A stretch of DNA of 64,000 nucleotides. Source: a virus. Positions within the stretch are counted from its first letter, which is position 1. Each line of letters begins with the position of its first letter. Location of the stretch: positions 29,041 through 93,040 of the IMG/VR virus record IMGVR_UViG_3300043395_002359; one strand, 5' to 3'. Positions 1 to 64,000 of the stretch are shown here, piece after piece. Made by a program: the position numbers and the translations under genes. The notes below the pieces were generated by a model, which saw only the letters and a program-made list of their open reading frames with translations, ran no database searches and had not been told where the DNA came from.

Positions 1-1
1 T

Positions 2-565
2 AATTCTGTAAGCACTGGTTTTGTAACTGGTGATTACAATAGAGAGACTGGAATCAAGGGAGATGGTGTCACTAAGTGGATAAGAACGGAAAGAGTTAAT
101 AATACATTTATTACTGACAATCATCATAGAGCGGCATGGGTCACGGAGGTTGGCACCGGCCCTATTTTTGCTGGTGGTGTGAATCAAATTGGTTCCACAT
201 ATGTCGACTGGGTGCCGGGATACGGTGGAATTAGGCATGGCTTTGTTACCAATCAAAAAACCATCAGTGGCGAGGACGCCTTGACGAGTAGTGGTGGTTT
301 CGTTGGATTCAGCAGAAGCAAAACTAGCAGCTATGACTACATAGTACCCGGAGCCTCTGGAACCGTATACCAACAGTCTCAAACGCCATGGCTAGAGCCT
401 GTGGAAATACTTGGAGCATCTATCGATCAGACAAGCAACTATCAAGTCGTGGCAAGGGGTTCTCATAGAATAGGCTTCTATTCACATGGATCAGCTCTTG
501 ACCTGGCCAGGTTAAAGCAAAGAGTGTCTCAGTTGATAACGGAAATGCAGGCAGCCATAATATAA
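2..565 (+). CDS. Virion-associated protein, 5'-truncated by window edge
   Basis: Frame of the 179..565 ORF is open back to position 2 (NSVSTGFVTGDYNRETGIKGDG...); lies in the structural region. Confidence 0.7.
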   Translation, partial: NSVSTGFVTGDYNRETGIKGDGVTKWIRTERVNNTFITDNHHRAAWVTEVGTGPIFAGGVNQIGSTYVDWVPGYGGIRHGFVTNQKTISGEDALTSSGGFVGFSRSKTSSYDYIVPGASGTVYQQSQTPWLEPVEILGASIDQTSNYQVVARGSHRIGFYSHGSALDLARLKQRVSQLITEMQAAII

Positions 566-572
566 ATTGTTT

Positions 573-582
573 GGCATACTAG
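573..582 (+). promoter_or_regulatory. Putative late promoter (GGCATACTAG)
   Basis: Matches recurrent GGNANNCTA motif; intergenic, upstream of 610. Confidence 0.6.
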
Positions 583-609
583 TCAAGATCATCAACGGGA
601 TTAACAAAC

Positions 610-1086
610 GTGGCTGTTACGGTATCGGTTTATAATCAAGCCGCTGCTTTGTTTGCTCAGGGTGCGATAAATGCTGCTGGGACCTTCACCCAGCCAGAAA
701 CTGCTGATAAATACAAAGTAGCTCTATATACGAATATTGCGGCTCCATTTACTGCTGCTGATGTCAGCCTTGCCGCCCTGACCGGAGGCACTTACACGGA
801 AGTCGTAAACTCTGGCTATACTGCTGGCGGCCTGGAGCTTACCGGCGTGACTGTTACTCAGTCGGCCAATGACGCGACATTAGATGCGAATGACGCTAGC
901 TGGACTGCGACTGGTGCAGCGATCGATGCAGCATTTGCTATCCTGTATCGAAAGTCAAAGACTGGGGACTTGATTGATAGGCCTTTATTGCATATCAACT
1001 TTGGTCAGACTGAAACAGCGGCGGCTGGAACCGATTTCAAAATTGTCTGGTCGGCAAGCGGTATCTTTAGCTTCGTTGTGACCTGA
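610..1086 (+). CDS. Virion structural protein (tail-associated)
   Basis: 158 aa, Ala/Thr/Gly-rich; YKVALYT...GYTAGG...DFKIVWSASGIF pattern typical of phage tail proteins. Confidence 0.65.
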   Translation: MAVTVSVYNQAAALFAQGAINAAGTFTQPETADKYKVALYTNIAAPFTAADVSLAALTGGTYTEVVNSGYTAGGLELTGVTVTQSANDATLDANDASWTATGAAIDAAFAILYRKSKTGDLIDRPLLHINFGQTETAAAGTDFKIVWSASGIFSFVVT

Positions 1087-1088
1087 TT

Positions 1089-1751
1089 ATGTCGATATCT
1101 ACATCGATCAGTAATAATGAATTAAGACGCCTGGCTGTTCGTGCGTACGAGGGCAAAACCTTGTGGGTTCGCCTTTGCAGTCAAGTGACTACTACATATG
1201 ATCAGAATAGTCCTGTCTCCTCCTGGCTAAGCCTGGAGTTGGCGCAGACTCAGGGCTATGCTCCATTTTCTGCAACGATAGGCTCGGGTCAGTATGATGG
1301 CCCTACTGGCAAGTACAAACTTCCTTCGATAGATGCCCCGTTTAATTGCACTAGTGGTGTAATTACATACAACAATGTTTTGGTTTATATTGATGATTAC
1401 GTAGACGGCACTGAAACCTATACCGGCACAAACGTGTCGTTTCAGACAAGTCTCAATACGATAACCAGAACAAGTGGCACGTTTGTCGGGCTTCTTGAGA
1501 GTGGCTCCTACGTGAAGGTTGAAGGTTCTGGTGGAAATGATGGGACATATCTTGTGTCCAGTGTAGCGGCTCTGACCGTCACTCTTGATGCCAGTACTCC
1601 CTTAACTATTACAGAAGGGGCTGGCGCTAGTGTCACGCTGACTAAGCAAACACTATATCCCTATGCAATTATTGAGGAAATTCCGAACATAGCATTAGCC
1701 GAGGGGCAAACACAGACTTACAGGGTAGAGCTAAGCACAGATGATGCTTAG
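1089..1751 (+). CDS. Virion structural protein
   Basis: 220 aa, Thr/Ser-rich, tightly packed in the structural operon. Confidence 0.6.
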   Translation: MSISTSISNNELRRLAVRAYEGKTLWVRLCSQVTTTYDQNSPVSSWLSLELAQTQGYAPFSATIGSGQYDGPTGKYKLPSIDAPFNCTSGVITYNNVLVYIDDYVDGTETYTGTNVSFQTSLNTITRTSGTFVGLLESGSYVKVEGSGGNDGTYLVSSVAALTVTLDASTPLTITEGAGASVTLTKQTLYPYAIIEEIPNIALAEGQTQTYRVELSTDDA

Positions 1752-1753
1752 AT

Positions 1754-4700
1754 ATGGCTATCAATGTTCAGATAAACGTTGATTTAAGTAATTTATCTCA
1801 AAGGGCAATTGAGCAGGCGGTTGCCGATAGAGCTGCTCAGATTCAGAGCGAAGAGGAAGCCAAGATAAAGAGAGAAGCCCTTGAGGCTAAGACCAACAGA
1901 CTAGAAGAGAGGCGACAGGACTCAAAGGGAATAGAGGATATGCCTACTTGGCGGTCAAAGCCACCAAGACTTGAGCTTAGCAGCTACGCTATTAAACAAA
2001 AAAATTGGAATATGATGTGGTTTCGCGTTGAAAATGCGCCAAGCCAAAGGCGCTTGCGTGCCTATATTAGTAATTCGGAAGGCTCTAGCTTTAGGGAGCT
2101 TAACCTTGACTGGGCGATGGAATCTTCTCTTTTGCCAATAAACGGAGACCCAGCATCTCCGGTGGACGAAGAAATACCCACTCCTTCCTCTTACTTGGAA
2201 TCATTCCTTCCGGATTGGGTTGAGCCCAAAAATTTACATAAAGTAGATGATATGCCGCCGTTTAGCACGTTTGTGGTTCCAAGAATAGTTGCAGGAAATA
2301 ACGCAAATGGCTTCTCTTTAGCAAAGCAGCTAGACAATTGGATTTATAATCCATGGTTTATGGGTTTAAGTCTTAGCAAGACTGGGCCCTTTGTCCAAGT
2401 CCAGAGAGTTTTGTGGGAAAAGATTCAAGACTCAGGTGGAACACGCATAGCCCTGTTACCATTGATAGACGATATCGCTGTTGCTGTCGTCTTCACTGAA
2501 ACCATCGTCAAAAGTAGAAGTATAGATTTCTTTAGAATAAAACAAGGAGGGGGAACGATTGCGGCTAATTCGCCGAGATCGGTAAGTATTCCCAGTGTAT
2601 ACAGATACGCCCAGAGTATCAGGGGGAATGGGGAGCAGGGCACCCAGGAGACTCCAACCTGGGAGTTCCTGATTGGCAGGATACCAGGCGGTTTTGGGGC
2701 TATCAAGTCAGTGACAGCTCGAATGGCTCCAAGAAATCCAGAAGGTGAACAGATCGCTGATGGCACTAAAACCATTGGTCTAACTAATTTTGACCAGACA
2801 CATAGTATTAAGTTTGCTCTTTGTACCTCGGGAAGCTTCCCGCAGCATTACAGGCAATACTATGCCGACAAAGATGTCAGGAGCCAGCAAGCAAAGATAA
2901 GGACCGTGCTGACAGATGCTGAAAAAGATAAAACAAAATGGACATGGGCCCCATGTAAATTTGTTAGCCCAATAATGACTATTGGGACTGACCCCAGGGT
3001 TTATCATCCCAGTCCGTTCTTGCCAGACGGCCAAGTCAATAATTGCGACGGGACAGGCTACGACCTATCAAAACGAGGGTGGGATGATACCGAGTATTAT
3101 TCTGATTTGTTTTATAATTATTCTACAGGGACTACGACCAATAAAAGGGTTTATCGAGGGTGGTCTAAAACCTGGGGCTCTGAAACTGGGCAAACTCCAG
3201 CTACGTTTAAAGCTGTTTACGAGGGTGACTATTTATTTGTAAGGATCTTAGAAGTAGAGTGGAATAACCAATCTTCTTATTGTCAAAGTCAGTATGGAAC
3301 GACAAGAATCGCCCCGTACGAGGAGATCACAGAAGGAGACCGGTATACCGGCAATCATAACAGTCCGCAGAATTGGACGGAATCGCTGTATTTAACAATA
3401 GAACTTGAAGATGGCTCAGCAATAGAAGTCAACTTGTCGGGCGGAAATACCGTTTTTAACTATAAAGAAACTGCGCATGTAATGCAAGACTCGGAGTTGA
3501 TATCATATCACAATGATGTGAACGGAGTAGAGCCTACTGTCAGATGCTTCGTCGTAAGCGATGTCGCGCTGGAGGAAATAGAGCCACCTCAAACCCTTAA
3601 AGCTAATATAGGCCAACTGTTCAACAGGCTCTACCAACAGGGCGAGGACGAATTCTATGCAGCTAACATATTAGAGGGCGAGAATCAAAGCAATTTATCT
3701 TATGGAGATTATGCGGATAGCGTCTATCACTACAAGTACGGACCACTGCCAGGCAAGAATTTACTTGCAGATGGTCACGGCAAGTCACTTGCTCGCTGGC
3801 TTCCTTTTAGCCCAGTACCTCAAGGTTATTCCCTGGAAGAGGACTACGGATCGCCGCCAGTAAAAGTAAAGAGCTCATATCCAGGAATCGAAGACGAAGA
3901 ATCTGTATTAGCTACTCTACCTGTGATTCCAAGGGATGCTTTATACTCGCTTGGAAATAATAGCTATAAATCGTGGATGGAATGCGCCTCACTTAATGTA
4001 CTTGATTACAGAGGAGGGCAGCCACTCAAGGGCAAATCGTATATATTCTCGGTTTACGTTAAAGTAAATGATGTTGGAGCTAAAGATAATGGTATATACC
4101 CAGATGAAGTGAAAGAGTGCGAAGGAACTCTGGACGACAACGGAGGGAAGCTGGAAGTAACGGGCGAAGAAGGAAAAGCCCTAATATGCCTGCAGCAGGT
4201 TGTCCCAAAAGCAAATAAATTCTACATAAGTAAATATACTGTACAGGAAGTAGAAATTGGTTCTTGGTACAGGATTTGGATGAAAATGACATGCAAGGGT
4301 GGTGATATTTTTAGGATAGATAACTGGAATGGCAACCATCTGTCTTATTTGCAAATGGAGGTATTTGGCCCCCAGCTCGAGAGTACCGAAAAAGAAAAGC
4401 CTACAGATAAGGATAAGAACGACAAGCCTACAGATTACTTGCCAAGGGGTGATTTTGCGCAGGTTTACAGGAGTGGTGTCTATACAGATGCCGTTGCAAA
4501 AGGCAACGCTTACAACAGTATCGGCACTGAAACTGCTGGCTGGGTTTATGACCCAAACGCCATACCTGTAGATGGAGTTTTCATGAGCCAAGGCATTGGC
4601 TTTGAAAGCATATATCAGCAAGGAGATAGTGGGACCCTTAACGCTCAAAGTGTTGTTAATAATCTTGGAGCCGACAGCAACTCTAACTTGTTTCCGGAAG

Positions 4701-5590
4701 AGGAAGGGAGAGTCTCTAAATGGTCACCAGCCGCGTATTCCGATCTAGGTGTTGAATCTCCAATAACTTCTGGTGCGTATAAATCAGATATTGGTGGCGC
4801 ATCAACAGCGAGATGCGATGTTGGCGCTCCGCAATTCAATGAAGGACCTCTAGCAGACAGAAAGAACGAAACGTTCCAGTCGGTAAACGATCAACCTGCT
4901 ACGTATTACGAATCTTTGTATAAAATTTCCAACGAAAAGATAGAAACTGGCAAGATTAATAGTTCAAGTACCAATGATTATGCAGGTCTTAATGGGTCTA
5001 CATCTAAAGTAAGAATGACCAGCAATAACTGCGCCACGCCACCATGGAAGTACGGAGACTTAGATGCAAGCGATCCGGAGTACTCCGTCAACGGAAACCC
5101 TGATTATGATTCAGACAGAAGACTTGTATCTGGATGCCTAGAGCAAGGTTACTCAAGCGATAATGGCAAGTACAATAGTAACCTGGGCAAGGCTACTGGT
5201 TCAATGTATGGGGTCAATAGCGCAGAGTGTGTCACCTATGCTCAGTATGGCCCCGGAGGTACGCCTCTGGGAGCCCCGGAACTGGGAGGAGGATCAAGCT
5301 CTCTTGCGGGCACAGCCGAAGGAGCGCAAGGCCAACAGGCCGAAAGAGATCAGTGCAAATTTATCATGGATAAAGCCAAAAAGATGCAAGGATGGCTGAA
5401 AAATCAAAACTATATGATGTCTGAATTGCTTTTAAGAGGAGAGGCCACATCTCTGCCTGGGGTGATTCAATATACTTCATGGGGAAATCTAGAAAGGAAT
5501 GCCAAGTCGCTCGAGAGCCTTGGGTTTGATGCGGAAGTAATACTTGGTATAGGCACCAATACTCCAGTCGATGAGGAGATACAGACGTAA
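1754..5590 (+). CDS. Large tail/virion protein
   Basis: 1278 aa; coiled-coil N-terminus and an internal CBM-like segment (YIFSVYVK...WYRIWMK...FGPQLE). Confidence 0.6.
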   Translation: MAINVQINVDLSNLSQRAIEQAVADRAAQIQSEEEAKIKREALEAKTNRLEERRQDSKGIEDMPTWRSKPPRLELSSYAIKQKNWNMMWFRVENAPSQRRLRAYISNSEGSSFRELNLDWAMESSLLPINGDPASPVDEEIPTPSSYLESFLPDWVEPKNLHKVDDMPPFSTFVVPRIVAGNNANGFSLAKQLDNWIYNPWFMGLSLSKTGPFVQVQRVLWEKIQDSGGTRIALLPLIDDIAVAVVFTETIVKSRSIDFFRIKQGGGTIAANSPRSVSIPSVYRYAQSIRGNGEQGTQETPTWEFLIGRIPGGFGAIKSVTARMAPRNPEGEQIADGTKTIGLTNFDQTHSIKFALCTSGSFPQHYRQYYADKDVRSQQAKIRTVLTDAEKDKTKWTWAPCKFVSPIMTIGTDPRVYHPSPFLPDGQVNNCDGTGYDLSKRGWDDTEYYSDLFYNYSTGTTTNKRVYRGWSKTWGSETGQTPATFKAVYEGDYLFVRILEVEWNNQSSYCQSQYGTTRIAPYEEITEGDRYTGNHNSPQNWTESLYLTIELEDGSAIEVNLSGGNTVFNYKETAHVMQDSELISYHNDVNGVEPTVRCFVVSDVALEEIEPPQTLKANIGQLFNRLYQQGEDEFYAANILEGENQSNLSYGDYADSVYHYKYGPLPGKNLLADGHGKSLARWLPFSPVPQGYSLEEDYGSPPVKVKSSYPGIEDEESVLATLPVIPRDALYSLGNNSYKSWMECASLNVLDYRGGQPLKGKSYIFSVYVKVNDVGAKDNGIYPDEVKECEGTLDDNGGKLEVTGEEGKALICLQQVVPKANKFYISKYTVQEVEIGSWYRIWMKMTCKGGDIFRIDNWNGNHLSYLQMEVFGPQLESTEKEKPTDKDKNDKPTDYLPRGDFAQVYRSGVYTDAVAKGNAYNSIGTETAGWVYDPNAIPVDGVFMSQGIGFESIYQQGDSGTLNAQSVVNNLGADSNSNLFPEEEGRVSKWSPAAYSDLGVESPITSGAYKSDIGGASTARCDVGAPQFNEGPLADRKNETFQSVNDQPATYYESLYKISNEKIETGKINSSSTNDYAGLNGSTSKVRMTSNNCATPPWKYGDLDASDPEYSVNGNPDYDSDRRLVSGCLEQGYSSDNGKYNSNLGKATGSMYGVNSAECVTYAQYGPGGTPLGAPELGGGSSSLAGTAEGAQGQQAERDQCKFIMDKAKKMQGWLKNQNYMMSELLLRGEATSLPGVIQYTSWGNLERNAKSLESLGFDAEVILGIGTNTPVDEEIQT

Positions 5591-5627
5591 AGCCAGGACA
5601 TTTATTGGAAGATTAGCTTATAGTTGA

Positions 5628-5813
5628 TTGCTTTATAGCAGAATGGATGACAATATTCCCGGAATAGTTGTAGACAGTCTTGCTGTAACTTTAGCGAACA
5701 GAGAATCACTAGCGAGAAAGACAGCAAGGGATAACATTATTAAATATGCGGAAAACAGCACATCTAGCAAGATTACCAGCAATACATCGTCCCTAGGTAG
5801 TCGTATTCATTGA
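5628..5813 (+). CDS. Small hypothetical protein (start may be ATG 5643)
   Basis: Fills the gap before the scaffold gene. Confidence 0.35.
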   Translation: MLYSRMDDNIPGIVVDSLAVTLANRESLARKTARDNIIKYAENSTSSKITSNTSSLGSRIH

Positions 5814-5829
5814 GTCCTATAATTAATTA

Positions 5830-5839
5830 GGCATCCTAA
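5830..5839 (+). promoter_or_regulatory. Putative late promoter (GGCATCCTAA)
   Basis: GGNANNCTA motif upstream of scaffold gene. Confidence 0.6.
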
Positions 5840-5869
5840 TCCGCCCCTTAGGCGAGATGCCTAGCTACA

Positions 5870-6622
5870 ATGGAAGAAACCCTGCAGTTTACCGAAGACC
5901 AGCAACAGCTTGAGACAGGCGGCGCTGGCGCAAGTGAAACTACTTCTAGTGATCAAAACGAAAGCCGTAATTACTCAGAAGAAGAGGTCCAAAATCTGCT
6001 TAAAGCCCTCAAGGCCGAGCGCGAGTCCAGGAAAATTTACGAAAAAGAGGTAAAAGAAAAAAGCCAGCAACTTGAAAAGTTTGCTCAAATCAACCCTGAC
6101 GAATATCGAAAGTTACAAGAAGAAGCTGCAATAGCGGCCAGAGAAAAGGCCGCTGCAGATGAACGGACCGCCCTGCTTGAAGAGAAGTATGGTGCCCAGG
6201 CAGCCGAGGCATTAAAACAGAGAGACGAAAGAACCAAGGAATTGCTTGAGTTCAGAAAAAGATATGCGCTGGAGAAGGTCTTTTTCGCCGCCGGCGGTCG
6301 TACCGATTCTGCGGATGGGGTGTCATTTTTTGACATGCTTGCCAACCAGATTGGTAATCAATTCCGACTTGAGCCCGATGGCAACATTACTGTTGTCGAT
6401 TACCAAGGCGACCCTGTCCTTGATAAGGATTCCGGTCGGCGCATCACGCCAGAAGATTACCTTTCGAAGTTTAAAACCCACGCGATCTACGGAACCTTTT
6501 TTAAGGGTAACAAGGGATCTGGCGCTGGGATTGGATATGGCGGCACGAACGCAAGTGGTATGCCCACTGAAGACTTGCACGCATTGAGTAGCGAAGAGCT
6601 ATTCCAGAAGGCCTTTGGCTGA
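5870..6622 (+). CDS. Capsid scaffolding protein
   Basis: Acidic N-terminus, long coiled coil (LKALKAERE), Gly-rich C-terminus; directly upstream of the MCP. Confidence 0.8.
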   Translation: MEETLQFTEDQQQLETGGAGASETTSSDQNESRNYSEEEVQNLLKALKAERESRKIYEKEVKEKSQQLEKFAQINPDEYRKLQEEAAIAAREKAAADERTALLEEKYGAQAAEALKQRDERTKELLEFRKRYALEKVFFAAGGRTDSADGVSFFDMLANQIGNQFRLEPDGNITVVDYQGDPVLDKDSGRRITPEDYLSKFKTHAIYGTFFKGNKGSGAGIGYGGTNASGMPTEDLHALSSEELFQKAFG

Positions 6623-6653
6623 TAAATTAGCAAAACTTAATAATTAAGTTATG

Positions 6654-6680
6654 AACCGGCCCTAAAAAGGCCGGTTTTAT
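6654..6680 (+). terminator. Intrinsic terminator
   Basis: AACCGGCC-CTAAAAA-GGCCGGTT followed by TTAT. Confidence 0.7.
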
Positions 6681-6689
6681 AATTATTTA

Positions 6690-6699
6690 GGTAGTCTAA
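6690..6699 (+). promoter_or_regulatory. Putative late promoter of MCP (GGTAGTCTAA)
   Basis: Motif lies just after the terminator and before a structured ~120-nt leader. Confidence 0.65.
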
Positions 6700-6819
6700 G
6701 GCGAGTACCCAGCCCTGAATTGGTTGTGATGACCTATCGGGGAGGGTCTAGCGCGATGGATGTGACATCCTGAAGCGATTTACCTTTCCTGTCAACCGTT
6801 CATCCGCCAATTATTTGCT

Positions 6820-7713
6820 ATGGCACTTACTCTTGCAGAGGCTAAAAAGCACTCTACTAATCCCCAGGAACTGGCAATCATCACCGAACTGGCTGCCGGC
6901 CCCCTGCTCCAGAACCTGCCCTTCCGCGAAGTGCAAGGTAATGGTCTGTTCTGGAAGCGTGAAGAGTCCCTCGGTGATGTGGGCTTCCGTGCTTTCAACG
7001 AAGGCTACGCCGAGAGCTATGCCACCGTCAAACAGCACAGCGAAGCTCTGAAGCTGTTCGGTGGTGACATCAAGGTTGACCGTGCTATCGTTGAGCTGGA
7101 GGGTCCCGAGGCCCGCGCTTATCAGATCCAGGCCAAGACTCGCGCCATGCGCCTGTCCTTCGAGGCTCTGTTCATCAACGGTGACTCCAACAGCAGCTCT
7201 GCTCAGTTCGACGGCCTTGCTCGTCGCCTGGTGTCTGGCTCCAGCCAGTATGTCAGCAATGGCGGTGGCGCCCTTGATCTTGGCAAGCTTGATGAGGCCC
7301 TTGATGCTGTGGACGCCCAAGGCGGTCAGAAGTATCTGGTCATGTCCAAGTCGGCCCGTCGTCATCTGAGCAAGCACGCCCGTGCTACCACTCAGATCGA
7401 CATTGAGCGCAACGACTTTGGTTACCAGCAACTGTTCTACGGCGGCGTGCCCGTGCTCGAGCTGGATCGCGACCATCAGAACGTGGCCATCCTGGACGCT
7501 ACCCCCAGCAACCAGTCGATCTATGTTGTCGCCTTCGGCAACGACCTGCTGACTGGTCTGCAAAACGGCGGTCCCCAAGTCCGTGACCTGGGTGAAGCAA
7601 CCGATTCGCCTGTTCTGGTTACTAGAGTGGAGTGGTATTGTGGCATGGCTCTTATTAACGGTAGGGCTGCTGCTCGCCTGGCTGGTGTTGACGCTACTGC
7701 AGCCGTTGCCTGA
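6820..7713 (+). CDS. Major capsid protein
   Basis: 297 aa; MALTLAEAKK...LPF...VGFRAFNEGY...GGDIKVDRAI...FINGDS...FDGL...RVEWYCGMA pattern of phage capsids; strong codon bias; flanked by terminators. Confidence 0.9.
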   Translation: MALTLAEAKKHSTNPQELAIITELAAGPLLQNLPFREVQGNGLFWKREESLGDVGFRAFNEGYAESYATVKQHSEALKLFGGDIKVDRAIVELEGPEARAYQIQAKTRAMRLSFEALFINGDSNSSSAQFDGLARRLVSGSSQYVSNGGGALDLGKLDEALDAVDAQGGQKYLVMSKSARRHLSKHARATTQIDIERNDFGYQQLFYGGVPVLELDRDHQNVAILDATPSNQSIYVVAFGNDLLTGLQNGGPQVRDLGEATDSPVLVTRVEWYCGMALINGRAAARLAGVDATAAVA

Positions 7714-7731
7714 TAAGTTCGGCAAATAAGC

Positions 7732-7755
7732 AAAAGGCCCTTCGGGGCCTTTTTT
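7732..7755 (+). terminator. Intrinsic terminator after MCP
   Basis: AAAAGGCCC-TTCG-GGGCCTTTTTT. Confidence 0.9.
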
Positions 7756-7764
7756 ATTGTTTAT

Positions 7765-7774
7765 GGAAACCTAT
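7765..7774 (+). promoter_or_regulatory. Putative late promoter (GGAAACCTAT)
   Basis: Motif begins 29 nt before ATG 7794. Confidence 0.65.
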
Positions 7775-7793
7775 TACAGGCTTATTACTGGCT

Positions 7794-8009
7794 ATGGATT
7801 TCTCTCAGTCGATCGCTCAAATTAGAGATGATGTCCATAATATTGGCGGGTTGAATGTGCCTGCTTATGACTATACCGAGAATTCTTATACGTCTGGCAA
7901 TTTAACGCAAGTCGTCTATAAGAGCGGTGGTGCTTCTGGTACGATTGTTGCTACATTGACCTTGGCCTATGACGGCAGTGGCAACCTGACTAGCGTTACC
8001 AGGACCTAG
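7794..8009 (+). CDS. Small virion-associated protein
   Basis: 71 aa with repeated Y(T/D)xSGNLT motif. Confidence 0.65.
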   Translation: MDFSQSIAQIRDDVHNIGGLNVPAYDYTENSYTSGNLTQVVYKSGGASGTIVATLTLAYDGSGNLTSVTRT

Positions 8010-8028
8010 TAATTTAGCTGATAATTCT

Positions 8029-8038
8029 GGCAATCTAT
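8029..8038 (+). promoter_or_regulatory. Putative late promoter (GGCAATCTAT)
   Basis: Motif begins 29 nt before ATG 8058. Confidence 0.65.
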
Positions 8039-8057
8039 AGCAGGTATTTTTTCGATC

Positions 8058-8342
8058 ATGCTGGCTAACAATCCTGTCGTTATTGATAACGAGACCTACG
8101 ATCAGCTTGGTATTAACCTGGCAGTGACCTATCGTGTTACTGGTAATGGTACGGGTGATGCTAGCGTGGCGATGCGTATTGTGCCTTCTCGCATTGACCA
8201 GGACGGTAACGTGATTACGGCAGACGAGGCTGCAATGGGCATCTCGGTTGCAACGCTTGATGGTGTCGACCAGGATGCTGTTACGGCAGTGGATGCCGTG
8301 AAGGCCGCCATCGAAGCATATCTCGCTGCTAAGGGTATCTGA
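8058..8342 (+). CDS. Hypothetical protein coupled to the downstream fibre-like genes
   Basis: 94 aa; stop overlaps the next start (TGATG). Confidence 0.7.
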   Translation: MLANNPVVIDNETYDQLGINLAVTYRVTGNGTGDASVAMRIVPSRIDQDGNVITADEAAMGISVATLDGVDQDAVTAVDAVKAAIEAYLAAKGI

Positions 8343-9469
8343 TGGCTAACGTCTATGCGGTAAAAACCGGCAACTGGTCGGACACTACCGTATGGAATAC
8401 GGGTGTGTTGCCGACAAGTGCGGACATAGTTTATTCTAATAATTATATTGTTACTATTGACGCATCGCCCACTGTTCTTGCTTTAACGAATTTAAGCGCA
8501 AGTGGAATCACTCAAGGTGGATACTTTTCAGTAACAAGTGCAAGAACTATAACTTGTACCGGAACTCCTTCTTTTAGTGGTTTTGCTGCTGAAGCTAATA
8601 TTGCTGGTTATAGTCAGGTTGTCATTGTAAATACAGGGCCCTCCGTTGTTTGTACAATTACTGCAAATCCACAAGGCCATGCTGGAACATTAACTACTAC
8701 TGGAAATGGAACCACGTATCTAATCGGAAATACAAGAGGATTTTTGTATCCATCATACGGGCCTGGACTGGCCGTTAGTGGCTCATCTACTGTTTATATG
8801 ACTGGAAATAGTTACGGATGGGGAGGCGCTGGACTAGCGATCAGTGTTGCCAGTGGAGCAGTAATAAATCTTACTGGTAACGTATATGGATCCCAGATAG
8901 GAGGAGACAATGCTCCAGGTATATACGTCGAAGGAACAGCCATTATTACTGGACTTGCCCAAGCGTCTGGCGGCACTACAACCAGAGAAAACTGTGCCGG
9001 TATAAAATTACAGGCAGGAACATTAACTCATGTAGGCAGCGTTATTGCTTCTGTTTATAATTTTGGAATAGAGGGTGGTAGTGGATCTTATACTGCAAGT
9101 TTATCTGGTCCATTTATTGACGCATCTAACGCAAGAAAAGCGGTTCATCTAATTGCCTGGAAATGGGTAAGTAGCCCTTCTGCAACATATTGGGAGATCA
9201 GGACGAATGATTTAGCCTCGACTAGAAAGCTTTATAGTTCGGGGCATCCAGATGCTGCCGTAGGTCAACCTGCAGCATCCAATGTTCGCAGTGGAACGGC
9301 CTATGGACCTTCCGGCGAGCTAACTGGCACTTGTGTCGTGCCAAATCCCAACTCGGTTGGCTATGGCGTTCCTGTTGATAACACAACTGGTACTGCAGTG
9401 CTGTCTGCTAGCGCTGCTAAGGAAGCCTGTAGCAAGGCTATTGTTCCCGCCCTTATCGCCCTAGGTTGA
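8342..9469 (+). CDS. Beta-helix-like virion/fibre protein, paralog 1
   Basis: G/T/N-rich TGN repeats; termini nearly identical to 9471..10496. Confidence 0.7.
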   Translation: MANVYAVKTGNWSDTTVWNTGVLPTSADIVYSNNYIVTIDASPTVLALTNLSASGITQGGYFSVTSARTITCTGTPSFSGFAAEANIAGYSQVVIVNTGPSVVCTITANPQGHAGTLTTTGNGTTYLIGNTRGFLYPSYGPGLAVSGSSTVYMTGNSYGWGGAGLAISVASGAVINLTGNVYGSQIGGDNAPGIYVEGTAIITGLAQASGGTTTRENCAGIKLQAGTLTHVGSVIASVYNFGIEGGSGSYTASLSGPFIDASNARKAVHLIAWKWVSSPSATYWEIRTNDLASTRKLYSSGHPDAAVGQPAASNVRSGTAYGPSGELTGTCVVPNPNSVGYGVPVDNTTGTAVLSASAAKEACSKAIVPALIALG

Positions 9470-9470
9470 C

Positions 9471-10496
9471 ATGGCAAACGTTTATGCTGTTAAGACTGGT
9501 AATTGGTCTGATACGACTGTATGGAACACGGGAGCACTGCCAACGAGTGCTGATGACGTATTTTCGAATAACTTTACGGTTACGATTGATATTGATGTAT
9601 CGGTAAAAAGTATTCGTGAATATGGAGCCTACAATGGCGGTATTTTTACTATAACAAGCTCAAGAACTGTTTCCAGTACTGATGGATTTTTTATCGGAAC
9701 AAATCAGGGTTTTCTAATAGCATTAGCAACGGGCAGGGTTGTAAATCTAATAGGAAATATCGTTACTGGCACTGGTGGCAATGGGCGTGGTGTTTACATA
9801 TATGGAACAGGGGGCACTGTTAATGTAACTGGTAATATCACATCGAATAATCATACCGGCATACTTTTGGGCGAAGGAAATGCAGTCAATGTTACATTAA
9901 ATGTGACTGGCAACGTCTATGGCAGCGCCGGTAGCTATGGATTTGGTATAGATTTCAACAACTCTACAAGTTTTGTTTATATTACAGGCAATCTTTATTC
10001 TGGCCTTTCTAGTAATGGTCAAGGATGTGCGGTGGGTCTTCCCAGTGGTAGTGCTATTTTTGATCACGTTGGAGCCTGTTATCCGGCGAATGGAAATCCA
10101 GCGTTTTATGGCGCGAGTGGTGGCACTACCGTGACTTTAAGCGGACCATTTTACACATCTGTTAATGGAACTCACTCAATTTTTGCACCAACGTGGAAAT
10201 GGAGATCTGGAGTTGTGCCGACTTTCTATCAAGTTCGGACCTCTGATTTGACTACTATTCGTTCGCTTTATACTGCTGACTATGTTGGCGGCAATCCATC
10301 CGTCAGCAATGTCCGTTCTGGTACTGTCTACGGACCCGCCAACGAACTGACCGGCACTTGTGCTGTTCCCGCTGCCGGATCCGTTGCCCTGGGCGTACCC
10401 GTCGATGCTACTACAGGCACCGCCGTGCTGACCATCGATGCCGTCAAACAGGGCTGCAGCAAGGCCGTTGTGCCCGCATTGATTGCACTGGGCTGA
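9471..10496 (+). CDS. Beta-helix-like virion/fibre protein, paralog 2
   Basis: Shares MANVYAVKTGNWSDTTVWNTG and CSKAxVPALIALG with paralog 1. Confidence 0.7.
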   Translation: MANVYAVKTGNWSDTTVWNTGALPTSADDVFSNNFTVTIDIDVSVKSIREYGAYNGGIFTITSSRTVSSTDGFFIGTNQGFLIALATGRVVNLIGNIVTGTGGNGRGVYIYGTGGTVNVTGNITSNNHTGILLGEGNAVNVTLNVTGNVYGSAGSYGFGIDFNNSTSFVYITGNLYSGLSSNGQGCAVGLPSGSAIFDHVGACYPANGNPAFYGASGGTTVTLSGPFYTSVNGTHSIFAPTWKWRSGVVPTFYQVRTSDLTTIRSLYTADYVGGNPSVSNVRSGTVYGPANELTGTCAVPAAGSVALGVPVDATTGTAVLTIDAVKQGCSKAVVPALIALG

Positions 10497-10506
10497 TTCC
10501 GATAAT

Positions 10507-10516
10507 GGAAAACTAT
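10507..10516 (+). promoter_or_regulatory. Putative late promoter (GGAAAACTAT)
   Basis: Motif begins 28 nt before GTG 10535. Confidence 0.65.
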
Positions 10517-10534
10517 TGGGATTGAATCGATTGA

Positions 10535-11365
10535 GTGATTTTTTCGTCCGCTGATATTGCAAAAATTATTGGTGGCGATCCTGTCATCAGGGCCCTAGCT
10601 CGGGTAAAGATCATTGACGGGCGGCCTCCGCTGGAGCCAAGTAATGAGGTAGTAATATATATTAGTCGCTATCCAGTTGCCACGGAATTTCAGGCGACAT
10701 GGACATTATGGATAGTTGACGTAAATGGCGAACCACTTGATCTTGTTACGGCACAGCTAAGAAAGCTGCTGCCCGGTTTCGCCGTATCCGAGCAAGGGAT
10801 AATAATAAAAGCAACTGTAACCGAGCTTAAGTCTAATAAGACAGAGACAAAGCCCGTCAAAAAGGATCGGCCTGAGCAGTCACTCCTGTCGATGCTACAG
10901 GATAAGTTTGACGAACTAAAGCAGTCAATAGACGACAAGTTATTGCTAGTTGGCCCTGGTAGAGCTGGTCGCGATGGATCACCAGGAAAGGATGGAGCGC
11001 CAGGCCGAGACGGACGCGATGGCAAGGATTTAGTAGCAACAGACACTGAAATAGGGGACCTAAAAGATGTTCACGTAAGCGGTGCCGAAAAAGGTCAATT
11101 CTTAATGTTTGACGGCGCCTCATGGGTCGCCAGATTTGTACCGCAACTGATTCGTGCTTCTGGTGGAGGAGGTGGAAGCGGTACTGGTGGCGGAATAGAG
11201 GAGGCGCCTCTTGACGGCAAATACTATGTTAGACAGAATGGCCAGTGGGTTAGTTTAGTAGACGCTTTAACTGGTCTTGTTGAGATTGACGCTGGCGACT
11301 TTACGCTTGGAGTTGCTGAAACCAATAATTCGAATGAGTTAAATGGTGGCGATTTCAGCCCGTAG
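10535..11365 (+). CDS. Virion protein with short collagen-like segment (fibre adaptor?)
   Basis: GRDGSPGKDGAPGRDGRDGKD triplets; EAPLDGKYYVRQNGQWV fibre motif. Confidence 0.65.
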   Translation: MIFSSADIAKIIGGDPVIRALARVKIIDGRPPLEPSNEVVIYISRYPVATEFQATWTLWIVDVNGEPLDLVTAQLRKLLPGFAVSEQGIIIKATVTELKSNKTETKPVKKDRPEQSLLSMLQDKFDELKQSIDDKLLLVGPGRAGRDGSPGKDGAPGRDGRDGKDLVATDTEIGDLKDVHVSGAEKGQFLMFDGASWVARFVPQLIRASGGGGGSGTGGGIEEAPLDGKYYVRQNGQWVSLVDALTGLVEIDAGDFTLGVAETNNSNELNGGDFSP

Positions 11366-11367
11366 CA

Positions 11368-11377
11368 GGAAAACTAA
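11368..11377 (+). promoter_or_regulatory. Putative late promoter (GGAAAACTAA)
   Basis: Motif begins 27 nt before ATG 11395. Confidence 0.65.
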
Positions 11378-11394
11378 TCTGATTCACAGAAAAT

Positions 11395-14300
11395 ATGACG
11401 ACACCTTCGCCTAGGAATCCAATCAGAATTGCCCGTGGTCTGTATGCAGACTTGTTGGCATCACTGAGCGATCTGAAAGAAGGTGAAATCTGTTTTGCAC
11501 AAGATCAAGACGCGCTGTATATAAAAGAGAATGGTGTATTAACCCTGACATCTGGCGGCGTCAGTGCAGCGCTAGTGATGGAAATCACTGGTATTGACCA
11601 AACCGGCGAACCAATGGGTCATGCCGACGCAACGGAAAGCGATATTTCATTCAACAGTGGTAACAGGATATTCGCTATTGCTCCATCTGGAGTTTCGTTT
11701 GATGTTTGGTGCAAAGGCATCAAGCATACATATCTAAGCGAACAGTCTGTTCAGATACCGGACACGACTGGATTGTATTATATCTATTTTGATGAGAATG
11801 GTGTTCTTCATTATCAGACAACATTCTTTGATCTGCAGAATCAGGCACCAACTGCTTATATTTACTGGAATGCCGCTACTGATCAGGCTGTTTATTTTGC
11901 TGACGAGCGTCACGGCATAGTTCTTGACTGGCAGACGCATGAATACTTGCATCGCACCCGTGGTGCTGCATTTGCGCGTGGATTTGAATTAACTGGTTAT
12001 ACGACTGTTGGCGGTGGTGCAGTTGCCGCTGACGCTCAGATCAGTGTTGAAAATGGTACATTTTACGACGAGGATATTCAGGTTGATGTAGTCCACTCAT
12101 CCACGCCGGCGCAGGATACGTGGCAGCAGGACTTGCAGGGCCCTGCATTGATTCCCGTCATGTGGAGGAACGGTACGTCGTGGAGTATTGATACGGCTAC
12201 CGATTTCCCGCTCAAGGCAGGCACCGCCAGGCCGCAGTATAACCTGGAAGGCATTGGTCAATCATGGACTGCCGTTGATATTGATGCAAACAAATACGTC
12301 AATATGTTCGTTATTGCTACGAACAATCTGAATCATCCGGTAATTGCTATTCTTGGCCAGAAACAACACAACAATGCGGCCGATGCTCAGACCGAGACTT
12401 GGAACACAATCAATCTGACTGGATTTCCATCGCTCGAGTTTCGCCCTTTATATCAGCTCACCTATCAGTGCGGCGCATACGGTAACTCGATCTCGGCAAG
12501 ACTCAGGTCTGCTGTTGATCTGAGGTATAACCAGATCGGTGCAAGTTCTAGCGGCGTTGGTGCAACTGGTCCTGTTGGTGCTACAGGAGCCATTGGCGCT
12601 ACCGGCGTTACTGGTGCTGGCGTTACAGGCGCTACTGGTGTAGATGGTCCGACTGGAGCAAGTGGTCCTATTGGACCTACCGGTCCGATCGGTATTACTG
12701 GCGCTACAGGCATTGCCGGTCCTACTGGGGCCAGCGGTCCTACTGGACCGATTGGCATTACTGGTGCCACTGGCGTGGTCGGCATCAGCGGAGCCACAGG
12801 TATTGAAGGTCCAAGCGGCCCAACTGGTGCCACTGGTCTCATCGGCCCCACTGGTGCGAGTGGCCCAACTGGTCCTATCGGCATCACTGGTGCAACCGGT
12901 GTAGTCGGCGTAACCGGACCAACCGGTGCCACTGGTGTCATTGGCATCAGTGGCGCTACGGGCATCCAAGGATCTACTGGTGCTACCGGAGCAACAGGTG
13001 TCATTGGCATCAGTGGCGCTACTGGCATTCAGGGCTCAACCGGTGCCACGGGCGCAACCGGGGTGGTCGGCGTCACTGGTGCAACTGGTGTAATCGGCAT
13101 TACCGGTCCAACTGGTCCCAGTGGTGTTACTGGCGCTACTGGAGTCATTGGTATCAGCGGTGCCACTGGCATTCAGGGCGAGCCTGGTACAACCGGCGCT
13201 ACTGGTGTTGTTGGCGTAACTGGCGCAACTGGCGTCACCGGTGCCACTGGCGTCATTGGTATCAGCGGTGCAACGGGCCCGAGTGGTCCCACTGGACCTA
13301 CGGGACCGATCGGTATTACCGGTGCGACTGGACCAATTGGCTCAACTGGTGCAACTGGACCACTGCCAGAGACTACTACATATACGGCCAGTTCAATCAC
13401 CACAGTCAGTGGTAACTATGTTTCTGGCAGCCTGGCCAGCATCCAAACATATGGCGATTTCAGTACTGGTAACTACTACAGGGTAGATGACTTAGACGCT
13501 ACAGCACCGGCCTACGAGGTGCGGGTTGGCTTCAGTGGTGTTACTCAATTTAATCGTATTGTATTCAACGTAAACTATACAAATACTTCAGCCCACACGA
13601 TTCGGGTTGAATTATATGACTACGTTAACTCTATATGGGTTGAATTTGGTAGATTTTCTGGACTTGCAACATGGACACAGTTCTTGCTTGGTGTTATTGA
13701 TAGCACGAACTTTATTTCTGGTGGCAATGCATCACTTCGTTTCTATCATCAGTCTAGTGGCAATGCGGTCCACCAGAGCCTGTATGACTACGTGGCACTG
13801 GAAGATTCACTCCAGGGTGGCCAGGGCCCTCGCGGTGCTACCGGTGTAACTGGTCAGGTAGGCGCGACTGGCGTTACTGGCGCAACTGGCGTTGCCGGCA
13901 TCAGTGCAAGCGGTCGTATCTGGTACTTCAGTCAGATCAATTCTGATATTACTGGCTACGAAAGCCTGGTACCTGATTCGCCGGATTCTGCGCCGCAGGA
14001 TGACATGACTGCTGTTACTACAAGTAGCAGTGGTGAGGTGTTGATTGAAGAGTTTGCTACCGTTGCTGGTGATCCTGGAATCGAAGAGATTCCCACTGGT
14101 GAATACGAGATCCGTTTTTGGAGCTATGTATCTAGCAACGATGGCGATACGCGTCTTGTATTCCGTGTTTACAGACGCAGTACTGGTGGTACCGAGACGG
14201 AACTGTTCTATGTTATTTCGCCAGAGATTAACGCCACTACTGCTAGCTACTACAATCAAATCATTGTAAATACTCAGCCAAACGCAATCGATCCCACTGA

Positions 14301-15570
14301 CAGGATCGTCACAAAAGTATACGCAAAAACAACTAGCACCAGCAATATTACTGCACACTTTGTTCATTCTGGCAATACACCCAGTTCCTGGAAGACTGCC
14401 ATTACTTTGGGCTATGTCGGCCCTCAGGGTGCCACAGGCCCGACCGGTGTACAAGGCCCGACCGGCCCGATTGGTATTACTGGGGCAACTGGTCCCGAGG
14501 GACCGACTGGCGCTACCGGCGTTGCTGGGCCGACGGGCGCAAGTGGTGTTATCGGCGTCAGTGGCGCAACTGGAGCGACTGGTGTTGTTGGTGTAAGTGG
14601 CGCTACTGGGGTTGTTGGCGTTTCCGGAGCTACCGGTGCTACTGGCGTTGCTGGTGGCACTGGAGCAACTGGTGCAACTGGTGTTGTTGGCGTATCTGGT
14701 GCTACCGGAGTGATTGGCGTTAGTGGTGCCACTGGCGCTACTGGAGTTGCTGGTATCGATGGAGCTACCGGTGCGACGGGCGTTGCTGGTGGGCCCGGTG
14801 CCACGGGCGCTACTGGCGTGGTCGGTGTTACTGGTGCTACGGGTGTTGACGGTGCTACGGGCGCTACGGGCGCTACGGGCGTGGTTGGTGTAACCGGTGC
14901 TACTGGCGTTCAGGGCGCTACCGGCATCCAAGGCGCTACCGGTCCCACTGGCGCAACGGGAGTGGTCGGTGATCCTGGCGCTACCGGAGCGACTGGTGCT
15001 ACCGGCGTCGTTGGTGTTACTGGTGCCACTGGCGTTACTGGTGATCCTGGCGCCACTGGTGCTACTGGTGTTGGAATCACCGGGGCAACTGGTGTTGTTG
15101 GCGTATCTGGTGCTACTGGTGCCACCGGCGCAACTGGCGTTGCAGGGATTGATGGACCAACTGGTGCAAGCGGTCCGACTGGTCCAACTGGTCCAACTGG
15201 TCCGACGGGACCCACCGGAGCTACCGGCGTAACCGGTGTTGCTGCGCCCAAAGCTATTAGCGTTCTATTCCCAACAAACGCAGAAAAGATTGCAATGTTC
15301 TATACGACATCTGCAATTACAATCAGCGCAATTCGCGTTGTTCTGTCTGGTACTACTCCTAGTGTTACGTTCTCAATCAGGCACGGCTCTGATTTCTCGT
15401 TAGCCGGTACGGAGGTTGTGACTGGCGGCACAACGACTACAAACACTACGACTGGTCAAGCGATAACCACATTCAACGCTGCCTCCATTGCCGCCAATAG
15501 TTTTGTTTGGCTGACGACGACTGCTGTTTCGGGCACTGTTAACTCAATTAATGTCTCCCTGCAATACTAA
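11395..15570 (+). CDS. Collagen-like (Gly-X-Thr) fibre protein
   Basis: 1391 aa; two long GAT/GPT/GVT tracts (~12560-13360, ~14420-15240) plus a short one, separated by globular domains. Confidence 0.85.
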
Positions 15571-16247
15571 TGGCCGTAGCACATAGCGCCGCAAGTGAGT
15601 CAACAACCGGCACAGCACCGGCCGTCAGTGTTGCATCGTTCACCTGGACACATACTCAAACAGGTACTCCGCAAGGTGTACTGATATTCGTATATTGCCT
15701 GAACAGTGCAACCGCTACCGCAACATCTGTTACATATGGCGGCATTACGGTTCCGGCAGTAACTGGTGGTTCTACTTCTGATGCCGCCGGTGAGCCTGGA
15801 CGTATTGATACTTATTTCCTGGGATCCGGCCTACCTGCGGGTAACCAGTCGATTATTGTTAACAGGACAAATAATACTGTGCAGATGTATGCAACTGCAG
15901 CAACAGTAACTGCTCTATATAATACGGAAGTTAATACTGCTGGTATCGTTCTGCTCAGTGCCGACCAGGCACTGGTAGAGCAAAGCGTATCAGATGGCTG
16001 GCCAGGCTCCTTCAGCGTGCGTTATGCAGGCACTTATTCTGGTCTGCAGACACCTCCAACTGCCGGTGCAAACAGCACACTGCTGAACAGTATTGACGCG
16101 GGTAACTTCGGTGCTGCAATGGTCAGAGAAACGACTGCCGGCCAAGGCCCAAGAAACGTCGGTCTGACTGGTGGCTCGGACGACGTTGCCGCCGTTCATC
16201 TTGCGATACGCGAGGTAAGACCAAGACGCGTTGTGTTATACACCTAG
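15570..16247 (+). CDS. Virion-associated protein
   Basis: 225 aa, Thr/Ala-rich; TAATG overlap with the collagen gene. Confidence 0.65.
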   Translation: MAVAHSAASESTTGTAPAVSVASFTWTHTQTGTPQGVLIFVYCLNSATATATSVTYGGITVPAVTGGSTSDAAGEPGRIDTYFLGSGLPAGNQSIIVNRTNNTVQMYATAATVTALYNTEVNTAGIVLLSADQALVEQSVSDGWPGSFSVRYAGTYSGLQTPPTAGANSTLLNSIDAGNFGAAMVRETTAGQGPRNVGLTGGSDDVAAVHLAIREVRPRRVVLYT

Positions 16248-16250
16248 ATT

Positions 16251-16260
16251 GGAATACTGA
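16251..16260 (+). promoter_or_regulatory. Putative late promoter (GGAATACTGA)
   Basis: Motif variant beginning 28 nt before TTG 16279. Confidence 0.55.
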
Positions 16261-16278
16261 ATTAGCGATCCTAGCGCC

Positions 16279-16602
16279 TTGAATCCCGCGTCCCTGGATA
16301 TTACTATTCACCAGCGTGCAACGTTCAGGCAGGCGTTTACGCTACCATTTGACTGCACTGGGTATACAGTAGTCGCTCAAGTATGGTCCGAAAAGAGAAG
16401 GTCGCTGCTATTTGAGTTTACTGTTGAATGGATTGATCAGGCTGCCGGCAGTTTTTATCTGGTTGCTGATTACCAGGATACGACAAACATGAAGAAGAAC
16501 GGCATATGGGATTTGATGGTTATTCAACCAAATAACGAGCGGTATTACTGGATTGAAGGCACAGCCATTCTTGACCTTGGCGTAACTGATCCCAATGCCT
16601 GA
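16279..16602 (+). CDS. BppU-N-like adaptor/structural protein
   Basis: [10 protein letters not shown]...DCTGYT...WDL...YWIEG pattern common before phage fibre genes. Confidence 0.6.
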
Positions 16603-17356
16603 ACTTGATCCTGTTGTAATAACAACCTATGATCAGGTAAACGTTTCGTGTTCCTGTGAGGATCCGCCGCAGATTATTGAACTGCAGGCATCTCCAGTAA
16701 CCGAAACCGTAACTATTGGAGTAGTTGGTCCGCAGGGCTCACCAGGCGCTACAGGCCCCATGGGGCCCACTGGACCAAGCGGAACGATCGGTGTTGATGG
16801 ATCTACCGGGCCAACTGGTCCAAGCGGTCCTACGGGCCCCACAGGCCCCAGTGGCGTTAATGGCCCTACCGGCCCCAGTGGTCCCACAGGCCCCAATGGC
16901 CCTACTGGTCCAGATGGTTCCACTGGACCCACGGGTCCTGTTGGTGCTACAGGCGCTGATGCGCTGTGGAATTTTGTTGGTGAATATAACAATGGCGCTG
17001 ATTACTACCCTGGCGATGTTGTCACCTACAATGGTGGCACGTATTACAGGATAAATGAGCCAAATCCTGGGTACCCGCCGACCGATCCTGCTTATTGGAC
17101 GCCTGTTGCCGAACCCGGAGCATTTGGTGCTACTGGGCCAACCGGTGTTCAGGGTGAGACTGGGCCTACTGGACAAACCGGTGCTACCGGTGTTGGCATT
17201 ACTGGCGCTACAGGAGTTGTCGGCGTTACTGGAGCTACGGGTGTTGTCGGTGCGACTGGTGCAACCGGCCCATCACTCAGGGATAATATCACTACCAGCA
17301 CGGCCGATCCGAGTGGCGGCGTAGATGGCGACATCTGGATTAAGTACACCGCTTGA
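16595..17356 (+). CDS. Collagen-like protein with carbohydrate-binding-like module
   Basis: GPT/GPS triplets around [14 protein letters not shown]...YW; ends [13 protein letters not shown]. Confidence 0.8.
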
Positions 17357-17364
17357 GGTAAAGC

Positions 17365-19815
17365 ATGGCTACTCTGTATGTTGACTATGAAAACGGCAAC
17401 GATAATTATGGTGGCACCAGTTTTGCTCCGCTAGCGCAGGGCGCAAATGGTCGTATTACCAGTACAACTTTTAGTAGCGCTGGTGCGTCGTTCCCGAATG
17501 ATGGATCTCTGATTGGCCAATATTTAAGTATTTTCAACGGTAGTATCTATGCGGTTTACAATATAACGGCCTGGTTATCATCCACTTCGCTTACAATTGC
17601 TGCGATATCTGGTGGTACGGCGCTAGCAGACCAGGCAGTAGATCGTCAATATTTTGTTGGCGGTCGCTGGAAAACACTTACAACTGGAGCAACTACATTA
17701 AGGACACTTCCTGGTGATACTATTCGCGTAAAAGAAAGCGCGGCTCCCACGAACCTTGGTCAAAACGCAACGTGGACTAGCAGCGGCGTATCTCAGAATG
17801 CAAAACAAGTTAATTCAAGCACAAATACTGCTCCAATTTCAATTAACTGCACTGCGCACGGCTATGCCACGGGTGACACAGTTTCGATTTCAGGTCATAC
17901 AGTTAACACTAACGCCAACGGTACTTGGGAAATTATCAGTACCGGCCCAAATACATTTACTCTTAATGGTAGCACGGGAAACGGTGCTGGCGGTGGTGCC
18001 GGTTATGCTTATCTGCGTACTAGCAGTCGAGTTTTGTTAACAACTCCTGTTACTAAAAATATTGCTAGTACCGGTGTACGCAGCGCAGCGTGGACAGGTA
18101 CATCTACGAATGTCACCACTTCACGAATTTCTGACGCCAAAGAAGGAGAGTTATTCGACCGTATCGCAATTAATAGTGTTTTTACTACTGGCAATGCGGC
18201 ATATTGGGCTACAGGCGCCCTTGATCTATCTAGTTATCAGCAAGTAAGTTTCTGGATAAAACAAGAAAGTGGCACGATTGGAGCAAGTGGCTCAATTGAT
18301 TTACGCCTTTGCTCAGATACAACTGGCACGACAGCGATTAACATTATCACAATCCCAAATCTTGGAGCTATTCAATGTTGGACGCCGATAACTGTAGACT
18401 TAGGCGTAAATCTTGGCAGCAATATTCAGAGCATTGCTCTTTACATCAATACTGATAATGGCGCTCAAACTTTTAGTTTTTCTAATATCATTGCCTGTAA
18501 GGCCAGCAGTGCCCCAGATAGCCTAACGCTTACCAGTCTGATTGGTAAAAATACTACAAATGAAACATTTTGGGGCATTCAAAGCATCAATGGTACTCGC
18601 GTAATGCTCGATAACGGCGTATCTTTCTCGCCAGCAAATTCTACTTTGCGTGGATACTATGGTACTAGCGAAACGGTAACAACATGGAAAAGAGAAGCGA
18701 TAAAACTTGGTCCTTTAGCATCTAGCGGATCTGGTTTATCGGGATTTGAAAACGGTATTAACGGTAATCCTACAATATATAGCGGTGGATGGGATAGAAC
18801 CAATATGAATCTACAGACTTCGGAGACCTGGTTTGATGGTTTGAATGGGAGTGGGACAGGATTAAATGCAGATAATTGTAATTGGCTAATATTTGAAAAG
18901 TTTGCATTTACTCGATTTAATGCGAATATATCAGCGTCTTCTGCCTCTTGGATTATTCTTGATATTGTCTCATTAACTAATGCATATTACTACTCGGTGC
19001 TCGTAAACTATTCAAATTACATTACCTTAAATATCGGTTTTATAGTTGCATCAGGCAGTCAAGCGCTTACTGCAACTGGAGGGGTGCGTATTGATGTTAC
19101 AGTCAGTGGTGGTTTTCTCAGTAATGCTCAAATTGCTGTAGCTGATAATAATCCACTTTTATATCTAAAAGGAAGCAATCCATCGGCCTTGATTGCAAAT
19201 AACCTCGCCGGATTTTCTTTTGGTCAAGGACTCATAAGTGCATACATATCTGACCTAGTTATTAGAGATAACAGTGGGTACAGTTTTCTTTTCCCCGCTT
19301 TTGGTTCCTATTATCTTAAAAATGTCGCCTACACTAATACGCTTATTGATCAATCGTATGCAAGTCACATAACAACGTCCCAAAACAATGATCAGACAAT
19401 CGGAAATCACAAAATATTTATGCGTGGCGCTATAATTAGCTCTGCTACAGACCAGTTTCATACTAGCAGTGGGATTAGTTGGAAAATTCAACCAACAAAT
19501 ACAGAACGTAGCGCAAACTATCCGATAATATTTAGTCTTGCTAAAGTTGCATGCGCCGCTAATAGCTTGGTAACAGTGAAAGCCTGGATGCGCCGTGACA
19601 ATAGTGGCCTAACAATGCGACTAGTCTGTAAAGGCAATCAAATCACTGGTGTTACCAATGACGTAAAGTCATCCGTAGTTGCTGTCAATGCCTGGGAGCA
19701 GCTAACCATTGCCTTTACTCCGACTGAAACAGGCGTAGTTGAAATTACTGTTGAAGCTTTTGGTGGCATCACTTATTCAGGTTGGGTTGATGACCTAACC
19801 ATTACACAAGCCTAA
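17365..19815 (+). CDS. Large beta-rich virion/receptor-binding protein
   Basis: 816 aa; LYVDYENGND start, TAHGYATGDTVSISG domain, CBM-like segments. Confidence 0.65.
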   Translation: MATLYVDYENGNDNYGGTSFAPLAQGANGRITSTTFSSAGASFPNDGSLIGQYLSIFNGSIYAVYNITAWLSSTSLTIAAISGGTALADQAVDRQYFVGGRWKTLTTGATTLRTLPGDTIRVKESAAPTNLGQNATWTSSGVSQNAKQVNSSTNTAPISINCTAHGYATGDTVSISGHTVNTNANGTWEIISTGPNTFTLNGSTGNGAGGGAGYAYLRTSSRVLLTTPVTKNIASTGVRSAAWTGTSTNVTTSRISDAKEGELFDRIAINSVFTTGNAAYWATGALDLSSYQQVSFWIKQESGTIGASGSIDLRLCSDTTGTTAINIITIPNLGAIQCWTPITVDLGVNLGSNIQSIALYINTDNGAQTFSFSNIIACKASSAPDSLTLTSLIGKNTTNETFWGIQSINGTRVMLDNGVSFSPANSTLRGYYGTSETVTTWKREAIKLGPLASSGSGLSGFENGINGNPTIYSGGWDRTNMNLQTSETWFDGLNGSGTGLNADNCNWLIFEKFAFTRFNANISASSASWIILDIVSLTNAYYYSVLVNYSNYITLNIGFIVASGSQALTATGGVRIDVTVSGGFLSNAQIAVADNNPLLYLKGSNPSALIANNLAGFSFGQGLISAYISDLVIRDNSGYSFLFPAFGSYYLKNVAYTNTLIDQSYASHITTSQNNDQTIGNHKIFMRGAIISSATDQFHTSSGISWKIQPTNTERSANYPIIFSLAKVACAANSLVTVKAWMRRDNSGLTMRLVCKGNQITGVTNDVKSSVVAVNAWEQLTIAFTPTETGVVEITVEAFGGITYSGWVDDLTITQA

Positions 19816-19820
19816 GAGCC

Positions 19821-20003
19821 ATGACCTATTACGTTCACGCCGTAGAGCAAGACCTGGCTGCCAAGTGGTACGCCAGGGTTGTCATCAGCGAAACAGAAGC
19901 CCAGTTCTTCAAATTCGATCACTTCCCAACCATGGAAGAAATTCAAGACGCAGCCGTGGCTTACGTCGCAATGCAGGAGGCGAACAATGCCCTTGCCGAA
20001 TAA
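19821..20003 (+). CDS. Hypothetical protein
   Basis: 60 aa; its 3' end carries the GGAGG SD for the next gene. Confidence 0.6.
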   Translation: MTYYVHAVEQDLAAKWYARVVISETEAQFFKFDHFPTMEEIQDAAVAYVAMQEANNALAE

Positions 20004-20259
20004 AAACAACCTGCAGACCCTGGATATAGCATATTTAGGGCAACCGTTTGTCGAAGTTGAAGCCCGTAGCCTTAACACCAAATCTCTAGATATTGCCTAC
20101 TTAGGTCAACCGTTTGTTGTAAGCGCCACGGGATTTAACGTTTATGTAAATGCGACAGGCGCATGGAAGCAAGTCAGTGCTATTTACGTTAAAGACAATG
20201 GCACATGGAAGCCGGCAACCGATGTATATGTAAAAGTTGCCGGAATTTGGAAAGCCTGA
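19987..20259 (+). CDS. Small repeat-containing virion protein
   Basis: ATG 19987 after GGAGG; LDIAYLGQPFV x2 and YV(K/N)xxGxWK x3. Confidence 0.7.
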   Translation: MPLPNKNNLQTLDIAYLGQPFVEVEARSLNTKSLDIAYLGQPFVVSATGFNVYVNATGAWKQVSAIYVKDNGTWKPATDVYVKVAGIWKA

Positions 20260-20336
20260 TAAGAAAATTGTGGTAACAATAAATTATCGCAGTCTACTTG
20301 TAGCCCGTTATACTGTGGACAGACTCAGACGAGCGC

Positions 20337-21932
20337 ATGCGCCTACACTTAGTTGGCATATTCCATACACAGCACACGCAAGAATATTCCCACTGCGCAT
20401 TTACCGGGAAGGCACTGCGCTTCCCGAAGATGCTACAGAAATACGGATACCATATCATCGAATACAGCAACGAAGGCAGCTCCAGTACGGCCGACGAGCA
20501 TGTCTGTATTCTGTCAAAGAAGGAATTCGAGGCGCTGTATGGATCTCGTAAGTCAACTGACTTCCACGGGAATGACGCAACAATCGGCAGTGCTGGTCAT
20601 ACCGCATTCGAGTCTAGGCTAATCGAACAGATGCGTCACCGCATCGAGCCTCAAGACATCATCTGTCATCCGTTCGGCCATGCCCACCAGCGGTTGATGG
20701 AAGAGTTCCCAAACAACCAACATGTTGAAACAGGCATCGGCTATCCCACACTGATGCCATCTAGTTTTCGTATATTCGAGAGCTATGCCTGGATGCATTA
20801 CCACCAGGGCAAAGAGAACAGGAACGGTCGCAACTACGAATGGGTTGTACCGAACTACTACGACCTGGACGACTGGGATCCGAGCTACGAGCCTGGTCAA
20901 TACTACGCCTTCCTGGGGCGTATCACAAGCCTGAAGGGCATGGATACGTTGCGTGCCATGGCGGATTATTTGAAATATCCAATCGTGCTCCACGGCCAGG
21001 GAGATCCGTCCGAATGGGCTCATCCCAACATCGAATATAAAGGTCCGCTTGTCGGTCGTGCCCGTAGTAACTTCCTGGGTGGTGCCAAGGCCCTGTTGGC
21101 ACCTACAGTGTTTACTGAGCCGTTCTGCGGGATGGCTGTCGAGGCGATGCTGTGCGGGACGCCTGTCATCTCGGTGGACTACGGGGCGATGACGGAAACC
21201 GTGCAGCCAGGCATGGGATTCCGCTGTCATACCCTGCAGGACTGGTTAGAGGCGACTGATGCGGTCGATGACCTGGATCGGAGGTTTATTGCTGATACTG
21301 CCCGCGCCAAGTACAGTCTGGAGGCGTGCGGTGCTAAATATGACAAAATCTTTCGACAATTAAATGATCTGTATCGCAAAGGATGGTACGAGGTAAGTTA
21401 CTTTAATTATACGGAAATCGAAACAGAAGAAAAACCATTCGCTGATCGCTTAGCGGCATGGATAAAAGAAAATATCGGTCCAGTTCATTGCTTGGATATT
21501 GGATGCGGTCCTGGAACATATGTTCGCTCGCTTCGCAATATCGGACTAGAGGCCATTGGTATTGATATTGATGAACGCGTCTATAACATACCGCATCTGT
21601 ATCAACGCAGTATGTTCGACAACAAGGCGACGGCAGAATTGGTATTATGTCTCGAGGTTGCTGAACATATTGACGAAGAACTGTCGGCAGACGTTGCCCG
21701 CTCTGTATGTGATAGCGTCAGGAAACCAGGGATCTTAATATGGTCTGCTGCGCATCCCGGCCAGGGTGGTGTTGGTCATATCAACTGTCAGCCAAAGGAA
21801 TTCTGGCAAGAATTACTGGAAGCGAATGGTTTAGCGCGTGATCTAGAGCTGGAGGAGGAGATGATTGAGCATTTATCAAATGGTTACCATATGGGATGGT
21901 TCATCCAGAACGCAATGATTTTCCGCAAATAG
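20337..21932 (+). CDS. GT4-like glycosyltransferase fused to a SAM-dependent methyltransferase
   Basis: FLGRITSLKG and EPFCGMAVEAMLCGTPVI (GT-B EX7E); LDIGCGPG and CLEVAEHI (class I MTase). Confidence 0.85.
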   Translation: MRLHLVGIFHTQHTQEYSHCAFTGKALRFPKMLQKYGYHIIEYSNEGSSSTADEHVCILSKKEFEALYGSRKSTDFHGNDATIGSAGHTAFESRLIEQMRHRIEPQDIICHPFGHAHQRLMEEFPNNQHVETGIGYPTLMPSSFRIFESYAWMHYHQGKENRNGRNYEWVVPNYYDLDDWDPSYEPGQYYAFLGRITSLKGMDTLRAMADYLKYPIVLHGQGDPSEWAHPNIEYKGPLVGRARSNFLGGAKALLAPTVFTEPFCGMAVEAMLCGTPVISVDYGAMTETVQPGMGFRCHTLQDWLEATDAVDDLDRRFIADTARAKYSLEACGAKYDKIFRQLNDLYRKGWYEVSYFNYTEIETEEKPFADRLAAWIKENIGPVHCLDIGCGPGTYVRSLRNIGLEAIGIDIDERVYNIPHLYQRSMFDNKATAELVLCLEVAEHIDEELSADVARSVCDSVRKPGILIWSAAHPGQGGVGHINCQPKEFWQELLEANGLARDLELEEEMIEHLSNGYHMGWFIQNAMIFRK

Positions 21933-21936
21933 GTTA

Positions 21937-21946
21937 GGTAAACTAT
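21937..21946 (+). promoter_or_regulatory. Putative late promoter (GGTAAACTAT)
   Basis: Motif followed by a hairpin leader before ATG 22004. Confidence 0.6.
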
Positions 21947-22003
21947 TTTAGATCGCGCCACTACTCTACGGGGCGGATCTGTTTGTTCTCCGCTTTTACT
22001 GCA

Positions 22004-22351
22004 ATGGCTCGTTCCACTGGCGTATTCCCCAGAGAAAAGTTTGATCTGGATAGCGCCCTCAAGGTTACCGCTACTTCCGCTGCTGCCGCCATCGATCTCA
22101 AGTCGATCCGCACCATCCGCGTTGTCGTTATCGGCGCATCCGGTATTGATGATGCAGGCACCAACAAGATTACCGTCAACATTGGTGGTCAAACTGTAGT
22201 GTTCAAGGCCGCTGACCTGGATGCAAACGGTGTTGGTATTGCCCACATCCGTGGCTCCCTGTGTGACGCCAACAACAACATCAGCTACACCCTTGGCGGC
22301 ACCGGCACGCTTAGCAAGTGCTATCTCGATGCTGTCGATAACGTCGCCTGA
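22004..22351 (+). CDS. Probable capsid cement/decoration protein
   Basis: 115 aa, beta-rich; MCP-like codon bias; own promoter and terminator. Confidence 0.55.
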   Translation: MARSTGVFPREKFDLDSALKVTATSAAAAIDLKSIRTIRVVVIGASGIDDAGTNKITVNIGGQTVVFKAADLDANGVGIAHIRGSLCDANNNISYTLGGTGTLSKCYLDAVDNVA

Positions 22352-22374
22352 TTTACATAGCACTAGGAATAATA

Positions 22375-22401
22375 AGGGGTGATCTTGGTCGCCCCTTTTT
22401 T
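22375..22401 (+). terminator. Intrinsic terminator
   Basis: AGGGGTGATC-TT-GGTCGCCCC followed by a T run. Confidence 0.75.
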
Positions 22402-22404
22402 GTC

Positions 22405-22773
22405 ATGTATCTTCGTAATGCGCCTATCGTCTTCGAGAAAGATGGAGAAACTTGCCTCGTATATCACACTGTAACTGCAGATGAATTGACCCAGTTTGGG
22501 TGGAAGGCGGTGGGACCCGAATCGGGCCCGAGCGAGGAAGGGGGAGCTATTACTCCTGAAGCGACGCGAGAAGAGCAAGTTATCACTCCCGTTGATCCCG
22601 AGCCCGAGCCCGAGCCAGAGCCCGAGAGCGAAGCAGAAGCCGATGGTCCAGTGCTAACGGATATGACCAAGAATCAACTGATCGAGTATGCTTCGGCGAA
22701 CAGCATCGCAATTAATCCCTATTCGACAAAGTCTGAGATCCTTGGCGCCTGCCTTGAGGCATCGAATGACTGA
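22405..22773 (+). CDS. Protein with C-terminal HeH/Rho-N-like domain
   Basis: PEPEPE linker then LTDMTKNQLIEYA...TKSEIL. Confidence 0.7.
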   Translation: MYLRNAPIVFEKDGETCLVYHTVTADELTQFGWKAVGPESGPSEEGGAITPEATREEQVITPVDPEPEPEPEPESEAEADGPVLTDMTKNQLIEYASANSIAINPYSTKSEILGACLEASND

Positions 22774-22951
22774 TTTTACTTATAGCGCTGGGCCTAGGAT
22801 TCTCGAGGATGGAACTAATCTTGACGAAGATTTTCGGGGCTGCCACCCGGTGGTCATGCGGAGAGAAATAACGGATCCCGTAAGCGATGGCAGTCTTGGC
22901 CCTCCTGGTTACCAGCCATGTCAGAAGAATCTGGACGGCAGTGATCTGTAG
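22766..22951 (+). CDS. Hypothetical protein
   Basis: ATG 22766 after GAGG, overlapping the upstream stop. Confidence 0.6.
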   Translation: MTDFTYSAGPRILEDGTNLDEDFRGCHPVVMRREITDPVSDGSLGPPGYQPCQKNLDGSDL

Positions 22952-22980
22952 GGATACTATATTATTACATCTTGAGCTCG

Positions 22981-23100
22981 ATGGCCCTTCCGTACGCTCT
23001 GGCAAAAGCCATTAGTAAGTCAAAAGGAAAATCCATGAAACCGATGGAAGGGCAAAAGCCTAAGGGTAATTCATCCCGCAAAAAGGGAGGCAAGAAATAA
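22981..23100 (+). CDS. Small basic protein (39 aa, not in ORF track)
   Basis: MALPYALAKAISKSKGKSMKPMEGQKPKGNSSRKKGGKK; motif GGGATACTAT at 22951; TAATG overlap with the next gene. Confidence 0.65.
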   Translation: MALPYALAKAISKSKGKSMKPMEGQKPKGNSSRKKGGKK

Positions 23101-23399
23101 TGGCACCCAAGAAACGCAGTACTGCTGATTTCTACGCCAGCCACCCGGAAGCGTATAAGAAGAAGTTGGCATACGATAAAAAACGTAATGCTAAACCAGA
23201 CAGAAAGGATTACAGAGCCGAACTTGCCAGAGAGCGTAGGGCAAGAGGAATAATGGGCAAAGGCGGCCCTGATGTTTCCCACACAGCGGGAGGAGGATTT
23301 AAACTTGAAAATCCCAGTAAAAATAGGGCCAGGAATGGTCATGGGAACAATGGTAGGCTTGCTCCAGGCAAGGGTTCTACCAAGCAAAAGAAGCGCTAG
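23100..23399 (+). CDS. Basic protein with degenerate HNH-like C-terminus
   Basis: K/R-rich; DVSH...ENPSKNRARN. Confidence 0.7.
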   Translation: MAPKKRSTADFYASHPEAYKKKLAYDKKRNAKPDRKDYRAELARERRARGIMGKGGPDVSHTAGGGFKLENPSKNRARNGHGNNGRLAPGKGSTKQKKR

Positions 23400-23403
23400 A
23401 AAG

Positions 23404-23715
23404 ATGCAATCTGACTTTTCGCCAAGGCTGATACTCCGGCTTATATTTTTTGTTTATGCTTATATGATGCTAATGGCTAGCGCTGGAGTAGTTAATTGCG
23501 AGATAAGAGGCAATAAAGAGTGCGGAAATCAGTGGACTCAGGCTTTCACCGTAAGCAGCGGTGCTGTCACGACACTGTGGGCTTATATCACCGATAATCC
23601 AATACAGGCAAACAATAAATCCAATAATCAGCGGTCCGGTAATTCGAGGAATTCTAGTCCTTCTCCCCCGCCGGCGGCAGAGCCGGTAACTTCCGCCAGA
23701 AGGAGACGAGAATAG
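23404..23715 (+). CDS. Membrane protein, holin candidate
   Basis: Two hydrophobic segments, basic tail, near the endolysin. Confidence 0.5.
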   Translation: MQSDFSPRLILRLIFFVYAYMMLMASAGVVNCEIRGNKECGNQWTQAFTVSSGAVTTLWAYITDNPIQANNKSNNQRSGNSRNSSPSPPPAAEPVTSARRRRE

Positions 23716-23754
23716 CCTAAGTTAGGAATTCTAAAAATAGCCCATAACAGTTAA

Positions 23755-24033
23755 ATGCCCGAAGAAGCCAAAGGGGTATCCCAAGAAGATATATACCATA
23801 GATTGGGCACCCTTGAAGGGAAGCTTGATGCGCTGATTGGGAAGATGACTGATTTTAGCCGCGACATCGATACTTGTTTTACTCGCATTCGGGTTTTAGA
23901 GGCAAATCTAAATAAAGCCATTGGTGTTGCGATCTTGATTGGCATCGTTATGCCATTTGCATTAGACGTATTGTCCAATAATGCACGTATTCATTTTCAA
24001 CCAGAATCAACCAATAAAGAACAAGTAAGGTAA
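23755..24033 (+). CDS. Coiled-coil plus TM protein (lysis-associated candidate)
   Basis: LGTLEGKLDAL coil then AIGVAILIGIVMPFAL; motif GGAATTCTAA at 23725. Confidence 0.6.
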   Translation: MPEEAKGVSQEDIYHRLGTLEGKLDALIGKMTDFSRDIDTCFTRIRVLEANLNKAIGVAILIGIVMPFALDVLSNNARIHFQPESTNKEQVR

Positions 24034-24060
24034 ACTATTGGGCGAATTGAGTCCAACGAA

Positions 24061-25200
24061 ATGTCAGTCACTAGCTGGCACGAAATAGCTAGTTTAGCTA
24101 ATAAATCTGGAGCAAAGTTTCCCGAACTATGCGCAGCTCAATGGGCCCTTGAGAGTTCCTGGGGCTCGCTGCCAACTGGTACCAATAATTTTTTTGGTAT
24201 CAAAGGAAAAGGAACCAAAAAGAAAACGCTTGAATACGTCAACGGGAAAGAGGTAGAGATAGTTGACGAATTCATGAATTTTGCAACTCCGGAAGAATGT
24301 GTCAAGTACCTGGTAGATAGATGGTATAAAGACTACGCCGGAAGATACAAAGGAGTAAACAATGCAGCCACTAGAAACAAAGCTGCTGAAATGTTGGTCA
24401 CAGAGGGCTACTGTACCGACCCAAGTTATGCGGCAAAGCTTATAAAAATAATGGATAACAACACCGCTCCTAGCAAAGGTCAAAGCATGTCAACTGAATT
24501 AAAATCAACCATGGATTTAAACAGTGCGGTGGAATATGACAAAAGATTGCCACACCAGATTGAAGCATGGAAACTACTGCAGTCTATGCTAACAAAAGAG
24601 CAGCTATCTAAATTCTTTGCCGCATACAGGAAACCTGCGCAAAAGCCTACTATCTTAAGAAAGTTTCCGCTTTCTGTCCCTTATTTCTACCAGCGCGATT
24701 CAAAAACTGGTCACGGCGAAAGATCGTGCCAGTCTTCTGCTATTGCAATGGTCATCAAATATTTCAAGCCTAGTGCTATACTTGATGACGATGACTACCT
24801 GAACTTAGTTTTAAGATATGGCGATACTGTTGCTCAGTCAGCTCACTGTAAAGCATTAAGCCAGCTAGGTTTTAAGTATGAGTTCAAGATGAATGGATCC
24901 GAGAAAGATCTAATAAAAATTCTTGACGGGGGATGCCCTATTCCCATCGGGATACTTCATAAAGGTTCAATAAGTAATCCGTCTGGCGGTGGCCATTATA
25001 TTACATTAATTGGATACGACGATAAATACTTCTATGTTCATGATCCGTTTGGCGAATTAGATCTACAGAATGGCGGATATCCAAAGGCTGGGCCGATCGA
25101 TGGCCGCATGCAAAAATATACAAGAAAGAACTTAATGAAGCGGTGGTTAGTTCAGAATGATTCTGATGGATGGTTCTGGGACTTAAGAGGCAACAGCTAA
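24061..25200 (+). CDS. Endolysin: glucosaminidase (GH73-like) plus C39-like peptidase
   Basis: AQWALESSWG/NNFFGIKG/GYCTDPSYAAKL; VPYFYQRD...SCQSSAIAM...GGGHY...VHDPFG; motif GGTAAACTAT at 24029. Confidence 0.85.
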   Translation: MSVTSWHEIASLANKSGAKFPELCAAQWALESSWGSLPTGTNNFFGIKGKGTKKKTLEYVNGKEVEIVDEFMNFATPEECVKYLVDRWYKDYAGRYKGVNNAATRNKAAEMLVTEGYCTDPSYAAKLIKIMDNNTAPSKGQSMSTELKSTMDLNSAVEYDKRLPHQIEAWKLLQSMLTKEQLSKFFAAYRKPAQKPTILRKFPLSVPYFYQRDSKTGHGERSCQSSAIAMVIKYFKPSAILDDDDYLNLVLRYGDTVAQSAHCKALSQLGFKYEFKMNGSEKDLIKILDGGCPIPIGILHKGSISNPSGGGHYITLIGYDDKYFYVHDPFGELDLQNGGYPKAGPIDGRMQKYTRKNLMKRWLVQNDSDGWFWDLRGNS

Positions 25201-25421
25201 TGAGAATGCAAACAATTATACCGTTTCTACCTGGCTACATGTTCAATGGCTATACGCTAGAGTCGACCGGTGTCGCCCTGAAGCCAACGCAGCATATCCA
25301 TCCAGAAACTGGTGAGATAGTCTACTATGTTAGACCCTTGTTTGAACATGGAGGCGCCTTTGTCGGCATGTACATACGACACAAAGGCATAGTAGACTGG
25401 TTAGAAAATGCTAACGATTAA
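25200..25421 (+). CDS. Hypothetical protein
   Basis: TAATG-coupled to the endolysin. Confidence 0.55.
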   Translation: MRMQTIIPFLPGYMFNGYTLESTGVALKPTQHIHPETGEIVYYVRPLFEHGGAFVGMYIRHKGIVDWLENAND

Positions 25422-25879
25422 ACGTTAAGATCTATCATATCGTCGTCATCCTCGTCGTCATCATTCCCCGAAACATAAGATAAGCCGGGAATGCTTTCAA
25501 CAATTGCTCTCATGTAAGTGTGTATTTTATCCTTGCTCCAATCACAATTACTATAGAGTTGCTGGCTGAGCTGATTTAGTGCCTCAGAGTGATTTGAAGT
25601 CCAAGTACCTCTACGCAGCGCATCCTCTTTCACGCTGGAAACTTGGCAGAGTATACTTAACTCATTGCCTATATCCTCTTGGTCGAGAACCTGCTCAGCG
25701 TGGTATACTCTGTCCTTGTCAACAAGCCAAAGTATGCCCTTGAACAGGGAAGCAAATGCCGTATATACAAAATTAAATATTGAACTAAGTACGTTCAGTA
25801 CCAAGTTGCCGCAATACTGCAGGGCGGATAATGCGCCCTCAAATATTCCAACTAGAAGATCGTATAAACCGTTTTTCAT
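25418..25879 (-). CDS. Hypothetical protein with acidic tail
   Basis: 153 aa; ATGA overlap with the helicase. Confidence 0.7.
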   Translation of the reverse strand: MKNGLYDLLVGIFEGALSALQYCGNLVLNVLSSIFNFVYTAFASLFKGILWLVDKDRVYHAEQVLDQEDIGNELSILCQVSSVKEDALRRGTWTSNHSEALNQLSQQLYSNCDWSKDKIHTYMRAIVESIPGLSYVSGNDDDEDDDDMIDLNV

Positions 25880-27654
25880 GTTAGATATTTTGAGCTTTTT
25901 ACGACATTTACATTCTGCATTGTATCGTCATTTTTCAAGCTTTGAGTGGGGTAGTCCAACTGTATGAGTGACATTTGAACATCATTACGCACGGCAACTA
26001 ATCTTTCATCTGGCGGATTGCCTTCCCAGAAATGCTGACCATTCCGGACGGCGGCATGCCATACCTCTAACTTGTTCTCTGACGGTCTACCCTCGACAGC
26101 TACCTTATTTTTCCTAATAAGCCATACGGCATGCGATACATGGCTGAGGGCATCGGTGCCACGAATTTCATCTAGCTGTGGCTCTTTCACCTCGTTTGAT
26201 ACGTTGCTTCTTTCTGACTTGAGGCCGACCTGATTCATCTGTGCAAGGACAAACAAATCAATGTCTACTTCTTTTGCCACTGTAATTAGTTTATACGCCC
26301 TTTCTTCCAGCATAGCGGCTGTATCCCTTGGGGCGCCTTTATGTCTAGATAATGCATGAAAGTGGTCCAAGACGACACAACGAAGGTCTGGGTTCTTTGC
26401 CTTCATTGATCTTATTGAATTGACCACTGTGTTGGCACAAGCTCCCCAAGGCGCCTCGACCAAAAGCTTGCCATTGGTCTCCTGTAAGGCAAAGGCAAGG
26501 CTTCCCACTAGATTGGTTAGACCCTCCTTGTCTTGCTCATTTGGGCTAACAAGTTCGCTTACCGTTACATATCCAAGTCTATCATCAGATGCTCTCCAGT
26601 GATAGCCGTGCTTCCCGAGAAGTTTCCTACTGAGAGACGACATCAGTCGTGGCTCTATAGAATCGTAGTCAAGTTCTGCAGAAATATAGCCAACCGTTAA
26701 TCCCTTAGTTGCTAGCGATGTGGCAACTTGACATCCTATGGCAGTTTTACCAACTTTCGTCCTAGCCGCTATTGTCATTAGACGGCCTCCAAACAGGCGA
26801 TGTGGCTCAGGGAATGAGACTCCTCCACCTATATCAAGATCGAATGCGGCAATACCTGTTGATGCTGGCCTTTTCTGGCAGATATTAGATGAAAACCTAT
26901 CCATCCAATTCATTCTTTGGCCACCAGGATCGCCCATCATCGCCTCTATCATGCCTACAGCCTGGCCCTGGTTGCCAATACTGCCACGCATCATTCCGAC
27001 GCCTTCCATGGCCTGCTGCTGCAGGTATTCGAGGGCTTCTTCTAGCTTCGTATCAGCCTTCAGGTTTTGCTTGGCGTTATGCAGAGTGTCAAGATATAAT
27101 GCTCTTACCCTGACTTGCTTCAATACGTCAAGAGCAGTATCCCATTCTGATTTTGGATCTCCGTAACCTTTAACCAATTCTGGATCAGATAGTTCGGAAA
27201 TCGTCTGATTGAATGATATTACAGGTGTTATCCTTGACGAACTATTAAGATTAGTGTAGCTAGCTATGATAGACTCCTTGGAGATTATCTGCCCGCTCCT
27301 GTCTCCGATAAAAGTTAGATCTATCTCTTTGGCTATTGCCTTGAAACGGGTATCAGACCAAAGGCCAAGAGGGACAAGTTGGCCGTGGCCAATGCCAAAT
27401 CCTGTTCTAAGCTGTCCCCACAGCTCCCTAGCAAGTCCAGGCGGCGACGACAATACGCGGCTCAGGACAATAGCTTCTTGAGAAGTAGTGTCTTCTCTGT
27501 CCTGTACCGATGTCGGCTGCAGCTTATCGACTATTCTAGCCACTTCCGTAGCCTTTTGGACATAATCAGTCCTGCAGGCTACGATCTTGCCGTTTTCTTC
27601 GGTGAGCAGTCCTAGGTCGACCGCCTTTTGTAGATAAAAGGGTAGTTCAGTCAT
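25876..27654 (-). CDS. dnaB: DnaB-like replicative helicase
   Basis: AARTKVGKT Walker A, YISAEL, VVLDHFH Walker B, VLAQMNQ, EPQLDEIRGT. Confidence 0.85.
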   Translation of the reverse strand: MTELPFYLQKAVDLGLLTEENGKIVACRTDYVQKATEVARIVDKLQPTSVQDREDTTSQEAIVLSRVLSSPPGLARELWGQLRTGFGIGHGQLVPLGLWSDTRFKAIAKEIDLTFIGDRSGQIISKESIIASYTNLNSSSRITPVISFNQTISELSDPELVKGYGDPKSEWDTALDVLKQVRVRALYLDTLHNAKQNLKADTKLEEALEYLQQQAMEGVGMMRGSIGNQGQAVGMIEAMMGDPGGQRMNWMDRFSSNICQKRPASTGIAAFDLDIGGGVSFPEPHRLFGGRLMTIAARTKVGKTAIGCQVATSLATKGLTVGYISAELDYDSIEPRLMSSLSRKLLGKHGYHWRASDDRLGYVTVSELVSPNEQDKEGLTNLVGSLAFALQETNGKLLVEAPWGACANTVVNSIRSMKAKNPDLRCVVLDHFHALSRHKGAPRDTAAMLEERAYKLITVAKEVDIDLFVLAQMNQVGLKSERSNVSNEVKEPQLDEIRGTDALSHVSHAVWLIRKNKVAVEGRPSENKLEVWHAAVRNGQHFWEGNPPDERLVAVRNDVQMSLIQLDYPTQSLKNDDTMQNVNVVKSSKYLT

Positions 27655-28650
27655 TTACTTCTCGTCATCATAACGCCAGAAGCGTTCCCTGCTGGTTTCC
27701 GGCTCAGGAACATCGGTCGGCCAGGTTGGGATTTGGTATTTCATCCTGAAGCGTGCTGGATCCAGTTTAGCGTCCCTCAGGCGTTCTTCAGTTTCTATAA
27801 TCCTGCTATCTAGTACATGTAGGCTAGCCGGATCATTCTTAGACAACTCATAATACATGAACTGCAGTTCATCATAATCATCAATAAGTGATCTGTATTT
27901 CGCTGCTACTACAAGCTCATCCTTCCTGTCGGCTTCTCGCAGCGCTTCGCCCCTTTCGTGATTCAACCCCTCATTGTACAACATATATACGTTCTGGTAT
28001 TTCTTGGATTGAGGTGATCCAATACCAATAATGCTTTGAAGGTTCTTGGACGAGTTCTCCCTCGACCAGAAAGGTGAATGCTCAACCCCTACTTTGAGGA
28101 CAGAGAAAAATTCTTCATAGCAATGAGGCTTCAGTTTTAATGCAGTTATGTGAGAATCTATCGCCTTTATCAACTCGCTACTCATTACATTTACCTTCGA
28201 GTAGTTGGCTGGCCTGTATGCGTTCCAGGCATTTTTAGCCGCCTCTAGGTAGTTTATCTTTTCAGCTTTTGGCGTCTTCTTTGGTTCTATTTCTGAGACC
28301 ATTGTTATGCCAAGCAGTTCCTTTTGAGCTTCTGCTCTAGCTGTGTTAGTGCTTTCTATCAGCTTGCGAAGCACTGGAGCCGGATTGATCAATATAAGAT
28401 GCTCTTCGGTGCCTTTAACTAACCCGAACTCGCGCAACTCTTTAATACATCTAATTCTTGTTGACCTGTGTATACCTATCATCTTATCAAGAACTGATTT
28501 ATCTACTGGCCCAAATTTCGACTGATTAGCTAAGACAATCCAAAGAAGTTTGGTGTTTGGCTGTAGCTCTTCGCACAACAGAAGCTCGAGAGGCGCTTTG
28601 GCATATACCTCCGGCTCCCAATCGGCGTCTTTGGAGACGGAGATTTTCAT
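27655..28650 (-). CDS. Replication initiator (lambda O-like, N-terminal winged HTH)
   Basis: KLLWIVL...GIHRSTRIRCIKELREFGLV HTH; upstream of helicase and beside the iteron array; ATG 28650 preferred. Confidence 0.65.
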   Translation of the reverse strand: MKISVSKDADWEPEVYAKAPLELLLCEELQPNTKLLWIVLANQSKFGPVDKSVLDKMIGIHRSTRIRCIKELREFGLVKGTEEHLILINPAPVLRKLIESTNTARAEAQKELLGITMVSEIEPKKTPKAEKINYLEAAKNAWNAYRPANYSKVNVMSSELIKAIDSHITALKLKPHCYEEFFSVLKVGVEHSPFWSRENSSKNLQSIIGIGSPQSKKYQNVYMLYNEGLNHERGEALREADRKDELVVAAKYRSLIDDYDELQFMYYELSKNDPASLHVLDSRIIETEERLRDAKLDPARFRMKYQIPTWPTDVPEPETSRERFWRYDDEK

Positions 28651-28765
28651 GAGGCCGTTGTCGCTGCCCCACAACCTAACGACACCTGATGGCCGGTCAA
28701 CAAAAGGGAATCTGTTGTTTTCGCGACGACCAACGGTTAAATTATGTTAAGATTTTGGTGACCAC

Positions 28766-28951
28766 GTTGCATCGTGCAACATAAAAACGTTGCACTTTGC
28801 GACATTCCGCGTTGCGTCGTGCAACAAATCCACGATAAACGCGCAAAATGCAACAAAACCGTGTTGCGTCGTGCAACATGGCACGTTGCACCGTGCAACA
28901 CGAACGTTGCGTCATGCAACATAACACCGGAAAAACGTTGCACGACGCGAC
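28766..28951. repeat. Array of GTTGC-N5-GC(A/G)AC palindromes (putative origin iterons)
   Basis: Copies at 28766, 28789, 28811, 28863, 28885, 28906, 28937, half-site at 28840; A-rich tract 28954-28997 follows. Confidence 0.85.
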
Positions 28952-29034
28952 ACTTAAAAAGAACTCCCCTTTGAAAAGAAAAAATAATAAGAAAAGATAG
29001 AGGGGGCCGCTGGCGCGTCCCATACACTGTGGTC

Positions 29035-29409
29035 ATGGTTAGATCGCACAACAAACGGCTGAACCTGACTCCAGAGCAGAAGGCCCTGGCTGAACAGGAG
29101 TGGCCCGAAATAGGTCGCTCTATCGCCATAGCCGTTGTCCATGGCGGGAAGACAATCACCTGGGCTTGGGAAATCCTGATGCCACTAGGGATTTACGAAT
29201 ATTGGATGCTTGTTTACTGGGTTAAGAAATGCAGGAGGAAGTGCAAGCCCACGCGATTAGCAAGGGGGAGACCAAGAGCTGTTACCTCTGTCAGTCGTCG
29301 ATCAGTATTCAAGAGTCAAGAAGACATCAAGTTGGCCATGCGCATGCTGACTGATGGTATTGATCCACAAGAGGTGATTGACACGTATAATAAAAAAAGG
29401 GAGGAATAG
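29035..29409 (+). CDS. Hypothetical basic protein
   Basis: Divergent from the initiator; TACACT -10-like element just upstream. Confidence 0.6.
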   Translation: MVRSHNKRLNLTPEQKALAEQEWPEIGRSIAIAVVHGGKTITWAWEILMPLGIYEYWMLVYWVKKCRRKCKPTRLARGRPRAVTSVSRRSVFKSQEDIKLAMRMLTDGIDPQEVIDTYNKKREE

Positions 29410-29413
29410 TTTT

Positions 29414-29656
29414 ATGGAACAAGAAGAGATTATCAATCTTCTCAGCGATGAAGACCTGGACGATTTATTTAACGCACTTGATGTACTAAGGAATGTCCAC
29501 GACTACGGCTGGCAGAACGCCTCTAACATGAAACTGCTTGCCGAAAAATACGCGAACGGAACCGTCTACCATACGCGAACCGGATTGCTCTATGAAAGAT
29601 TAAAAAAAGTCGCCTCCATCAGGATGGGCGCGGAGTTTTTCCGCTATAGTTATTGA
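29414..29656 (+). CDS. Hypothetical protein
   Basis: ATG 29414 after GGAGG. Confidence 0.65.
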   Translation: MEQEEIINLLSDEDLDDLFNALDVLRNVHDYGWQNASNMKLLAEKYANGTVYHTRTGLLYERLKKVASIRMGAEFFRYSY

Positions 29657-29671
29657 AACCGCACAAGGAAA

Positions 29672-30382
29672 ATGGCAGACGTACCCAATCTCGCTGGTAT
29701 TGCAACCCAGGACTTAGTTGAGACCATTGGTAGTGGCTCCTACAAGGCCAGTTACATAAACTGGGCCAGGACCATGAACCTGCTGCATGAGCACGCTCCT
29801 GGCTGGGCTCCTGAAATGCTGCCTACCAGTGATGGAGGCTGGGTCCACCCGGCCCCTGGTTCAGGCGGCTTTCTGATGATTCGCTTTGTCCACACCGATG
29901 GATCCGTGCGGCCCGCTTACCCGCAAAGCATCATGGATCATCGAAACAATGCCATACCCTTAGATAAAATCACGGCCAGAGACGTAACCGACACACATAG
30001 ACGCGGTTCCTGTATGGCCGCTGCCATGGAATTTGGCTTGGGGCATGAGCTGTGGGCAAAGATGCCACTGGAAAGTGGCTACCATGACGAGCCAGGAACC
30101 GCTCCAAGCAGTCCTACTACAGCAGGCTTTAAGGCCCAGAAGTCAGCGACCCAGAAGGACTTCCTCGAGGCTTGTCTTGATAAAGGTCTTACCAGTTATG
30201 CAGCGGATAATCTCCTGAGTCTGATCAATGGCAATTACGAAGGAGGCCTCAGAACACTGGCAAGTAAAACGGTAGAATGGGTTGCCGAGCAAAACGCAAA
30301 GGCAGAGCCCCCTACTGAGGAAGCACAGAATAGCAAAGCACCAAAAAAGACAACAAGCAAGCCGAAACCGGAGGATTACTGA
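29672..30382 (+). CDS. Single-strand annealing protein (DUF1071/Sak3-like)
   Basis: ASYINWA...SIMDHRNNAI...RDVTDTHRRG...GLGHELWA. Confidence 0.75.
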   Translation: MADVPNLAGIATQDLVETIGSGSYKASYINWARTMNLLHEHAPGWAPEMLPTSDGGWVHPAPGSGGFLMIRFVHTDGSVRPAYPQSIMDHRNNAIPLDKITARDVTDTHRRGSCMAAAMEFGLGHELWAKMPLESGYHDEPGTAPSSPTTAGFKAQKSATQKDFLEACLDKGLTSYAADNLLSLINGNYEGGLRTLASKTVEWVAEQNAKAEPPTEEAQNSKAPKKTTSKPKPEDY

Positions 30383-30498
30383 TTGACCCAAGATTCCCTC
30401 GTCTTCTTGATGAGGGAATCGAATTCAAGGGATTCTCTATTGATTGGGCCGCAGAACAGCTTGCAAAAGCTTTTGATGGCCTCATCGTAAGAGATTAT

Positions 30499-30523
30499 AA
30501 AGGGCCTTAGACGGCCCTTTTCC
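30499..30523 (+). terminator. Probable terminator
   Basis: AAAGGGCC-TTAGAC-GGCCCTTTT. Confidence 0.6.
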
Positions 30524-30554
30524 TTTGCTAGCATCGGTTGGACGCACACGGCAC

Positions 30555-31379
30555 ATGGCCAATTCGGCTTCAGGACAGGAGGACTTGACGGCATGGATGA
30601 ACACAGCCGGTAGGTATAAACTCCTATCCGAAGAGGAGATCCTTGGCATTTCAAGGAAAATCAAGGCTTCTAATCCTGGATCTGCACAGTATGCAAAGTA
30701 TGTAAATAAGTTAACCATTCATAATCTCAGGCTTGTTACCAAGTTTGTTAATTCATTTATGAATGGCAAAACGAGGAAAAACTTTGGCTGTCCAGAGACG
30801 GTTGATTATTTGCAGGTTGGCTCTCTTGGCCTGAGAAGGGCTGCCGAATGCTTTGACCCTACCGCTGGTTATAAGTTCTCAACATACGCCTACCCGTGGA
30901 TTAGGTCGTTTGTGAGCAGGTATAACATGAAGATATCCAGCATTTTTCATGTGCCGGAGAACGCCCTAAGGGATAGTTGGCATTACGAAAAGCATGGCGT
31001 CCTTTTTACCAAGGACAAAAAGATCAAGCGCGATGAGCAGTATTGCCTAGATTTGATAACAAGGGTAAAGGCTGCTCAAGCATTCGTTTCACTAGACATG
31101 CCGATCTCTAGTGATAATGACAATTTAATGACACTTGGCACTCTCATAGAGAGCCATTATGGTACATCAGTAAATGATGGCGAGTTTTCTGCCGAGATTG
31201 AGGACATGATCAGAAACGCTGGTCTTACCAAGATTCAGGTAGAAATCATTAAGTCTTACTACCTGGACGGGATAACAATGGAACAAATTTCATGCTTGCA
31301 TGACCTCACCCGCGAGAAGATTAAATCCTTGAAGGATTCCGCGATAAAGTCCCTCAGGGCTATTAATGGATTGGTATAA
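30555..31379 (+). CDS. RpoD/group-2-like sigma-70 factor
   Basis: Region 1.2 AGRYKLLSEEE; region 2 HNLRLV...FDPTAGYKFSTYAYPWIR; SLDMP; region 4 HTH. Confidence 0.9.
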   Translation: MANSASGQEDLTAWMNTAGRYKLLSEEEILGISRKIKASNPGSAQYAKYVNKLTIHNLRLVTKFVNSFMNGKTRKNFGCPETVDYLQVGSLGLRRAAECFDPTAGYKFSTYAYPWIRSFVSRYNMKISSIFHVPENALRDSWHYEKHGVLFTKDKKIKRDEQYCLDLITRVKAAQAFVSLDMPISSDNDNLMTLGTLIESHYGTSVNDGEFSAEIEDMIRNAGLTKIQVEIIKSYYLDGITMEQISCLHDLTREKIKSLKDSAIKSLRAINGLV

Positions 31380-31406
31380 TGTAGTGTAAACCCCTTAACG
31401 GGAACG

Positions 31407-31835
31407 ATGGCTACAATTAGTATTGCGGGTACTGTAACTGGTAAAGCCGGTGAATCGGCAGTTACCTTGAAGACCTTCCCCTCGCGTTTCCCTGGCAGTG
31501 ATGGCGATACCGTCGCAACCTTCAGTGTTGCCGACCGCGCTTATGTCTATGCCAAGCAAGGCGAAGAGCGCCAAGGTCAGTTCTATAGAGTTGAAGTGCG
31601 TGGCAAGGCTGCAGAAATCTGCAGTGAGCGAATCAAGCGCGGTGACAAGATCGCTGTCAGCGGTCAACTCGTCCAACGCACTTATCAAGACAAACTCTTC
31701 CTTGACGTTAAAAACGCATCCGTAACCTTCCTCGATGAAGGTCAGGGCGGCGGCGGCCAGGCCCAGACTCAAGGAGGTGTTCAAGCCCGTCGCGGGGCTC
31801 GACCGGCCCCTGTCGAGGATGAGCTGCCCTTCTGA
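31407..31835 (+). CDS. ssb: Single-stranded DNA-binding protein
   Basis: OB-fold pattern (TFSVAD, RVEVRGKAAE, GDKIAVSGQL) and acidic DELPF tail. Confidence 0.9.
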   Translation: MATISIAGTVTGKAGESAVTLKTFPSRFPGSDGDTVATFSVADRAYVYAKQGEERQGQFYRVEVRGKAAEICSERIKRGDKIAVSGQLVQRTYQDKLFLDVKNASVTFLDEGQGGGGQAQTQGGVQARRGARPAPVEDELPF

Positions 31836-31857
31836 CGCTAAGGCCGAGGGTTTCATT

Positions 31858-31880
31858 GGCGGCCATTGTGGCCGCCTTTA
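31858..31880 (+). terminator. Probable terminator
   Basis: GGCGGCC-ATTGT-GGCCGCC-TTTA. Confidence 0.55.
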
Positions 31881-31884
31881 TACT

Positions 31885-32355
31885 ATGGATACAGTTACTA
31901 CCATGGCGAATGATGAGTGCTGCATGGATGGCATTGCCGGCTGTGTGGGCACTCTGATAGATGATTTGCCACTATTAACCACCGCTCATGTCAGGCCTTA
32001 TATTATCGCCATCCTGCTCCACAGAGGGGCGGTCAGGCCTCATGAAGCACTTTCTAGTATTAGCCCACATTGCAGAGTGTCGGATCTAAGGGTCGGTGAA
32101 TGGGATCCGCTTGAGCAAGACTGGTCCGAGGAGACCAGAGCGGAGCGGTTAATAGACGAAGTTCTCGGTGAACTAATTTCCGAGGGCATAGTAAGATACA
32201 ATGAAGAGATGGACTTATGGGTTCTTGCTTCAAATCAAATATCAACAATAATATCTTGGGTCGCTGCAATGGGCGCAAGGATGCCCCAGCACGTTCTTTT
32301 GGAAATGAGCAGAGACCAAATCAAAAGAATACCACAGTACATAGAATTATCCTGA
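31885..32355 (+). CDS. Hypothetical protein
   Basis: Protein-like ORF; start 31885 or 31903. Confidence 0.7.
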   Translation: MDTVTTMANDECCMDGIAGCVGTLIDDLPLLTTAHVRPYIIAILLHRGAVRPHEALSSISPHCRVSDLRVGEWDPLEQDWSEETRAERLIDEVLGELISEGIVRYNEEMDLWVLASNQISTIISWVAAMGARMPQHVLLEMSRDQIKRIPQYIELS

Positions 32356-32357
32356 TT

Positions 32358-32594
32358 ATGTCACCAACCAAAAGCAAAAAGTCAACCGAATTTGACAGGC
32401 TGTCTAGACCTTCTTTCCCATTACCCGTTCTCCCGAGAGGATCGAAGGTTCAAGTTTACATGGGCGCCGGATGGAGTATGGGATTTGTTGTACACAGTCA
32501 GCAGGATAGCTGTTCTGTTAGACTAAGTATTGGTAACAGATTGATAACGGTACGCGATGCAAGGTCAATTAGGCAAGCTGTTGCAAACGACTGA
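32358..32594 (+). CDS. Small SH3/Tudor-like hypothetical protein
   Basis: GSKVQVY..GW..G.V beta pattern. Confidence 0.55.
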   Translation: MSPTKSKKSTEFDRLSRPSFPLPVLPRGSKVQVYMGAGWSMGFVVHSQQDSCSVRLSIGNRLITVRDARSIRQAVAND

Positions 32595-32610
32595 CTCTTC
32601 CTTGTCAGAT

Positions 32611-33015
32611 ATGGAGATCACCGCAACTCAAAAAGAAATCTCAGTTATTTGTGACAATGTAAAGAACTTGCTTCTATCTAAAAACAAAAAATATGGCGAT
32701 TCTGCACTAAATCCAGCGAGGGTCTTCAGTAAAGCGAATGCGACCGAGCAAATCCTGGTCAGAATTGATGATAAATTGTCAAGAATTGCCAGAGGCGTAG
32801 GCCTATTTGCTAATGACGAAGACGTTATCAATGATCTGATAGGCTACCTTGTTCTGCTCAAAATCTCTTTAAAAAGAGAGGCTGGCCAGGCGTGGGACGG
32901 CACAGATATTGATTCTTTCGCCAAAACGCCTAATCATTGGGACTCTAGTGTATTGCCTGGTTCGGATGGGCAGGATTTGCTCGAATTGCACAAATCAGGC
33001 GACAAGTTTGCCTGA
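32611..33015 (+). CDS. DUF1599-like (nucleotide-modification-associated) protein
   Basis: KNKKYGDS...VRIDDKLSRI...EDVINDLIGYLVL. Confidence 0.75.
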   Translation: MEITATQKEISVICDNVKNLLLSKNKKYGDSALNPARVFSKANATEQILVRIDDKLSRIARGVGLFANDEDVINDLIGYLVLLKISLKREAGQAWDGTDIDSFAKTPNHWDSSVLPGSDGQDLLELHKSGDKFA

Positions 33016-33364
33016 CTATACAATTGTAATCAAGCAACCCCTATTCTCCAAGGCTAGACCAAGGCTCACCAGGAGCGGCCACGCCTATATGCCACCTGCC
33101 TACAAGACAGCTCAGGCTGTAATGAGGAAGCAAATAAAAGAACAATGGCATGAGGGCCCCCTCGAGGGGCCTATTTCATTGTCAATCAAGGTAAAAGGTG
33201 AAGGCAGAGGAGATACCGACAACATAGCAGGTGCATTTATGGATGTAGCTCAAGGCATAATCTTTACTGATGACAGGGTCAGTGTTATACCGAGCCTCTC
33301 GATAGTATGGGAGAAGGCGACGAAGGCAAAATCGGAATGGATAATCGAGATAAGGTTGTTATAA
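33008..33364 (+). CDS. rusA: RusA-like Holliday junction resolvase
   Basis: SKARPR...GDTDNIAGAFMD...IFTDD. Confidence 0.8.
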   Translation: MPDYTIVIKQPLFSKARPRLTRSGHAYMPPAYKTAQAVMRKQIKEQWHEGPLEGPISLSIKVKGEGRGDTDNIAGAFMDVAQGIIFTDDRVSVIPSLSIVWEKATKAKSEWIIEIRLL

Positions 33365-33386
33365 TGTGGATCATATTGGTCGATGC

Positions 33387-34226
33387 ATGGCCGCCGTCGC
33401 GTATAACCAGCCCGATGCTGACTACCGCAGAGAGCTTGGCGAAAACCAGAGCTACCTGAAGAACATACTGGTAAGTCCTGCTCACTACAAAGCAGCGAAG
33501 GTAAGGCGCTTTCCTGTTACCACAAATATGGAAGTCGGTTCGGCTCTTCACTGCAAGGCGCTTGAAGGTGATGATGAGTTCAACCAAAGGTTTTTACTGA
33601 AACCAGATGGTATAGCTTTTAATACCAAAGAAGGGAAGGACTGGAAGGCTTCAAACAAGGGAAAGACTATTTTAGCGAAACAGGACTATGACAATGTCCT
33701 GGGAATGGCAGAAGCACTGTCTAGATTCGACTGGTTTAATCCCGATCAACCTGATTACAGGAAATACAACGAACTGTCTATCTATTGGGAGGCGGATGGC
33801 ATCCCCTGCAAGGGAAGGCTCGACAGACTGGTCGAGATGGATGACCATCTTCTTGTCTTGGATCTTAAGACAACTGATTCAGTTGATTTCTCTACCTTTT
33901 TGAAAAAAGTTGTAGGGGGAATGAACTATGTATTTCAGGCTGCCTGGTACGCTGAGGCCGCTAGCCTGGCTTTTAATAAACCAGCTAAGTTCGTCTTTAT
34001 CGGCATCGAAAGAGCCGAGCCTTGGGCTACAGGCGTTTTCGAGGTGTCAGATGACATGATGACAGAAGGTATTGCTCAAATCAACAAAGCAAGAAAAATA
34101 TTAAAGGAATGCCTTAGGACCAAGGAATGGCCAAGGCCCAAAGTATCTTATAATGTGCTTGAGCTACCTACGTGGTACCGCACGCTAGCCGACGAAGGTT
34201 CCATTCACGAAGGAGACCTATTCTGA
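33387..34226 (+). CDS. PD-(D/E)XK exonuclease (RecE/exoVIII C-terminal-like)
   Basis: SPAHY, GSALH, CKGRLDR, LDLKTT, YVFQAAWY. Confidence 0.85.
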   Translation: MAAVAYNQPDADYRRELGENQSYLKNILVSPAHYKAAKVRRFPVTTNMEVGSALHCKALEGDDEFNQRFLLKPDGIAFNTKEGKDWKASNKGKTILAKQDYDNVLGMAEALSRFDWFNPDQPDYRKYNELSIYWEADGIPCKGRLDRLVEMDDHLLVLDLKTTDSVDFSTFLKKVVGGMNYVFQAAWYAEAASLAFNKPAKFVFIGIERAEPWATGVFEVSDDMMTEGIAQINKARKILKECLRTKEWPRPKVSYNVLELPTWYRTLADEGSIHEGDLF

Positions 34227-34432
34227 TGACCACTTCAAAAGAGATAAATGTTTCCCAGATGGGATTCCTCGGCTGGCTTGGAATTCTGTTTATCGGATTA
34301 AAGCTCACCGGCTTTATCAATTGGCCATGGTTATGGGTGCTTGCGCCAATATGGATACCGTTATCGATAGGCCTTGCCGTAGCAATAATCATGCTTGTAT
34401 TGTTATTAATTTTTAAGGCATTCGACAAATGA
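34226..34432 (+). CDS. Small membrane protein
   Basis: LFIGLKLTGFINWPWLWVLAPIW motif common in phages. Confidence 0.75.
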   Translation: MTTSKEINVSQMGFLGWLGILFIGLKLTGFINWPWLWVLAPIWIPLSIGLAVAIIMLVLLLIFKAFDK

Positions 34433-35181
34433 GACCAGTTAAAGCAAAAGATCTACTTGCTCTTGACCCAAATCTTAATGTTGTCAAGTTGCAGAGTTAC
34501 CCTATCCCTGAGCTTGTGATCTGGCAGGCGGCCAAGGGCGATTACTCCGAGATCCCTGTCCATGAGCTAGAGCCGCCTTCGCCAAGCGAATGCGGCAAAT
34601 GGGTGGTCGAGTCTCTGTTGGCCAACGATAGAGGGCACTGGGGCCCCCTGGAGCATCCCCAGATCACATTCTCATGCAGCGGTTTTGTCCATAATGTAAT
34701 GGTTCAGGCTCGTACCCACAGGATTGGTACGACCTGGGACGTTCAATCGCAACGCTACACAGGCAAGCGCGTTTTGAAAGTTGCGAATGGCGAGATCGAT
34801 ATTGAAGACGTTTTCTATATCAGGCCATGTGGCCTTTATACCAACAGACTTGGCAAGAAATACGAGATAACTGAAGCCTGGCGATCTGTCAAGCGCGATG
34901 ACATTTTGACGGCATGCCGCTCCTATGCATTTGATTATGAAAATGGCATGGCCGAGGAGCTTATACGTGATTTCCTGCCACAATGCATTCGTCAGAACTT
35001 TGTAGTGTCTTTTAATTTAAGATCTTTGTTGCATTTTCTTGACCTTAGATCCAAGCTGGACGCGCAAATCGAAATTCAGGCGCTTTGTGAAGCATTAACA
35101 CCAGAGCTACAGATGTGGGCGCCTAACATTTGGAAATATTACGAGGAGAAAAGACTGTACAAAGCACGCCTATCGCCCTGA
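34429..35181 (+). CDS. thyX: Flavin-dependent thymidylate synthase
   Basis: GHWGPLEH, QARTHRIGTTWDVQSQRY, NLRSLLHFLDLR...AQIEI. Confidence 0.93.
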   Translation: MRPVKAKDLLALDPNLNVVKLQSYPIPELVIWQAAKGDYSEIPVHELEPPSPSECGKWVVESLLANDRGHWGPLEHPQITFSCSGFVHNVMVQARTHRIGTTWDVQSQRYTGKRVLKVANGEIDIEDVFYIRPCGLYTNRLGKKYEITEAWRSVKRDDILTACRSYAFDYENGMAEELIRDFLPQCIRQNFVVSFNLRSLLHFLDLRSKLDAQIEIQALCEALTPELQMWAPNIWKYYEEKRLYKARLSP

Positions 35182-35195
35182 TCGGCGGTTATATT

Positions 35196-35205
35196 GGAAT
35201 AATAG
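35196..35205 (+). promoter_or_regulatory. Putative late promoter variant (GGAATAATAG)
   Basis: Begins 26 nt before ATG 35222 of the terminase unit. Confidence 0.5.
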
Positions 35206-35221
35206 TTAGCGCTTGGGCGAG

Positions 35222-35851
35222 ATGCCAACAGTGTCAGAATGGCGTGAAGCTAAGCCGCCCAAGGGCGAGCCTGGTCCTATTTTCAATTTCAGAAAAGGTT
35301 ACAACGTAAACAAGGCCGGGATACACGAAAGTTCCGACCAATATGTTTGCTTCCAGAAGTACCTTTTACTGCAGGGCAGCAGGGAATGGAAGGAGCTGGC
35401 CAGCATTACCAATCACCACGACGTTACTCTGTCAAGGTGGGCGGAAATGTTCAACTGGGAGAAGCGTGCTGCTGAATGGGATAGAAGGCAGATGGCAATA
35501 GTGTGGAAGGAGGCGCAAAAATTTCAAAGGAATAATCACAAGGAAGCAATTGTAGAATTCAGGGAGTCGTCGGAGCGACAGGCCAAGATGATGGCCAATG
35601 TATCCGAAGATTTACTTAGAGTGCTTGGCAAGCGTATCGCGAAAGCCGAAGAAGAAGGAGAGGAGGTACCAATGGCGCTGGTCTCCGGCTTACTGCGTGC
35701 GGCTGCCAATATTAGCGAGCAATCGCGTCAATCCTGGGCCAACGCTCTTGGCATCAACGAAATGCTAGAGATGGTTGAGGCAGAAATCGACAAAGTTTCT
35801 GTTGAAGAGGTAACAGATGTTGACGCCTACGAGATCCCACTCGATGAGTAA
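35222..35851 (+). CDS. terS: Terminase small subunit (probable)
   Basis: RWAEMFNWEKRAAEWD motif, helical, upstream of TerL. Confidence 0.65.
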   Translation: MPTVSEWREAKPPKGEPGPIFNFRKGYNVNKAGIHESSDQYVCFQKYLLLQGSREWKELASITNHHDVTLSRWAEMFNWEKRAAEWDRRQMAIVWKEAQKFQRNNHKEAIVEFRESSERQAKMMANVSEDLLRVLGKRIAKAEEEGEEVPMALVSGLLRAAANISEQSRQSWANALGINEMLEMVEAEIDKVSVEEVTDVDAYEIPLDE

Positions 35852-36053
35852 TTACGCAAATCCTGACTTCCCAATGAATGTCTTGTACGACGAAGGAGGT
35901 TCCATTACCTTTGAGTGGGACGAAAATCATCCTGTAACTTCTGTATTTAATACATGGACTGAAAATGATTTCATGGAAGCAATACTAGCTGGCTGCAGAG
36001 AAACGCTAGGAGACGAGGAATTCGATAGAATTAGAAAAGAACATCAAGAATAA
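35844..36053 (+). CDS. Hypothetical protein between terS and terL
   Basis: 69 aa acidic ORF. Confidence 0.65.
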   Translation: MSNYANPDFPMNVLYDEGGSITFEWDENHPVTSVFNTWTENDFMEAILAGCRETLGDEEFDRIRKEHQE

Positions 36054-37556
36054 ATGGCGACTAGGGCTGGCAAACGATTACTAGAGAGGGCTGCTTCTGA
36101 CCGCGAAATGGTTCGCGAGTTAAGAAGAGTAAAAACCCAAAAGAAGGAAGCCGGCCAGCGAGTCATTCTTCATAAGTTCATAAAAGAAGTATCACCGAAC
36201 TATAAATTCTATAAAGTACATGCAGAGCTAACAAAGCAGTTGCAGCGTATAATCGACGGCGAATGCAAAAGATTGATCATACAAATTCCACCACGAACCG
36301 GAAAATCATTCCTGTCGTCTAAGCTTTTCCCCGCTGCGTATCTCCTGGCTCATCCGGATAGATATACTGGCATAGTGTCATACAGTGCCGAGTTGGCTGA
36401 GGGATTTTCAAGATCGGCGAGGGACTACTACAGACAGGGCAGTGGCACCTTTGACCCATATAAGCAGGCCGTCAACGACTGGGGTACGCAGGGAGGCGGC
36501 GGGCTATGGGCTGCCGGCGTTGGCGGCGCTATTACCGGCCGCTCTGGCCACCTTCTGATCATTGACGACCCCGTCAAGAACAGAGAAGATGCCGATAGCC
36601 CTAGGGTAATGGAGAAGCTATGGGACTGGTACACTTCTACCCTGTATACACGACTCGAGCCAGGTGTCGGTTCTATTGTTGTCATTCAAACAAGATGGAG
36701 TGAGAATGACCTTATTGGACGGCTTATTGAGTCTGAAATGAATGTTTCAGAGAAAGGCCGGGAGAACTGGACGATACTCGATCTGCCGGCGATATCAGAG
36801 GATCCAGGTTCGCGGCCACCGCTGCCATCTCATTGCGAAGTCGTCCCAGACTGGCGCGAAGAGCCAGGATTGGCGCTTTGTCCGCAACGATATGGCATCG
36901 ATGAATATGAGCGTATTCGCGAGGCAATCGGCACCAGGGATTTTGCTGCGTTATACCAGCAGCGTCCTGCACCAGAAGGTGGCAATATGTTTGATCCTTC
37001 TTGGTGGCAGTATTATGACTACTCTACGGAATTGCCTGAATTCCAAAGGATAATGCTTAGCATTGACTGTACTTTTACAAATGCTAAAAACAGTGACTTT
37101 GTGGTTGGGTCGGTTGTTGCTCAGGCCGGCAACAGGTTTTACGTATTAGACATGGCAAGAGAAAGAACTGATATAATGGGCACAATAGCAATTGTGTCAA
37201 GAATGTACAATAACCATAATCTTAGTGGTACTATAATCGAGCTTGCGGCATCTGGGTATGCTGCTTATCAGATTTTATCAAAGAAAATCCCTGGCCTAAT
37301 TGGCTTTAGACCGGAAAAATCAAAAATAGCAAGAGCCACCGGGATTATCCCAATAGTTGAGGCCGGCAATGTTTACCTACCCAAAAGCGCCCCTTGGCTT
37401 GATGCATTTGTCAATGAGTTCAGCCTGTTTCCTGCTGCCAAGAACGATGATATTGTTGACTCTATATCAATGGCCATAAATTATATGTCACAACGAACAG
37501 CGCCAGCTATGACTGAAGTTAGCTGGGGCCGAGGTACTGCCTTACCCTATTCTTGA
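36054..37556 (+). CDS. terL: Terminase large subunit
   Basis: PPRTGKS Walker A, LLIIDDPVK Walker B, ALYQQRP, SIDCTF, NDDIVDS. Confidence 0.95.
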   Translation: MATRAGKRLLERAASDREMVRELRRVKTQKKEAGQRVILHKFIKEVSPNYKFYKVHAELTKQLQRIIDGECKRLIIQIPPRTGKSFLSSKLFPAAYLLAHPDRYTGIVSYSAELAEGFSRSARDYYRQGSGTFDPYKQAVNDWGTQGGGGLWAAGVGGAITGRSGHLLIIDDPVKNREDADSPRVMEKLWDWYTSTLYTRLEPGVGSIVVIQTRWSENDLIGRLIESEMNVSEKGRENWTILDLPAISEDPGSRPPLPSHCEVVPDWREEPGLALCPQRYGIDEYERIREAIGTRDFAALYQQRPAPEGGNMFDPSWWQYYDYSTELPEFQRIMLSIDCTFTNAKNSDFVVGSVVAQAGNRFYVLDMARERTDIMGTIAIVSRMYNNHNLSGTIIELAASGYAAYQILSKKIPGLIGFRPEKSKIARATGIIPIVEAGNVYLPKSAPWLDAFVNEFSLFPAAKNDDIVDSISMAINYMSQRTAPAMTEVSWGRGTALPYS

Positions 37557-37559
37557 ATC

Positions 37560-38189
37560 ATGGCCAGAAAACCTTTCGATTTTAAGCTTACGCCTGAACA
37601 ACAGAAGATGGCGATAGCTAATATTAACTTAGCCAGAAGAGAGGCTTGGCGGATACAGAGAACTACCGGAATAGAGTATTCTGTTCTCGAGGGGGCAGCT
37701 TTTCTTGGCCTTTGCAAGGCCTGCAATCGCTACGATGTTGAATCTGGATATAAGTTCTCCAGCTTGGCAACACCGACAATCAGGGGAGAGCTTTTGCATT
37801 GGGTTAGAGACAGAACGTATGCGATGCGTTTATCTCATAAGATGCGCGAAAATTGGATAAAAGGAAGACGAATGATATTTGACGGGAAAAGCGATTTAGA
37901 GGTTTCCGCTTTTCTAGGCATATCACTTCAGGAATGGCAGGAAGTCAGGTCTGCCTGCAGTGGGCCGCCGCTTGAGCTAAAAGACCAGGCAATGCCTTCT
38001 GATCCACTTGAGCCGGAAGAGTTCGACTTCAAGGATGATTACCGGCTGAAGGCCGATGTTGTCCTTGAGCAGATGTCGGAGAAGGAGATCAATACTATGA
38101 TTGCGTATTATAAGGGCGATACCTCGAAGCCACCAGCTCGATTGTTTAATTCTTTCTGTAATTTCCTCAGGACAAAAGAACTTTTGTAA
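37560..38189 (+). CDS. SigF/SigB-like (group 3) sigma factor with degenerate region 4
   Basis: GLCKACNRYDVESGYKFSSLATPTIRGELLHWVRDR; region 3 present; no clear 4.2 HTH. Confidence 0.85.
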   Translation: MARKPFDFKLTPEQQKMAIANINLARREAWRIQRTTGIEYSVLEGAAFLGLCKACNRYDVESGYKFSSLATPTIRGELLHWVRDRTYAMRLSHKMRENWIKGRRMIFDGKSDLEVSAFLGISLQEWQEVRSACSGPPLELKDQAMPSDPLEPEEFDFKDDYRLKADVVLEQMSEKEINTMIAYYKGDTSKPPARLFNSFCNFLRTKELL

Positions 38190-38246
38190 AGGGTATTGCG
38201 CTTTGGCCAGGGGCCGCTAGGCTGCCTAAGCCTTATCATTGAACTG

Positions 38247-39836
38247 ATGGCTAAATCAACTATTAGCGATTATACAATTAAGGCCGTAAAAGATTTACCA
38301 TTCTTGTCTGTCTTAGAGAAAGAGGACATAGAGTTCAAAAGAATAGGAAGAGAGGCTGTAACTTTATGCCCATGGCATAACGATAAAAATCCATCGCTTA
38401 CGATTAGCGATGAAAAAGGCTTTTGCTTTTGCTTTGTCTGCCAGGTGGGCAGTGATGCGATTGGCTTTATACAGGCTAAATGTGGCCTAAGTTTTGCTGA
38501 GGCTATAGAAAAAATCGCAATCAACAATGAAGTACAGATCATATATGAAAACATTGACCCTGAGTTGGCTGCAAAAGAAGCGAGACGTAAAGCGGAAATA
38601 CTAAATCAGCTTGAAAGGCAACAGGAGGGATTCAGGGCTTTACTGAAAGATAGGAGAGCCCAGAGAATTAGGGACTTTATAGATAATCGTGGCATATTGC
38701 CAGAGACCTGTCGCCATTTTGGATTGGGTTACAGCAACAATGGATTTTTTGCTGATCGGGTTACCATACCGATTCATGATCATATCGGTAATCTGGTAGG
38801 TTTCAGTGGCAGGGTAACAAATGATACGGTTAAGCCTAAATACAAAAACACTGAAAACAACGAATACTTTGACAAGTCAAGACTTGTATTCAACGAGCAT
38901 CGTGCCGCAAAGTCAATTAGAGAATCCGATTCAATCGTCTTTGTCGAGGGTCACTTTGATGTAATTAGCCTACACCAGGCAGGCATTACAAATGTTGTAG
39001 CCATGCAGGGTACCGGCGCTCCAAGCGAAGCAGTAATCAGCAGGCTATCCAGAAAAACAAAAAGATTTATCTTGTGCTATGACTCCGACGAGGGTGGACA
39101 TAAGGCGATTGAGCAGTTCATCAAGACTGCTGGGCCGATGGCCTGCCGTGGCGAGATAACAATATCGATAGCCCATCTCCCCGCTGGCACTGATCCGGAT
39201 CAATGTATCAGGGAGCATTTGGTCGACTTCTTGTCTGTCATAGAGAATTCCAGCCCATGGCTTGATTGGCAGCTTGATGTATGGCTCGCATCAATCGACA
39301 GAAATGACACTGCTAGATTTTCTGAGATAGAAAAAAGAATACGAAAACTGGTCGAGTCGATACAGAGTCCTGTCTTGAGGCAATATTATATTGATAAAGC
39401 ATCGAAAGCCTTGGCGCTTGATCAGGTCAGCGCGATCCAAATAGCCAAAAACTGGGCTGAGTCACTACCTGTAGTAAAATCTGGTAAGTTGTGGCAAAAA
39501 CCAAGTCCATCTCAGTCCAGAATAACCGTTGAAAGGCGTCTCCTAAGACTTTACGTTCACTTTGAGGAAGTCAGAGATGAGTGTAGGCCGTTAATGGATA
39601 AAATTCAATCGCCGATTTATAGGTGGGCATGGTCAAGAGTGCGGGAGATTGAGATTCATTCCAGTGGTGTCTTACTGAAGGATACGTTGATGGCGGTCCT
39701 CGTTGTTTCTGAGCCGCATTATACAAGGCAGCTCAGACCAATTGTACGTCCAACAATCAATGTCACAAAAAACGTGGCTATAATGGAGCATATAAGGTAC
39801 GTACTCGACCAAGAGCTAACTTTACAGGAGCTATGA
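38247..39836 (+). CDS. dnaG: DnaG-type DNA primase
   Basis: CPWHNDKNPS...CFCFVC zinc finger, GFSGR, PKYKNT, VEGHFDV, YDSDEGG, DPD. Confidence 0.95.
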   Translation: MAKSTISDYTIKAVKDLPFLSVLEKEDIEFKRIGREAVTLCPWHNDKNPSLTISDEKGFCFCFVCQVGSDAIGFIQAKCGLSFAEAIEKIAINNEVQIIYENIDPELAAKEARRKAEILNQLERQQEGFRALLKDRRAQRIRDFIDNRGILPETCRHFGLGYSNNGFFADRVTIPIHDHIGNLVGFSGRVTNDTVKPKYKNTENNEYFDKSRLVFNEHRAAKSIRESDSIVFVEGHFDVISLHQAGITNVVAMQGTGAPSEAVISRLSRKTKRFILCYDSDEGGHKAIEQFIKTAGPMACRGEITISIAHLPAGTDPDQCIREHLVDFLSVIENSSPWLDWQLDVWLASIDRNDTARFSEIEKRIRKLVESIQSPVLRQYYIDKASKALALDQVSAIQIAKNWAESLPVVKSGKLWQKPSPSQSRITVERRLLRLYVHFEEVRDECRPLMDKIQSPIYRWAWSRVREIEIHSSGVLLKDTLMAVLVVSEPHYTRQLRPIVRPTINVTKNVAIMEHIRYVLDQELTLQEL

Positions 39837-40063
39837 GCATGCCAAAGTCAAAGTACATTGTTTACACTAAAGATGGCTGCCCTTATTGCAATCAAGCCAA
39901 AGGATTGCTTGAGTACTACAAGGTCGAGTATGAACTGCTTTACGAAAAATCTCCTGACTGGGAATCCTATCCCTGTATATACAAGGTCGACCAGCAAGGT
40001 GAAATGCAGTTAATCGGGGGGTTCTCCGAGCTGGCGACTTATTCGTACCTACATGGATTATAA
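39833..40063 (+). CDS. Glutaredoxin
   Basis: YTKDGCPYC...IGGFSEL. Confidence 0.85.
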   Translation: MSMPKSKYIVYTKDGCPYCNQAKGLLEYYKVEYELLYEKSPDWESYPCIYKVDQQGEMQLIGGFSELATYSYLHGL

Positions 40064-40307
40064 AGCTATGTTACAGGTTTATCCCTATCTGCTGGTAGTT
40101 ATCGCGTTTATCGTTCTTTTCCCAATCGACGCAAGTAATGGCGTGACGCTTGCTTGGCTATGGCTTCTAACCAGGGCTCTTAATTACTATTTAATGTTTA
40201 GAGCCTACCTAATGTACCTCCGTTTGCGGTCAGACTTCGCTAAATTAGGTATGCCGATGCCGGCGTTCAAATTCATCCCCATTTGGGAGAGAGATGGCAG
40301 CTACTAA
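40053..40307 (+). CDS. Membrane protein
   Basis: Two hydrophobic segments. Confidence 0.6.
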   Translation: MDYKAMLQVYPYLLVVIAFIVLFPIDASNGVTLAWLWLLTRALNYYLMFRAYLMYLRLRSDFAKLGMPMPAFKFIPIWERDGSY

Positions 40308-40440
40308 AAAGCTTAATAAAAAAACACTGACAGGCAGCCTGGGTCCCATTGAGCAAGTCGGGAAAAAGACGACGCAAGGAAACGGCTTAAGATCCCGTCC
40401 CAAGAAAGGAAAGAAGAAGTATCGAGGTCAAGGCAAGTAG
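40294..40440 (+). CDS. Small basic protein ending KKYRGQGK (not in ORF track)
   Basis: MAATKKLNKKTLTGSLGPIEQVGKKTTQGNGLRSRPKKGKKKYRGQGK; GGAG SD. Confidence 0.75.
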   Translation: MAATKKLNKKTLTGSLGPIEQVGKKTTQGNGLRSRPKKGKKKYRGQGK

Positions 40441-40442
40441 CG

Positions 40443-40781
40443 GTGGCAAACTCCCCGGCCTCTGAGTCAATAATAGGGGCCATTGCCGTCCGAATGCTCG
40501 TCTCGCAATGCAAGCAAATCGAAGCAGCCAAGTATTTGTATGCATTGCGAAGAGTAAGCATGAACGAATGGCTCTGCACCTCTACGTCCCTTCTGAGGAT
40601 GGCCTATTCGTCCAAGGAATTAAGCACTTACGCCGCTTTGATAGAAATATCAAAAGGATCATTGCTTGATGAAAAGGCTCACATGATTCCTGGCCTTTCT
40701 GCAGGAATTAGTGGTCACAAATTCGACTACGAAACATGCCTTGAATTGGTTATCAAGACCAGATCAGACTGCCTGTTTTAG
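40443..40781 (+). CDS. Hypothetical protein
   Basis: 112 aa ORF filling the gap. Confidence 0.55.
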   Translation: MANSPASESIIGAIAVRMLVSQCKQIEAAKYLYALRRVSMNEWLCTSTSLLRMAYSSKELSTYAALIEISKGSLLDEKAHMIPGLSAGISGHKFDYETCLELVIKTRSDCLF

Positions 40782-40811
40782 TGGTAATCTATCCTTGCAT
40801 CTCTTAGAAAA

Positions 40812-43151
40812 ATGGCAGAATTTAGCGCGTTCGCTCCCTCGGCTCCGGCAGTCTTTTATCGTTCATATTCTCGGCGCAAGGAGGATGGCTCTCGCGAGAA
40901 TTTCGAAGAAGCTATCACCAGAACAATCTCAGCCATTGCTGAGATTGGTGAATTTACCCCGTCTCAGCGGCAAATGGCACTCGAGATGGGCCTTAAGCAG
41001 CATTGTTTCCCGAGTGGCAGAGCTCTTTGGGTAGCTGGAACTAAATGGGCAGAAAGGCCCGATAATTTCCCTGGTTATTACAACTGCTGCTCCATGCATG
41101 TTGACCATGTGTCCATTTTTGGATTGCTAATGGAATTAGCAATGATGGGAACCGGCACCGGCGCCGTGCTGGAAAGTGATGTGGTTGATAAGCTTCCTGC
41201 TGTTGTAAGAAGGCTTGATATAGAGGTCATCAAGCACAACGAAAGTGAGGCAGGCGGCCAGCAAGATACAGTCATCAAACTAACTGGTGTGCAAGATAAC
41301 AAGCCCGTAATCCTTGTATCCGTTGGTGATTCCAGGGAAGGCTGGGCTAGCGCCTATCAAGGCATTATCGAGCTAGCAATGGGCCGAGAAGCTGACGGGG
41401 AAGATGAGGATCTAGCTAAGCAAGATGCTACGATTATTCTCGATCTTAGCCAGATTAGACAGGCCGGGCAGCCCCTTAAGGGGTTTGGTGGCACCGCCAA
41501 TCCTATTCGACTACAGGAAACCTTTGAGCGGGCGTGTCTTGTTCTGTCTAAAGCGAAGGGCAGAAAGCTTACATCAGTTGAATGCTGCTTGCTGATTGAT
41601 GAAGCTGCCAGCGCAGTCGTGGCCGGCAACATCCGTCGTAGCGCCGGCATGCGCCAGTTCAGTTCTTATGACCTGGAAGCTGTTTGCGTAAAAGATAACC
41701 TGTATACTCAAGACGAAGAGGGTAACTGGAGTGTCGATCCGGAAAAGGAATGTCTCAGGATGGCAAATCACACAAGGTGTTTCCATCACAAGCCTACGCT
41801 TGAGGAAGTCAAGCATTCAGTCACTAAGCAATTCTGGTCTGGCGAGGGAGCTATCCAATACGTGCCAGAGATGATAGCTAGAGCGAACGCTGATATCCTT
41901 GACACCCCAGAACTTGTCAAGAAGTTCCTTGATGTATATACGAATCAAGGCAGAGTAGACGCGTGCAGCCTTCTGGCTAAAATAGCCAAGACAAACGGAC
42001 AAGAGCTTGACGAAAAAGAGCTTGACCATAGAATGAACAGGTACGGTCTTAACCCCTGTGGAGAAATTGCTCTGAAAGATAATCTTTGCAATCTATCTGA
42101 GATACATCTCAATACAATTGACCCTAAGGACGTTAAATTACAGGATAAGGCTTTTTATGTTGGAGGTCTTCAGGTTGCTGCTCTTTTGCAGCATGAATTC
42201 ACCCAAGAAAGGCTTAACTATAGCCGTAAAATTGACCCTATTGTTGGTGTTAGCTTTACTGGTTTATTTGATTTCTTTGTTCACGCCTTTGGTGCTGAAT
42301 GGCTTGGTTGGATGATGGATGGCTGTGGCGATGAAAAGCTAATGGCGAAATATTATTCGGCTGAAAAGAGATTCCTGTCTCGCTGGAAGAATGCTGCTAA
42401 AAAAGGCGTAACTGATTACTGTAAGCAGCATGGCCTGCGGATTCCCAACAGATTCACCACAGTTCAGCCTGCTGGATCAAAAAGTCTGCTTACCGGTGCT
42501 TCCGCTGGATGGCATCCGCCAAAAGCACAGCGTTTTATTAGAAGAATTACATTTGGTGTAAATGATCCGCTTGTCAGCGCCCTTCGCGACCATGGCTACA
42601 GCGTCATTCCTGCTCAAAGTGCCAGGGATGAAAACGGCAACTTGCTTGATGACATTTCAGATCCGAGAGTCCAGGAAGTTCTGGTCGAAATACCCACCGA
42701 AGTCTCTTGGGCTAATATTCCTGGATGTGATCAGTATGATCTGAGCAAGTTACCTGTTGTCTCCCAGTGGAGGCTGTATATGATGGTGCAGAATATTTAC
42801 ACCACGCATAATACGAGTGCTACTCTTGAATTTCGTGAAAACGAAATAGATGATCTCAGCTCGCTTATTCATTCGAATATCGAGAAGGATGGCGGCTACA
42901 TCTCTGCAGCCTTGCTTGCGCGTTTCGACGCAAACGAAACGTTCCCAAGACTTCCTTTTGAGCCTATCAGTAAGGAAACGTTTGAGCGGAGAATGGCTGT
43001 TGTAAATGCTGTTAGATCAACTCTGCCGGAAGAGACATCGATGCTTGACTTATTAGCCAAGTATGATAATGCTGATTATGAATTGAAAGGAGCGGCCGGT
43101 TGTGATTCTGACAAATGCCTTTCTGAGGACAGCAAAGTATTGAAAAAATAA
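40812..43151 (+). CDS. nrdJ: Class II (B12-dependent) ribonucleotide reductase
   Basis: PSGRALW, YNC, NIRRSA, NPCGEI, CNLSEI, TTVQPAGS, C-terminal CDSDKC. Confidence 0.95.
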   Translation: MAEFSAFAPSAPAVFYRSYSRRKEDGSRENFEEAITRTISAIAEIGEFTPSQRQMALEMGLKQHCFPSGRALWVAGTKWAERPDNFPGYYNCCSMHVDHVSIFGLLMELAMMGTGTGAVLESDVVDKLPAVVRRLDIEVIKHNESEAGGQQDTVIKLTGVQDNKPVILVSVGDSREGWASAYQGIIELAMGREADGEDEDLAKQDATIILDLSQIRQAGQPLKGFGGTANPIRLQETFERACLVLSKAKGRKLTSVECCLLIDEAASAVVAGNIRRSAGMRQFSSYDLEAVCVKDNLYTQDEEGNWSVDPEKECLRMANHTRCFHHKPTLEEVKHSVTKQFWSGEGAIQYVPEMIARANADILDTPELVKKFLDVYTNQGRVDACSLLAKIAKTNGQELDEKELDHRMNRYGLNPCGEIALKDNLCNLSEIHLNTIDPKDVKLQDKAFYVGGLQVAALLQHEFTQERLNYSRKIDPIVGVSFTGLFDFFVHAFGAEWLGWMMDGCGDEKLMAKYYSAEKRFLSRWKNAAKKGVTDYCKQHGLRIPNRFTTVQPAGSKSLLTGASAGWHPPKAQRFIRRITFGVNDPLVSALRDHGYSVIPAQSARDENGNLLDDISDPRVQEVLVEIPTEVSWANIPGCDQYDLSKLPVVSQWRLYMMVQNIYTTHNTSATLEFRENEIDDLSSLIHSNIEKDGGYISAALLARFDANETFPRLPFEPISKETFERRMAVVNAVRSTLPEETSMLDLLAKYDNADYELKGAAGCDSDKCLSEDSKVLKK

Positions 43152-43182
43152 TCGTATAATGTAACCACGCTTCCTCCTTGCC

Positions 43183-43416
43183 TTGAAAGGGAAATCACAC
43201 GACCACTACGGCCCGAGAGTCCAGGCAGCCCTGTTATCTTTTCAGGATGCCTGGGTGGGCTATAGTAAATCAACTGACTTCAACTTTAAACATTTTAATT
43301 ATCATAGGCTTGATGCCTTGCAAGAGAAATGGGATGAGCTTGTCAAGGCAAGAAAGGCGGAAACAGGCAACGGCGGCTACCTATCAAAAGAGCATTACAC
43401 AAAATTGCGGCGCTAG
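43183..43416 (+). CDS. Hypothetical protein
   Basis: 77 aa; TATAAT upstream. Confidence 0.55.
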   Translation: MKGKSHDHYGPRVQAALLSFQDAWVGYSKSTDFNFKHFNYHRLDALQEKWDELVKARKAETGNGGYLSKEHYTKLRR

Positions 43417-43418
43417 TC

Positions 43419-43940
43419 ATGGCTACTTTAGTTGATTTTCAAATCGAAGAACTTTCTATCAACAATCAACTCATATCTCCTTATGAGCCTTCTCAACTAA
43501 ATCCTGCATCTTATGACGTAAGGTTGGGTGAGAACTTTTATATCGAGATGCCCGATGGCGCTTGGCAGAAAAGAACGGCGCCTTATTTAATAGCACCTGG
43601 TGAATTCGTTCTCGCGGAAATAAGGGAGACGCTGAAGTTACCCGCCGACATTGAAGCGCAGTTTCAGCTTAAGTCTTCAAGAGGCAGGGAAGGTTATGAA
43701 CATGTAATGAGTGGATATATTGATCCAGGGTACAATGGCATAATAACACTTGAACTGGTCAATGTCTGTCGGTACAAGGCGCTACCATTGATGCCAGACA
43801 TCCTAATAGGTCAAATCCGTTTCATGAAAACGGATGCTCCTTGCCGGTCTCCATATTGGGATGGTGGTCATTATCAAGGAGATACCGGTGTAACTCCTTC
43901 TAGGGTCGATCTTTACGGGCAATCGACAGGAAATAGTTAG
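43419..43940 (+). CDS. dcd: dCTP deaminase (trimeric dUTPase superfamily)
   Basis: QLNPASYDVRLG, KSSRGREG, GYIDPGYNGIITLEL, YQG. Confidence 0.9.
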   Translation: MATLVDFQIEELSINNQLISPYEPSQLNPASYDVRLGENFYIEMPDGAWQKRTAPYLIAPGEFVLAEIRETLKLPADIEAQFQLKSSRGREGYEHVMSGYIDPGYNGIITLELVNVCRYKALPLMPDILIGQIRFMKTDAPCRSPYWDGGHYQGDTGVTPSRVDLYGQSTGNS

Positions 43941-43948
43941 TATTCCTG

Positions 43949-43958
43949 GGAATCCTAA
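43949..43958 (+). promoter_or_regulatory. Putative late promoter of portal (GGAATCCTAA)
   Basis: Motif followed by two GNGAY hairpins. Confidence 0.65.
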
Positions 43959-44005
43959 GAAGGCCATAGGCGTGACGCCGGCAAAGTCCTTAGGCGCGAT
44001 GCCCC

Positions 44006-45523
44006 ATGCAAGTTGTACATCCGACAAATAATCCTGCTCTGGTCAGTTATCACCGGCCAGAGCTTATCAATCTTCTACCAAGCCTCGAGCTTGCTTTAGA
44101 TTGCTGGAATTTATTGGATACGGTTTACCGTGGGTCTGCAAAGGCCAAGTATCTGCCAAGAGAGCAGGCTGAACCGAAATCTGCCTATCAGGCGAGACTG
44201 GATAGATCTACTTATACCCCAATCTACAGGGATTCGATAAAGGCTTACGCTGGACTGCTTGGTAGATTTCAGCTAGCTGATGCTCCACCCAGCATGAATA
44301 CATGGGAGTGGGACATTGATCTCCAGGGATCGAATATCCAAAGCTTCTGGGGTCGTTGTGACGAGCTTGCCATTAGAGATGGTGGCGTCTTTGTCATGGT
44401 TGACATGATGCCGGTAAGCACTGACAACGGCAATAATTTTCTTGACCAGCAAAGAGATGGCAGACATCCTTATCTGGTAATGGTGGAGAGAAAGGACGTA
44501 GTTAACTGGACAGTCGAATACAAAGGAGGACGAGAGTATATCCATCATGCTACGATAAGACAAATAAAGCAAGTTCCTGACGATTCTGGATTTGGAGTAA
44601 AACTTGAACCAGTCTATTATGTTTTAAAGCCAAACCTAGTCGAGGAATACAGACTAGAGAAGAAAGGCACAAAGTGGTATCAAATACTCGTCCAGCAGTA
44701 TGCGACAACGCTTCCCGTAGTACCTCTTGTTTGGTATGGGGCTTCTACCAGCAAGTTTGCTCAAGGCGAAATTCCCCTGAATGGACTAGCTGAGCTAAGT
44801 ATTCAGCATTACCAAAGCCGATCTGATTTAACCGAACTGCTGCACAAGTGTGCCATGCCAGTTCCGGTCAGGAAAGGCGCCCCCACTGGAGCCGATGGCC
44901 GACCCGCGCCATTGGTGATTGGACCCAATACTGCCGTTGATCTTCCTGGCGAGGGCGGTGAATTTACTTTCGCCGAGCCAACAGGCAGAAGCCTCGAGCG
45001 ACACCAGGCTGAAGTGACGCACATTGAGCAGTTAATGGATCGCTCTGGACTTAACTTTTTGTATGGAGCGAATATAAAGACTGCAACAGAGGCTTCTCTG
45101 AGGGCCTCTCAAATTGCGTCCCAAGTGTCGGCCCTGGTTCGTAATAAGACCAGTGCCTTTGGTACAGTCATGCGGCTGTGGGCCGCTTACGCTGGCGAGC
45201 TTGGCAGCATCAAACCAGAGTCTGGTATTGTGATCAATGATAGTCTCATCAATAGACCAATTGATCCCAGTGGCATAGCCCAGCTTGTTAATCTGCGGAA
45301 TGCAAAGATACTGAGCACGGAAACTGTGCTGTCGGAACTTCAGAGAGGTGGAGTCCTGGATCCAGACCTTAAGATCGTTGACGAAATTTCAAGAATTGAC
45401 AAAGAAACGGCTGCCTTAGAAGCAGCAGCTCCGGCAACTGATACGAAGCCAGTGGCCGGCATGCCGAATCAGTCAGGCAAAGTAACCGTACAGCCAACCG
45501 TTAACCCTTTAGGAAAACAATGA
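44006..45523 (+). CDS. Portal protein (DUF4055-like)
   Basis: 505 aa; YLPRE..E...AY..RL, IDLQG, HPYLV, HYQSRSD...LHKCAMP, KTATE. Confidence 0.85.
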   Translation: MQVVHPTNNPALVSYHRPELINLLPSLELALDCWNLLDTVYRGSAKAKYLPREQAEPKSAYQARLDRSTYTPIYRDSIKAYAGLLGRFQLADAPPSMNTWEWDIDLQGSNIQSFWGRCDELAIRDGGVFVMVDMMPVSTDNGNNFLDQQRDGRHPYLVMVERKDVVNWTVEYKGGREYIHHATIRQIKQVPDDSGFGVKLEPVYYVLKPNLVEEYRLEKKGTKWYQILVQQYATTLPVVPLVWYGASTSKFAQGEIPLNGLAELSIQHYQSRSDLTELLHKCAMPVPVRKGAPTGADGRPAPLVIGPNTAVDLPGEGGEFTFAEPTGRSLERHQAEVTHIEQLMDRSGLNFLYGANIKTATEASLRASQIASQVSALVRNKTSAFGTVMRLWAAYAGELGSIKPESGIVINDSLINRPIDPSGIAQLVNLRNAKILSTETVLSELQRGGVLDPDLKIVDEISRIDKETAALEAAAPATDTKPVAGMPNQSGKVTVQPTVNPLGKQ

Positions 45524-45578
45524 GGTGAATAGTTTTTACCAAAACGTTTCCCTATACTGGCTGAAAGGAAAGCAAACC

Positions 45579-45785
45579 ATGATTATCGCAAGAATTCACT
45601 TCAAACCTGAGTTCGCTCATCGCTTTATCGACTCAAAGGATGGCAGTCAGTCGATCATCGAGCAGATTTTCAGCTCCCCGGAGGAACTGATAGAAACTAT
45701 TAAGGAATTCGAGCCATACATAGTCGATTGTACCACCGTTATAAACGGTAGAATGCTATCGCTTAGCTGCTTCAAGTCTGCATGA
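45579..45785 (+). CDS. Hypothetical protein
   Basis: ATG after AAGGA; TATACT upstream. Confidence 0.6.
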   Translation: MIIARIHFKPEFAHRFIDSKDGSQSIIEQIFSSPEELIETIKEFEPYIVDCTTVINGRMLSLSCFKSA

Positions 45786-46135
45786 CCCATCCGCTTCCGT
45801 GCGGCAAGTGGTTAAAGTCGCCAGGCGGCAATTTTGCTTACAGGGTGCTAGGACCCTGTTGTCGCCTGTTTGATCGCGAGGAGTTGCCCTGGCCCTGCTG
45901 CCGGTTGGCCTGGCGCAGCAAGGAGCCAAGCTGGAACAGGGTTGGTAAAAGATTCGTGCCAGACATTGCGGCTTCTCGCTGCCCTAGTTACGCTGTCGAA
46001 GCAGTTGACCAATGGGGAAATTCATGGACGCAAATCCTGACTTTGTATTCAACGCGACTGATGGCGCCAGAGAGACATTGGTGGATAACCAAAAAGCCAG
46101 TGAACAAGGAATATCCAAGGCTAGACGCGGACTAG
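45782..46135 (+). CDS. Hypothetical protein
   Basis: ATGA overlap; Cys/Trp-rich. Confidence 0.65.
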   Translation: MTHPLPCGKWLKSPGGNFAYRVLGPCCRLFDREELPWPCCRLAWRSKEPSWNRVGKRFVPDIAASRCPSYAVEAVDQWGNSWTQILTLYSTRLMAPERHWWITKKPVNKEYPRLDAD

Positions 46136-46272
46136 ACTGGACCGGAATCCTTGCTAGAAATGGGCTTGAGACACCTGGCTACCACGAAGTCATAGCGCAA
46201 ATGAAGAAAGAAAACAGAATTAAAAACCAGTAAGATCGATAGAATGTATGTGACCAGTTTTAGCTTACGGCA

Positions 46273-46485
46273 ATGGCCACCCCGATGGAAGATCGGTATT
46301 ATCGGTTCAAGCGGGCTTCCGAAATAATTACGAGCATTCTGCATGCACCACCGGCGTCAATGCTTAAGAAAGCGGATGATGCCGGGTGTTTGTTCGAATT
46401 TGAATTCTTGTGCGAAGAAGTTCGCCAATGGCTGGATGATGATACTTATTATGATGACCTCGCCTGGAACATGGAGGCCGGTTAA
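46273..46485 (+). CDS. Hypothetical protein
   Basis: 70 aa, coupled to the next gene. Confidence 0.6.
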   Translation: MATPMEDRYYRFKRASEIITSILHAPPASMLKKADDAGCLFEFEFLCEEVRQWLDDDTYYDDLAWNMEAG

Positions 46486-46688
46486 TGTATAGGCCATATT
46501 CGGCAGAGTGGCACCGAAGGCGTTATCTAAAAGAAGCAATAGATAAATACTTCGATGATTGTGCTGATAATAATATCATTATGAATGATATTATGGGCAT
46601 ACTTAACGATAGAGTGCAGGCAGCAACTTCCAGCCTAAATAAGTCTGGCGAGCTCATAGCCTTATTCGAGGATTACTTTCCAAGGTAA
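46485..46688 (+). CDS. Hypothetical protein
   Basis: GGAGG SD and TAATG overlap. Confidence 0.65.
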   Translation: MYRPYSAEWHRRRYLKEAIDKYFDDCADNNIIMNDIMGILNDRVQAATSSLNKSGELIALFEDYFPR

Positions 46689-46702
46689 ACTGAGGCACAA
46701 CG

Positions 46703-47023
46703 ATGCTATCAACTCAATATCGAATTCGCCTAGAAGAAATCTGCAGGAAAATCATCTTAAATGAGCAGGTATCGCTTGACGAAATGATATGGGCCGAAAA
46801 GCTTGCAAAAGCCAATCGCTCTGCAGCAACCATGATGCGGCAAGCGAGGAGAACAGCCGAAAACCCCAACATGCCTGATGATGGCATGGATGATTTCTTG
46901 AATAGGCTTGACATCGGCGGCCTCGGCCATGAAAGGCTGGGGCGTCGAGGGTTTTCCAGTCCAGACGACATGGCTGAATGGTTCCAGCGAAACGAATCGG
47001 ACAACTGGCGTCAGCGCGATTAG
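46703..47023 (+). CDS. Hypothetical protein
   Basis: 106 aa protein-like ORF. Confidence 0.7.
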   Translation: MLSTQYRIRLEEICRKIILNEQVSLDEMIWAEKLAKANRSAATMMRQARRTAENPNMPDDGMDDFLNRLDIGGLGHERLGRRGFSSPDDMAEWFQRNESDNWRQRD

Positions 47024-47093
47024 CACATGACTGCACATATGTCAAGCATGTGAAGAAATAGAAATATGTGCTTGCCGTAACGGCGCCATGTAG

Positions 47094-47946
<853 letters not shown>

Positions 47947-48617
47947 GCAAGAAAAGAAGTACTACTCTGACTATTCTTTCTGCTGCTCGGTGAGTTTTAA
48001 TAACGGATTGGGGGTAAGCATATTATCCCCTTCTTTTTTGCTTGAAATATCTTTTTTGCCTCTGTACAGCTCGACCTATTACTATTATCAGAATGAGGTT
48101 TGACAATGAAGCCGTCTAAATCCTATCCTAAAAGTCTGCATAAATATAACATATACTACACAAATGATACCTGTAAAATATTATTTGCATGTGGAGCTAC
48201 AAATGCAGCTTACATATCAAGCTCAGAATGGCCATATCTGGAAATCTCTAAAATAGAGATGCTTGATGATTCGTGGAAGAACTGAACAGTATTCTTTATG
48301 CGTTTGACGTTTCCCTGATCGCTGCGATTATCCTGGTGTTGACCTACGAATTGGACAAGTATAAATGAGCCAGCTAGTATCTCTTTGTTGTGTATTAACG
48401 CCAACATTGATTGGTCTTTCGATCGGCTATTTGTGCGTCAAGTCGATCAGGACTCAATTAAAAAAACTTAATGATCACAATGCCTTATAGCTGCTTTGGT
48501 AGCCTATCCCCGATGTCGTGCTAGCATGGTGTCTAACCAGCTAATTTCAAATTAGTTCTTGCCTAAAAACAGGGCCTGGCTACTGGGTGGCAGTAGTGTT
48601 GAGTTCAGTTCTGACTA

Positions 48618-48989
48618 TTGCTTAAATCCATTCTTTTTGCTACCGCAATTGCCGCATCTGGAATCCATTCCACTTCGGCGATTGCGGCTTCTAATTATCA
48701 ATGCACTATTGCCTCTCACTACGGCGTGGGAGATGGCTATCACGGTAAAACTACAGCCAGCGGAGAGCGTTTCAATGCCTATGGACTTACTGCAGCTCAC
48801 AGATGGAAGTCATTTGGCACTAAACTGCTCGTCATGAACCCCAGCAATGGTAAATCTGTAATTGTCAGGGTAAATGATCGAGGCCCCTTTCATCCTGGTC
48901 GCGACATTGACTTGAGCTATGGAGCTTTCAGCCAACTAACCAGCGCGGGCGCTGGCGTAACAAAAGTTTGCTTTATGCCAGTGGCATGA
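48618..48989 (+). CDS. RlpA-like double-psi beta-barrel protein (secreted)
   Basis: Signal peptide; ASHYG...TASGERFN...TAAHR...VRVNDRGPF...IDLS. Confidence 0.9.
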   Translation: MLKSILFATAIAASGIHSTSAIAASNYQCTIASHYGVGDGYHGKTTASGERFNAYGLTAAHRWKSFGTKLLVMNPSNGKSVIVRVNDRGPFHPGRDIDLSYGAFSQLTSAGAGVTKVCFMPVA

Positions 48990-49031
48990 TCCACGGCTAT
49001 CGCTAGGCTGGGGGCAACGCCCCCTTTTTTA

Positions 49032-49547
49032 ATGGTTGAGTTCATCTTCACCCAAGAGCAGCGCTTGCTGGCGCAGGCAGAGGGGTTTAGGAGGCAGGCC
49101 GCCAACGTGGCGAGGGACCTACGAGGTCGGAACAATGCTCCCGTGAGCGGCCTGGAGGCGGAAACGATGCATCTCATTGGTGCAGCCGGCGAGATGGCAG
49201 TGGGATGCTATCTTGATCTAAAGGAATATTTGTATCAAGACATTCGTCCAGTGCGTGGATCTTGTGACCTTCCTGGAATCGATGTTAAGACAAGAACCAA
49301 GCATTGGCATGACTTGCTAGTCCAGTTGGACGATGATCCAAGTAAAAAATTTGTATTGGTTACTATTCAGGACAGGAGAACATTCATCCATGGCTGGATA
49401 CATGGAGTTGACTGTATGAAGGAATCCTTTATCAGGACCTTCAAGATCGGCAGAACTTGTTATGCTGTACCCAAGGAGCAACTTCGCCCCATAGAGGAAC
49501 TGAAATGTCTAATGGAAGCTGTGTCTCGCGAGAGGATTGCTGGCTAA
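49032..49547 (+). CDS. Hypothetical protein, possible PD-(D/E)XK fold
   Basis: GAAGEMAV...DLPGIDVKTR. Confidence 0.65.
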   Translation: MVEFIFTQEQRLLAQAEGFRRQAANVARDLRGRNNAPVSGLEAETMHLIGAAGEMAVGCYLDLKEYLYQDIRPVRGSCDLPGIDVKTRTKHWHDLLVQLDDDPSKKFVLVTIQDRRTFIHGWIHGVDCMKESFIRTFKIGRTCYAVPKEQLRPIEELKCLMEAVSRERIAG

Positions 49548-49690
49548 CCTGGGACGGTGAGGATGCCATCCTTAATTTCTCAAGCGATTTTTTAGATAAA
49601 GCCGGATGGCAAGAAGGAGATGAACTCGAGTTCGAAGAGCTATCAGGCGGCGCGATCTCTATAAGAAAAGTAGAGCCCCAAGATGATTGA
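49505..49690 (+). CDS. AbrB/MazE-like DNA-binding protein
   Basis: ILNFSSDFLDKAGWQEGDELEFE....ISIRKV. Confidence 0.65.
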   Translation: MSNGSCVSREDCWLTWDGEDAILNFSSDFLDKAGWQEGDELEFEELSGGAISIRKVEPQDD

Positions 49691-49895
49691 TAAACCTCTT
49701 GATATTCCGGATTTAAGAAGAGCCGTCGCCAGAAAAGCCTGGGATGTCTACAGAGGGCCAAGCGATCCAGTAGATATACCGCCTTCTTTCTATTATGCAA
49801 TAGACATAGTCATAAAGGAATCATATAATAACGTCGACAAAATGATAGCCGACAACATACGGAGGAGGCTTGACGGCCTATTTAATTCTACATGA
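49683..49895 (+). CDS. Hypothetical protein
   Basis: Overlap-coupled ORF. Confidence 0.55.
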   Translation: MIDKPLDIPDLRRAVARKAWDVYRGPSDPVDIPPSFYYAIDIVIKESYNNVDKMIADNIRRRLDGLFNST

Positions 49896-50216
49896 AAGAA
49901 GAAGAAATTCTAAAGTTAATCAACGCAAAGATTCGCGACCACGAACTCCGGGTTGCGGTTATATCAGGTATCCTTGGGCTGTCCGTCACAGCGGGGATTG
50001 TCCATGCTATTCATCTCAACCACATCTTGCTGCTCTCTTGATTCCAAGCCAAGACTGACGCAAGACGAGTGGGATGAGCTATTTGCGCTAAAAGAAGCGA
50101 TCAGCTACCAACCAAGCTCCGTCCATCCTGCTAAGATGGAAAGATTTAGCGAATTATTCAAGAGGACCCTTCCATCGAGCTAATAGGTATAAATGCTCAA
50201 CGGAACACAATCCCTC

Positions 50217-50240
50217 AGCCCCAGCCGGGGCTTTTATTTT
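50217..50240 (+). terminator. Intrinsic terminator
   Basis: AGCCCC-AGCC-GGGGCT followed by TTTATTTT. Confidence 0.65.
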
Positions 50241-50360
50241 GTCTATAGTGTTTCCAATTCTTAAGAAATCCCAATTGTCCCGGCCCTCTGACAGATGGCC
50301 CATCTAGGGTTGAGACACAGAGAGAAATCTCCTGTACCCACCCAAAGGCAGTCAAATCAA

Positions 50361-50747
50361 ATGGAACGGACCCTCGACTTCTCAGATGTAATCAGCTACG
50401 ACTTCAGCCTGGCCGGTCCCAACATGGTTCTCGAGCTATCTCAGCCAGATGTCACGACAACGATCAAGATCGCGGTTGGCTCGATTGGCCGCCTAGCGGT
50501 CGAGGCCGTATCCAGTCAACCACCCACCGAAGACCAGCGACCGGCGATTGTCGGCGGCAGAGTCAAAAGAGCAAAATCGACAAAGATGACTGCAGACAGC
50601 GTAAGGGAGATCAGGGCCAACTGGGACCAAACAGTGAAAGCTTGTGGAACCAAAAATGCTGCGGCTGAGCGCTTGGCTAAGATATACGGCTGTAGCGCTA
50701 AAAACATCTATGCAATTATTTACAAATATTCATGGGCCCACGTTTGA
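50361..50747 (+). CDS. Protein with C-terminal HTH
   Basis: KMTADSVREIR...LAKIYGCSAKNIYAII...SWAHV. Confidence 0.7.
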   Translation: MERTLDFSDVISYDFSLAGPNMVLELSQPDVTTTIKIAVGSIGRLAVEAVSSQPPTEDQRPAIVGGRVKRAKSTKMTADSVREIRANWDQTVKACGTKNAAAERLAKIYGCSAKNIYAIIYKYSWAHV

Positions 50748-50807
50748 GGTAAACCACTTATAATGGCATCGAAGGCGGTGACGCGTCTTTGGGTGTGAGT
50801 TAGACTG

Positions 50808-50837
50808 GCACCAGCCCTGCAAGGTTGGTGCTTTTTT
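50808..50837 (+). terminator. Intrinsic terminator
   Basis: GCACCAGCC-CTGCAA-GGTTGGTGC followed by a T run. Confidence 0.75.
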
Positions 50838-51200
50838 ATGGACAAACATCCCTGGCTTCATCTAAGCGTCGAGTTTGACCATCTTTTGGGCGAAGACACT
50901 CTTATTACACAAAAGACAGAGGTTGAATACGATGGATATTCTTTCGACTTAAAATTTCTAGTCGCCGAGCAGAACGATAGTCAATCCGACCAGCTATATG
51001 AGGAATTCCGTATACTTGGGCCGAAACACGCGAACCTAATAATATGCTCTCTTTTGGCATTACTAGAAGCGTACGGTCAGCCAAGTCTTTTAAATGACGC
51101 GGACATACAGGAAGATCTCGCGAAAATGGTTCAGAAGACCAAGGACGCTTATGCTGAAAAAGCATTTGAACAAATACGTGACGGCCTCAAAAGTAAATGA
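50838..51200 (+). CDS. Hypothetical protein
   Basis: 120 aa ORF. Confidence 0.55.
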   Translation: MDKHPWLHLSVEFDHLLGEDTLITQKTEVEYDGYSFDLKFLVAEQNDSQSDQLYEEFRILGPKHANLIICSLLALLEAYGQPSLLNDADIQEDLAKMVQKTKDAYAEKAFEQIRDGLKSK

Positions 51201-51327
51201 CTACCCATTCTCTGGCCTGAACAGAGCTAAATCACTAAATCCACCAAGCAGTTACGACGATATGCCTGTATCAGGCAGAAAAGAGATGAGCTATCGCCTC
51301 AATAGCTAGAGATAGGAAAACTTAGGC

Positions 51328-51537
51328 ATGAACATTGATCATGCCAAAAGAACGTGGAACACCTCCGTGCGGGCCCCTTGGAACGTACGGATTTTTCATA
51401 TCATTAAAGCAATAGATGCTCATAACGATCTATATTTCAAAACACTAGACAGATGGCACCTTGATCAAGCCCAATATTTAAGGAGTTATTTGCAACAGCT
51501 AAAAGACTGGATCATAGAGGAAGAGGAAACCCGCTAG
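51328..51537 (+). CDS. Hypothetical protein
   Basis: 69 aa protein-like ORF. Confidence 0.65.
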   Translation: MNIDHAKRTWNTSVRAPWNVRIFHIIKAIDAHNDLYFKTLDRWHLDQAQYLRSYLQQLKDWIIEEEETR

Positions 51538-51798
51538 CTAGGGGTCTATACCAGTAATCTTCCTCATATAGCGTAAGCCAGAATTCAGCGAGTAGCTTTC
51601 CTCCTTGTGGGAGGAGCCATCATTCCATCTGATGAGAAGATCATGTCTGAGCGGACCTCTTTCGAAATTGATCTTGAAGTTACCTTGCTTGGCAATATCT
51701 ACTAATTCACTTACGCTGCCAAGATGCTTGAGTCTGTCATGAATCACCAGCTCTGGCCGTTGGTCGTACAGCTCACCATATGCGTTGTAGTCGGTCAT
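51538..51798 (-). CDS. Hypothetical protein
   Basis: ATG 51798 after AGGAG. Confidence 0.6.
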   Translation of the reverse strand: MTDYNAYGELYDQRPELVIHDRLKHLGSVSELVDIAKQGNFKINFERGPLRHDLLIRWNDGSSHKEESYSLNSGLRYMRKITGIDP

Positions 51799-51884
51799 TT
51801 TACTCCTTTTCCTGATAAACAACGGTTATTGAGAATCCAACTATTTTACCAAATGGTAGTCTAGTTGGTGATCGACGCAGGACC

Positions 51885-52091
51885 ATGCCAAATCTAAAAC
51901 GCTGGGAGAGGCCGTCAGAAGGCCCTAGAAGAAACGACAAGAGCCGACAGGCATCAGCACGCCTAAGGCAAATAAAAAAGCGTACAAAGGCTCAAATGAG
52001 GCGGCTCCGTGAAAAGGGCCGCCTTTTTGTTGAAGTGATCTGTTTTATCTTTGTACTACTTCTTCTTCTTGCTTCTTCTGGCATTGTTTAA
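51885..52091 (+). CDS. Small basic (Arg-rich) protein
   Basis: Motif GGTAGTCTAG begins 30 nt upstream (51855); terminator-like hairpin at ~52000-52028 lies inside the 3' end. Confidence 0.55.
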
Positions 52092-52190
52092 GGCAATCGC
52101 TTGCGCCTGCTTGGGCGAGTAGCCTTCTTTAATCATCTTTGAAATGTTGCTGCCAACGGTCTTCTGGCTGAATCCTTTCTTCAGTGGCAT
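52056..52190 (-). CDS. Small basic protein (44 aa, not in ORF track)
   Basis: [44 protein letters not shown]; GGAG SD. Confidence 0.75.
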
Positions 52191-52292
52191 GATGCGTCTC
52201 CAGGTTGTCTAGCATAAGGATCCAGGCGATGACCGCGAGTGTCCCTAACAATACGATTCCTAAGCCAATCGATATGTCCCAAGGAAAGTCAG

Positions 52293-52532
52293 TCACTTGC
52301 CTTTACTTAATTCCTGAATCAAGTATTCCCTAAGTGCCATGTCGGAAGGCGTTTTGCTTTGCTTTAAGTCAATCTCAAGTATCCTGAGCTTCAGTTGTCT
52401 GGCATAGTATTCGTCAAGTTGTTGCTTTACCTCTTGCGACTTGGCGTATCTGGAATCAATCGTAACTGTTGTCCCGACAACACCAACCACAAATGCTAAG
52501 ACGGCACCAGCTATTTGGATATTCTTTTCCAT
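52293..52532 (-). CDS. Small membrane-anchored protein
   Basis: N-terminal TM; TAATG overlap with the upstream gene. Confidence 0.6.
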   Translation of the reverse strand: MEKNIQIAGAVLAFVVGVVGTTVTIDSRYAKSQEVKQQLDEYYARQLKLRILEIDLKQSKTPSDMALREYLIQELSKGK

Positions 52533-52819
52533 TACCAGAGTTCCTTGTTGGCCCAATATGCGCCAGACATTTTGCCCCGTGCAATATTCTGCGCGTGCCG
52601 TGCTTTAAACGAGGCTCTGCGTGCCTTGTCGTTGGCGGATTCGCCCTTGGCTGGCTTACCGGCAGTGGTCATCTTCTGATCGCCGAATCTGATTAACTTG
52701 ATCTGATCACCTTCTTTAGCGAGAACGACACCTTTCTTTGTCGGGTGATTTGGTGTGCGCTTGGGTTTATTGTACCCCTCTAGACCATAACGTTCCAGCC
52801 GTGGATCTTTTTTGGCCAT
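52532..52819 (-). CDS. Small basic protein
   Basis: NKPKRTPNHPTK...RRASFKARH...SGAYWANKELW; minus-strand GGCAGCCTAG at 52848-52839. Confidence 0.8.
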   Translation of the reverse strand: MAKKDPRLERYGLEGYNKPKRTPNHPTKKGVVLAKEGDQIKLIRFGDQKMTTAGKPAKGESANDKARRASFKARHAQNIARGKMSGAYWANKELW

Positions 52820-52888
52820 CTTGGGCGAGTGATATTTTCTAGGCTGCCTATCTAATGCTCGTTATAATATACTAAATATGATATATAC

Positions 52889-53221
52889 ATGCCATATAAA
52901 GACCCCGACAAGCAGCGGAACTACCGCAGGGAATGGGCAAGGAAAAATCACAGGATCAAGAGTTCGCTACCATATCACAAAACAAAGAAAAAAATGATAT
53001 TTGAAGCAAAGGATAAGCCATGTGCAGTCTGCAAGCAAACCTTTCCGGTTGCTGCTATGGATCTGCACCATACTGATCCAACCACAAAGGAATTCACAAT
53101 TGCAACTGCCTTGAGAAAGGTTGGATATGAACGATTACAGAAAGAAATAGAAAAATGTATTCCACTGTGTGCCGTTTGTCACAGGCTGCTACATGCGGGC
53201 CTAGTTGAACTGGAAAGCTAA
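52889..53221 (+). CDS. HNH endonuclease-like protein
   Basis: CAVC...DLHH...EIEKCIPLCAVCHRLLH. Confidence 0.85.
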   Translation: MPYKDPDKQRNYRREWARKNHRIKSSLPYHKTKKKMIFEAKDKPCAVCKQTFPVAAMDLHHTDPTTKEFTIATALRKVGYERLQKEIEKCIPLCAVCHRLLHAGLVELES

Positions 53222-53239
53222 TTGATCAGCTAGTTTGAA

Positions 53240-53395
53240 ATGGCAAAACAGGGTTTGTATGCCAACATCGCGGCAAAGCGCAAAAGAATTGCAGCAGGCA
53301 GCGATGAAAGAATGAGAAAGCCTGGAACCAAGGGTGCTCCTAGCGCTCAGGACTTCAAGGATGCAGCTAAAACTGCAAAGAAAAAGAAAAAATAG
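53240..53395 (+). CDS. Small basic protein (51 aa, not in ORF track)
   Basis: MAKQGLYANIAAKRKRIAAGSDERMRKPGTKGAPSAQDFKDAAKTAKKKKK; GGAAAGCTAA at 53212. Confidence 0.75.
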   Translation: MAKQGLYANIAAKRKRIAAGSDERMRKPGTKGAPSAQDFKDAAKTAKKKKK

Positions 53396-53473
53396 CCTCA
53401 GCGAGAATCGAACTCGCACACCTTGCGGCGACGCATTTTAAGTGCGTTGTGTCTACCGTTCCACCATGAGGCC
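53393..53473 (-). tRNA. tRNA-Leu(UAA)
   Basis: Acceptor GGCCTCA/TGAGGCT, loop CT-TAA-AA, long variable arm, GTTCGATT T-loop. Confidence 0.92.
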
Positions 53474-53549
53474 TGGTGCTCCCTGAGAGGATCGAACTCT
53501 CCTGAGACCGATTATGAGTCGGTTGCTTTCACCAGATAGCTAAGGGAGC
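53474..53549 (-). tRNA. tRNA with CAU anticodon (Ile2 favoured; elongator Met possible), CCA encoded
   Basis: GCTCCCT/AGGGAGC-A-CCA; ACCGA-CTCATAA-TCGGT; GAGAG-TTCGATC-CTCTC. Confidence 0.9.
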
Positions 53550-53557
53550 ATGGCCAC

Positions 53558-53585
53558 AGTCTAGCGGCGTGCAGCCTGGTGTCAA
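53558..53585 (-). promoter_or_regulatory. Sigma70-type promoter for the tRNA pair
   Basis: TTGACA-16 nt-TAGACT just upstream of the CAU tRNA. Confidence 0.65.
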
Positions 53586-53669
53586 CTGTCCGTTCTCCTT
53601 GACATGGGGTTGCCTTTCTAAAGGGGCTGCCTAATCTGAGGACATGGCACCCGCTCCCCATTCTAGGAC

Positions 53670-54044
53670 ATGCCCCGTCACATCAAGCCACGCATCAGTC
53701 GCCGCCGCCTGCAAGGGCAGCGCATCCTTGATTTTGTTTCATGCCATCAGATAAACGGCAATGGCATCCAGTCTGTAACTGCTGCAAGAAAATTTGTGGC
53801 AGGTAATAGCATTGCCTATCCAGCAGTCATAAAGGTAAAGAGAAATGATTACACAGTTGACAGCTTTTTCTATGCCGAAAAAGGAATGTTCGGCTTGACA
53901 TACGCTGAGTTCAACTGGATGATATTTCCGTGTTTGAAAAAGCTTTTTGACTCTATGAATCAAAGAGAAATGTTTGTCGACCTAGAAGGCGTCGATTGGG
54001 CTTCGGAAGAGGAAAGCTATCGCCCTGAATATTCCTTTATCTGA
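53670..54044 (+). CDS. Hypothetical protein
   Basis: 124 aa ORF. Confidence 0.65.
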   Translation: MPRHIKPRISRRRLQGQRILDFVSCHQINGNGIQSVTAARKFVAGNSIAYPAVIKVKRNDYTVDSFFYAEKGMFGLTYAEFNWMIFPCLKKLFDSMNQREMFVDLEGVDWASEEESYRPEYSFI

Positions 54045-54330
54045 CGTACAGCGAATCGTCATCATCATCTTCAAAGGAGGAGGGTTCATGGAACAACTCC
54101 TCCATTTTTTTGCGCAGTGCTTTTTCTGCCAATTGGTCAAACTTGTAGTCATCAAATTTTGCCACAAGCAGTTTTTCGCCTGGCCTGTAACCATTCATTT
54201 CTGGATGATTATTGCTGGGAGGTAATTCTGAGTTCTTGTAGTAACCGTAGCGCTCACTCATTACCATCCAGCCCTGAATAGCTAATGATAGTATTATAAC
54301 AATGACTACCGACACCAAAAGCCAAACCAT
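54037..54330 (-). CDS. Membrane-anchored protein (DUF2973-like)
   Basis: TM then HPEM...LLVAKF; GGTAAACTAA at 54363-54354. Confidence 0.6.
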   Translation of the reverse strand: MVWLLVSVVIVIILSLAIQGWMVMSERYGYYKNSELPPSNNHPEMNGYRPGEKLLVAKFDDYKFDQLAEKALRKKMEELFHEPSSFEDDDDDSLYVR

Positions 54331-54369
54331 GATGACTTTAAGCGCCGGTAGTCTTAGTTTACCTTGAAA

Positions 54370-54762
54370 CTATTTAGTTAGTCTGTTGTTAAAGTTAAAC
54401 TGATAGCCGGATAATGTATCATCATTGCAAAACGATGAATAGGTTCTATGGCAACAGATTTTATTTATAGCAGTTTCATGTACGCCAAATTCTTTAGCAA
54501 TACTGGCTTGCGTTTCGCCTAGTTTGTTTCTGAGTCTGATGTCATGAATCTGTAGATCGCTAAGGAATCCCATCTTGCGTCCACGCTTGATCGGATCTTT
54601 GCTAATAGGAGGACGCCTCCTTACTCTTTGTATAACTTTGCTTGGAGTTGATGCTGATACATTTGTGATTCTTGCAATGCTATCGAAATCGTAGCCTTGG
54701 CACCTTAGGTCCCAAATGCGGTCTTCCTTGGGAATGGAGATTCGTCCTCTTGTTCTGGTCAT
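54370..54762 (-). CDS. Double-HTH DNA-binding protein
   Basis: SIARITNVSAST and ASIAKEFGVHETAINKI. Confidence 0.7.
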   Translation of the reverse strand: MTRTRGRISIPKEDRIWDLRCQGYDFDSIARITNVSASTPSKVIQRVRRRPPISKDPIKRGRKMGFLSDLQIHDIRLRNKLGETQASIAKEFGVHETAINKICCHRTYSSFCNDDTLSGYQFNFNNRLTK

Positions 54763-54822
54763 GACACGGAAGGGGCTTGACGGGTGTGGTCCCGCACGGC
54801 TATTCTAAGCTGGTACCAACCA

Positions 54823-54984
54823 ATGTCAACCTTGAAGCTCGAGAAGACCACCATCCTGGCAATCTGCCTGGCGACCGCCGGATTGTTTACTTATTCAGAA
54901 GTTGCCAAAAAAGAACACGAAATTCACATGAAGCAATCAAAATACGAAAACATGGTAAAAGATATCAAAATTAACAATCGATAG
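54823..54984 (+). CDS. Small membrane-anchored protein
   Basis: TTGACG-18-TATTCT upstream; N-terminal hydrophobic helix. Confidence 0.5.
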   Translation: MSTLKLEKTTILAICLATAGLFTYSEVAKKEHEIHMKQSKYENMVKDIKINNR

Positions 54985-55046
54985 GCGCTTTCCCGAATCG
55001 AACGGGTTCTCTAGGCTATCTGCCTAACGTGTCCAACACCAAGCGC
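54984..55046 (-). ncRNA. Miniature tRNA-like element
   Basis: GCGCTT/AAGCGC acceptor, GTGT-TGG-ACAC, TAGGC-AGATA-GCCTA, CCCG-TTCGATT-CGGG. Confidence 0.65.
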
Positions 55047-55503
55047 AGTGACCCTCCTGTTTGTGCGTCATCCAGCGTCCTGGAGCTAAGCATGGAGGGT
55101 GTTGGTCGAGGAGGAGGTAGATGCGCCTTTAAGCCTGATTTGAAATCAAGCGGCTTCATGCCTCCTCCCCATTTCCGGTTATTACTGAGACATCACCTGC
55201 ACACCGGCAAACTCTGGTGATGAATGATCCGATGCGCTTGCCAAATGGGTCCCCGGCGCAACCGTGGATCAGACGGGTGGAAGGTGATCAGCCCCCCAGC
55301 CTGGAATCCCAGGACTTAGGCCCGATGCGGCGACCGGAGATTTCCAGTCCATGCAGAGCGGGAACGCAAACCAGGAAAGGTAACCCACACCAACGGTGGA
55401 CCTCAGAACTGGCTGCACCTTGCCGACAGAGCAGCAAGGGTGGCTGGCAGAAGGACCGGGCATGACGGATGTAAAGACAGCCAACAGAGGCCCGGCCTCT
55501 GTC
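55047..55503 (-). ncRNA. Long multi-hairpin structured RNA of unknown family
   Basis: Dense stems, mostly G-U compatible on the minus strand; TATACT at 55515-55510; no credible ORF. Confidence 0.55.
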
Positions 55504-55574
55504 CTAACCAGTATACCAAGCCATGACAGGTATTTTCACAAAAATACATATTTGTCAGAAAATGAAAAAGACAC

Positions 55575-55735
55575 AAAAATAGACCAGACGATGTGGTTGA
55601 GCCCTTGTGAACGCCCCCAACTGGCTTGATAGTTGGGATAGTAAGAGCCACATCATCTGATCTATGGTTCTTAGATGGCGAGAATATGTGTCGCCGCCTA
55701 AGGGATGTGTCTAAACCATGCAGGGCGTCTAACTG
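55575..55735 (-). ncRNA. Putative ~160-nt small RNA
   Basis: TATACT at 55746-55741; two long stems; U-rich tail. Confidence 0.5.
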
Positions 55736-55753
55736 ATGCCAGTATAACGGAAA

Positions 55754-55827
55754 CACCCCAGACAGGATTTGAACCTGTGGCCGACCGCTTAGAAGGCGGT
55801 TGCTCTAGTCCACTGAGCTACTGAGGC
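55754..55827 (-). tRNA. tRNA-Arg(UCU)
   Basis: GCCTCAG/CTGGGGT; ACCGC-CTTCTAA-GCGGT; ACAGG-TTCAAAT-CCTGT. Confidence 0.95.
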
Positions 55828-55828
55828 A

Positions 55829-55935
55829 AGGCGTCGCCAATAGCCACTCTTACCTCCCCGTCGGAAGGTGCAGGCATCGAACCTGCAGAGGCCAGTCCCC
55901 GTGGAACTGCCGGGAATTCCACCCGGAACGCACCC
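55829..55935 (-). ncRNA. Tandem circularly permuted tRNA-like RNA
   Basis: Two units of 5-bp stem/7-nt loop plus 7-bp hairpin; TATACT at 55943-55938. Confidence 0.65.
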
Positions 55936-55943
55936 ACAGTATA

Positions 55944-56468
55944 TCAGGCTCTGGCAATCATCTCGGCCCTGATCTGCTCAAAGTCAACAGGTTTATAGTT
56001 CGTATGTTCTACGCATACGCAGCTATATCTGGGGTCAAGATCACCTGTATCATTTAAGACTTGCCGATAATGTAAATGTCCGTGGATATTGCCTTTGTAT
56101 CTAACGACTCCACAGACATGAACAGGAATATGTGTCAGGATATAGCGATCTAAATAATGGCATCCCCTGATATCATCGAAATATTTCGTATAGTCCTGAA
56201 GCTTGAAAATATCATGATTTCCCCTAATAAGAATCTTTCTGCCATTCAATTTTTCTAGACATTTCAGTCCGCGCCTAGGTATTGCAACGTCTCCGAGGTG
56301 GTAGACCTTATCATTCGGGCCGACTGTCGAGTTCCAGTTTTCTATTAAAGCTAAATCCATCTCGTCTACGTCAAACCACGGCCTCAGCTTCGTGCCATCG
56401 TCGCGTGTGAATTTGCACACATTTGCGTGTCCAAAATGAGTGTCAGAAGTTAAGAATGTCTTAACCAT
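55944..56468 (-). CDS. Calcineurin-like metallophosphoesterase
   Basis: SDTHFGH, HLGD, GNHD, THIP, HGHLH. Confidence 0.92.
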   Translation of the reverse strand: MVKTFLTSDTHFGHANVCKFTRDDGTKLRPWFDVDEMDLALIENWNSTVGPNDKVYHLGDVAIPRRGLKCLEKLNGRKILIRGNHDIFKLQDYTKYFDDIRGCHYLDRYILTHIPVHVCGVVRYKGNIHGHLHYRQVLNDTGDLDPRYSCVCVEHTNYKPVDFEQIRAEMIARA

Positions 56469-56569
56469 TGTGAGATTGGTCGTCACCACAATATACCTTA
56501 CAGAATGCGAAGGCCGCATGACGCCCCAGATATTGCGTCTAATCTGACGCCGACCACACCCCCGCAGTT

Positions 56570-56755
56570 ATGATTACGACCATTCCACGCGAGCGAGCCC
56601 TTGTCCAGCAGCACTTATTCGAGGCTCGCTACCGGCTTCATGGTCAATCCATGCTTACCCGCGTCAAGGCCGGCAGCACCTATGAAGTATGGCTAATTGT
56701 TAAGAGCCTGTACCCAATGGCTTGCATAACCAGCATCCTGGCCTCGACCATCTAA
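56570..56755 (+). CDS. Hypothetical protein
   Basis: 61 aa, starts the rightward cluster. Confidence 0.45.
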   Translation: MITTIPRERALVQQHLFEARYRLHGQSMLTRVKAGSTYEVWLIVKSLYPMACITSILASTI

Positions 56756-56781
56756 CCGGCATCTAATGAAATCTAAAGAAA

Positions 56782-57015
56782 ATGAATGATTTAGTTGACT
56801 CAACGGCGTTTCTGATCTCTACTGGCAGCAACGACCCATGGGTGACATCTTCTTCTGTTCTAAAGGCTATTGCAGTTAACCTTCGCGTTACTGGAGAATC
56901 AAATTCAGACCCAGGCTTGATCCATGCCGCAAATTGGATTGATTCGCAAATCGAACTCTTCACCTTCTCCGCTCTTGAACTGAAATGTATCTCGTCTCCT
57001 GCCAAACAAATTTGA
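56782..57015 (+). CDS. Hypothetical protein
   Basis: 77 aa ORF. Confidence 0.45.
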   Translation: MNDLVDSTAFLISTGSNDPWVTSSSVLKAIAVNLRVTGESNSDPGLIHAANWIDSQIELFTFSALELKCISSPAKQI

Positions 57016-57371
57016 ACAAACCAGAACCCGATAATGACATCGCCGGCGATCTGGCGGAAATTATTGAATTCAAACTAATGGGTATCGAAACAGTTAAAGG
57101 TAAATCATGGCAAGATTATGCCATGGAAATACTGGAGCAATACCACAAGAACAGGTCTGGTCAGGTTATTGACTTTAAGCCATTGTGGAGAACCCTATAT
57201 GAAGGGTATTGCTCGATGGATAAATCGTACTCGCCTAATATAGTGTTTATGCAAATGATAAAATCATTTAAGACTAGAATTGATACAGACTTCCCTAACG
57301 AGGAAATCAGCAGGGACATCTTGCTTGACTATCTGGATAAGGAAATCGAAAAAGCAATGGAGTGCGATTGA
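56985..57371 (+). CDS. Hypothetical protein (start uncertain)
   Basis: Helical protein-like ORF. Confidence 0.6.
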   Translation: MYLVSCQTNLNKPEPDNDIAGDLAEIIEFKLMGIETVKGKSWQDYAMEILEQYHKNRSGQVIDFKPLWRTLYEGYCSMDKSYSPNIVFMQMIKSFKTRIDTDFPNEEISRDILLDYLDKEIEKAMECD

Positions 57372-57674
57372 GTGGCGGCAAGACCAACCCATGGCTATTA
57401 CTCCAAAAATAGGAGTGAAGTTGATGTCTATCTAACGCACGCATCTAGGCCAGTCAATCCAAACAAATTCTCCAAATTCATAGGTGTCCACAAAAACAGC
57501 AACCCACTCAAGCCTTATAGAGCTGCTATACGCTTTAAGGGCAAAAAGTACCAAATTGGCGTATTTGCAGACGAAATAGAGGCTGCAAAAGCCTATAACA
57601 AAGTGGCTTTGAGTCTTATTGGTCCTAGGGCTTTAATCAATGAAATCCCAGAAACGACTCAGGAATCTAACTAA
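57372..57674 (+). CDS. AP2-domain DNA-binding protein
   Basis: SKFIGV...YRAAIR...IGVFADEIEAAKAYNKVA. Confidence 0.85.
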   Translation: MAARPTHGYYSKNRSEVDVYLTHASRPVNPNKFSKFIGVHKNSNPLKPYRAAIRFKGKKYQIGVFADEIEAAKAYNKVALSLIGPRALINEIPETTQESN

Positions 57675-57909
57675 TTTCCCCTTGGCCGGCAGCAAAAGCA
57701 CTTTAACTGAAGCCGACGATTTGGGTTCTCCAATAGAGACGCCGCCGTGCTGCTCTGTATGGAAGGACATCAGACACGAATTTGTGTGGTATGCTTTTGC
57801 TGAGTACCCAGGCTACTTGTGTATGCCATCCACAAAAGAGGGATGGAGGATCAACTTTTGTCCATCATGTGGCAAGCCATCCCGTGGCTCAATCTGGAAA
57901 CCGCAATGA
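57640..57909 (+). CDS. Cys-rich hypothetical protein
   Basis: CC...INFCPSCGK. Confidence 0.6.
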   Translation: MKSQKRLRNLTNFPLAGSKSTLTEADDLGSPIETPPCCSVWKDIRHEFVWYAFAEYPGYLCMPSTKEGWRINFCPSCGKPSRGSIWKPQ

Positions 57910-58190
57910 CTAACAAGAGAACATTTCTGCCACCACCTCAAGAACTGATAGACAGGTGGGTAAAAGAGTCCGACTCCAGGCCTACTATGCAAACAGCATG
58001 GAGTTATGTGGTCTACAAGTCTTCCGAGTGGGGGTATAACCAAGCCTTCGAGCCTCATCCTGATAGCATAAAGGCAAAAGCCCTTAGGGCGCTATCCAAG
58101 ATCGAAGCACTGGATATTGTATCCGTGTGGATTGGTAAAGATGCCGTGCAACAAATAAAAAACGCCCTCGAATCACTCCCTAATCACTGA
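57906..58190 (+). CDS. Divergent PITPPPEL-family member
   Basis: LPPPQELIDRW...EWGYNQ...SIKAKALRAL...IKNALESLP. Confidence 0.7.
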   Translation: MTNKRTFLPPPQELIDRWVKESDSRPTMQTAWSYVVYKSSEWGYNQAFEPHPDSIKAKALRALSKIEALDIVSVWIGKDAVQQIKNALESLPNH

Positions 58191-58408
58191 TGGCTAACTC
58201 TATTGCTACCCCAAAGGGTTTAGAAAATTATTATGTGCTATCTGGCAGAGCCTTTATTCAATTAGCTGGTGTCTTGAAAAACAAAGGCATAAGTTCTATT
58301 GCTCCATCACAACTGGAAGAAATGGGTCGACAAATTATTCAAGTCGTCACAAAGCAAAATAATTCCTGATGGAATGAATGGTAAAATATTCTATCCCGTA
58401 CTTGAGCC

Positions 58409-58837
58409 ATGAACGAAAATCAGGTCCAAATTGAAGTTGATAGCGATGTCAATGTCGAAGATATCGATATCGAAGAGGATGTTTACGAGCTTCATCGGCA
58501 TGTCAATGCTGATGGAACAATAGTTGAAAGAATGGTCAAAAGGCCAAAGGAAAAGCCTAACCTTCTAAAAAGTGCTGCCCAAACAGCTAAGGATCTTGCT
58601 GGTGGAGGCTTTGCTCCTGGCACAGTGTCCAAAGCAAGGCTTGATATTTGCCTGAAATGCGAATATCTAAGCCATAACGTTACCTGCAATCTTTGCGGAT
58701 GTTTCATGGAGGCTAAGACGAGAGTGGCTTTTGCAAGTTGTCCAAAGGGCAAGTGGGGCCCGACAGAAAAAACCGGAGAAGGAGTTCCTTACCCTGCTCC
58801 AAACGCTGAGCCAATTCTCGTCAGGGAAGATCAGTAA
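58409..58837 (+). CDS. Cys-rich metal-binding protein (DUF6171-like)
   Basis: RLDICLKCE...CNLCGCF...CPKGKW; GGTAAAATAT begins 29 nt upstream. Confidence 0.7.
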   Translation: MNENQVQIEVDSDVNVEDIDIEEDVYELHRHVNADGTIVERMVKRPKEKPNLLKSAAQTAKDLAGGGFAPGTVSKARLDICLKCEYLSHNVTCNLCGCFMEAKTRVAFASCPKGKWGPTEKTGEGVPYPAPNAEPILVREDQ

Positions 58838-58882
58838 AATCGTCTGGCGTCTAAGCCATAAGAAACGCTAATAGCTGGGCCG

Positions 58883-58911
58883 TTGACACCCGCCAGCGGC
58901 TCGACTAATTT
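58883..58911 (+). promoter_or_regulatory. Sigma70-type promoter
   Basis: TTGACA-17 nt-TAATTT upstream of the ligase. Confidence 0.65.
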
Positions 58912-58936
58912 AGAGGAGTCCAAAAGGGAGTTCCCA

Positions 58937-59818
58937 ATGCCCCGAATCACCAAGCCCATGCTCGCTGGTACATACGACCCAGCTAAGGCCAAGTTTCCTT
59001 ACATGGCTACACCCAAGATCGACGGGATTCGTTTCCTCATGATTGACGGTGTTGCCGTCTCCAGAACCTTTAAGCCCATCCGCAATCAGTACGTTCAACA
59101 GCTTCTCAAGGAAACACTGCCAAATGGCACAGACGGAGAGCTGACTTGCGGTAATGATTTCCAATCGTCATCGTCGGCGATTATGTCAGTCGATGGTCGG
59201 CCTGATTTCAACTGCTGGATTTTCGATTATGTCGATCCAGGGATTGACGCTATTGACGACTATATGCAGCGTATCGAGCATCCATTCCTTAAGGAACTTG
59301 AAGATGAAAATGATTTCATCACTGTTCTAAAGCCAGAATTGGTCTTGAGCGAAGCCGAGCTGCGGCGCGTTGAACAGGACTATCTTGATGCTGGATTCGA
59401 AGGCGTGATGCTCAGGGATCCAAAGGGTGGATACAAGTTCGGTCGTTCAACCGTCAAAGAAAATACCCTGCTCAAGGTAAAGCGCTTTCTTGATGACGAA
59501 GCAGAATTGATTGATGTCCTAGAGAAGCAGCACAATCAAAACGAAGCTCAGCAAGACGCGTTTGGTCGTACCAAGCGTTCCACTGCTCAGGATGGATTGG
59601 TAGGTGCTTGCACTGCTGGTACATTGGTTGTACGTAACAGGGATGGTATGGAGTTCGGTATTGGTACCGGACTTGATGATCGCCTCAGGAATGAGATTTG
59701 GGCTAACCCAGAAGCGTACAAGGGCATGCTAGTAAAATATAAGTATTTCCCGGTTGGCATCAAAGAGAAGCCCAGGCACCCTGTCTTCCTTGGTTTTCGT
59801 CACCAAGATGACATCTGA
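58937..59818 (+). CDS. lig: ATP-dependent DNA ligase (minimal type)
   Basis: PKIDGIR, DGEL, FEGVMLR, LLKVKRF, KPRHPVFLGFR. Confidence 0.93.
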   Translation: MPRITKPMLAGTYDPAKAKFPYMATPKIDGIRFLMIDGVAVSRTFKPIRNQYVQQLLKETLPNGTDGELTCGNDFQSSSSAIMSVDGRPDFNCWIFDYVDPGIDAIDDYMQRIEHPFLKELEDENDFITVLKPELVLSEAELRRVEQDYLDAGFEGVMLRDPKGGYKFGRSTVKENTLLKVKRFLDDEAELIDVLEKQHNQNEAQQDAFGRTKRSTAQDGLVGACTAGTLVVRNRDGMEFGIGTGLDDRLRNEIWANPEAYKGMLVKYKYFPVGIKEKPRHPVFLGFRHQDDI

Positions 59819-59851
59819 TTTTCTTTACCTTAACCAATTTCGGAACACTCC

Positions 59852-60118
59852 ATGCCTTCACCTGAACAGGAAAAAGAGAACACCAAGCTAAGTGTTCTGA
59901 AGACAATCGACTTTCTTATGTCCAAGCTTGAATCAAATATATCTGATATCAAATCAGACCTACTAGAGGAAAGAGAGTATTATGCTAATCCTATACATGA
60001 ATCTTGTTCTAGGTATGAAGACTTTGTCCTAGAAGAATTAGAAAAGAGTTGTCTTACCGCAGAAGCACATTTTCACAACCTCGAGCTGTTAAGAAAATTC
60101 TGGGAAGAAGACTTCTAG
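59852..60118 (+). CDS. Hypothetical protein
   Basis: 88 aa acidic ORF. Confidence 0.6.
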   Translation: MPSPEQEKENTKLSVLKTIDFLMSKLESNISDIKSDLLEEREYYANPIHESCSRYEDFVLEELEKSCLTAEAHFHNLELLRKFWEEDF

Positions 60119-60150
60119 TTTTTACCCAGTCAAAGCCAACCCATCCTCCA

Positions 60151-60444
60151 ATGACCGCCGCCTGCTTCCACGTTATCGAGCTTAATGGCAAGCTGATATT
60201 TGAATCAATGCATTCAAATTTCAGAATGGCAATTAGCGAATACCTGAATGGAGAAAAGAATGAAGGTATTCAATTAAATATCAAAGACCTATGCGGCAAT
60301 AATGAAGAGGATATTGTGGTCAATATGACATTGGTAAGAATGAAGCAAAATCCACAGGATAATATAGTCAAGCCAGGCGCTCCGGTCAGGGTGAAAGCTC
60401 CAGTAAAGGCAGAGGCAACAGCTAGTGACACTTGCTTCTATTGA
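60151..60444 (+). CDS. Hypothetical protein
   Basis: ATG 60151 preferred. Confidence 0.55.
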   Translation: MTAACFHVIELNGKLIFESMHSNFRMAISEYLNGEKNEGIQLNIKDLCGNNEEDIVVNMTLVRMKQNPQDNIVKPGAPVRVKAPVKAEATASDTCFY

Positions 60445-60447
60445 ATC

Positions 60448-60651
60448 ATGCTAAAATCAGCAGCAGTAGCCTCAATTCTGATTTTTGTGCCAACATTTAT
60501 ATTCCTGTTGGCTTACCACATGGCTCCAGCAGTCGATGAAGAAATAGAGTCAAAAGCGTATAATGTAGTTGACAGTTATCATGGTTGTGATATCATCCGT
60601 TACACGGATACGACTAACCGTTGGCACTACTTCATGAAATGCAATGACTGA
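60448..60651 (+). CDS. Membrane-anchored hypothetical protein
   Basis: TM then VVDSYHGCDIIRY...YFMKC. Confidence 0.65.
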   Translation: MLKSAAVASILIFVPTFIFLLAYHMAPAVDEEIESKAYNVVDSYHGCDIIRYTDTTNRWHYFMKCND

Positions 60652-60838
60652 GATCACTCCACCACCAGAATTGATTCAACAATGGATCAGGGAAGCAAAC
60701 CACAATGAGCCAATGTTTGCTCAAGTAGCAATCATTGCGGCTCGATGGGGTTACCAGCAATGTAACGCTGAATACGAATTTGCCGCAATGGACTTAGTGC
60801 CGCCGACTTGGCTGGTGGAGGATGACGATGCCGAATGA
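60644..60838 (+). CDS. Truncated or chimeric PITPPPEL-family member
   Basis: ITPPPELIQQW...AARWGYQQ then an unrelated tail. Confidence 0.7.
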   Translation: MTEITPPPELIQQWIREANHNEPMFAQVAIIAARWGYQQCNAEYEFAAMDLVPPTWLVEDDDAE

Positions 60839-61064
60839 ATACAAGCGCAACGCACGCTTTAATTACTTAGCAGACTATGATTACTTTGCTAAACCAGATG
60901 ACTTCATCGAAGTAACCGAATGGTACAATGGTGAGGGCTTCGATGTTCAGCTCAGTACCAGCGCTGGTGAGCAACGCATGTCATTTAGTTGGGGTGAATA
61001 CTCAGCATTGAAGGCAACACTTGGTAACTGGGCTGATGACAATTCGGAGGATGCAAATGACTGA
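60828..61064 (+). CDS. Hypothetical protein
   Basis: DFIEVTEWYNGEGFDV; GGAGG SD. Confidence 0.7.
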   Translation: MPNEYKRNARFNYLADYDYFAKPDDFIEVTEWYNGEGFDVQLSTSAGEQRMSFSWGEYSALKATLGNWADDNSEDAND

Positions 61065-61103
61065 ACTTACTCCCGAATTGCTGATGAATTGGAGGCACTC
61101 TAA
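61057..61103 (+). pseudogene. Collapsed gene remnant
   Basis: MTELTP start joined out of frame to RIADELEAL-stop. Confidence 0.5.
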
Positions 61104-61288
61104 TGACTGAAATGAAAGAAAAAGCAAAAGAAGTTCTCTATGCTTATATGGATGTAGAAAAGGATTTGTCTCAACCTAAAATCCTCATTCATACATTCAA
61201 GGAACTCATCAACCAACTCCAACAAAGTCCTGGTGTGATTATGTGTGCTGATGTGTTAGAATTGTGTGAGGAACTGGAGGCACTATGA
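61103..61288 (+). CDS. Hypothetical protein
   Basis: GGAGG SD; ends EELEAL. Confidence 0.65.
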   Translation: MTEMKEKAKEVLYAYMDVEKDLSQPKILIHTFKELINQLQQSPGVIMCADVLELCEELEAL

Positions 61289-61506
61289 AAAACTTTGATG
61301 AAATTGATTGGGCAGTTTTGTCTGTATTTTTTATTATAATCGTTGCTGCTGGTATTATTACTTATGATGCCCAACAACAACGAGCACTCTTTCAACAAAC
61401 ATACAATAAGAACTTGGAGTGTCGTCAAGCACTCAAAGACCAAACAATAGGAAGAGTGAATGAGATTTGTGGAGAAGTTCCTGCTATTGGAGCTTTTGTG
61501 AGATGA
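61285..61506 (+). CDS. Membrane-anchored hypothetical protein
   Basis: ATGA overlap; TM helix. Confidence 0.65.
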   Translation: MKNFDEIDWAVLSVFFIIIVAAGIITYDAQQQRALFQQTYNKNLECRQALKDQTIGRVNEICGEVPAIGAFVR

Positions 61507-61544
61507 ACCAATATTATAACGACTATCCAAAAGGAATTTAAAGA

Positions 61545-61775
61545 ATGACTGACCTTGAACGACTACAAGCATATGACAAGGAACTCTCAAAAGTTATGCC
61601 TTCCGATTATAAAGATTGGTGGATGAATTCAAAGGACGAATGGCCTTTGGTTGCTCGTTATGTGATTGAGAGTTTGAAAAAGGATAGGGAATGGTGTTAT
61701 GAGACGATTGATATAATGTCAAAGAAAATTGAAGAACTTGACAGTAAATTGAAAACTTTTGAGGTGAAAGAATGA
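61545..61775 (+). CDS. Hypothetical protein
   Basis: 76 aa ORF. Confidence 0.65.
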   Translation: MTDLERLQAYDKELSKVMPSDYKDWWMNSKDEWPLVARYVIESLKKDREWCYETIDIMSKKIEELDSKLKTFEVKE

Positions 61776-61978
61776 CTAAAAGAGTACAAAAGATTATGGA
61801 GGCATTCTACAAGGATTGGACTGATGACGAACATTCCGATGACCCTATTGCTGTTGCTAATGTTCTTCAATACTTGATTGATAATCACGGAGAACCAAGA
61901 GGAACTGGAAGAGTTGATAAGGGATTTCAAGTAGTATCTGTAAAAACTTTGATGAAACTTATTCAGGAACTGAAATGA
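61772..61978 (+). CDS. Hypothetical protein
   Basis: ATGA overlap; layout resembles 61103..61288. Confidence 0.65.
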   Translation: MTKRVQKIMEAFYKDWTDDEHSDDPIAVANVLQYLIDNHGEPRGTGRVDKGFQVVSVKTLMKLIQELK

Positions 61979-62154
61979 CTGAAGCAATTGAAGTAGCATA
62001 CTACGAAGACAAAATCCTCTGTGCTTTTTCTACCCGTGATGAATGCAAAAACTTTCTCAATAAAGAATACCCCGATATTGACAAGTTTGATGTTGAGTTA
62101 AAGACTCAATTTATTAGTCCTCTTGAACCTTATGTTGGTGTAATACCACGATGA
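61975..62154 (+). CDS. Hypothetical protein (59 aa, not in ORF track)
   Basis: MTEAIEVAYY...YVGVIPR; ATGA overlaps at both ends. Confidence 0.65.
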   Translation: MTEAIEVAYYEDKILCAFSTRDECKNFLNKEYPDIDKFDVELKTQFISPLEPYVGVIPR

Positions 62155-62474
62155 CTGATCATCCAATCATCCCACCGCCGGAGCTGGTGCAGCACTGGTT
62201 TGACAGCAACACTGCCTACGCGGATGACATACGCCGAGCCGCCCAATGGGGCGCAGACCGGGAACTGGAGGCGATTCAAAAAGAGATTATTACGCAAGCC
62301 TGGTTTGTAGATCCAAGGCATCGCCTTGCTCAACTCCGCGCCGCTAGACGCCCTAACCCGCCGAGCGTAAAACAACAAGCCTTGACTGACCTTGGTAATG
62401 CGTATAACGCAAACCAAATTGACGACACAACCTACGAAAACATTTTACGCGCATTGGAGGCGTTACCCGAATGA
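62151..62474 (+). CDS. PITPPPEL-family protein
   Basis: Four conserved blocks shared with neighbours. Confidence 0.8.
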   Translation: MTDHPIIPPPELVQHWFDSNTAYADDIRRAAQWGADRELEAIQKEIITQAWFVDPRHRLAQLRAARRPNPPSVKQQALTDLGNAYNANQIDDTTYENILRALEALPE

Positions 62475-62806
62475 CTGACCACCCGATCACCCCACCGCCG
62501 GAGCTGCGGTGTGAATGGCAATCAGAGTCGCCGTTCAAGGTTATTAGCGTTGAGCGCGAAGATTACATGATTGATCGCGCCGCCCAATGGGGAGCGGACC
62601 AGGAGCTGGAGGCGTGCTGTGAGTGGCTTCACTGGCAAAACCTGGCCACACATTCCGAACTTATCCCTTCGCTCCGCGCCGCCAGACGCCCCAAGCCGCC
62701 GAGCTTGAAGGAGCAGGCGTTGGAGGCACTAGACCGCATGGATCAATTTCCTACTGCCGATGACCAACACACTATCCGCCGCGCACTGGAGCAACTACCC
62801 GAATGA
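62471..62806 (+). CDS. PITPPPEL-family protein
   Basis: Four conserved blocks; ATGA overlap. Confidence 0.8.
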   Translation: MTDHPITPPPELRCEWQSESPFKVISVEREDYMIDRAAQWGADQELEACCEWLHWQNLATHSELIPSLRAARRPKPPSLKEQALEALDRMDQFPTADDQHTIRRALEQLPE

Positions 62807-63015
62807 CGTACTTAACAGGCCACAGTCAAGAAATCAAAGGACTGCTTGCAGCTCTTGGCATTGAGTGCAAGGGCGTCACTGGGCTGCGCTTAATTGTTGA
62901 ACCCGATCGCTTTGTTCGACTTGAACTGGAGCGATCGGTCAGTACCGATGAAGTAGCGGAGCTGACAACATGGATCTTGAAGCAAAACATTGAAGCGGAG
63001 CAACTCGATGACTGA
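62803..63015 (+). CDS. Unrelated hypothetical protein inside the array
   Basis: 70 aa; overlap-coupled on both sides. Confidence 0.65.
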   Translation: MTYLTGHSQEIKGLLAALGIECKGVTGLRLIVEPDRFVRLELERSVSTDEVAELTTWILKQNIEAEQLDD

Positions 63016-63364
63016 CCACCCCATCACCCCACCGCCGGAGCTGGTGCATCAGTGGGCGAATCACTCCGCTTCTGTTCACAGGGAAAACGGCACCTACGAG
63101 CAACACGAGTTTGCTATCGCCACCCAGGCCGCCCGCTGGGGAGCTGACCAGGAGCTGGAGGCGTGTGTAGAGTGGCTTGGTGATGCTCCTGTTGTATGGG
63201 ACAACAATGGCGATCTTCATCCAGGTTCATATTTAAGAGATGCCCGTCGCCCTAAACCAAGCTTGAAGAAGCAGGCATTAGAGGCCATGCACCGCAACTG
63301 GAACCCACACAACAACGACGATTTCGACACCATCCGCCGCGCACTGGAGTCAATAAATGACTGA
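63008..63364 (+). CDS. PITPPPEL-family protein
   Basis: ATG 63008; four conserved blocks. Confidence 0.8.
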   Translation: MTDHPITPPPELVHQWANHSASVHRENGTYEQHEFAIATQAARWGADQELEACVEWLGDAPVVWDNNGDLHPGSYLRDARRPKPSLKKQALEAMHRNWNPHNNDDFDTIRRALESIND

Positions 63365-63716
63365 CCACAATCCCATTTCACCATTGAATCTTGTACCCGA
63401 GGAACTACTGGATAAATGGGTGGAAGATTGGCCCCATGCCAAAGTCAAGCACATTGAACTTGTGCCTTACATTGCCGCCATGGCTGCCCAATGGGGTGCC
63501 GACCAAGAGATACTGGCTTGCGGAAATTACCTCAAGCAATGCGCTCAGTGGGAAGAGGAAGACGTGACTGAGTTTTACAATTACCGCCGTCCCCAGCCGG
63601 CGTCCTTGAAGGAAAAGGCATACGCTGCAATTGACAAAATTGAACGCAGTGGTTACCCAACAGATGATCTTTACACCATCCGCCGCGCCCTTGAACAACT
63701 TCCCGATCACAAGTAG
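63357..63716 (+). CDS. PITPPPEL-family protein (divergent)
   Basis: AAQWGADQE, SLKEKA, TIRRALEQLPD. Confidence 0.8.
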   Translation: MTDHNPISPLNLVPEELLDKWVEDWPHAKVKHIELVPYIAAMAAQWGADQEILACGNYLKQCAQWEEEDVTEFYNYRRPQPASLKEKAYAAIDKIERSGYPTDDLYTIRRALEQLPDHK

Positions 63717-63735
63717 TCGCTTCCACTAATCACCC

Positions 63736-64000
63736 ATGACACAACAACATCCCATCACTCTGCCTCCGAAAGTGTTGCAACAGTTACGCAGTAAAGCTCC
63801 TGCTGAAGGTTGGTTTCGCGACGCATGGATTGCCGAGCAAGCCGCTAAATGGGGCGCCGACCAGGAATTACAGGCGTGCTGTGAGTGGCTGGAAAACCAA
63901 CCCCAGTGGATGGAGGATCTCCGCGCCGCCCGCCGCTCCAAGCCGCCGAGCTTGAAGAAGCAGGCGCTAATGGCATTGGAGGATGGCGACACTGGCCCTG
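63736..64000 (+). CDS. PITPPPEL-family protein, 3'-truncated by window edge
   Basis: MTQQHPITLPP...AAKWGADQELQACCEWL...LRAARRSKPPSLKKQAL; absent from ORF track. Confidence 0.8.
   Translation, partial: MTQQHPITLPPKVLQQLRSKAPAEGWFRDAWIAEQAAKWGADQELQACCEWLENQPQWMEDLRAARRSKPPSLKKQALMALEDGDTGP

Follow-up and report, generated by a model that had tools for sequence, protein, structure and literature searches.

A shuffled array of structured RNA modules with an abiF-like hairpin, linked to a metallophosphoesterase gene, in the tRNA region of a Synechococcus siphovirus

The window analysed here is a stretch of 64,000 nucleotides (positions 29,041 to 93,040 of the IMG/VR record IMGVR_UViG_3300043395_002359). 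On its minus strand, between 54984 and 55946, it carries a small-RNA island located within the tRNA region of a Synechococcus siphovirus (Table 1). The island comprises a tRNA-Arg, two tRNA-like elements and an RNA of approximately 520 nt, and includes no credible gene. All the features named in the initial annotation were found where it had placed them. That annotation described an interval of about 1 kb without a credible ORF, and this description holds. The sole long ORF (55403-55756, 117 aa, GTG start) belongs to no Pfam or PHROG family and spans RNA modules that vary by indels which are not multiples of three; a coding reading was rejected. The covarying helices contain many G-U pairs which would give A-C mismatches on the other strand. 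These pairs indicate that the RNAs are most probably encoded on the minus strand, as had been proposed from the stem mismatches.

Table 1. Features of the RNA island and of the adjoining gene, in window coordinates
Feature	Coordinates	Strand	Description
Metallophosphoesterase gene	55944..56519	-	Calcineurin-type, phrog_547 (PHROG E 1e-51); same strand as the island
Putative promoter 1	55938..55946	-	Extended -10 box TGATATACT; from sequence; overlaps the stop codon of the phosphoesterase gene
Module U	55833..55931	-	tRNA-top-half mimic of ~100 nt; closing helix and four hairpins; consensus fold
tRNA-Arg	55753..55828	-	Anticodon TCT, canonical; ARAGORN; Rfam tRNA 67.6 bits
Second TATACT	55741..55746	-	From sequence; 6 nt past the tRNA end, no TG extension
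Unit 2	55572..55735	-	Stable fold; ends in a long hairpin and U run (55663-55565)
Putative promoter 3	55510..55518	-	Extended -10 box TGGTATACT; from sequence and conservation
Module C	55450..55503	-	GAYAGAG, 7-nt box, CUCUGUU, variable hairpin, complementary box, CCWUC; pseudoknot-like
Module B	55365..55443	-	Hairpin with invariant loop UGCUCUGUCGG; second stem whose interior is exchangeable
Module A	55320..55364	-	Hairpin CCCG-CUC-UGC-(loop or inserted hairpin)-GCA-U-CGGG
Module D	55226..55317	-	Three hairpins and a pseudoknot; conserved loop GACCCAUUUGGCAAGC
Module E	55106..55225	-	Hairpin whose loop can pair downstream (CCGG/CCGG); long GGGGAGGAGG/CCUCCUCCUC stem
Module F	55051..55102	-	abiF-like hairpin: 6-7-bp outer stem, A bulge, UGC/GCA stem, 3' bulge CAAACA, variable tip
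Module G	54984..55046	-	tRNA-like element of 63 nt: acceptor GCGCUU/AAGCGC, shrunken D arm, UUCGAUU T-loop
Deep metatranscriptome contig	55062..55467	-	Freshwater run X7, record 29; spans part of C through to the F bulge

TATACT elements occur on the minus strand at 55943-55938, 55746-55741 and 55515-55510, the first and third being extended -10 boxes. A TGnTAnnnT box lies 15-19 nt upstream of the first module in 31 of the 40 distinct sequences listed, a set that counts the window and includes two chance pattern matches. Upstream of module U, a TGGTATAAT or TGGTATACT box is found at equal spacing in related loci (L005/L059, L095 and L061). In the window as a whole TGNTATACT is not enriched (4 found vs 1.8 expected). 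All three elements had been annotated as promoters. Promoters 1 and 3 appear to be conserved while the second TATACT is without comparative support: a search across 2 Mb of related loci gave no homolog, and the element is unique to this genome. The same applies to the adjacent unit 2, previously proposed to be a separate RNA of about 160 nt with its own promoter. It folds stably (minimum free energy -57.8 kcal/mol; z = -5.3 relative to shuffled sequences), but homologs are lacking in the same 2 Mb and the proposal gains no comparative support. Unit 2 may stand alone as a singleton sRNA; alternatively, it may provide the U/tRNA-Arg transcript with its trailer and terminator.

The ~520-nt RNA had been regarded as one new large RNA. 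It is instead a chain of seven modules in the order C-B-A-D-E-F-G, which about 40 distinct contigs of related phages carry in different orders and in varying subsets (combinations include A-C-F-G, C-B-F-G, D-F and U-F-G). The arrays of these relatives also lie among tRNA genes. Compensatory base changes are observed in modules B, C, D, F and G as well as in the tRNA mimic U, and together with the very deep metatranscriptome contig described below they bear out the earlier view of a structured phage RNA system.

The individual modules differ in the nature of their support. In module C, a perfect 7/7 complement of the box is present downstream in 52 of 58 distinct copies, vs 5.6% with shuffled boxes, and 18 different box pairs are seen. 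In module B, 13 of the 19 predicted pairs are changed on both sides among 11 sequences. The GAYAGAG of module C is complementary to the invariant CUCUGUC loop of module B. Module A is found in 129 distinct contexts (IMG/VR contigs), in both GC-rich and AT-rich phages. Its sequence is invariant and therefore no covariation test is possible. Its loops are mostly RNA tetraloops (UUCG, CUCG, GAAA). In 81 of the 129 contexts the hairpin is placed precisely where the transcript begins, and it is often flush with tRNAs; in the window it is internal and carries an inserted hairpin of 24 nt. Module D has 96.6% of its cells paired, vs 28-46% in slid controls, with 10 of 26 pairs changed on both sides. 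Module E is the weakest, with only three homologs (the window, L007 and L067) and compensatory changes judged by eye.

No Rfam family fits the whole. At both gathering and permissive thresholds, modules A-E, U and unit 2 match nothing in Rfam (window and 44 related loci). Readings of the ~520-nt RNA as a tmRNA or an RNase P RNA, considered by eye, were rejected for want of ARAGORN or Rfam support. Using blastn against 50,697 phage records, only the tRNA-Arg was matched and a related 400-nt array gave no match; therefore no cultured phage carries the array at the sensitivity of blastn. Matches of F to plasmids (blastn) were at chance level. The single match of the F pattern among genome contigs, in a non-cyanobacterial MAG, was attributed to chance because the 5' half of F is missing. 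When the DUF3155 and RNR proteins served as queries, only phage-like contigs were recovered.

GOLLD and ROOL are large ornate RNAs of phages and prophages, found beside tRNA genes and without known function (PMC5737381). The island RNA is likewise long, highly structured, phage-borne and located beside tRNAs. However, it is a string of interchangeable modules rather than one fixed architecture, and the GOLLD and ROOL Rfam models, used with permissive thresholds, match neither the window nor 10 related loci. This agrees with the initial annotation, which could not match the island to GOLLD or manA.

The permuted tRNA mimic and tRNA-Arg named by that annotation are both present, the latter recognised by ARAGORN and Rfam and the former (module U) through its fold. 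The U consensus from five homologs includes 33 pairs, 5 of which are changed on both sides. Its hairpins are H1 (55926-55910), H2 (55909-55893), H3 (55886-55870, with a UUCGAUG T-loop) and H4 (55868-55853). H2 and H4 are closed 6-7-bp stems, both GGGA/UUCC, in which a third-pair G-U is invariant while the adjoining pairs covary. Neither ARAGORN nor Rfam calls a tRNA or tmRNA at U in the window, and a scan for the module returned only previously known loci. ARAGORN reads the L005 copy as a tRNA-Phe; this single-tRNA reading was dropped because the compensatory changes favour the four-hairpin fold. U shares with the two-piece (permuted) tmRNA of cyanobacteria and their phages the order T-arm, 3' acceptor strand, 5' acceptor strand, and the third-pair G-U. 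However, the intervening segment is replaced by a loop of only 3-7 nt, no coding segment follows, and the permuted tmRNA model (Rfam RF04321) does not match U at E values up to 5.

Module G corresponds to the mini-tRNA with which the ~520-nt RNA had been said to end. It has a cloverleaf, an acceptor stem and a T arm with a T-loop, and the consensus from 22 homologs is cloverleaf-like, with 7 pairs changed on both sides; the acceptor, anticodon-like and T stems all covary. In the window the 'anticodon' loop has 5 nt (AGAUA), and the element, which lacks a 7-nt anticodon loop, U33 and a conserved anticodon, is called by neither ARAGORN nor Rfam. The loop sequence is not conserved (gat, cat or 8 nt in relatives) and ARAGORN assigns the relatives to Ile, Met or '???'. 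As in MALAT1/mascRNA, a long and abundant RNA terminates 3' in a shrunken cloverleaf, which RNase P and RNase Z could use to set the ends. However, MALAT1/mascRNA is eukaryotic, cleavage at G is only proposed, and 15 nt separate the end of the deep contig from G.

AbiF is a HEPN RNase of abortive infection belonging to the AbiF/Cas13-ancestor family. Its antitoxin, which silences the toxin by binding to it, is proven to be the abiF RNA (10.1101/2025.04.15.648962; PMC12737573), the first characterised example of which adjoined a prophage-encoded AbiF (10.1101/2025.04.15.648962). Module F resembles this RNA closely. Positions 1-37 of the abiF model (Rfam RF03085) align to 55099-55051 of the window (cmscan), and the boundaries of the match are those of the covarying hairpin, which is 98% paired and has 7 pairs changed on both sides. 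The hairpin has the elements by which abiF RNAs are recognised: an outer stem, an A bulge on the 5' side, an inner stem of 3 bp and, on the 3' side, a bulge of CAAA type. Compared with RF03085, RCd22 of C. difficile and AbiFr of PbAbiF, it shares the 6-bp CCC.CC/GG.GGG stem with its A bulge, the (U/A)GC-GC(A/U) stem and the single-stranded CAAA-containing 3' bulge. The window copy scores 25.4 bits and the L081 copy 32.5 bits, both below the Rfam gathering score of 37 bits, while the L115 copy scores 53.5 bits; reciprocally, a model built from module F finds the L115 abiF site. Because the window copy is below the threshold, its membership rests on its relatives, through which module F can be assigned to the abiF RNA family.

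Several characters nevertheless distinguish F from described abiF RNAs. It is embedded in a longer multi-module RNA, its tip is expanded by a hairpin of 12 or 47 nt, and it is single copy where RCd22 carries two motifs. Moreover, unlike the RF03085 setting, no abiF/Abi_2 gene adjoins it (six phage records), and no Abi_2 (PF07751) gene was found in these six array-bearing records, which comprise the complete genome of the window and five others, two of which are also 100% complete. An Abi_2 search of one cyanobacterial control genome (Synechococcus elongatus) also gave no match. We found no published description of toxin-less abiF RNAs in modular phage arrays.

The long RNA is abundant in a metatranscriptome, which agrees with the transcription expected from the initial annotation. 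The contig covering the modules has 406 nt, differs from the window by one letter and reaches a depth of 1396, compared with 2.5-8.4 for flanking phage contigs of the same run (X7); depth across the region in a DNA run (X3) is flat, at ~380-410. This RNA evidence consists of contigs of a single run and carries neither strand nor true ends. The contig has Illumina adapter letters at both ends, and its limits (55467 and 55062) may represent processing sites or library bias. The run does not cover U, unit 2, G or tRNA-Arg (just one foreign tRNA contig was found), which is no evidence either way because such libraries lose small RNAs.

The metallophosphoesterase gene was already noted to adjoin the island on the same strand, and this association extends well beyond the window. 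Among 41 F-containing arrays, found by the RNA pattern alone, 29 have the gene no more than 2.5 kb away and in every case on the strand of the array, so that its linkage to the RNA arrays is clear. Two gene orders exist: the gene is upstream of the array in loci of the same type as the window, whereas in the L075 type it is downstream and an 82-aa ORF without family lies between the two. A tRNA is located within 1.5 kb of the gene in 30 of 47 distinct homolog loci. The metal-binding motifs DxH, GD, GNHD, H and GHxH are invariant among 16 homologs (D26, H28, D70, G76-D77, G100-N101-H102-D103, H130 and H146-G147-H148-x-H150), and the profile of these homologs matches PDB 1XM7 (E 1e-24). The nearest solved relative, aq_1665, has no known function. 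An identity with PdeM, the ligase-associated phosphoesterase (TIGR04123), was rejected at 29.9 bits against a curated cut-off of 150. Phages carry RNA heal-and-seal cassettes such as T4 Pnkp with Rnl1, and predicted metallophosphoesterase-kinase-ligase trios lie beside tRNA clusters. Like these, the present gene encodes a calcineurin-type phosphoesterase and is associated with the tRNA regions of phages. However, no kinase is found among the neighbouring ORFs scanned and the only nearby ligase resembles a DNA ligase. An end-healing phosphoesterase within the RNA system had been suggested initially; the linkage stands, while a healing role remains inferential.

Taken together, these observations suggest the following organisation. 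Promoter 1 would drive U and then tRNA-Arg, in a transcript that probably continues through unit 2 to the terminator. Promoter 3 would drive the ~520-nt transcript of seven autonomously folded modules, with a predicted start near 55503. F, an expanded abiF-motif RNA made in quantity by a phage without the toxin gene, would most likely keep a host AbiF-type abortive-infection RNase neutralised after host transcription fails. Carriage of a toxin-less copy of the AbiF antidote RNA suggests that the phage probably uses RNA to disarm a host defence. A parallel is pseudo-ToxI of the Pectobacterium phage PhiTE, reportedly a phage mimic of an antitoxin RNA which allows escape from type III ToxIN by silencing the abortive-infection RNase ToxN and which is said to be a short repeat array from escape mutants. 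In both cases a phage encodes a copy of an antitoxin RNA without the toxin. However, the toxin families differ (HEPN here, ToxN there) and F, which we know from sequence data, is a conserved single-copy module of a composite RNA. G, and also U, would probably serve as handles for RNase P/Z processing and stabilisation, or as extra decoys, and the remaining modules may be additional protein-binding decoys. Since modules A-E are without known counterpart, calling the whole array a decoy generalises from a single module out of the seven. The phosphoesterase, an intact enzyme, would probably take part in the same counter-defence, possibly acting on nuclease-made RNA ends. We give about an even chance to this scheme as a whole, in which promoters 1 and 3 drive U with tRNA-Arg and the seven-module RNA, F acts as a decoy antitoxin against host AbiF and the phosphoesterase belongs to the same counter-defence. 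Decoys for tRNA-targeting defences had been proposed before; the decoy idea is retained, F being an abiF-type antitoxin RNA without a toxin gene, but the target implicated is an AbiF-type HEPN RNase and nothing shows tRNA targeting.

The long transcript could also be one ornate RNA working as a whole, in the manner of GOLLD or ROOL (for example as a multimeric scaffold), unrelated to AbiF and with the abiF-like hairpin as a reused motif. Several observations are consistent with such an RNA: one contig runs at uniformly high depth from B through A, D and E into most of F; C and D contain pseudoknots and conserved unpaired loops; a motif of C complements the loop of B; and the location is a tRNA island. 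The free variation of module order and content among relatives nevertheless fits poorly with one fixed tertiary architecture, and the lack of match to GOLLD and ROOL also argues against it; we regard it as rather unlikely. The position of hairpin A at transcript starts and against tRNAs, the tRNA shapes of G and U and the location of the arrays among tRNA genes would equally suit leaders, spacers and RNase P/Z/E signals, that is, elements of processing and stability of phage tRNA operons with no function in trans. However, the ~520-nt unit has no real tRNA to process and yet is the most abundant species seen, its unpaired nucleotides are conserved beyond the needs of a spacer, and F matches a defined family of protein-binding antitoxins, which makes this explanation improbable.

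The tRNA-like modules might instead engage AlaRS, SmpB, EF-Tu, RNase P or the CCA-adding enzyme, and thereby alter host translation or trans-translation. The third-pair G-U of H2 and H4, also found in tRNA-Ala and tmRNA, is kept amid covarying pairs, the tail GGCUAUUGGCGAC is similar to the stretch of tmRNA that comes after the acceptor strand, and in the L164 array the F-G pair directly precedes a true, Rfam-validated permuted tmRNA. Against this, loops close the acceptor-like stems of U and leave it without a free CCA end, a tag reading frame is lacking, the Rfam tmRNA_permuted model and ARAGORN do not call U, and only five U sequences are known. Mimicry of this kind is accordingly considered very unlikely. 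We accord still less credence to the idea that F serves as cognate antitoxin to a toxin which the phage itself encodes and which has gone unrecognised, in which case the cassette would be a toxin-antitoxin or superinfection-exclusion system and not a decoy. The prophage-encoded AbiF beside the first characterised abiF RNA and the 82-aa ORF of the L075 type speak for it, but Abi_2 is unmatched in the six records, three of them complete genomes, and the sole constant protein neighbour is the phosphoesterase, not a HEPN protein.

More speculatively, the island could exemplify a large and so far undescribed class of 'RNA anti-defence islands' in phages. Such islands would begin with a fixed 5' hairpin (A, or U/C) followed by interchangeable modules, each acting as decoy or handle towards its own RNA-binding effector of the host (AbiF for F; tRNA-processing or tRNA-targeting enzymes for G and U), and would be coupled to a dedicated metallophosphoesterase. 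We hold this generalisation to be possible rather than probable.

To our knowledge, few cases of RNA-based phage counter-defence have been described, among them pseudo-ToxI and RNA anti-CRISPRs. Here, a natural and highly expressed phage RNA carries a recognisable AbiF antitoxin motif without the toxin, in a combinatorial array coupled to an enzyme gene. The module set also provides compact, covariation-supported RNA folds, pseudoknots included, for structural study. If the decoy interpretation is correct, the phosphoesterase would gain a testable role, modules A-E would become probes for new RNA-binding defence effectors in cyanobacteria, and the tRNA islands of phages would also be RNA anti-defence islands.

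The RNA island holds no credible gene, as the initial annotation had suggested, and it adjoins on the same strand the metallophosphoesterase gene named there. Its sole long ORF (GTG start, 117 aa) matches no Pfam or PHROG family and spans elements carrying 1-nt and 35-nt indels among relatives. The covarying helices are rich in G-U pairs, which the opposite strand would give as A-C, in agreement with the earlier reading of stem mismatches as minus-strand G-U. Judging from these comparisons the island appears to be non-coding RNA of the minus strand (see table). A TGnTAnnnT box lies 15-19 nt upstream of the first module in 31 of 40 sequences (a set including two chance pattern matches) and shows no enrichment across the window. 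This recurrence supports promoters 1 and 3 of the three TATACT promoters proposed but not the second, which lacks the TG extension. The fold of unit 2, the ~160-nt element, is much more stable than shuffles (z = -5.3) and no homologs were found in 2 Mb of related DNA. It may be a private sRNA, or may simply serve the U/tRNA-Arg transcript as trailer and terminator.

Features of the RNA island and of a related tmRNA locus
Feature	Position	Strand	Basis or remark
Metallophosphoesterase gene	55944-56519	minus	RNA island directly downstream
Promoter 1 box TGATATACT	55946-55938	minus	sequence
Module U, ~100-nt structured element	55931-55833	minus	
tRNA-Arg(TCT)	55828-55753	minus	
Second TATACT	55746-55741	minus	no TG extension
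Unit 2, ~160-nt stable fold, long hairpin then U run at end	55735-55572	minus	
Promoter 3 box TGGTATACT	55518-55510	minus	sequence
~520-nt RNA, 63-nt tRNA-like element at its end	55503-54984	minus	
Module A, window copy	55364-55320	minus	related contexts: IMG/VR contigs L113-L228
Permuted two-piece tmRNA	L164:3035-3233	minus	Rfam tmRNA_permuted 57.5 bits; tag ends ...AVAA

A search with the phosphoesterase gene retrieved contigs carrying pieces of the long RNA in varied orders. A 22-nt pattern taken from the 3' part of that RNA was then run against viral contigs, metagenomes and genomes, and these three scans together gave 40 distinct versions, two of them chance matches. The long RNA comprises seven modules, ordered C-B-A-D-E-F-G in the window and A-B-C-F-G, A-C-F-G, C-B-F-G, C-B-D-(E)-F-G, A-B-D-E-F-G, D-F-G, A-F-C, U-F-G or U-B-A-D-F-G in relatives. 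The last two orders place U in the same modular system; it is always immediately 3' of the promoter, as are A and C. Taken alone, the full 527-nt sequence folds just slightly better than its shuffles, whichever strand is used (z about -2), so the case for an RNA rests on comparison rather than energy. Compensated pairs, sought among homologs as initially proposed, were found in modules B, C, D, F, G and U. In C, 52 of 58 distinct copies contain, downstream of the 7-nt box that follows GAYAGAG, a perfect complement to it (5.6% with shuffled boxes), and 18 different box pairs were seen. Changes on both sides affect 13 of 19 pairs in B and 10 of 26 in D, pseudoknot included, with 96.6% of D cells paired (slid controls 28-46%). 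Module E has three homologs only. The sequence of A is invariant. The pentamer CUCUG occurs in conserved unpaired parts of C (55503-55497), the B loop (55431-55421) and A (55358-55353), and GAYAGAG at the start of C is the exact complement of the invariant B loop CUCUGUC. This pattern could reflect alternative base pairing, a kissing interaction or a shared binding site.

Hairpin A (CCCG-CUC-UGC-loop-GCA-U-CGGG) has at least 120 matching stretches in IMG/VR. A TANNNT hexamer ends exactly 10 nt upstream in 81 of the 129 distinct contexts listed (control rate 6%), a fixed distance indicating that many phage transcripts begin with this hairpin. C, D-like modules, B, tRNAs or unknown modules come after it. 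It is widespread on small-RNA and tRNA transcripts of GC-rich and AT-rich phages alike, with candidate roles in stabilising the 5' end, as a put/nut-like element or as a protein handle, and the window RNA belongs to a large combinatorial family. Contig L153 (6860-7060) carries a further combination: a tandem hairpin-A pair, then D-like hairpins, then a divergent abiF-like hairpin (CCCCAGG...GCGCAAACUUGGGG).

Although the island as a whole matches no Rfam family, module F does resemble one, abiF, the antitoxin RNA of the AbiF/Abi_2 HEPN RNase. Its fold has 28 pairs, with 98% of cells paired and changes at both positions of 7 pairs (slid controls about 50%). The abiF model aligns over the full hairpin with 25.4 bits in the window and 32.5 in contig L081, both below the 37-bit threshold. 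A minimal F in contig L115, ~100 nt 3' of hairpin A and a D-like loop, exceeds it (53.5 bits). A covariance model built from the F alignment alone recovers this same site and the F of L164, and the flanks (AACAC upstream, UCACU downstream) are likewise in common. Module F thus appears to be an abiF RNA, with a window copy itself below threshold and a passing copy in L115. RCd22, an abiF-motif RNA, binds and neutralises the C. difficile AbiF toxin in cis and in trans (10.1101/2025.04.15.648962). AbiFr does likewise in the solved PbAbiF complex, where single-stranded bulge nucleotides inhibit the RNase (PMC12737573).

A 451-letter contig of freshwater metatranscriptome X7 corresponds to window 55062-55467 with one differing letter, at a k-mer depth of 1396. 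Contigs of flanking phage genes in that run have depths of 2.5-8.4 and DNA run X3 is flat over the whole region (about 380-410). The RNA is therefore about two orders of magnitude more abundant than neighbouring messages, on contigs of one run which indicate presence and excess, strand, start and end being outside their reach. The deep contig is bounded on either side by Illumina adapter letters. It stops at 55467 in the variable hairpin of C and at 55062 on the first A of the single-stranded CAAACA bulge of F, a region that in the published structure (PMC12737573) occupies the active site of AbiF. Processing or library bias could account for these ends.

The phosphoesterase (phrog_547) is calcineurin-type and intact, with all metal-binding motifs invariant among homologs; its nearest relative with a solved structure is Aquifex aq_1665, a protein of unknown function. 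Its gene lies within 2.5 kb, on the same strand throughout, in 29 of 41 distinct F-arrays retrieved by RNA pattern alone. It also lies within 2.5 kb in 17 of 109 arrays retrieved by hairpin A among the matches listed, about half of the 17 seen with an F or G-like module. This linkage is real. Gene order differs: phosphoesterase then array in the window type; array, RNR genes, an 82-aa ORF and then phosphoesterase in the L075 type (gene L075:4334-4906). The phrog_547 enzyme is a constant companion of tRNA and small-RNA regions in phages: among its diverged homologs (window and L002-L058 included) a tRNA lies within 1.5 kb in 30 of 47 distinct loci. HEPN RNases leave cyclic-phosphate ends and an RNA-end-healing role would therefore fit; the ORFs scanned near the array included neither a kinase nor an RNA ligase.

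The window terminase shares ~70% identity with its counterparts in the Synechococcus siphoviruses S-CRES1-3 and S-CBS2. Together with glutamine-II riboswitch aptamers in related contigs (L070:83-139, 42.7 bits; L067:4273-4328, 40.6 bits; both above threshold), consistent with cyanobacterial hosts, this points to an estuarine or freshwater Synechococcus-type host. The source record is 93 kb long and rated complete in IMG/VR, the window being its final 64 kb. No array was found in cultured phages: blastn against 50,697 phage records matched tRNA-Arg alone and a second query, a related 400-nt array, gave no match. Directly 3' of module G, a minus-strand gene (54370-54762) with its own promoter-like site (TTGACA-16-TAGAAT, 54829-54802) encodes a protein of 130 aa, which hits HNH-endonuclease families in PHROG and gives two weak helix-turn-helix matches. 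Farther downstream, about 1.5 kb from the island, a tRNA-Met/tRNA-Leu pair (53393-53549) forms its own transcription unit, with a near-consensus minus-strand promoter just 5' (TTGACA, 16 nt, TAGACT; 53558-53585) and a T-rich run 3' of tRNA-Leu. The class II ribonucleotide reductase (40812-43151; 780 aa) is intein-free, whereas many close homologs in related contigs (1000-1190 aa) contain intein and homing-endonuclease domains (PF14890, PF14528, PF13392).

A single ornate RNA functioning as a whole, the unit initially described, is one rival reading; the stretch is instead a chain of modules reshuffled in relatives. The tRNA-like elements bear on two others. Module G has a cloverleaf-like fold with 7 compensated pairs and a non-conserved 'anticodon' loop without U33. 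It keeps acceptor and T arms yet cannot decode, and is likely an RNase P/Z handle defining and protecting the 3' end, or a decoy. Module U has a closing helix and four hairpins, with 5 compensated pairs (n=5 sequences only). It consists of two tandem units, each made of a closed 6-7-bp stem (GGGA/UUCC) and a T-arm that stacks on it, and the third pair of the stem is an invariant G-U with covarying neighbours; the permuted tRNA mimic proposed initially thus holds structurally. This arrangement resembles the permuted tRNA-like domain of two-piece tmRNA, as tmRNA or translation mimicry would have it, but U has no match to the Rfam tmRNA model and no tag frame. In contig L164 an array (A, D-like, C-like, T-arm, F at 3376-3320, G-like tRNA mimic at 3319-3243) is directly followed by a permuted tmRNA, so tmRNA, tRNA mimics and abiF RNA can share one RNA operon.

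The array could also be tRNA-operon furniture. An unrecognised phage toxin may alternatively be the partner of F; no Abi_2 gene was found in the window's genome nor in five further records with arrays, of which two are complete.

The most likely mechanism would be an RNA counter-defence cassette, in which a composite abundant RNA carries an F module titrating an AbiF-type HEPN toxin, together with tRNA-shaped handles or decoys and the linked phosphoesterase. An antitoxin copy without toxin, highly expressed in a lytic-type phage, has the profile expected of a decoy, for which the PhiTE pseudo-ToxI directed against ToxIN is a precedent. The decoy system with phosphoesterase suggested initially gains from the toxin-less abiF-type module, its abundance and the gene linkage, while end-healing stays conjectural. 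The abiF motif, the AbiF-RNA toxin-antitoxin pair and phage antitoxin mimicry are already known. The literature searched gave no description of a toxin-less abiF module in a shuffled multi-module, phosphoesterase-coupled phage RNA with a fixed 5' hairpin at its head.

What the first reader, a model, noticed from the sequence alone, without database searches (positions are those of the whole stretch)
55047..55503. Multi-domain ~450-nt RNA of unknown family
Seen (minus strand, 5' to 3'): GACAGAGGC/GCCTCTGTT; a multibranch closed by GCCCGGT/ATCGGGC containing CCTTGCTG/CGGCAAGG, nested GCCAG-GAGG-CCAC/GTGG-CCTT-CTGGT and GACTGGA/TCCGGTC; CCTGG/CCAGG; TGATCC/GGATCA enclosing TGCGC/GCGCA; then two self-closed modules GGAGGAGG/CCTCCTCC and ACCCTCC/GGAGGGT. 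It could be one ornate RNA or a precursor of several small RNAs. I found no convincing hammerhead, twister or HDV core.
Basis: seen in the sequence. Interest (0 to 1): 0.7.

Follow-up and report, generated by a model that had tools for sequence, protein, structure and literature searches.

The report
Modular cyanophage RNA with AbiF-antitoxin hairpin
This lake virus of cyanobacteria carries a gene for a roughly 460-base folded, non-coding RNA built from swappable modules; its last module derives from the small RNA that bacteria use to keep their AbiF suicide nuclease switched off, so the virus probably makes it to disarm that defence.

Summary
The feature is real. Window 55047-55503 (minus strand) is a non-coding RNA gene with its own promoter, in the tRNA region of a complete 93-kb cyanosiphovirus-like genome. 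About 30 related copies lie in lake phage and metagenome contigs. Compensatory base changes support nearly every helix, and no reading frame is conserved.

The RNA is a chain of self-contained modules that relatives gain, lose and nest independently:
- a long 5' hairpin (P1);
- two insertion modules (M2, M2b);
- a pseudoknotted central domain (M3);
- another pseudoknotted module (M4);
- a 3' hairpin (M5), followed by a tRNA-like cloverleaf (M6).

P1 replaces them.

In sister phages the 3' hairpin scores as Rfam abiF (RF03085), the RNA antitoxin of the AbiF/Abi_2 HEPN RNase. The window carries a phage-only long form that scores below threshold. The phage has no Abi_2 gene. Cyanobacterial plasmids do, each with a similar hairpin upstream.

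A freshwater metatranscriptome holds 55062-55467 as one adapter-flanked contig.

Best reading (about 0.5): a stable decoy antitoxin against host AbiF, with its 3' end cut by RNase P. The other modules are unexplained.

This scan reached the same reading before on other phage genomes, including this RNA family (e1-5935898).

The parts
55510..55539 (-). Promoter: GTGAAA, 18 nt, TG-n-TATACT (extended -10). The RNA starts about 7 nt downstream, at G55503.
   Evidence: The consensus scan finds it. A -10 box, often TGTGTATAAT, lies 6-7 nt before the conserved 5' GAYAGAG in most members (25 of 27 by my reading of the listing; L059 and L139 show none).
55447..55503 (-). Module M1 = P1, a long irregular hairpin. 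The 5' strand is GACAGAG+GCCGGGC (55503-55490). A variable apical extension follows (55489-55462). The 3' strand is GCCCGGT (55461-55455), then a 2-nt bulge, then CTTCTG.
   Evidence: 14 pairs, 7 of them compensatory, 0/500 shuffles (A3). The minimum-energy fold alone and in the full RNA gives the same hairpin.
55364..55446 (-). Module M2 (optional in the family). It has a hairpin CCTTGCTG-CTCTGT-CGGCAAGG (55439-55418) with a near-invariant loop. It also has a stem GCAGCCAG...CTGGTTTGC (55416-55366) that encloses the nested GAGG/CCTT and CCAC/GTGG hairpin.
   Evidence: Covariation tables. The module is present in 19 members and absent from minimal forms such as L094 and L115.
55321..55362 (-). 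Module M2b: CCCG...CGGG enclosing the hairpin GACTGGA-AATC-TCCGGTC.
   Evidence: CCCG/CGGG becomes CTCG/CGAG in L101. GACTGGA/TCCGGTC becomes GATCGGA/TTCGATC in L002. In L002, L133 and L114 the same unit is nested inside M2 instead of lying after it.
55225..55317 (-). Module M3, the conserved central domain. It contains, in order:
- AAGUCC;
- hairpin H1 (55313-55300);
- hairpin H2 (55298-55278);
- an H-type pseudoknot, in which CCG 55276-55274 pairs with CGG 55264-55262 and the enclosed UGAUCC 55271-55266 pairs with GGAUCA 55230-55225;
- hairpin H4 (55260-55256 with 55237-55233).
   Evidence: 27 pairs in 30 sequences: 99.3% paired, 9 compensatory pairs, 0/500 shuffles, and all slid controls collapse (A2).
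55105..55224 (-). Module M4. Stem CATCACC/GGTGATG (55222-55216 with 55197-55191). Its loop GCCGGT (55208-55203) can pair with ACCGG (55179-55175). Then stem GGGGAGGAGG/CCTCCTCCTC (55170-55161 with 55117-55108) encloses GCTTGATTT/AAATCAGGC.
   Evidence: Found in only 5 members: window, L140, L093, L127 and L007. By eye these show several compensatory changes, such as CACCACC/GGTGGTG, CACTACC/GGTAGTG and GGAGAAAG/CTTTTTCC. The minimum-energy fold agrees, z = -2.9.
55047..55104 (-). Module M5, an abiF-derived hairpin (long form). It reads AACA, ACCCTCC, bulged A, TGC, [TTAGC-TCCAG-GACG-CTGGA-TGAC], GCA, bulge CAAACA, GGAGGGT, tail CACT.
   Evidence: Rfam abiF scores 25.4 bits here (gathering score 37). 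Short-form copies at the same position in relatives score 41-56 bits. 15 pairs, 10 compensatory, 0/500 shuffles (A4).
54984..55046 (-). Module M6, a tRNA-like cloverleaf directly after the CACT tail. It has a 6-bp acceptor stem (GCGCTT/AAGCGC), a shrunken D arm, a 5-nt 'anticodon' loop and the T loop TTCGATT. It is the presumed RNase P site that sets the 3' end of the RNA.
   Evidence: The minimum-energy fold is a cloverleaf. Elements at the same position in L095, L094, L007 and L140 pass Rfam's tRNA threshold. 22 of 28 members have a T-loop motif within 130 nt after the hairpin.
55062..55467 (-). The stretch held as one adapter-flanked contig in a freshwater metatranscriptome.
   Evidence: Run X7, record 26: 451 letters, k-mer depth 1396, Illumina adapters at both ends. 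The read-1 adapter is on the 55062 side.

Best explanation
**What it is.** A non-coding RNA gene of a lake cyanosiphovirus-like phage.

**Shown here.**
- It has a promoter-like site of its own.
- It is conserved as RNA structure, not as protein, in about 30 related phage contigs.
- It is a linear chain of independently folding modules: P1, M2, M2b, the pseudoknotted core M3, M4, then the terminal hairpin M5.
- M5 descends from the abiF motif. That motif is the cis-encoded RNA antitoxin (AbiFr/RCd22) that binds and silences the AbiF/Abi_2 HEPN RNase of abortive-infection systems.
- The phage has no Abi_2 gene.

**Inferred mechanism.**
1. The RNA is transcribed from G55503.
2. RNase P cuts in front of the tRNA-like M6. 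This leaves the hairpin with a ...GGAGGGUCACU 3' end, which matches the ...GGCGGGUUACU tail of cyanobacterial AbiF leader hairpins.
3. During infection, host transcription fails and the host's own labile antitoxin RNA runs down.
4. The abundant, heavily structured phage RNA then occupies AbiF and keeps the nuclease off, so the cell does not abort the infection.

The upstream modules most likely act as a stabilising scaffold. They could also be further protein-binding sites. Their role is not shown.
For: 1. **Real, conserved structure.** Compensatory changes support P1, M3 with its pseudoknot, M5 and M2. In the three counted with shuffle controls (P1, M3, M5), 0 of 500 shuffles reached the observed covariation score.
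2. **Not coding.** Matches to the window's ORFs are short pieces, on both strands and with frame changes.
3. **abiF ancestry.**
   - 28 of 30 members that carry the central domain have an abiF-type hairpin next, 7 short and 21 long.
   - The short forms pass Rfam's threshold.
   - The apical part of the short form, AAGCCTCTCNNNGNWGCTCAAAC, is letter for letter the one that sits 14-29 nt upstream of Abi_2 genes in Microbacterium, Desulfuromonadaceae and Lachnospiraceae.
4. **No toxin in the phage.** PF07751 finds nothing in the complete 93-kb genome.
5. **The host phylum has the target.** Cyanobacterial plasmids carry Abi family genes. Those of Picosynechococcus PCC 73109 and Synechocystis PCC 6714 have an abiF-like hairpin upstream. 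C. aponinum shows the same hairpin layout by eye in the sequence, but Rfam gave no abiF match there. The Picosynechococcus hairpin shares with the phage long form a longer apical part that begins with YTAG, and both cyanobacterial sequences shown share a CAAA-type bulge and a T(T/C)ACT tail.
6. **Present in RNA.** A 406-nt adapter-flanked contig stands at depth 1396 in a metatranscriptome from a different study than the likely source sample.
7. **Published basis.**
   - RCd22, with its abiF motifs, neutralises AbiF by direct binding (10.1101/2025.04.15.648962).
   - Bulge nucleotides of AbiFr inhibit the RNase (PMC12737573).
   - A phage escapes the type III system ToxIN with a pseudo-antitoxin RNA (PMC3475682).
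Against: - The window's own hairpin scores 25.4 bits, below Rfam's 37. The 11-nt apical loop that is conserved from Bacillota to Actinomycetota is replaced by an internal loop plus a hairpin.
- That long form was found only in phage contigs and in none of the GTDB genomes. Whether it still binds any AbiF is therefore unknown.
- The hairpin is about an eighth of the RNA. The most conserved part, the M3 core with its invariant AAGUCCUGGGUUUCCAGGCC, has no explanation under the decoy model.
- The actual host, and whether it carries AbiF, are unknown.
- The expression evidence is one run of assembled contigs, not raw reads.
- The RNase P cut is inferred. The window's M6 does not itself pass the tRNA model.
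Confidence: 0.5

Rival explanations
1. A structured phage RNA whose main function lies in the conserved core (P1 plus the M3 pseudoknot) and is unrelated to AbiF. It could, for example, be a sponge or decoy for another host RNA-binding protein or RNase, or a self-assembling scaffold RNA. On this view the abiF-like hairpin serves only as a stable 3' terminal stem.
For: - M3 is the most conserved module. AAGUCCUGGGUUUCCAGGCC is invariant in 30 sequences.
- M3 is present even where the abiF hairpin was not found (L093, L127), and its first half is combined with other modules in L111, L105 and L140.
- The window's hairpin has lost the canonical loop.
Against: - 28 of 30 members keep an abiF-type hairpin.
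- The protein-facing features stay under selection: bulged A, WGC/GCW, the CAAAC bulge and the UCACU tail.
- No known family or partner can be named for M3.
Confidence: 0.2
2. A precursor that is cut into several small stable RNAs, one per module. Each would have its own role, as in an array of small decoys, rather than one 460-nt RNA.
For: - Modules are gained, lost, nested and reordered independently among relatives.
- In L070, P1 stands apart, with another promoter-like site between it and the rest.
- A tRNA-like element punctuates the 3' end.
- Earlier scan note e1-5894399 read a related kilobase as an array of small modules.
Against: - One metatranscriptome contig runs without a break across M2, M2b, M3, M4 and into M5.
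- There is no tRNA-like punctuation or promoter between the window's modules.
Confidence: 0.17
3. A cis-acting leader that controls the processing or level of the downstream tRNA-like element, or the expression of the neighbouring HTH gene.
For: The hairpin always lies 4-5 nt before a tRNA or tRNA-like element. The 130-aa HTH gene follows in the closest relatives.
Against: - The HTH gene has its own strong promoter-like site, TTGACA-16-TAGAAT.
- In L002 and L007 a tRNA-Arg lies between the RNA and whatever comes next.
- A 460-nt leader with pseudoknots for a degenerate tRNA-like element has no precedent.
Confidence: 0.06
4. A self-cleaving ribozyme, an intron, or a small protein-coding gene.
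For: The 47-aa ORF 55016-55159 has a GGAGG upstream. Its first 13 codons are kept in L140 and L093, with mostly third-position changes.
Against: - No ribozyme or intron family matches at E up to 5-10.
- The third-position changes are also compensatory in a hairpin.
- L007 keeps the hairpin but has no ATG and has a stop.
- No ORF is conserved beyond about 35 residues, and matches appear on both strands.
Confidence: 0.03

Closest known systems
abiF RNA motif (Rfam RF03085; called AbiFr for Prevotellaceae AbiF, and RCd22 in Clostridioides difficile): RNA antitoxin of the AbiF/Abi_2 HEPN RNase, a type III-like toxin-antitoxin system
   Same: - G+C-rich closing stem.
- Single bulged A.
- A 3-bp WGC/GCW stem that covaries.
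- A single-stranded 3' bulge, CAAAC.
- Conserved flanks (ACA... before, U-ACU after).
- Short-form copies at the same position in sister phages pass the Rfam threshold and match bacterial copies upstream of Abi_2 genes letter for letter in the apical part.
   Different: - The window's copy has a hairpin inserted in place of the 11-nt loop and scores 25.4 bits against a threshold of 37.
- It is a single copy, whereas RCd22 has two.
- No toxin gene lies next to it or anywhere in the phage.
- It is the 3' end of a 460-nt multi-module RNA.
- It ends at a tRNA-like element instead of a U-tract terminator.
Pseudo-ToxI of phage PhiTE (RNA mimic of the ToxI antitoxin that lets the phage escape ToxIN; PMC3475682)
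   Same: A phage-borne, toxin-less copy of a host RNA antitoxin, proposed to keep an abortive-infection RNase inactive.
   Different: ToxI is a tandem array of 36-nt pseudoknot repeats for a different toxin family (ToxN). Here the mimic is one hairpin for a HEPN toxin, set in a large scaffold. Its function here is untested.
Orphan structured RNAs of cyanophages and phage tRNA regions: manA, wcaG, PhotoRC (Weinberg 2010); the abiF sRNA noted in Synechococcus phage S-CREM1 (PMC9964418); GOLLD and ROOL, large phage RNAs near tRNAs (my own knowledge)
   Same: Phage-encoded, strongly structured, located in or beside tRNA clusters, function unknown. S-CREM1, S-SZBM1 and S-SRM01 carry the short abiF hairpin.
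   Different: None of those Rfam families matches. The P1, M2, M3 and M4 modules were not found in any GenBank phage by blastn. At about 460 nt the RNA is smaller than GOLLD or ROOL, and there is no evidence of multimer cages.
MALAT1-mascRNA type 3'-end formation, and the stable RNAs of the phage T4 tRNA cluster (my own knowledge)
   Same: A tRNA-like element directly downstream would let RNase P define the 3' end of the upstream stable RNA.
   Different: The cut is inferred, not shown. The one RNA contig ends 15 nt upstream of the predicted cut, inside the CAAACA bulge.

Membership tests
abiF RNA motif (Rfam RF03085) | Score at or above the curated gathering threshold (37 bits) | tested here: not met
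   Window 55051-55099 scores 25.4 bits, E 0.07-0.4. Relatives at the same position score 40.9-55.7 bits.
abiF RNA motif (Rfam RF03085) | Closing stem of 6-7 pairs, bulged A, 3-bp inner stem, 3' single-stranded bulge CAAAYN | tested here: met
   ACCCTCC/GGAGGGT, A55093, TGC/GCA, CAAACA. The stems covary in 32 sequences (10 of 15 pairs compensatory).
abiF RNA motif (Rfam RF03085) | Apical loop of about 11-13 nt (CUCUC...GAU in most bacterial copies) | tested here: not met
   It is replaced by a conserved internal loop (YUAGC / RAUGAY) carrying a hairpin of variable length: 23 nt in the window, 56-73 nt in others. Picosynechococcus and Synechocystis copies, scored by Rfam, have longer loops of 17 nt and score 29.7 bits; the C. 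aponinum hairpin, read by eye, also has a longer apical part.
abiF RNA motif (Rfam RF03085) | Located upstream of an Abi_2 (AbiD/F) gene | tested here: not met
   No PF07751 match in the complete 93-kb phage genome. Bacterial copies do sit 14-29 nt upstream of Abi_2 genes.
abiF RNA motif (Rfam RF03085) | Binds and neutralises AbiF protein | not testable with these tools
   This needs co-expression or binding assays. The complex predictor takes proteins only.
tRNA (for module M6) | Cloverleaf that passes the tRNA covariance model or ARAGORN | tested here: not met
   Not called by ARAGORN or Rfam in the window. The minimum-energy fold is a cloverleaf with a 3-nt D loop and a 5-nt anticodon loop. 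Counterparts in L095, L094, L007 and L140 pass at 32-38 bits.
Self-cleaving ribozymes, group I/II introns, RNase P RNA, tmRNA, GOLLD, ROOL, manA, wcaG | Match to the family covariance model | tested here: not met
   No hit at E up to 5-10 on the region, nor at E up to 1 on minimal-form relatives.

The most novel reading that the evidence does not exclude
The RNA is a modular multi-decoy. Each self-folding module (P1, M2, the M3 pseudoknot, M4, the abiF-like hairpin, the tRNA-like end) would imitate a different host RNA ligand of a defence or RNA-processing protein. The rapid shuffling, nesting and swapping of modules among related cyanophages would then be the footprint of an arms race fought with RNA mimics. 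If so, the still unassigned modules would point to host RNA-protein defence systems that are not yet known.
Probability: 0.18. Interest if true: 0.85.

Novelty: new variant of a known kind. Interest (0 to 1): 0.62.

Why it matters
RNA antitoxins of HEPN toxins (AbiF) were tied to function only in 2024-2025, and AbiF is regarded as the ancestor of Cas13. I found no paper in the searched library that describes a phage-borne AbiF antitoxin mimic.

If the decoy reading holds, this would be a second, independent case of RNA-based antitoxin mimicry by phages, after pseudo-ToxI. It appears widespread in lake cyanophages.

Apart from function, this is a well-supported new family of large modular phage RNAs. 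It has two pseudoknotted domains absent from Rfam, and a metatranscriptome holds it as an adapter-flanked contig at high k-mer depth. That makes it a tractable object for structure probing, and for asking how RNA modules are exchanged between phages.

Tried and rejected
- **RNase P RNA, tmRNA, group I intron in a tRNA, SRP, Y-RNA-like, omega/bridge RNAs.** I considered these from sequence resemblances (AAGUCC, T arm). I dropped them because no Rfam model matches and the helices those families require are absent.
- **A long-range helix CUAAG/CUUAG between M3 and the hairpin loop.** Rejected. Short-form members lack the CUUAG partner.
- **Pairing of the 5' GAYAGAG with the invariant M2 loop CUCUGUC.** It is possible (7 bp in the window) but shows no covariation (L093 and L140 have CUCUGCC), and members without M2 keep GAYAGAG. 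Left open.
- **GenBank phage searches.** blastn and megablast with the window's region or a 14-kb flank found nothing. An exact 32-mer from M2b in IMG/VR also found nothing.
- **GTDB genomes.** The long-form hairpin pattern gave 0 hits.
- **A second abiF-like hit in the window (51955-52010, + strand).** It came from my loose script, is not seen by Rfam, and I treat it as chance.
- **Metatranscriptome gaps.** The parts without cover in run X7 (54787-55061 and 55468-55760), and the depth contrast with the neighbouring ORF contig (8.4), come from contigs.
- **The contig's 3' end.** It falls at 55062, inside the CAAACA bulge. That is suggestive of nuclease processing, but it is a single-library observation.
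- **Host assignment from MAG bins.** Four GTDB 'MAG' contigs hold the phage-type RNA: Rubrivivax, Methylacidiphilales, Bacteroidetes and Aquiluna. All are contigs of MAGs (the Rubrivivax, Methylacidiphilales and Aquiluna bins from lake surveys, the Bacteroidetes bin from a pond), 2 to 41 kb long, and I did not use them.
- **Taxon-wide Abi_2 search.** I could not reach a cyanobacterial genome handle for this, so I used plasmid records instead.

Full report
**Setting.** The window is bases 29041-93040 of a 93,040-bp IMG/VR virus record that CheckV rates complete. Its class II ribonucleotide reductase is 55-59% identical to those of the cyanosiphoviruses S-CBS2, S-CRES1-3 and PSS2. A neighbouring gene carries the cyanobacterial domain DUF3155. 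Related contigs carry glutamine riboswitches. Near-identical DNA turns up almost only in freshwater metagenomes. No GenBank phage matches the region.

The finding lies on the minus strand between tRNA-Arg(UCU) (55753-55828) and a 130-aa double-HTH gene (54370-54762). Its G+C content is about 57%, against about 45% in the flanks.

Folding energy alone is weak evidence: z = -2.5 on the minus strand and -2.07 on the plus strand. The decisive evidence is comparative.
- Neighbour-gene searches and DNA-pattern scans recovered about 30 distinct relatives in IMG/VR and lake metagenome contigs. A few more sit in contigs binned into MAGs.
- None of the ORFs in the stretch is conserved. Matches are pieces of 14-49 residues, found on both strands and with frame changes.

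**Architecture.** The relatives show that the RNA is not a multibranch fold. It is a linear chain of locally folded modules, present or absent independently. The minimal form (L094 3621-3803, about 185 nt) is P1 + M3 + M5. In window coordinates:
- **Promoter.** GTGAAA-18-TGgTATACT at 55539-55510. A -10 box lies 6-7 nt before the conserved 5' GAYAGAG in most members (25 of 27 by my reading; L059 and L139 show none).
- **P1, 55503-55447.** A long hairpin with a variable tip. It has 14 pairs, 7 of them compensatory, and 0/500 shuffles reach the score.
- **M2, 55446-55364, and M2b, 55362-55321.** Optional insertions whose helices covary. In L002, L133 and L114 the M2b-type unit is nested inside M2 rather than placed after it.
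- **M3, 55317-55225.** The conserved core consists of AAGUCC, hairpins H1 and H2, and an H-type pseudoknot with a further hairpin in its loop. It has 27 pairs, 99.3% of cells paired, 9 compensatory pairs and 0/500 shuffles, and the slid controls collapse to 27-51%. H1 is invariant in that set but becomes CCTGC/GCAGG in distant members.
- **M4, 55224-55105.** Found in only five members. It shows several compensatory changes and a likely second pseudoknot, GCCGGU/ACCGG.
- **M5, 55104-55047.** The terminal hairpin: 15 pairs, 10 compensatory, 0/500 shuffles.
- **M6, 55046-54984.** A tRNA-like cloverleaf.

GACAGAGGC/GCCTCTGTT shows no compensatory change and is no better than shuffles. GCCCGGT/ATCGGGC cannot form, because GCCCGGT is the covarying 3' strand of P1.

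**The known part.** Rfam finds nothing at gathering thresholds except tRNAs. Its best weak hit is abiF (RF03085) on 55051-55099 at 25.4 bits, against a threshold of 37.
- In relatives the hairpin at the very same position (after M3, before UCACU and a tRNA-like element) exists in a short form. That form scores 41-56 bits.
- Of 30 members with the central domain, 28 have an abiF-type hairpin: 7 short and 21 long.
- The long form keeps the closing stem, the bulged A, the covarying WGC/GCW stem, the CAAAC bulge and the flanks. It replaces the 11-nt loop by a conserved internal loop (YUAGC / RAUGAY) that carries a hairpin of 23 to 73 nt.
- The apical 23 letters of the short form occur unchanged in 45 places in bacterial genomes of many phyla. 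Where I checked, they lie 14-29 nt upstream of Abi_2 genes, in Microbacterium, Desulfuromonadaceae and Lachnospiraceae.
- The long form was found in no GTDB genome.

**What abiF RNAs do (from papers).**
- RCd22 of C. difficile carries two abiF motifs. It neutralises the AbiF toxin in cis and in trans by direct binding, like a type III antitoxin (10.1101/2025.04.15.648962).
- In the PbAbiF complex each monomer binds one AbiFr. Nucleotides of a single-stranded bulge block the HEPN RNase, and AbiF also processes its RNA (review PMC12737573).
- The motif was noted once in a cyanophage, S-CREM1, without a proposed role (PMC9964418).
- Phage PhiTE escapes ToxIN with a pseudo-antitoxin RNA (PMC3475682).
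- I found no paper in the library that proposes a phage AbiF decoy.

**Evidence bearing on a decoy role.**
- The phage genome has no Abi_2 gene.
- Cyanobacteria do. Plasmids of Picosynechococcus PCC 73109, Synechocystis PCC 6714 and B12, and Cyanobacterium aponinum carry Abi family genes.
- Upstream of the Picosynechococcus and Synechocystis PCC 6714 genes lies an abiF-like hairpin. It is sub-threshold (29.7 bits) because its apical part is longer. C. aponinum shows a similar hairpin by eye, though Rfam gave no abiF match there.
- The Picosynechococcus hairpin, like the phage long form, has an apical part that begins with YTAG. Both cyanobacterial sequences shown have a CAAA-type bulge and a U(U/C)ACU tail, there followed by a U tract.
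- In the phage the same tail is followed by a tRNA-like element. RNase P could therefore produce the equivalent 3' end. This step is inferred.

**Expression.** A freshwater metatranscriptome from a different study than the likely source sample holds 55062-55467 as a single contig of 451 letters. The contig has Illumina adapters at both ends and a k-mer depth of 1396. The read-1 adapter is on the 55062 side, which would fit a minus-strand RNA if the library is dUTP-stranded.

The contig spans the 3' part of P1, then M2, M2b, M3, M4 and most of M5, which favours one long RNA over fully separated small RNAs. These are contigs, so depth and uncovered flanks cannot be used quantitatively. The contig's 3' end falls inside the CAAACA bulge, which is only a hint of processing.

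**Verdict.** The RNA gene, its modular fold and its abiF ancestry are well supported. The anti-AbiF decoy function is the best available mechanism, at about 0.5, but it is untested. It also leaves the most conserved module, M3, unexplained.

The same reading was reached earlier in this scan on other phage genomes, including this family (e1-5935898). I derived the modules, the promoter and the abiF link independently on this window before reading those notes.

Noticed in passing
window 55016-55159 (-): A 47-aa ORF starts inside M4 behind GGAGGAGG. Its first 13 codons (MKPLDFKSGLK[AV]H) are kept in L140 and L093 with mostly third-position changes. Those changes are also compensatory in the hairpin GCTTGATTT/AAATCAGGC. 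L007 keeps the hairpin but has no ATG and has a stop. A micro-ORF in a sub-clade is not excluded.
   Followed up: partly
window 55011-55027 (-); L099, L113, L118, L133, L136, L141 P1 tips; L105, L139: The small hairpin YUAGGC-A(G/C/A)AUA-GCCUAG-AAG recurs in two settings. It is the 'anticodon arm' of the tRNA-like M6, and it is an insert at the tip of P1 in other members. It looks like a mobile sub-module or a shared protein-binding site.
   Followed up: no
L073 11700-11740, L085 4130-4170, L083, L087, L111, L139 (after the abiF hairpin or after H2): Another recurrent, unassigned module, GGGTGCAACAAGGAACGTTGCATTAAACGAAGGATCCCC, follows the UCACU tail or the M3 half-domain in several relatives. 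It is not present in the window.
   Followed up: no
window 55443/55902: A DNA metagenome (run X3) contains a minority contig that joins 55443 to 55902, skipping 458 bases. This matches the L070-type arrangement, in which the tRNA-like minihelices lead directly into M2. It is direct evidence of module rearrangement among co-occurring phage variants.
   Followed up: partly
window 55829-55943 and 55575-55735 (-): Two further conserved non-coding units share the island. The minihelix region upstream of tRNA-Arg is 81-87% identical in L005, L007, L059, L060 and L070. There is also a stretch between tRNA-Arg and the promoter. Both are subjects of other first-reader notes.
   Followed up: no
window 52889-53221 (+), 54370-54762 (-), 57372-57674 (+): Small HNH-endonuclease-like and HTH-only ORFs (homing-endonuclease remnants) surround the RNA/tRNA island. 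This fits a recombination-prone region.
   Followed up: no
L002 8173-8237 (-), L105 6848-6900 (+): Glutamine and Glutamine-II riboswitch aptamers occur in related phage contigs. This supports cyanobacterial hosts for the clade.
   Followed up: no
GenBank NC_022066 (Mycobacterium phage Redno2) 90558-90586; S-SZBM1 31406-31451; S-SRM01 184077-184119: Unannotated short abiF-type hairpins occur in cultured phages, including a mycobacteriophage. They could serve as experimental models.
   Followed up: no

Follow-up and report, generated by a model that had tools for sequence, protein, structure and literature searches.

A cassette-shuffled array of small phage proteins at the end of a cyanophage-like genome

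Introduction

Several described systems diversify a protein by exchanging hypervariable segments between conserved sequences. In the gp38 tail-fibre adhesins of T2/T6-type phages, hypervariable segments alternate with conserved glycine-rich motifs, exchanges within or near these motifs create chimeras, and the phage population holds a shared library of interchangeable segments (PMC3157838; Tetart et al. 1998, cited there). The Opa proteins of Neisseria (see also PMC4534519), bacterial outer-membrane beta-barrels facing host immunity, appear to follow a similar principle, with their SV, HV1 and HV2 regions, framed by conserved sequence, likely reassorting by homologous recombination among paralogous loci. 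Diversity-generating retroelements also target variable positions in phage protein scaffolds, but do so through adenine-directed point mutagenesis and a reverse transcriptase. Finally, phage Rad52-like recombinases promote exchange between diverged sequences, giving a mechanism for gene-scale mosaics in temperate coliphages (PMC3945230).

Here, we analyze an array of small paralogous genes at the end of a cyanophage-like genome. The window under study is a 64,000-nucleotide stretch comprising positions 29,041 to 93,040 of the 93,040-bp IMG/VR record IMGVR_UViG_3300043395_002359, and all coordinates refer to it. An initial annotation, made from the sequence alone, proposed that the array encodes a framework/variable-loop scaffold diversified by recombination at four constant blocks, perhaps as an anti-defence or host-protein binder repertoire. 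Our analysis supports the recombination part of this proposal. As with gp38, recombination within or near conserved motifs shuffles hypervariable segments of a small phage protein, although we regard this as a functional analogy only. The blocks described here are predicted to be helical and are rich in A, E, R, P, and L rather than glycine, with one Gly in block B. The genes lie among early/DNA-metabolism genes rather than in a tail-fibre locus, with no sign of a virion role, occur as tandem multicopy arrays, and are exchanged across unrelated phage types (contigs of 38 to 150 kb). Pfam and PHROGs searches give no gp38 family, and PDB and BFVD fold searches list no gp38, although absence from these lists does not exclude a relation. 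In contrast to the Opa proteins, the family is presumably a cytoplasmic phage protein, helical in the models, and exchange is mainly between genomes.

Results

Seven open reading frames (ORFs) in the window, all in direct orientation on the plus strand, belong to a single family, phrog_32006, which has no known function. The four complete tandem copies match the family profile over positions 5 to 114 with E-values from 9e-18 to 3e-30, and the fifth, which is cut by the end of the record, matches positions 2 to 94 (E, 5e-24). Two outliers give partial matches (E, 1.5e-4 and 0.01). Each complete gene has four constant blocks, A (HPITPPPEL..W), B (AAQWGADQELEACCEWL), C (LRAARRPKPPSLKEQAL), and D (TIRRALExLP), which frame three variable segments (V1 to V3). 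The repeated DNA strings noted in the initial annotation occur exactly as counted: CCCACCGCCGGAGCTG is found three times (62171, 62491, and 63028), and GACCAGGAGCTGGAGGCGTG, CCAAGCCGCCGAGCTTGAAG, and ATCCGCCGCGCACTGGAG are each found twice. Repeated 16- to 20-mers in 64 kb are far beyond chance. Across whole blocks, however, the window copies are 70 to 88% identical in DNA rather than near-identical.

The tandem array begins with copy c1 (62151 to 62474; 107 amino acids [aa]), which overlaps copy c2 (62471 to 62806; 111 aa) by ATGA. Copy c2 is the closest to the family's DNA consensus (blocks 0.95 to 1.00; GC, 0.59), with block A at 62480 to 62506, V1 at 62507 to 62578, block B at 62579 to 62629, V2 at 62630 to 62671, block C at 62672 to 62722, V3 at 62723 to 62770, and block D at 62771 to 62803. 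A 70-aa ORF with no family match (62803 to 63015) is inserted between c2 and copy c3 (63008 to 63364; 118 aa) and uses the same stop/start junction (GAATGAC) after block D. Copy c4 (63357 to 63716; 119 aa) is the most diverged tandem copy, with block pS of 0.69 to 0.89 against the others. Copy c5 (63736 to 64000; at least 88 aa) is cut in V3. The record's end and start share no overlap, and c5 does not continue into the start in frame to a block D, giving no support for circular closure.

The two outliers are degenerate. Outlier o1 (57906 to 58190; 94 aa) keeps all four blocks at the protein level but lacks V2. Its GC is backbone-like (0.47), and it is inherited vertically, with orthologs in the sister phages L035 and L053 (L numbers denote family-bearing loci collected for comparison). 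Outlier o2 (60644 to 60838; 64 aa) has only block A and a B-like block followed by unrelated sequence and resembles the N-terminal half of a 130-aa member in L053. Neither keeps the family's DNA block sequence, as their match to the consensus (0.45 to 0.59) is at the level of the unrelated 70-aa ORF.

The family is phage-borne and very large, with at least 8000 clusters at 90% identity, 2313 representatives at 50% identity, and 592 or more viral loci; 30 of 81 loci hold two or more family matches. Literature searches found no description of it, and a megablast search of the region against phage records found no match. No useful match was obtained with Pfam (the window copies, 57 members, and 10 longer or fused forms), NCBIfam, or the PDB by sequence. 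AlphaFold2 models of c2 and c3 (pLDDT of 88 and 86) share the same five helices, predicting an acidic five-helix protein in which the helices coincide with the conserved blocks and V1 to V3 map to helix ends and the loops between helices. Structural comparison of these predictions was similarly uninformative: Foldseek against the PDB gave nothing useful, a wider structural alignment search gave a best Z of 5.3, which is background for helical proteins, and BFVD returned only family members. The ESM Atlas returned only unnamed viral clusters. We found no fusion partner and no constant neighbor gene, the most frequent neighbors occurring in about a quarter of loci.

We next asked whether the variable segments have a common history. 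Among the window copies they are unalignable, but each has close relatives in other phages. Pairwise identity in each segment is bimodal, such that a segment is either 70% or more identical to that of another copy or unalignable with it. The segments do not follow one tree but fall into discrete types, 68 to 75 per segment among 125 proteins, that reassort almost freely. The V1 type of c2 (11 members) pairs with 11 V2 and 11 V3 types, and its V2 type (46 members) pairs with 28 V1 and 27 V3 types (AMI about 0.1). Identities in different segments do not correlate (Spearman about 0), and the probability of sharing V3 given a shared V1 is 0.09. Representatives at 50% identity were excluded from these statistics because clustering at that level removes pairs that share cassettes. 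Most comparison sequences were gathered by similarity to c2, which inflates sharing with its cassettes, although reassortment is also seen among cassettes unrelated to c2. Within types, pN/pS is 0.19 to 0.25, indicating that the cassettes are functional and under purifying selection.

Cassettes of all five tandem copies recur elsewhere in other combinations (P numbers denote family members found elsewhere). The V2 of c1 recurs in P0242 with a different V1 and V3. For c3, V1 recurs in P0156, V2 in P0013, and V3 in P0126, each in another combination; P0013 combines the V1 of c2, the V2 of c3, and a V3 of the c2 type. The V2 of c4 recurs in P0127 and L066, and its V1 type is joined in P0006 to the V2 of c2. 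The V1 of c5 recurs in P0147, and the start of its V3 recurs in P0127, alongside the V2 of c4, where it continues to a normal block D. Further, the cultured Synechococcus phages S-H1, S-RIP1, and S-CBS2 each share single cassettes with other members.

These mosaics are also visible in DNA. Tracts of 93 to 97% identity span one cassette plus its blocks in phages with no other DNA similarity. Copy c2 matches L006 through V1 and block B, L024 through V2 and block C (97% over 134 nucleotides [nt]), and L022 in V3. Apart from the sister phages L035 and L053, the loci share at most short weak matches (56 to 239 nt) with the genome outside the array. The ends of high-identity tracts cluster at block edges.

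Consistent with exchange at the blocks, their synonymous sites are far from saturated (pS, 0.42 against 0.83 expected). Codon homozygosity is 0.67 in the blocks against 0.35 in the variable parts, and codons that are rare elsewhere are fixed (GCG, 89%; TGT, 88%; TTG, 85%), although low synonymous divergence could partly reflect selection on the DNA or RNA itself. Family GC is 0.59 ± 0.04, while flanks range over 0.35 to 0.65. Block pS between window copies is 0.35 to 0.89, no lower than the family average, and c4 is saturated. The shuffling occurs between phages across a population and is not mainly conversion inside this array.

The initial annotation also named an annealing protein, an exonuclease, and RusA in the window, and all three are present. 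These are a Sak-type (Rad52-like) single-strand annealing protein (29672 to 30382, plus strand; PF06378; E, 3e-6, above the cut-off), a RusA Holliday-junction resolvase (32909 to 33364, plus strand; PF05866; E, 2e-10), and a PDDEXK-type exonuclease (DUF3799; 33366 to 34226, plus strand; PF12684; E, 2e-28), a likely partner of the annealing protein. No reverse transcriptase (RVT_1) match was found in the 93-kb record, whereas control genomes gave a signal, and no template-like repeat was found among the direct repeats, arguing against a diversity-generating retroelement. Similarly, neither a tyrosine (Phage_integrase) nor a serine (Resolvase) recombinase match was found in the record, arguing against shufflon- or invertase-type shuffling.

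Discussion

Our results show that the variable segments of this family are discrete, heritable cassettes exchanged as whole units between genes of otherwise unrelated phages, with the borders of the exchanged tracts at the outer edges of the blocks. We infer that the exchange is homologous recombination in the 27- to 50-nt blocks during coinfection, and we put the probability of this overall reading at about 0.8. The phage's own Sak/PDDEXK/RusA module may drive it, with Sak a candidate catalyst of short-homology exchange, although many family-bearing contigs are not shown to encode an annealing protein, and the exchanged units here are 40- to 90-nt intragenic cassettes rather than whole genes. 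Copies that keep the consensus block DNA (c2, c5, and c3) likely stay in the shared pool, whereas those that have drifted toward backbone GC and lost the block DNA (c4, o1, and o2) have likely dropped out.

Nothing links the protein to any function. Our tentative suggestion, only weakly supported, is an intracellular binder whose specificity is set by the cassettes, the several different copies in one genome forming a repertoire against variable host or rival-phage targets. More speculatively, and less likely still, the family might be a population-wide combinatorial binder library, in which each cassette recognizes a different variable host defence or rival-phage component and the blocks are kept identical in DNA by second-order selection because they serve as recombination anchors. 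Unrelated lineages would then share an innate-immunity-like repertoire, and arrays such as this one would be a phage's current selection from that pool.

This family is one of the larger uncharacterized phage protein families seen here. Intragenic cassette shuffling has so far been described for virion adhesins and, it appears, bacterial surface antigens; here it is found in a small acidic nonstructural protein. If the cassettes set binding specificity, the family would give a natural, modular library for studying phage-host arms races in picocyanobacteria and other aquatic hosts, and it would also be a clean system for measuring short-homology recombination in nature. In practical terms, such loci break metagenome assemblies and can mislead gene-tree and orthology analyses.

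We considered whether simpler processes could produce this pattern. The head-to-tail arrangement, the coincidence of predicted helices with conserved blocks, and the saturated block synonymous sites of c4 would fit tandem duplication with rapid loop divergence and purifying selection on the core. This is very unlikely, because the same cassettes occur at 93 to 97% or higher DNA identity in unrelated phages next to unalignable cassettes, segments are near linkage equilibrium, block pS is low although the V segments are unalignable, and window copies are no closer to each other than to copies in other phages. Metagenome assemblers can in principle misjoin at shared blocks of near-identical DNA; about 17 of 80 loci have the family gene within 600 nt of a contig end, and the record studied here ends inside c5. 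An artifact is nevertheless equally improbable, as three cultured, individually sequenced phages take part in the cassette network, identical full-length proteins recur on up to 21 independent contigs, and identical arrays were assembled from different samples (for example, L040/L041, L024/L025, and L014/L015). Typical final k-mers would also be expected to exceed the block length.

Alternatively, the blocks might be conserved in DNA as cis-acting sites, such as an RNA structure, translational-coupling signals, or targets of a dedicated recombination or mobility system, rather than being homogenized by recombination. The position-specific fixation of otherwise rare codons would fit this view, as would the standard junction between the block D stop and the block A start, where ATGACTGA occurs 12 times in the window, 9 of them between 60644 and 63357. 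However, the blocks have no Rfam match, their RNAs fold no better than shuffles (z from -0.26 to +1.75), and no reverse transcriptase or tyrosine or serine recombinase was found in the 93-kb record, making this unlikely as the sole explanation. The blocks are also strongly conserved as protein, and a cis-acting role could coexist with recombination.

Genome context and organization of the array

The 93,040-bp IMG/VR virus record of which the window forms the last 64 kb is classed as linear, and CheckV estimates it to be 100% complete. It encodes large and small terminase, portal, primase, ribonucleotide reductase and ThyX, as well as two sigma-factor-like proteins, a DnaB-like helicase, a Sak-type annealing protein, RusA, a PDDEXK nuclease and an ATP-dependent DNA ligase (58883-59818). 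Part of the layout (sigma factor, RusA followed by an exonuclease) resembles that of the Synechococcus siphovirus S-CBS2, but no near-identical phage record exists in the collection searched. A 142-aa ORF (58409-58837) with a C-terminal DUF6171 match (Cys-rich, E 2e-6) lies just upstream of the ligase. The sequence of a 100-aa ORF at 57372-57674 (YRAAIRFKGKKYQIGVF..EIEAAKAYN) looks by eye like an AP2-type DNA-binding domain, although Pfam gave no hit at E <= 0.01. Upstream of the window, which corresponds to positions 29041 to 93040 of the record, an element of about 25 nt with a consensus close to CAATGACCGGCGGGCCGTTCACGATC recurs at least 8 times in the first 2.3 kb of the record (positions 1 to 2250) on GC-rich DNA, and is also noted at about position 3700, and the record begins inside one copy. 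This element reads as DRRAV(R/H)D or GGPFT in different frames, indicating that it is a DNA-level repeat and not a protein motif.

ORF listing and alignment confirm the seven related ORFs reported in the initial annotation. Five are in tandem: c1 (62151), c2 (62471), c3 (63008), c4 (63357) and c5 (63736), the last of which is cut by the record end. c1 and c2 overlap by ATGA, and c3 and c4 overlap by 8 nt. An unrelated 70-aa ORF (62803-63015) sits between c2 and c3 and uses the same GAATGAC junction. The start motif ATGACTGA occurs 12 times in the window, 9 of them between 60644 and 63357, a 2.7-kb stretch in which most small genes begin MT(D/E) and overlap the previous stop; the sister phage L053 shows the same MT(D/E/N/T) chain of small genes. 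Two outliers are partial or divergent: o1 (57906) lacks the second variable segment (V2), and o2 (60644) has only the N-terminal half. All seven ORFs hit phrog_32006, a family of unknown function, and none hits Pfam or NCBIfam. The repeated DNA strings listed in the initial annotation occur exactly as counted there; over whole blocks, DNA identity among the window copies is 70-88%.

Size and range of the family

To determine how widespread the family is, we searched protein, viral and prokaryotic collections. In a word-indexed search with c2, 7999 of 8000 scored clusters at 90% identity had E <= 1e-3, and every name given was "hypothetical." An exhaustive profile search found 2313 representatives at 50% identity, 1331 of them at E <= 1e-10, and a scan of viral contigs confirmed 592 or more loci on contigs from a few kb to 150 kb. 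By contrast, only 11 loci appeared in one-genome-per-species prokaryote genomes, all of them contigs of aquatic metagenome bins from assorted phyla, two of them Cyanobium. The family is therefore essentially phage-borne. The cultured carriers are the Synechococcus phages S-H1, S-RIP1 and S-CBS2, with one copy each. Among 81 records scanned with a family HMM, 51 hold one match, 18 hold two and 12 hold three or more. Recurrent N-half-only and C-half-only forms and tandem fusions also occur.

Variable segments are cassettes that reassort between phages

We next asked whether the three variable segments (V1 to V3), which lie between the four constant blocks (A to D), are inherited together. In 125 proteins that could be segmented by the block motifs, pairwise identity within each segment is bimodal, being either 70% or more or at random level. 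Identity in one segment does not predict identity in another: the Spearman coefficient is about 0, and the probability of sharing V3 given a shared V1 is 0.09. Single-linkage typing gives 75, 68 and 74 types for V1, V2 and V3, respectively. The V1 type of c2 (11 members) is combined with 11 different V2 types and 11 different V3 types, and its V2 type (46 members) is combined with 28 V1 types and 27 V3 types. Adjusted mutual information between segments is about 0.1.

The same pattern is visible at the DNA level. c2 is almost identical to the viral locus L006 from block A through V1 and block B, and then the two become unalignable; it matches locus L024 from block B through V2 and block C (97% over 134 nt) and locus L022 in V3. 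Apart from two sister phages (L035 and L053, with 69-77% identity over the longer flank matches), these loci share at most short weak matches (56-239 nt) with the genome outside the family genes. The ends of partial tracts with 95% identity or more cluster at the outer edges of blocks B and C.

Every window copy takes part in this exchange, as judged from family proteins encoded elsewhere (P numbers). P0013 carries V1 of c2, V2 of c3 and V3 of c2's type; P0127 carries V2 of c4 and V3 of c5; and P0006 carries V1 of c4's type and V2 of c2. Similarly, P0147 carries V1 of c5 with another V2, P0242 carries V2 of c1, P0126 carries V3 of c3, and P0156 carries V1 of c3's type. P0127 continues past the truncation point of c5 to a normal block D, so c5 is probably a whole gene cut by the record end. 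Even the sister phages differ: L035 carries c2's V2 with another V1, whereas L053 carries c2's V3 type with other V1 and V2 cassettes.

Shared blocks could in principle mislead assemblers, and family genes do lie near contig ends more often than expected by our rough estimate, with about 17 of 80 viral contigs ending within 600 nt of a family gene and the record studied here ending inside c5. The family seems to break short-read assemblies, or else lies near genome ends. However, three points argue against an assembly artifact as the source of the mosaics. The three cultured phages each share a single cassette with other members: S-H1 shares V1 with P0194 and L038, and V2 with P0168; S-CBS2 shares V2 with P0161; and S-RIP1 shares V3 with L055. 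Further, identical proteins recur on up to 21 contigs, and identical arrays were assembled from different samples.

Conservation of block DNA and exchange with a population pool

Across 90 distinct gene copies, 44 conserved degenerate codons have a mean codon homozygosity of 0.67, compared with 0.35 for the same amino acids in the variable parts of the same genes. Position-specific codons that are rare elsewhere are nearly fixed: CCA-CCG-CCG for PPP, GCG (89%), TGT (88%), TTG (85%) and AGC (87%). Synonymous divergence (pS) in the blocks is 0.42, against 0.83 expected if codons were drawn from the usage in the variable parts, and is about 0.37-0.40 even between genes that share no cassette. Synonymous sites in the blocks are thus unsaturated. 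No RNA structure or Rfam family explains the blocks. Within cassette types, pN/pS is 0.19-0.25, so the cassettes encode selected peptides.

Family genes have a GC content of 0.59 +/- 0.04 while their flanks range from 0.35 to 0.65, with a regression slope of 0.29. Within the window there is a gradient, with GC of 0.59 for c2, 0.58 for c5, 0.56 for c3, 0.53 for c1, 0.50 for c4, 0.49 for o2 and 0.47 for o1, against a backbone of 0.42-0.47. The match to the consensus block DNA falls broadly in parallel, being highest in c2 and at background in the outliers. Block pS between window copies is 0.35-0.55 among c1-c3 and 0.69-0.89 for c4, which is no lower than the family-wide mean. The array is therefore not being homogenized internally; exchange is with the population pool. 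o1 has orthologs at the same place in the sister phages. We infer that copies that keep the block anchors keep exchanging, while copies that lose them become ordinary resident genes.

Together, the data show discrete cassettes, near-free reassortment, recent transfers between unrelated phages and tract borders at the blocks, and neither an RT nor a site-specific recombinase was found in the record. As to mechanism, we infer homologous exchange in the blocks during co-infection, plausibly helped by phage annealing proteins, which tolerate diverged substrates (PMC3945230) and one of which is encoded here. The closest described design is the gp38 adhesin, in which hypervariable segments lie between conserved motifs and exchanges occur in or near those motifs (PMC3157838), although we do not place this family in that one.

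Predicted structure and variant forms

AlphaFold2 models of c2 (pLDDT 88) and c3 (pLDDT 86) give the same five helices. In these models, V1 spans the end of helix 1, the turn and the start of the long helix 2; V2 spans the end of helix 2 and the following loop; and V3 spans the helix 4 to helix 5 turn. Block C supplies a basic RRPKPPS loop. The proteins are acidic (median pI 4.9, net charge -7), with the negative charge mostly in V2 and V3. In structure searches, no solved or predicted viral structure other than family members resembles the model. A cassette-specified binder repertoire fits the multicopy, all-different arrays and the purifying selection on cassettes, but this remains no more than a tentative possibility.

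No neighbor gene is constant. Recurrent neighbors are small early-region proteins, plus ORFs that, judging from their sequence alone, look like a RecT, a PDDEXK nuclease and an SSB. Longer forms of the protein are tandem fusions or N-terminal extensions without known domains. Some members carry internal duplications or insertions of a block: block B is split by an insert in L053 (5616-6008), block C is duplicated in P0126, and there is a second B-C-D unit in P0132. Unequal exchange at the blocks would give such forms.
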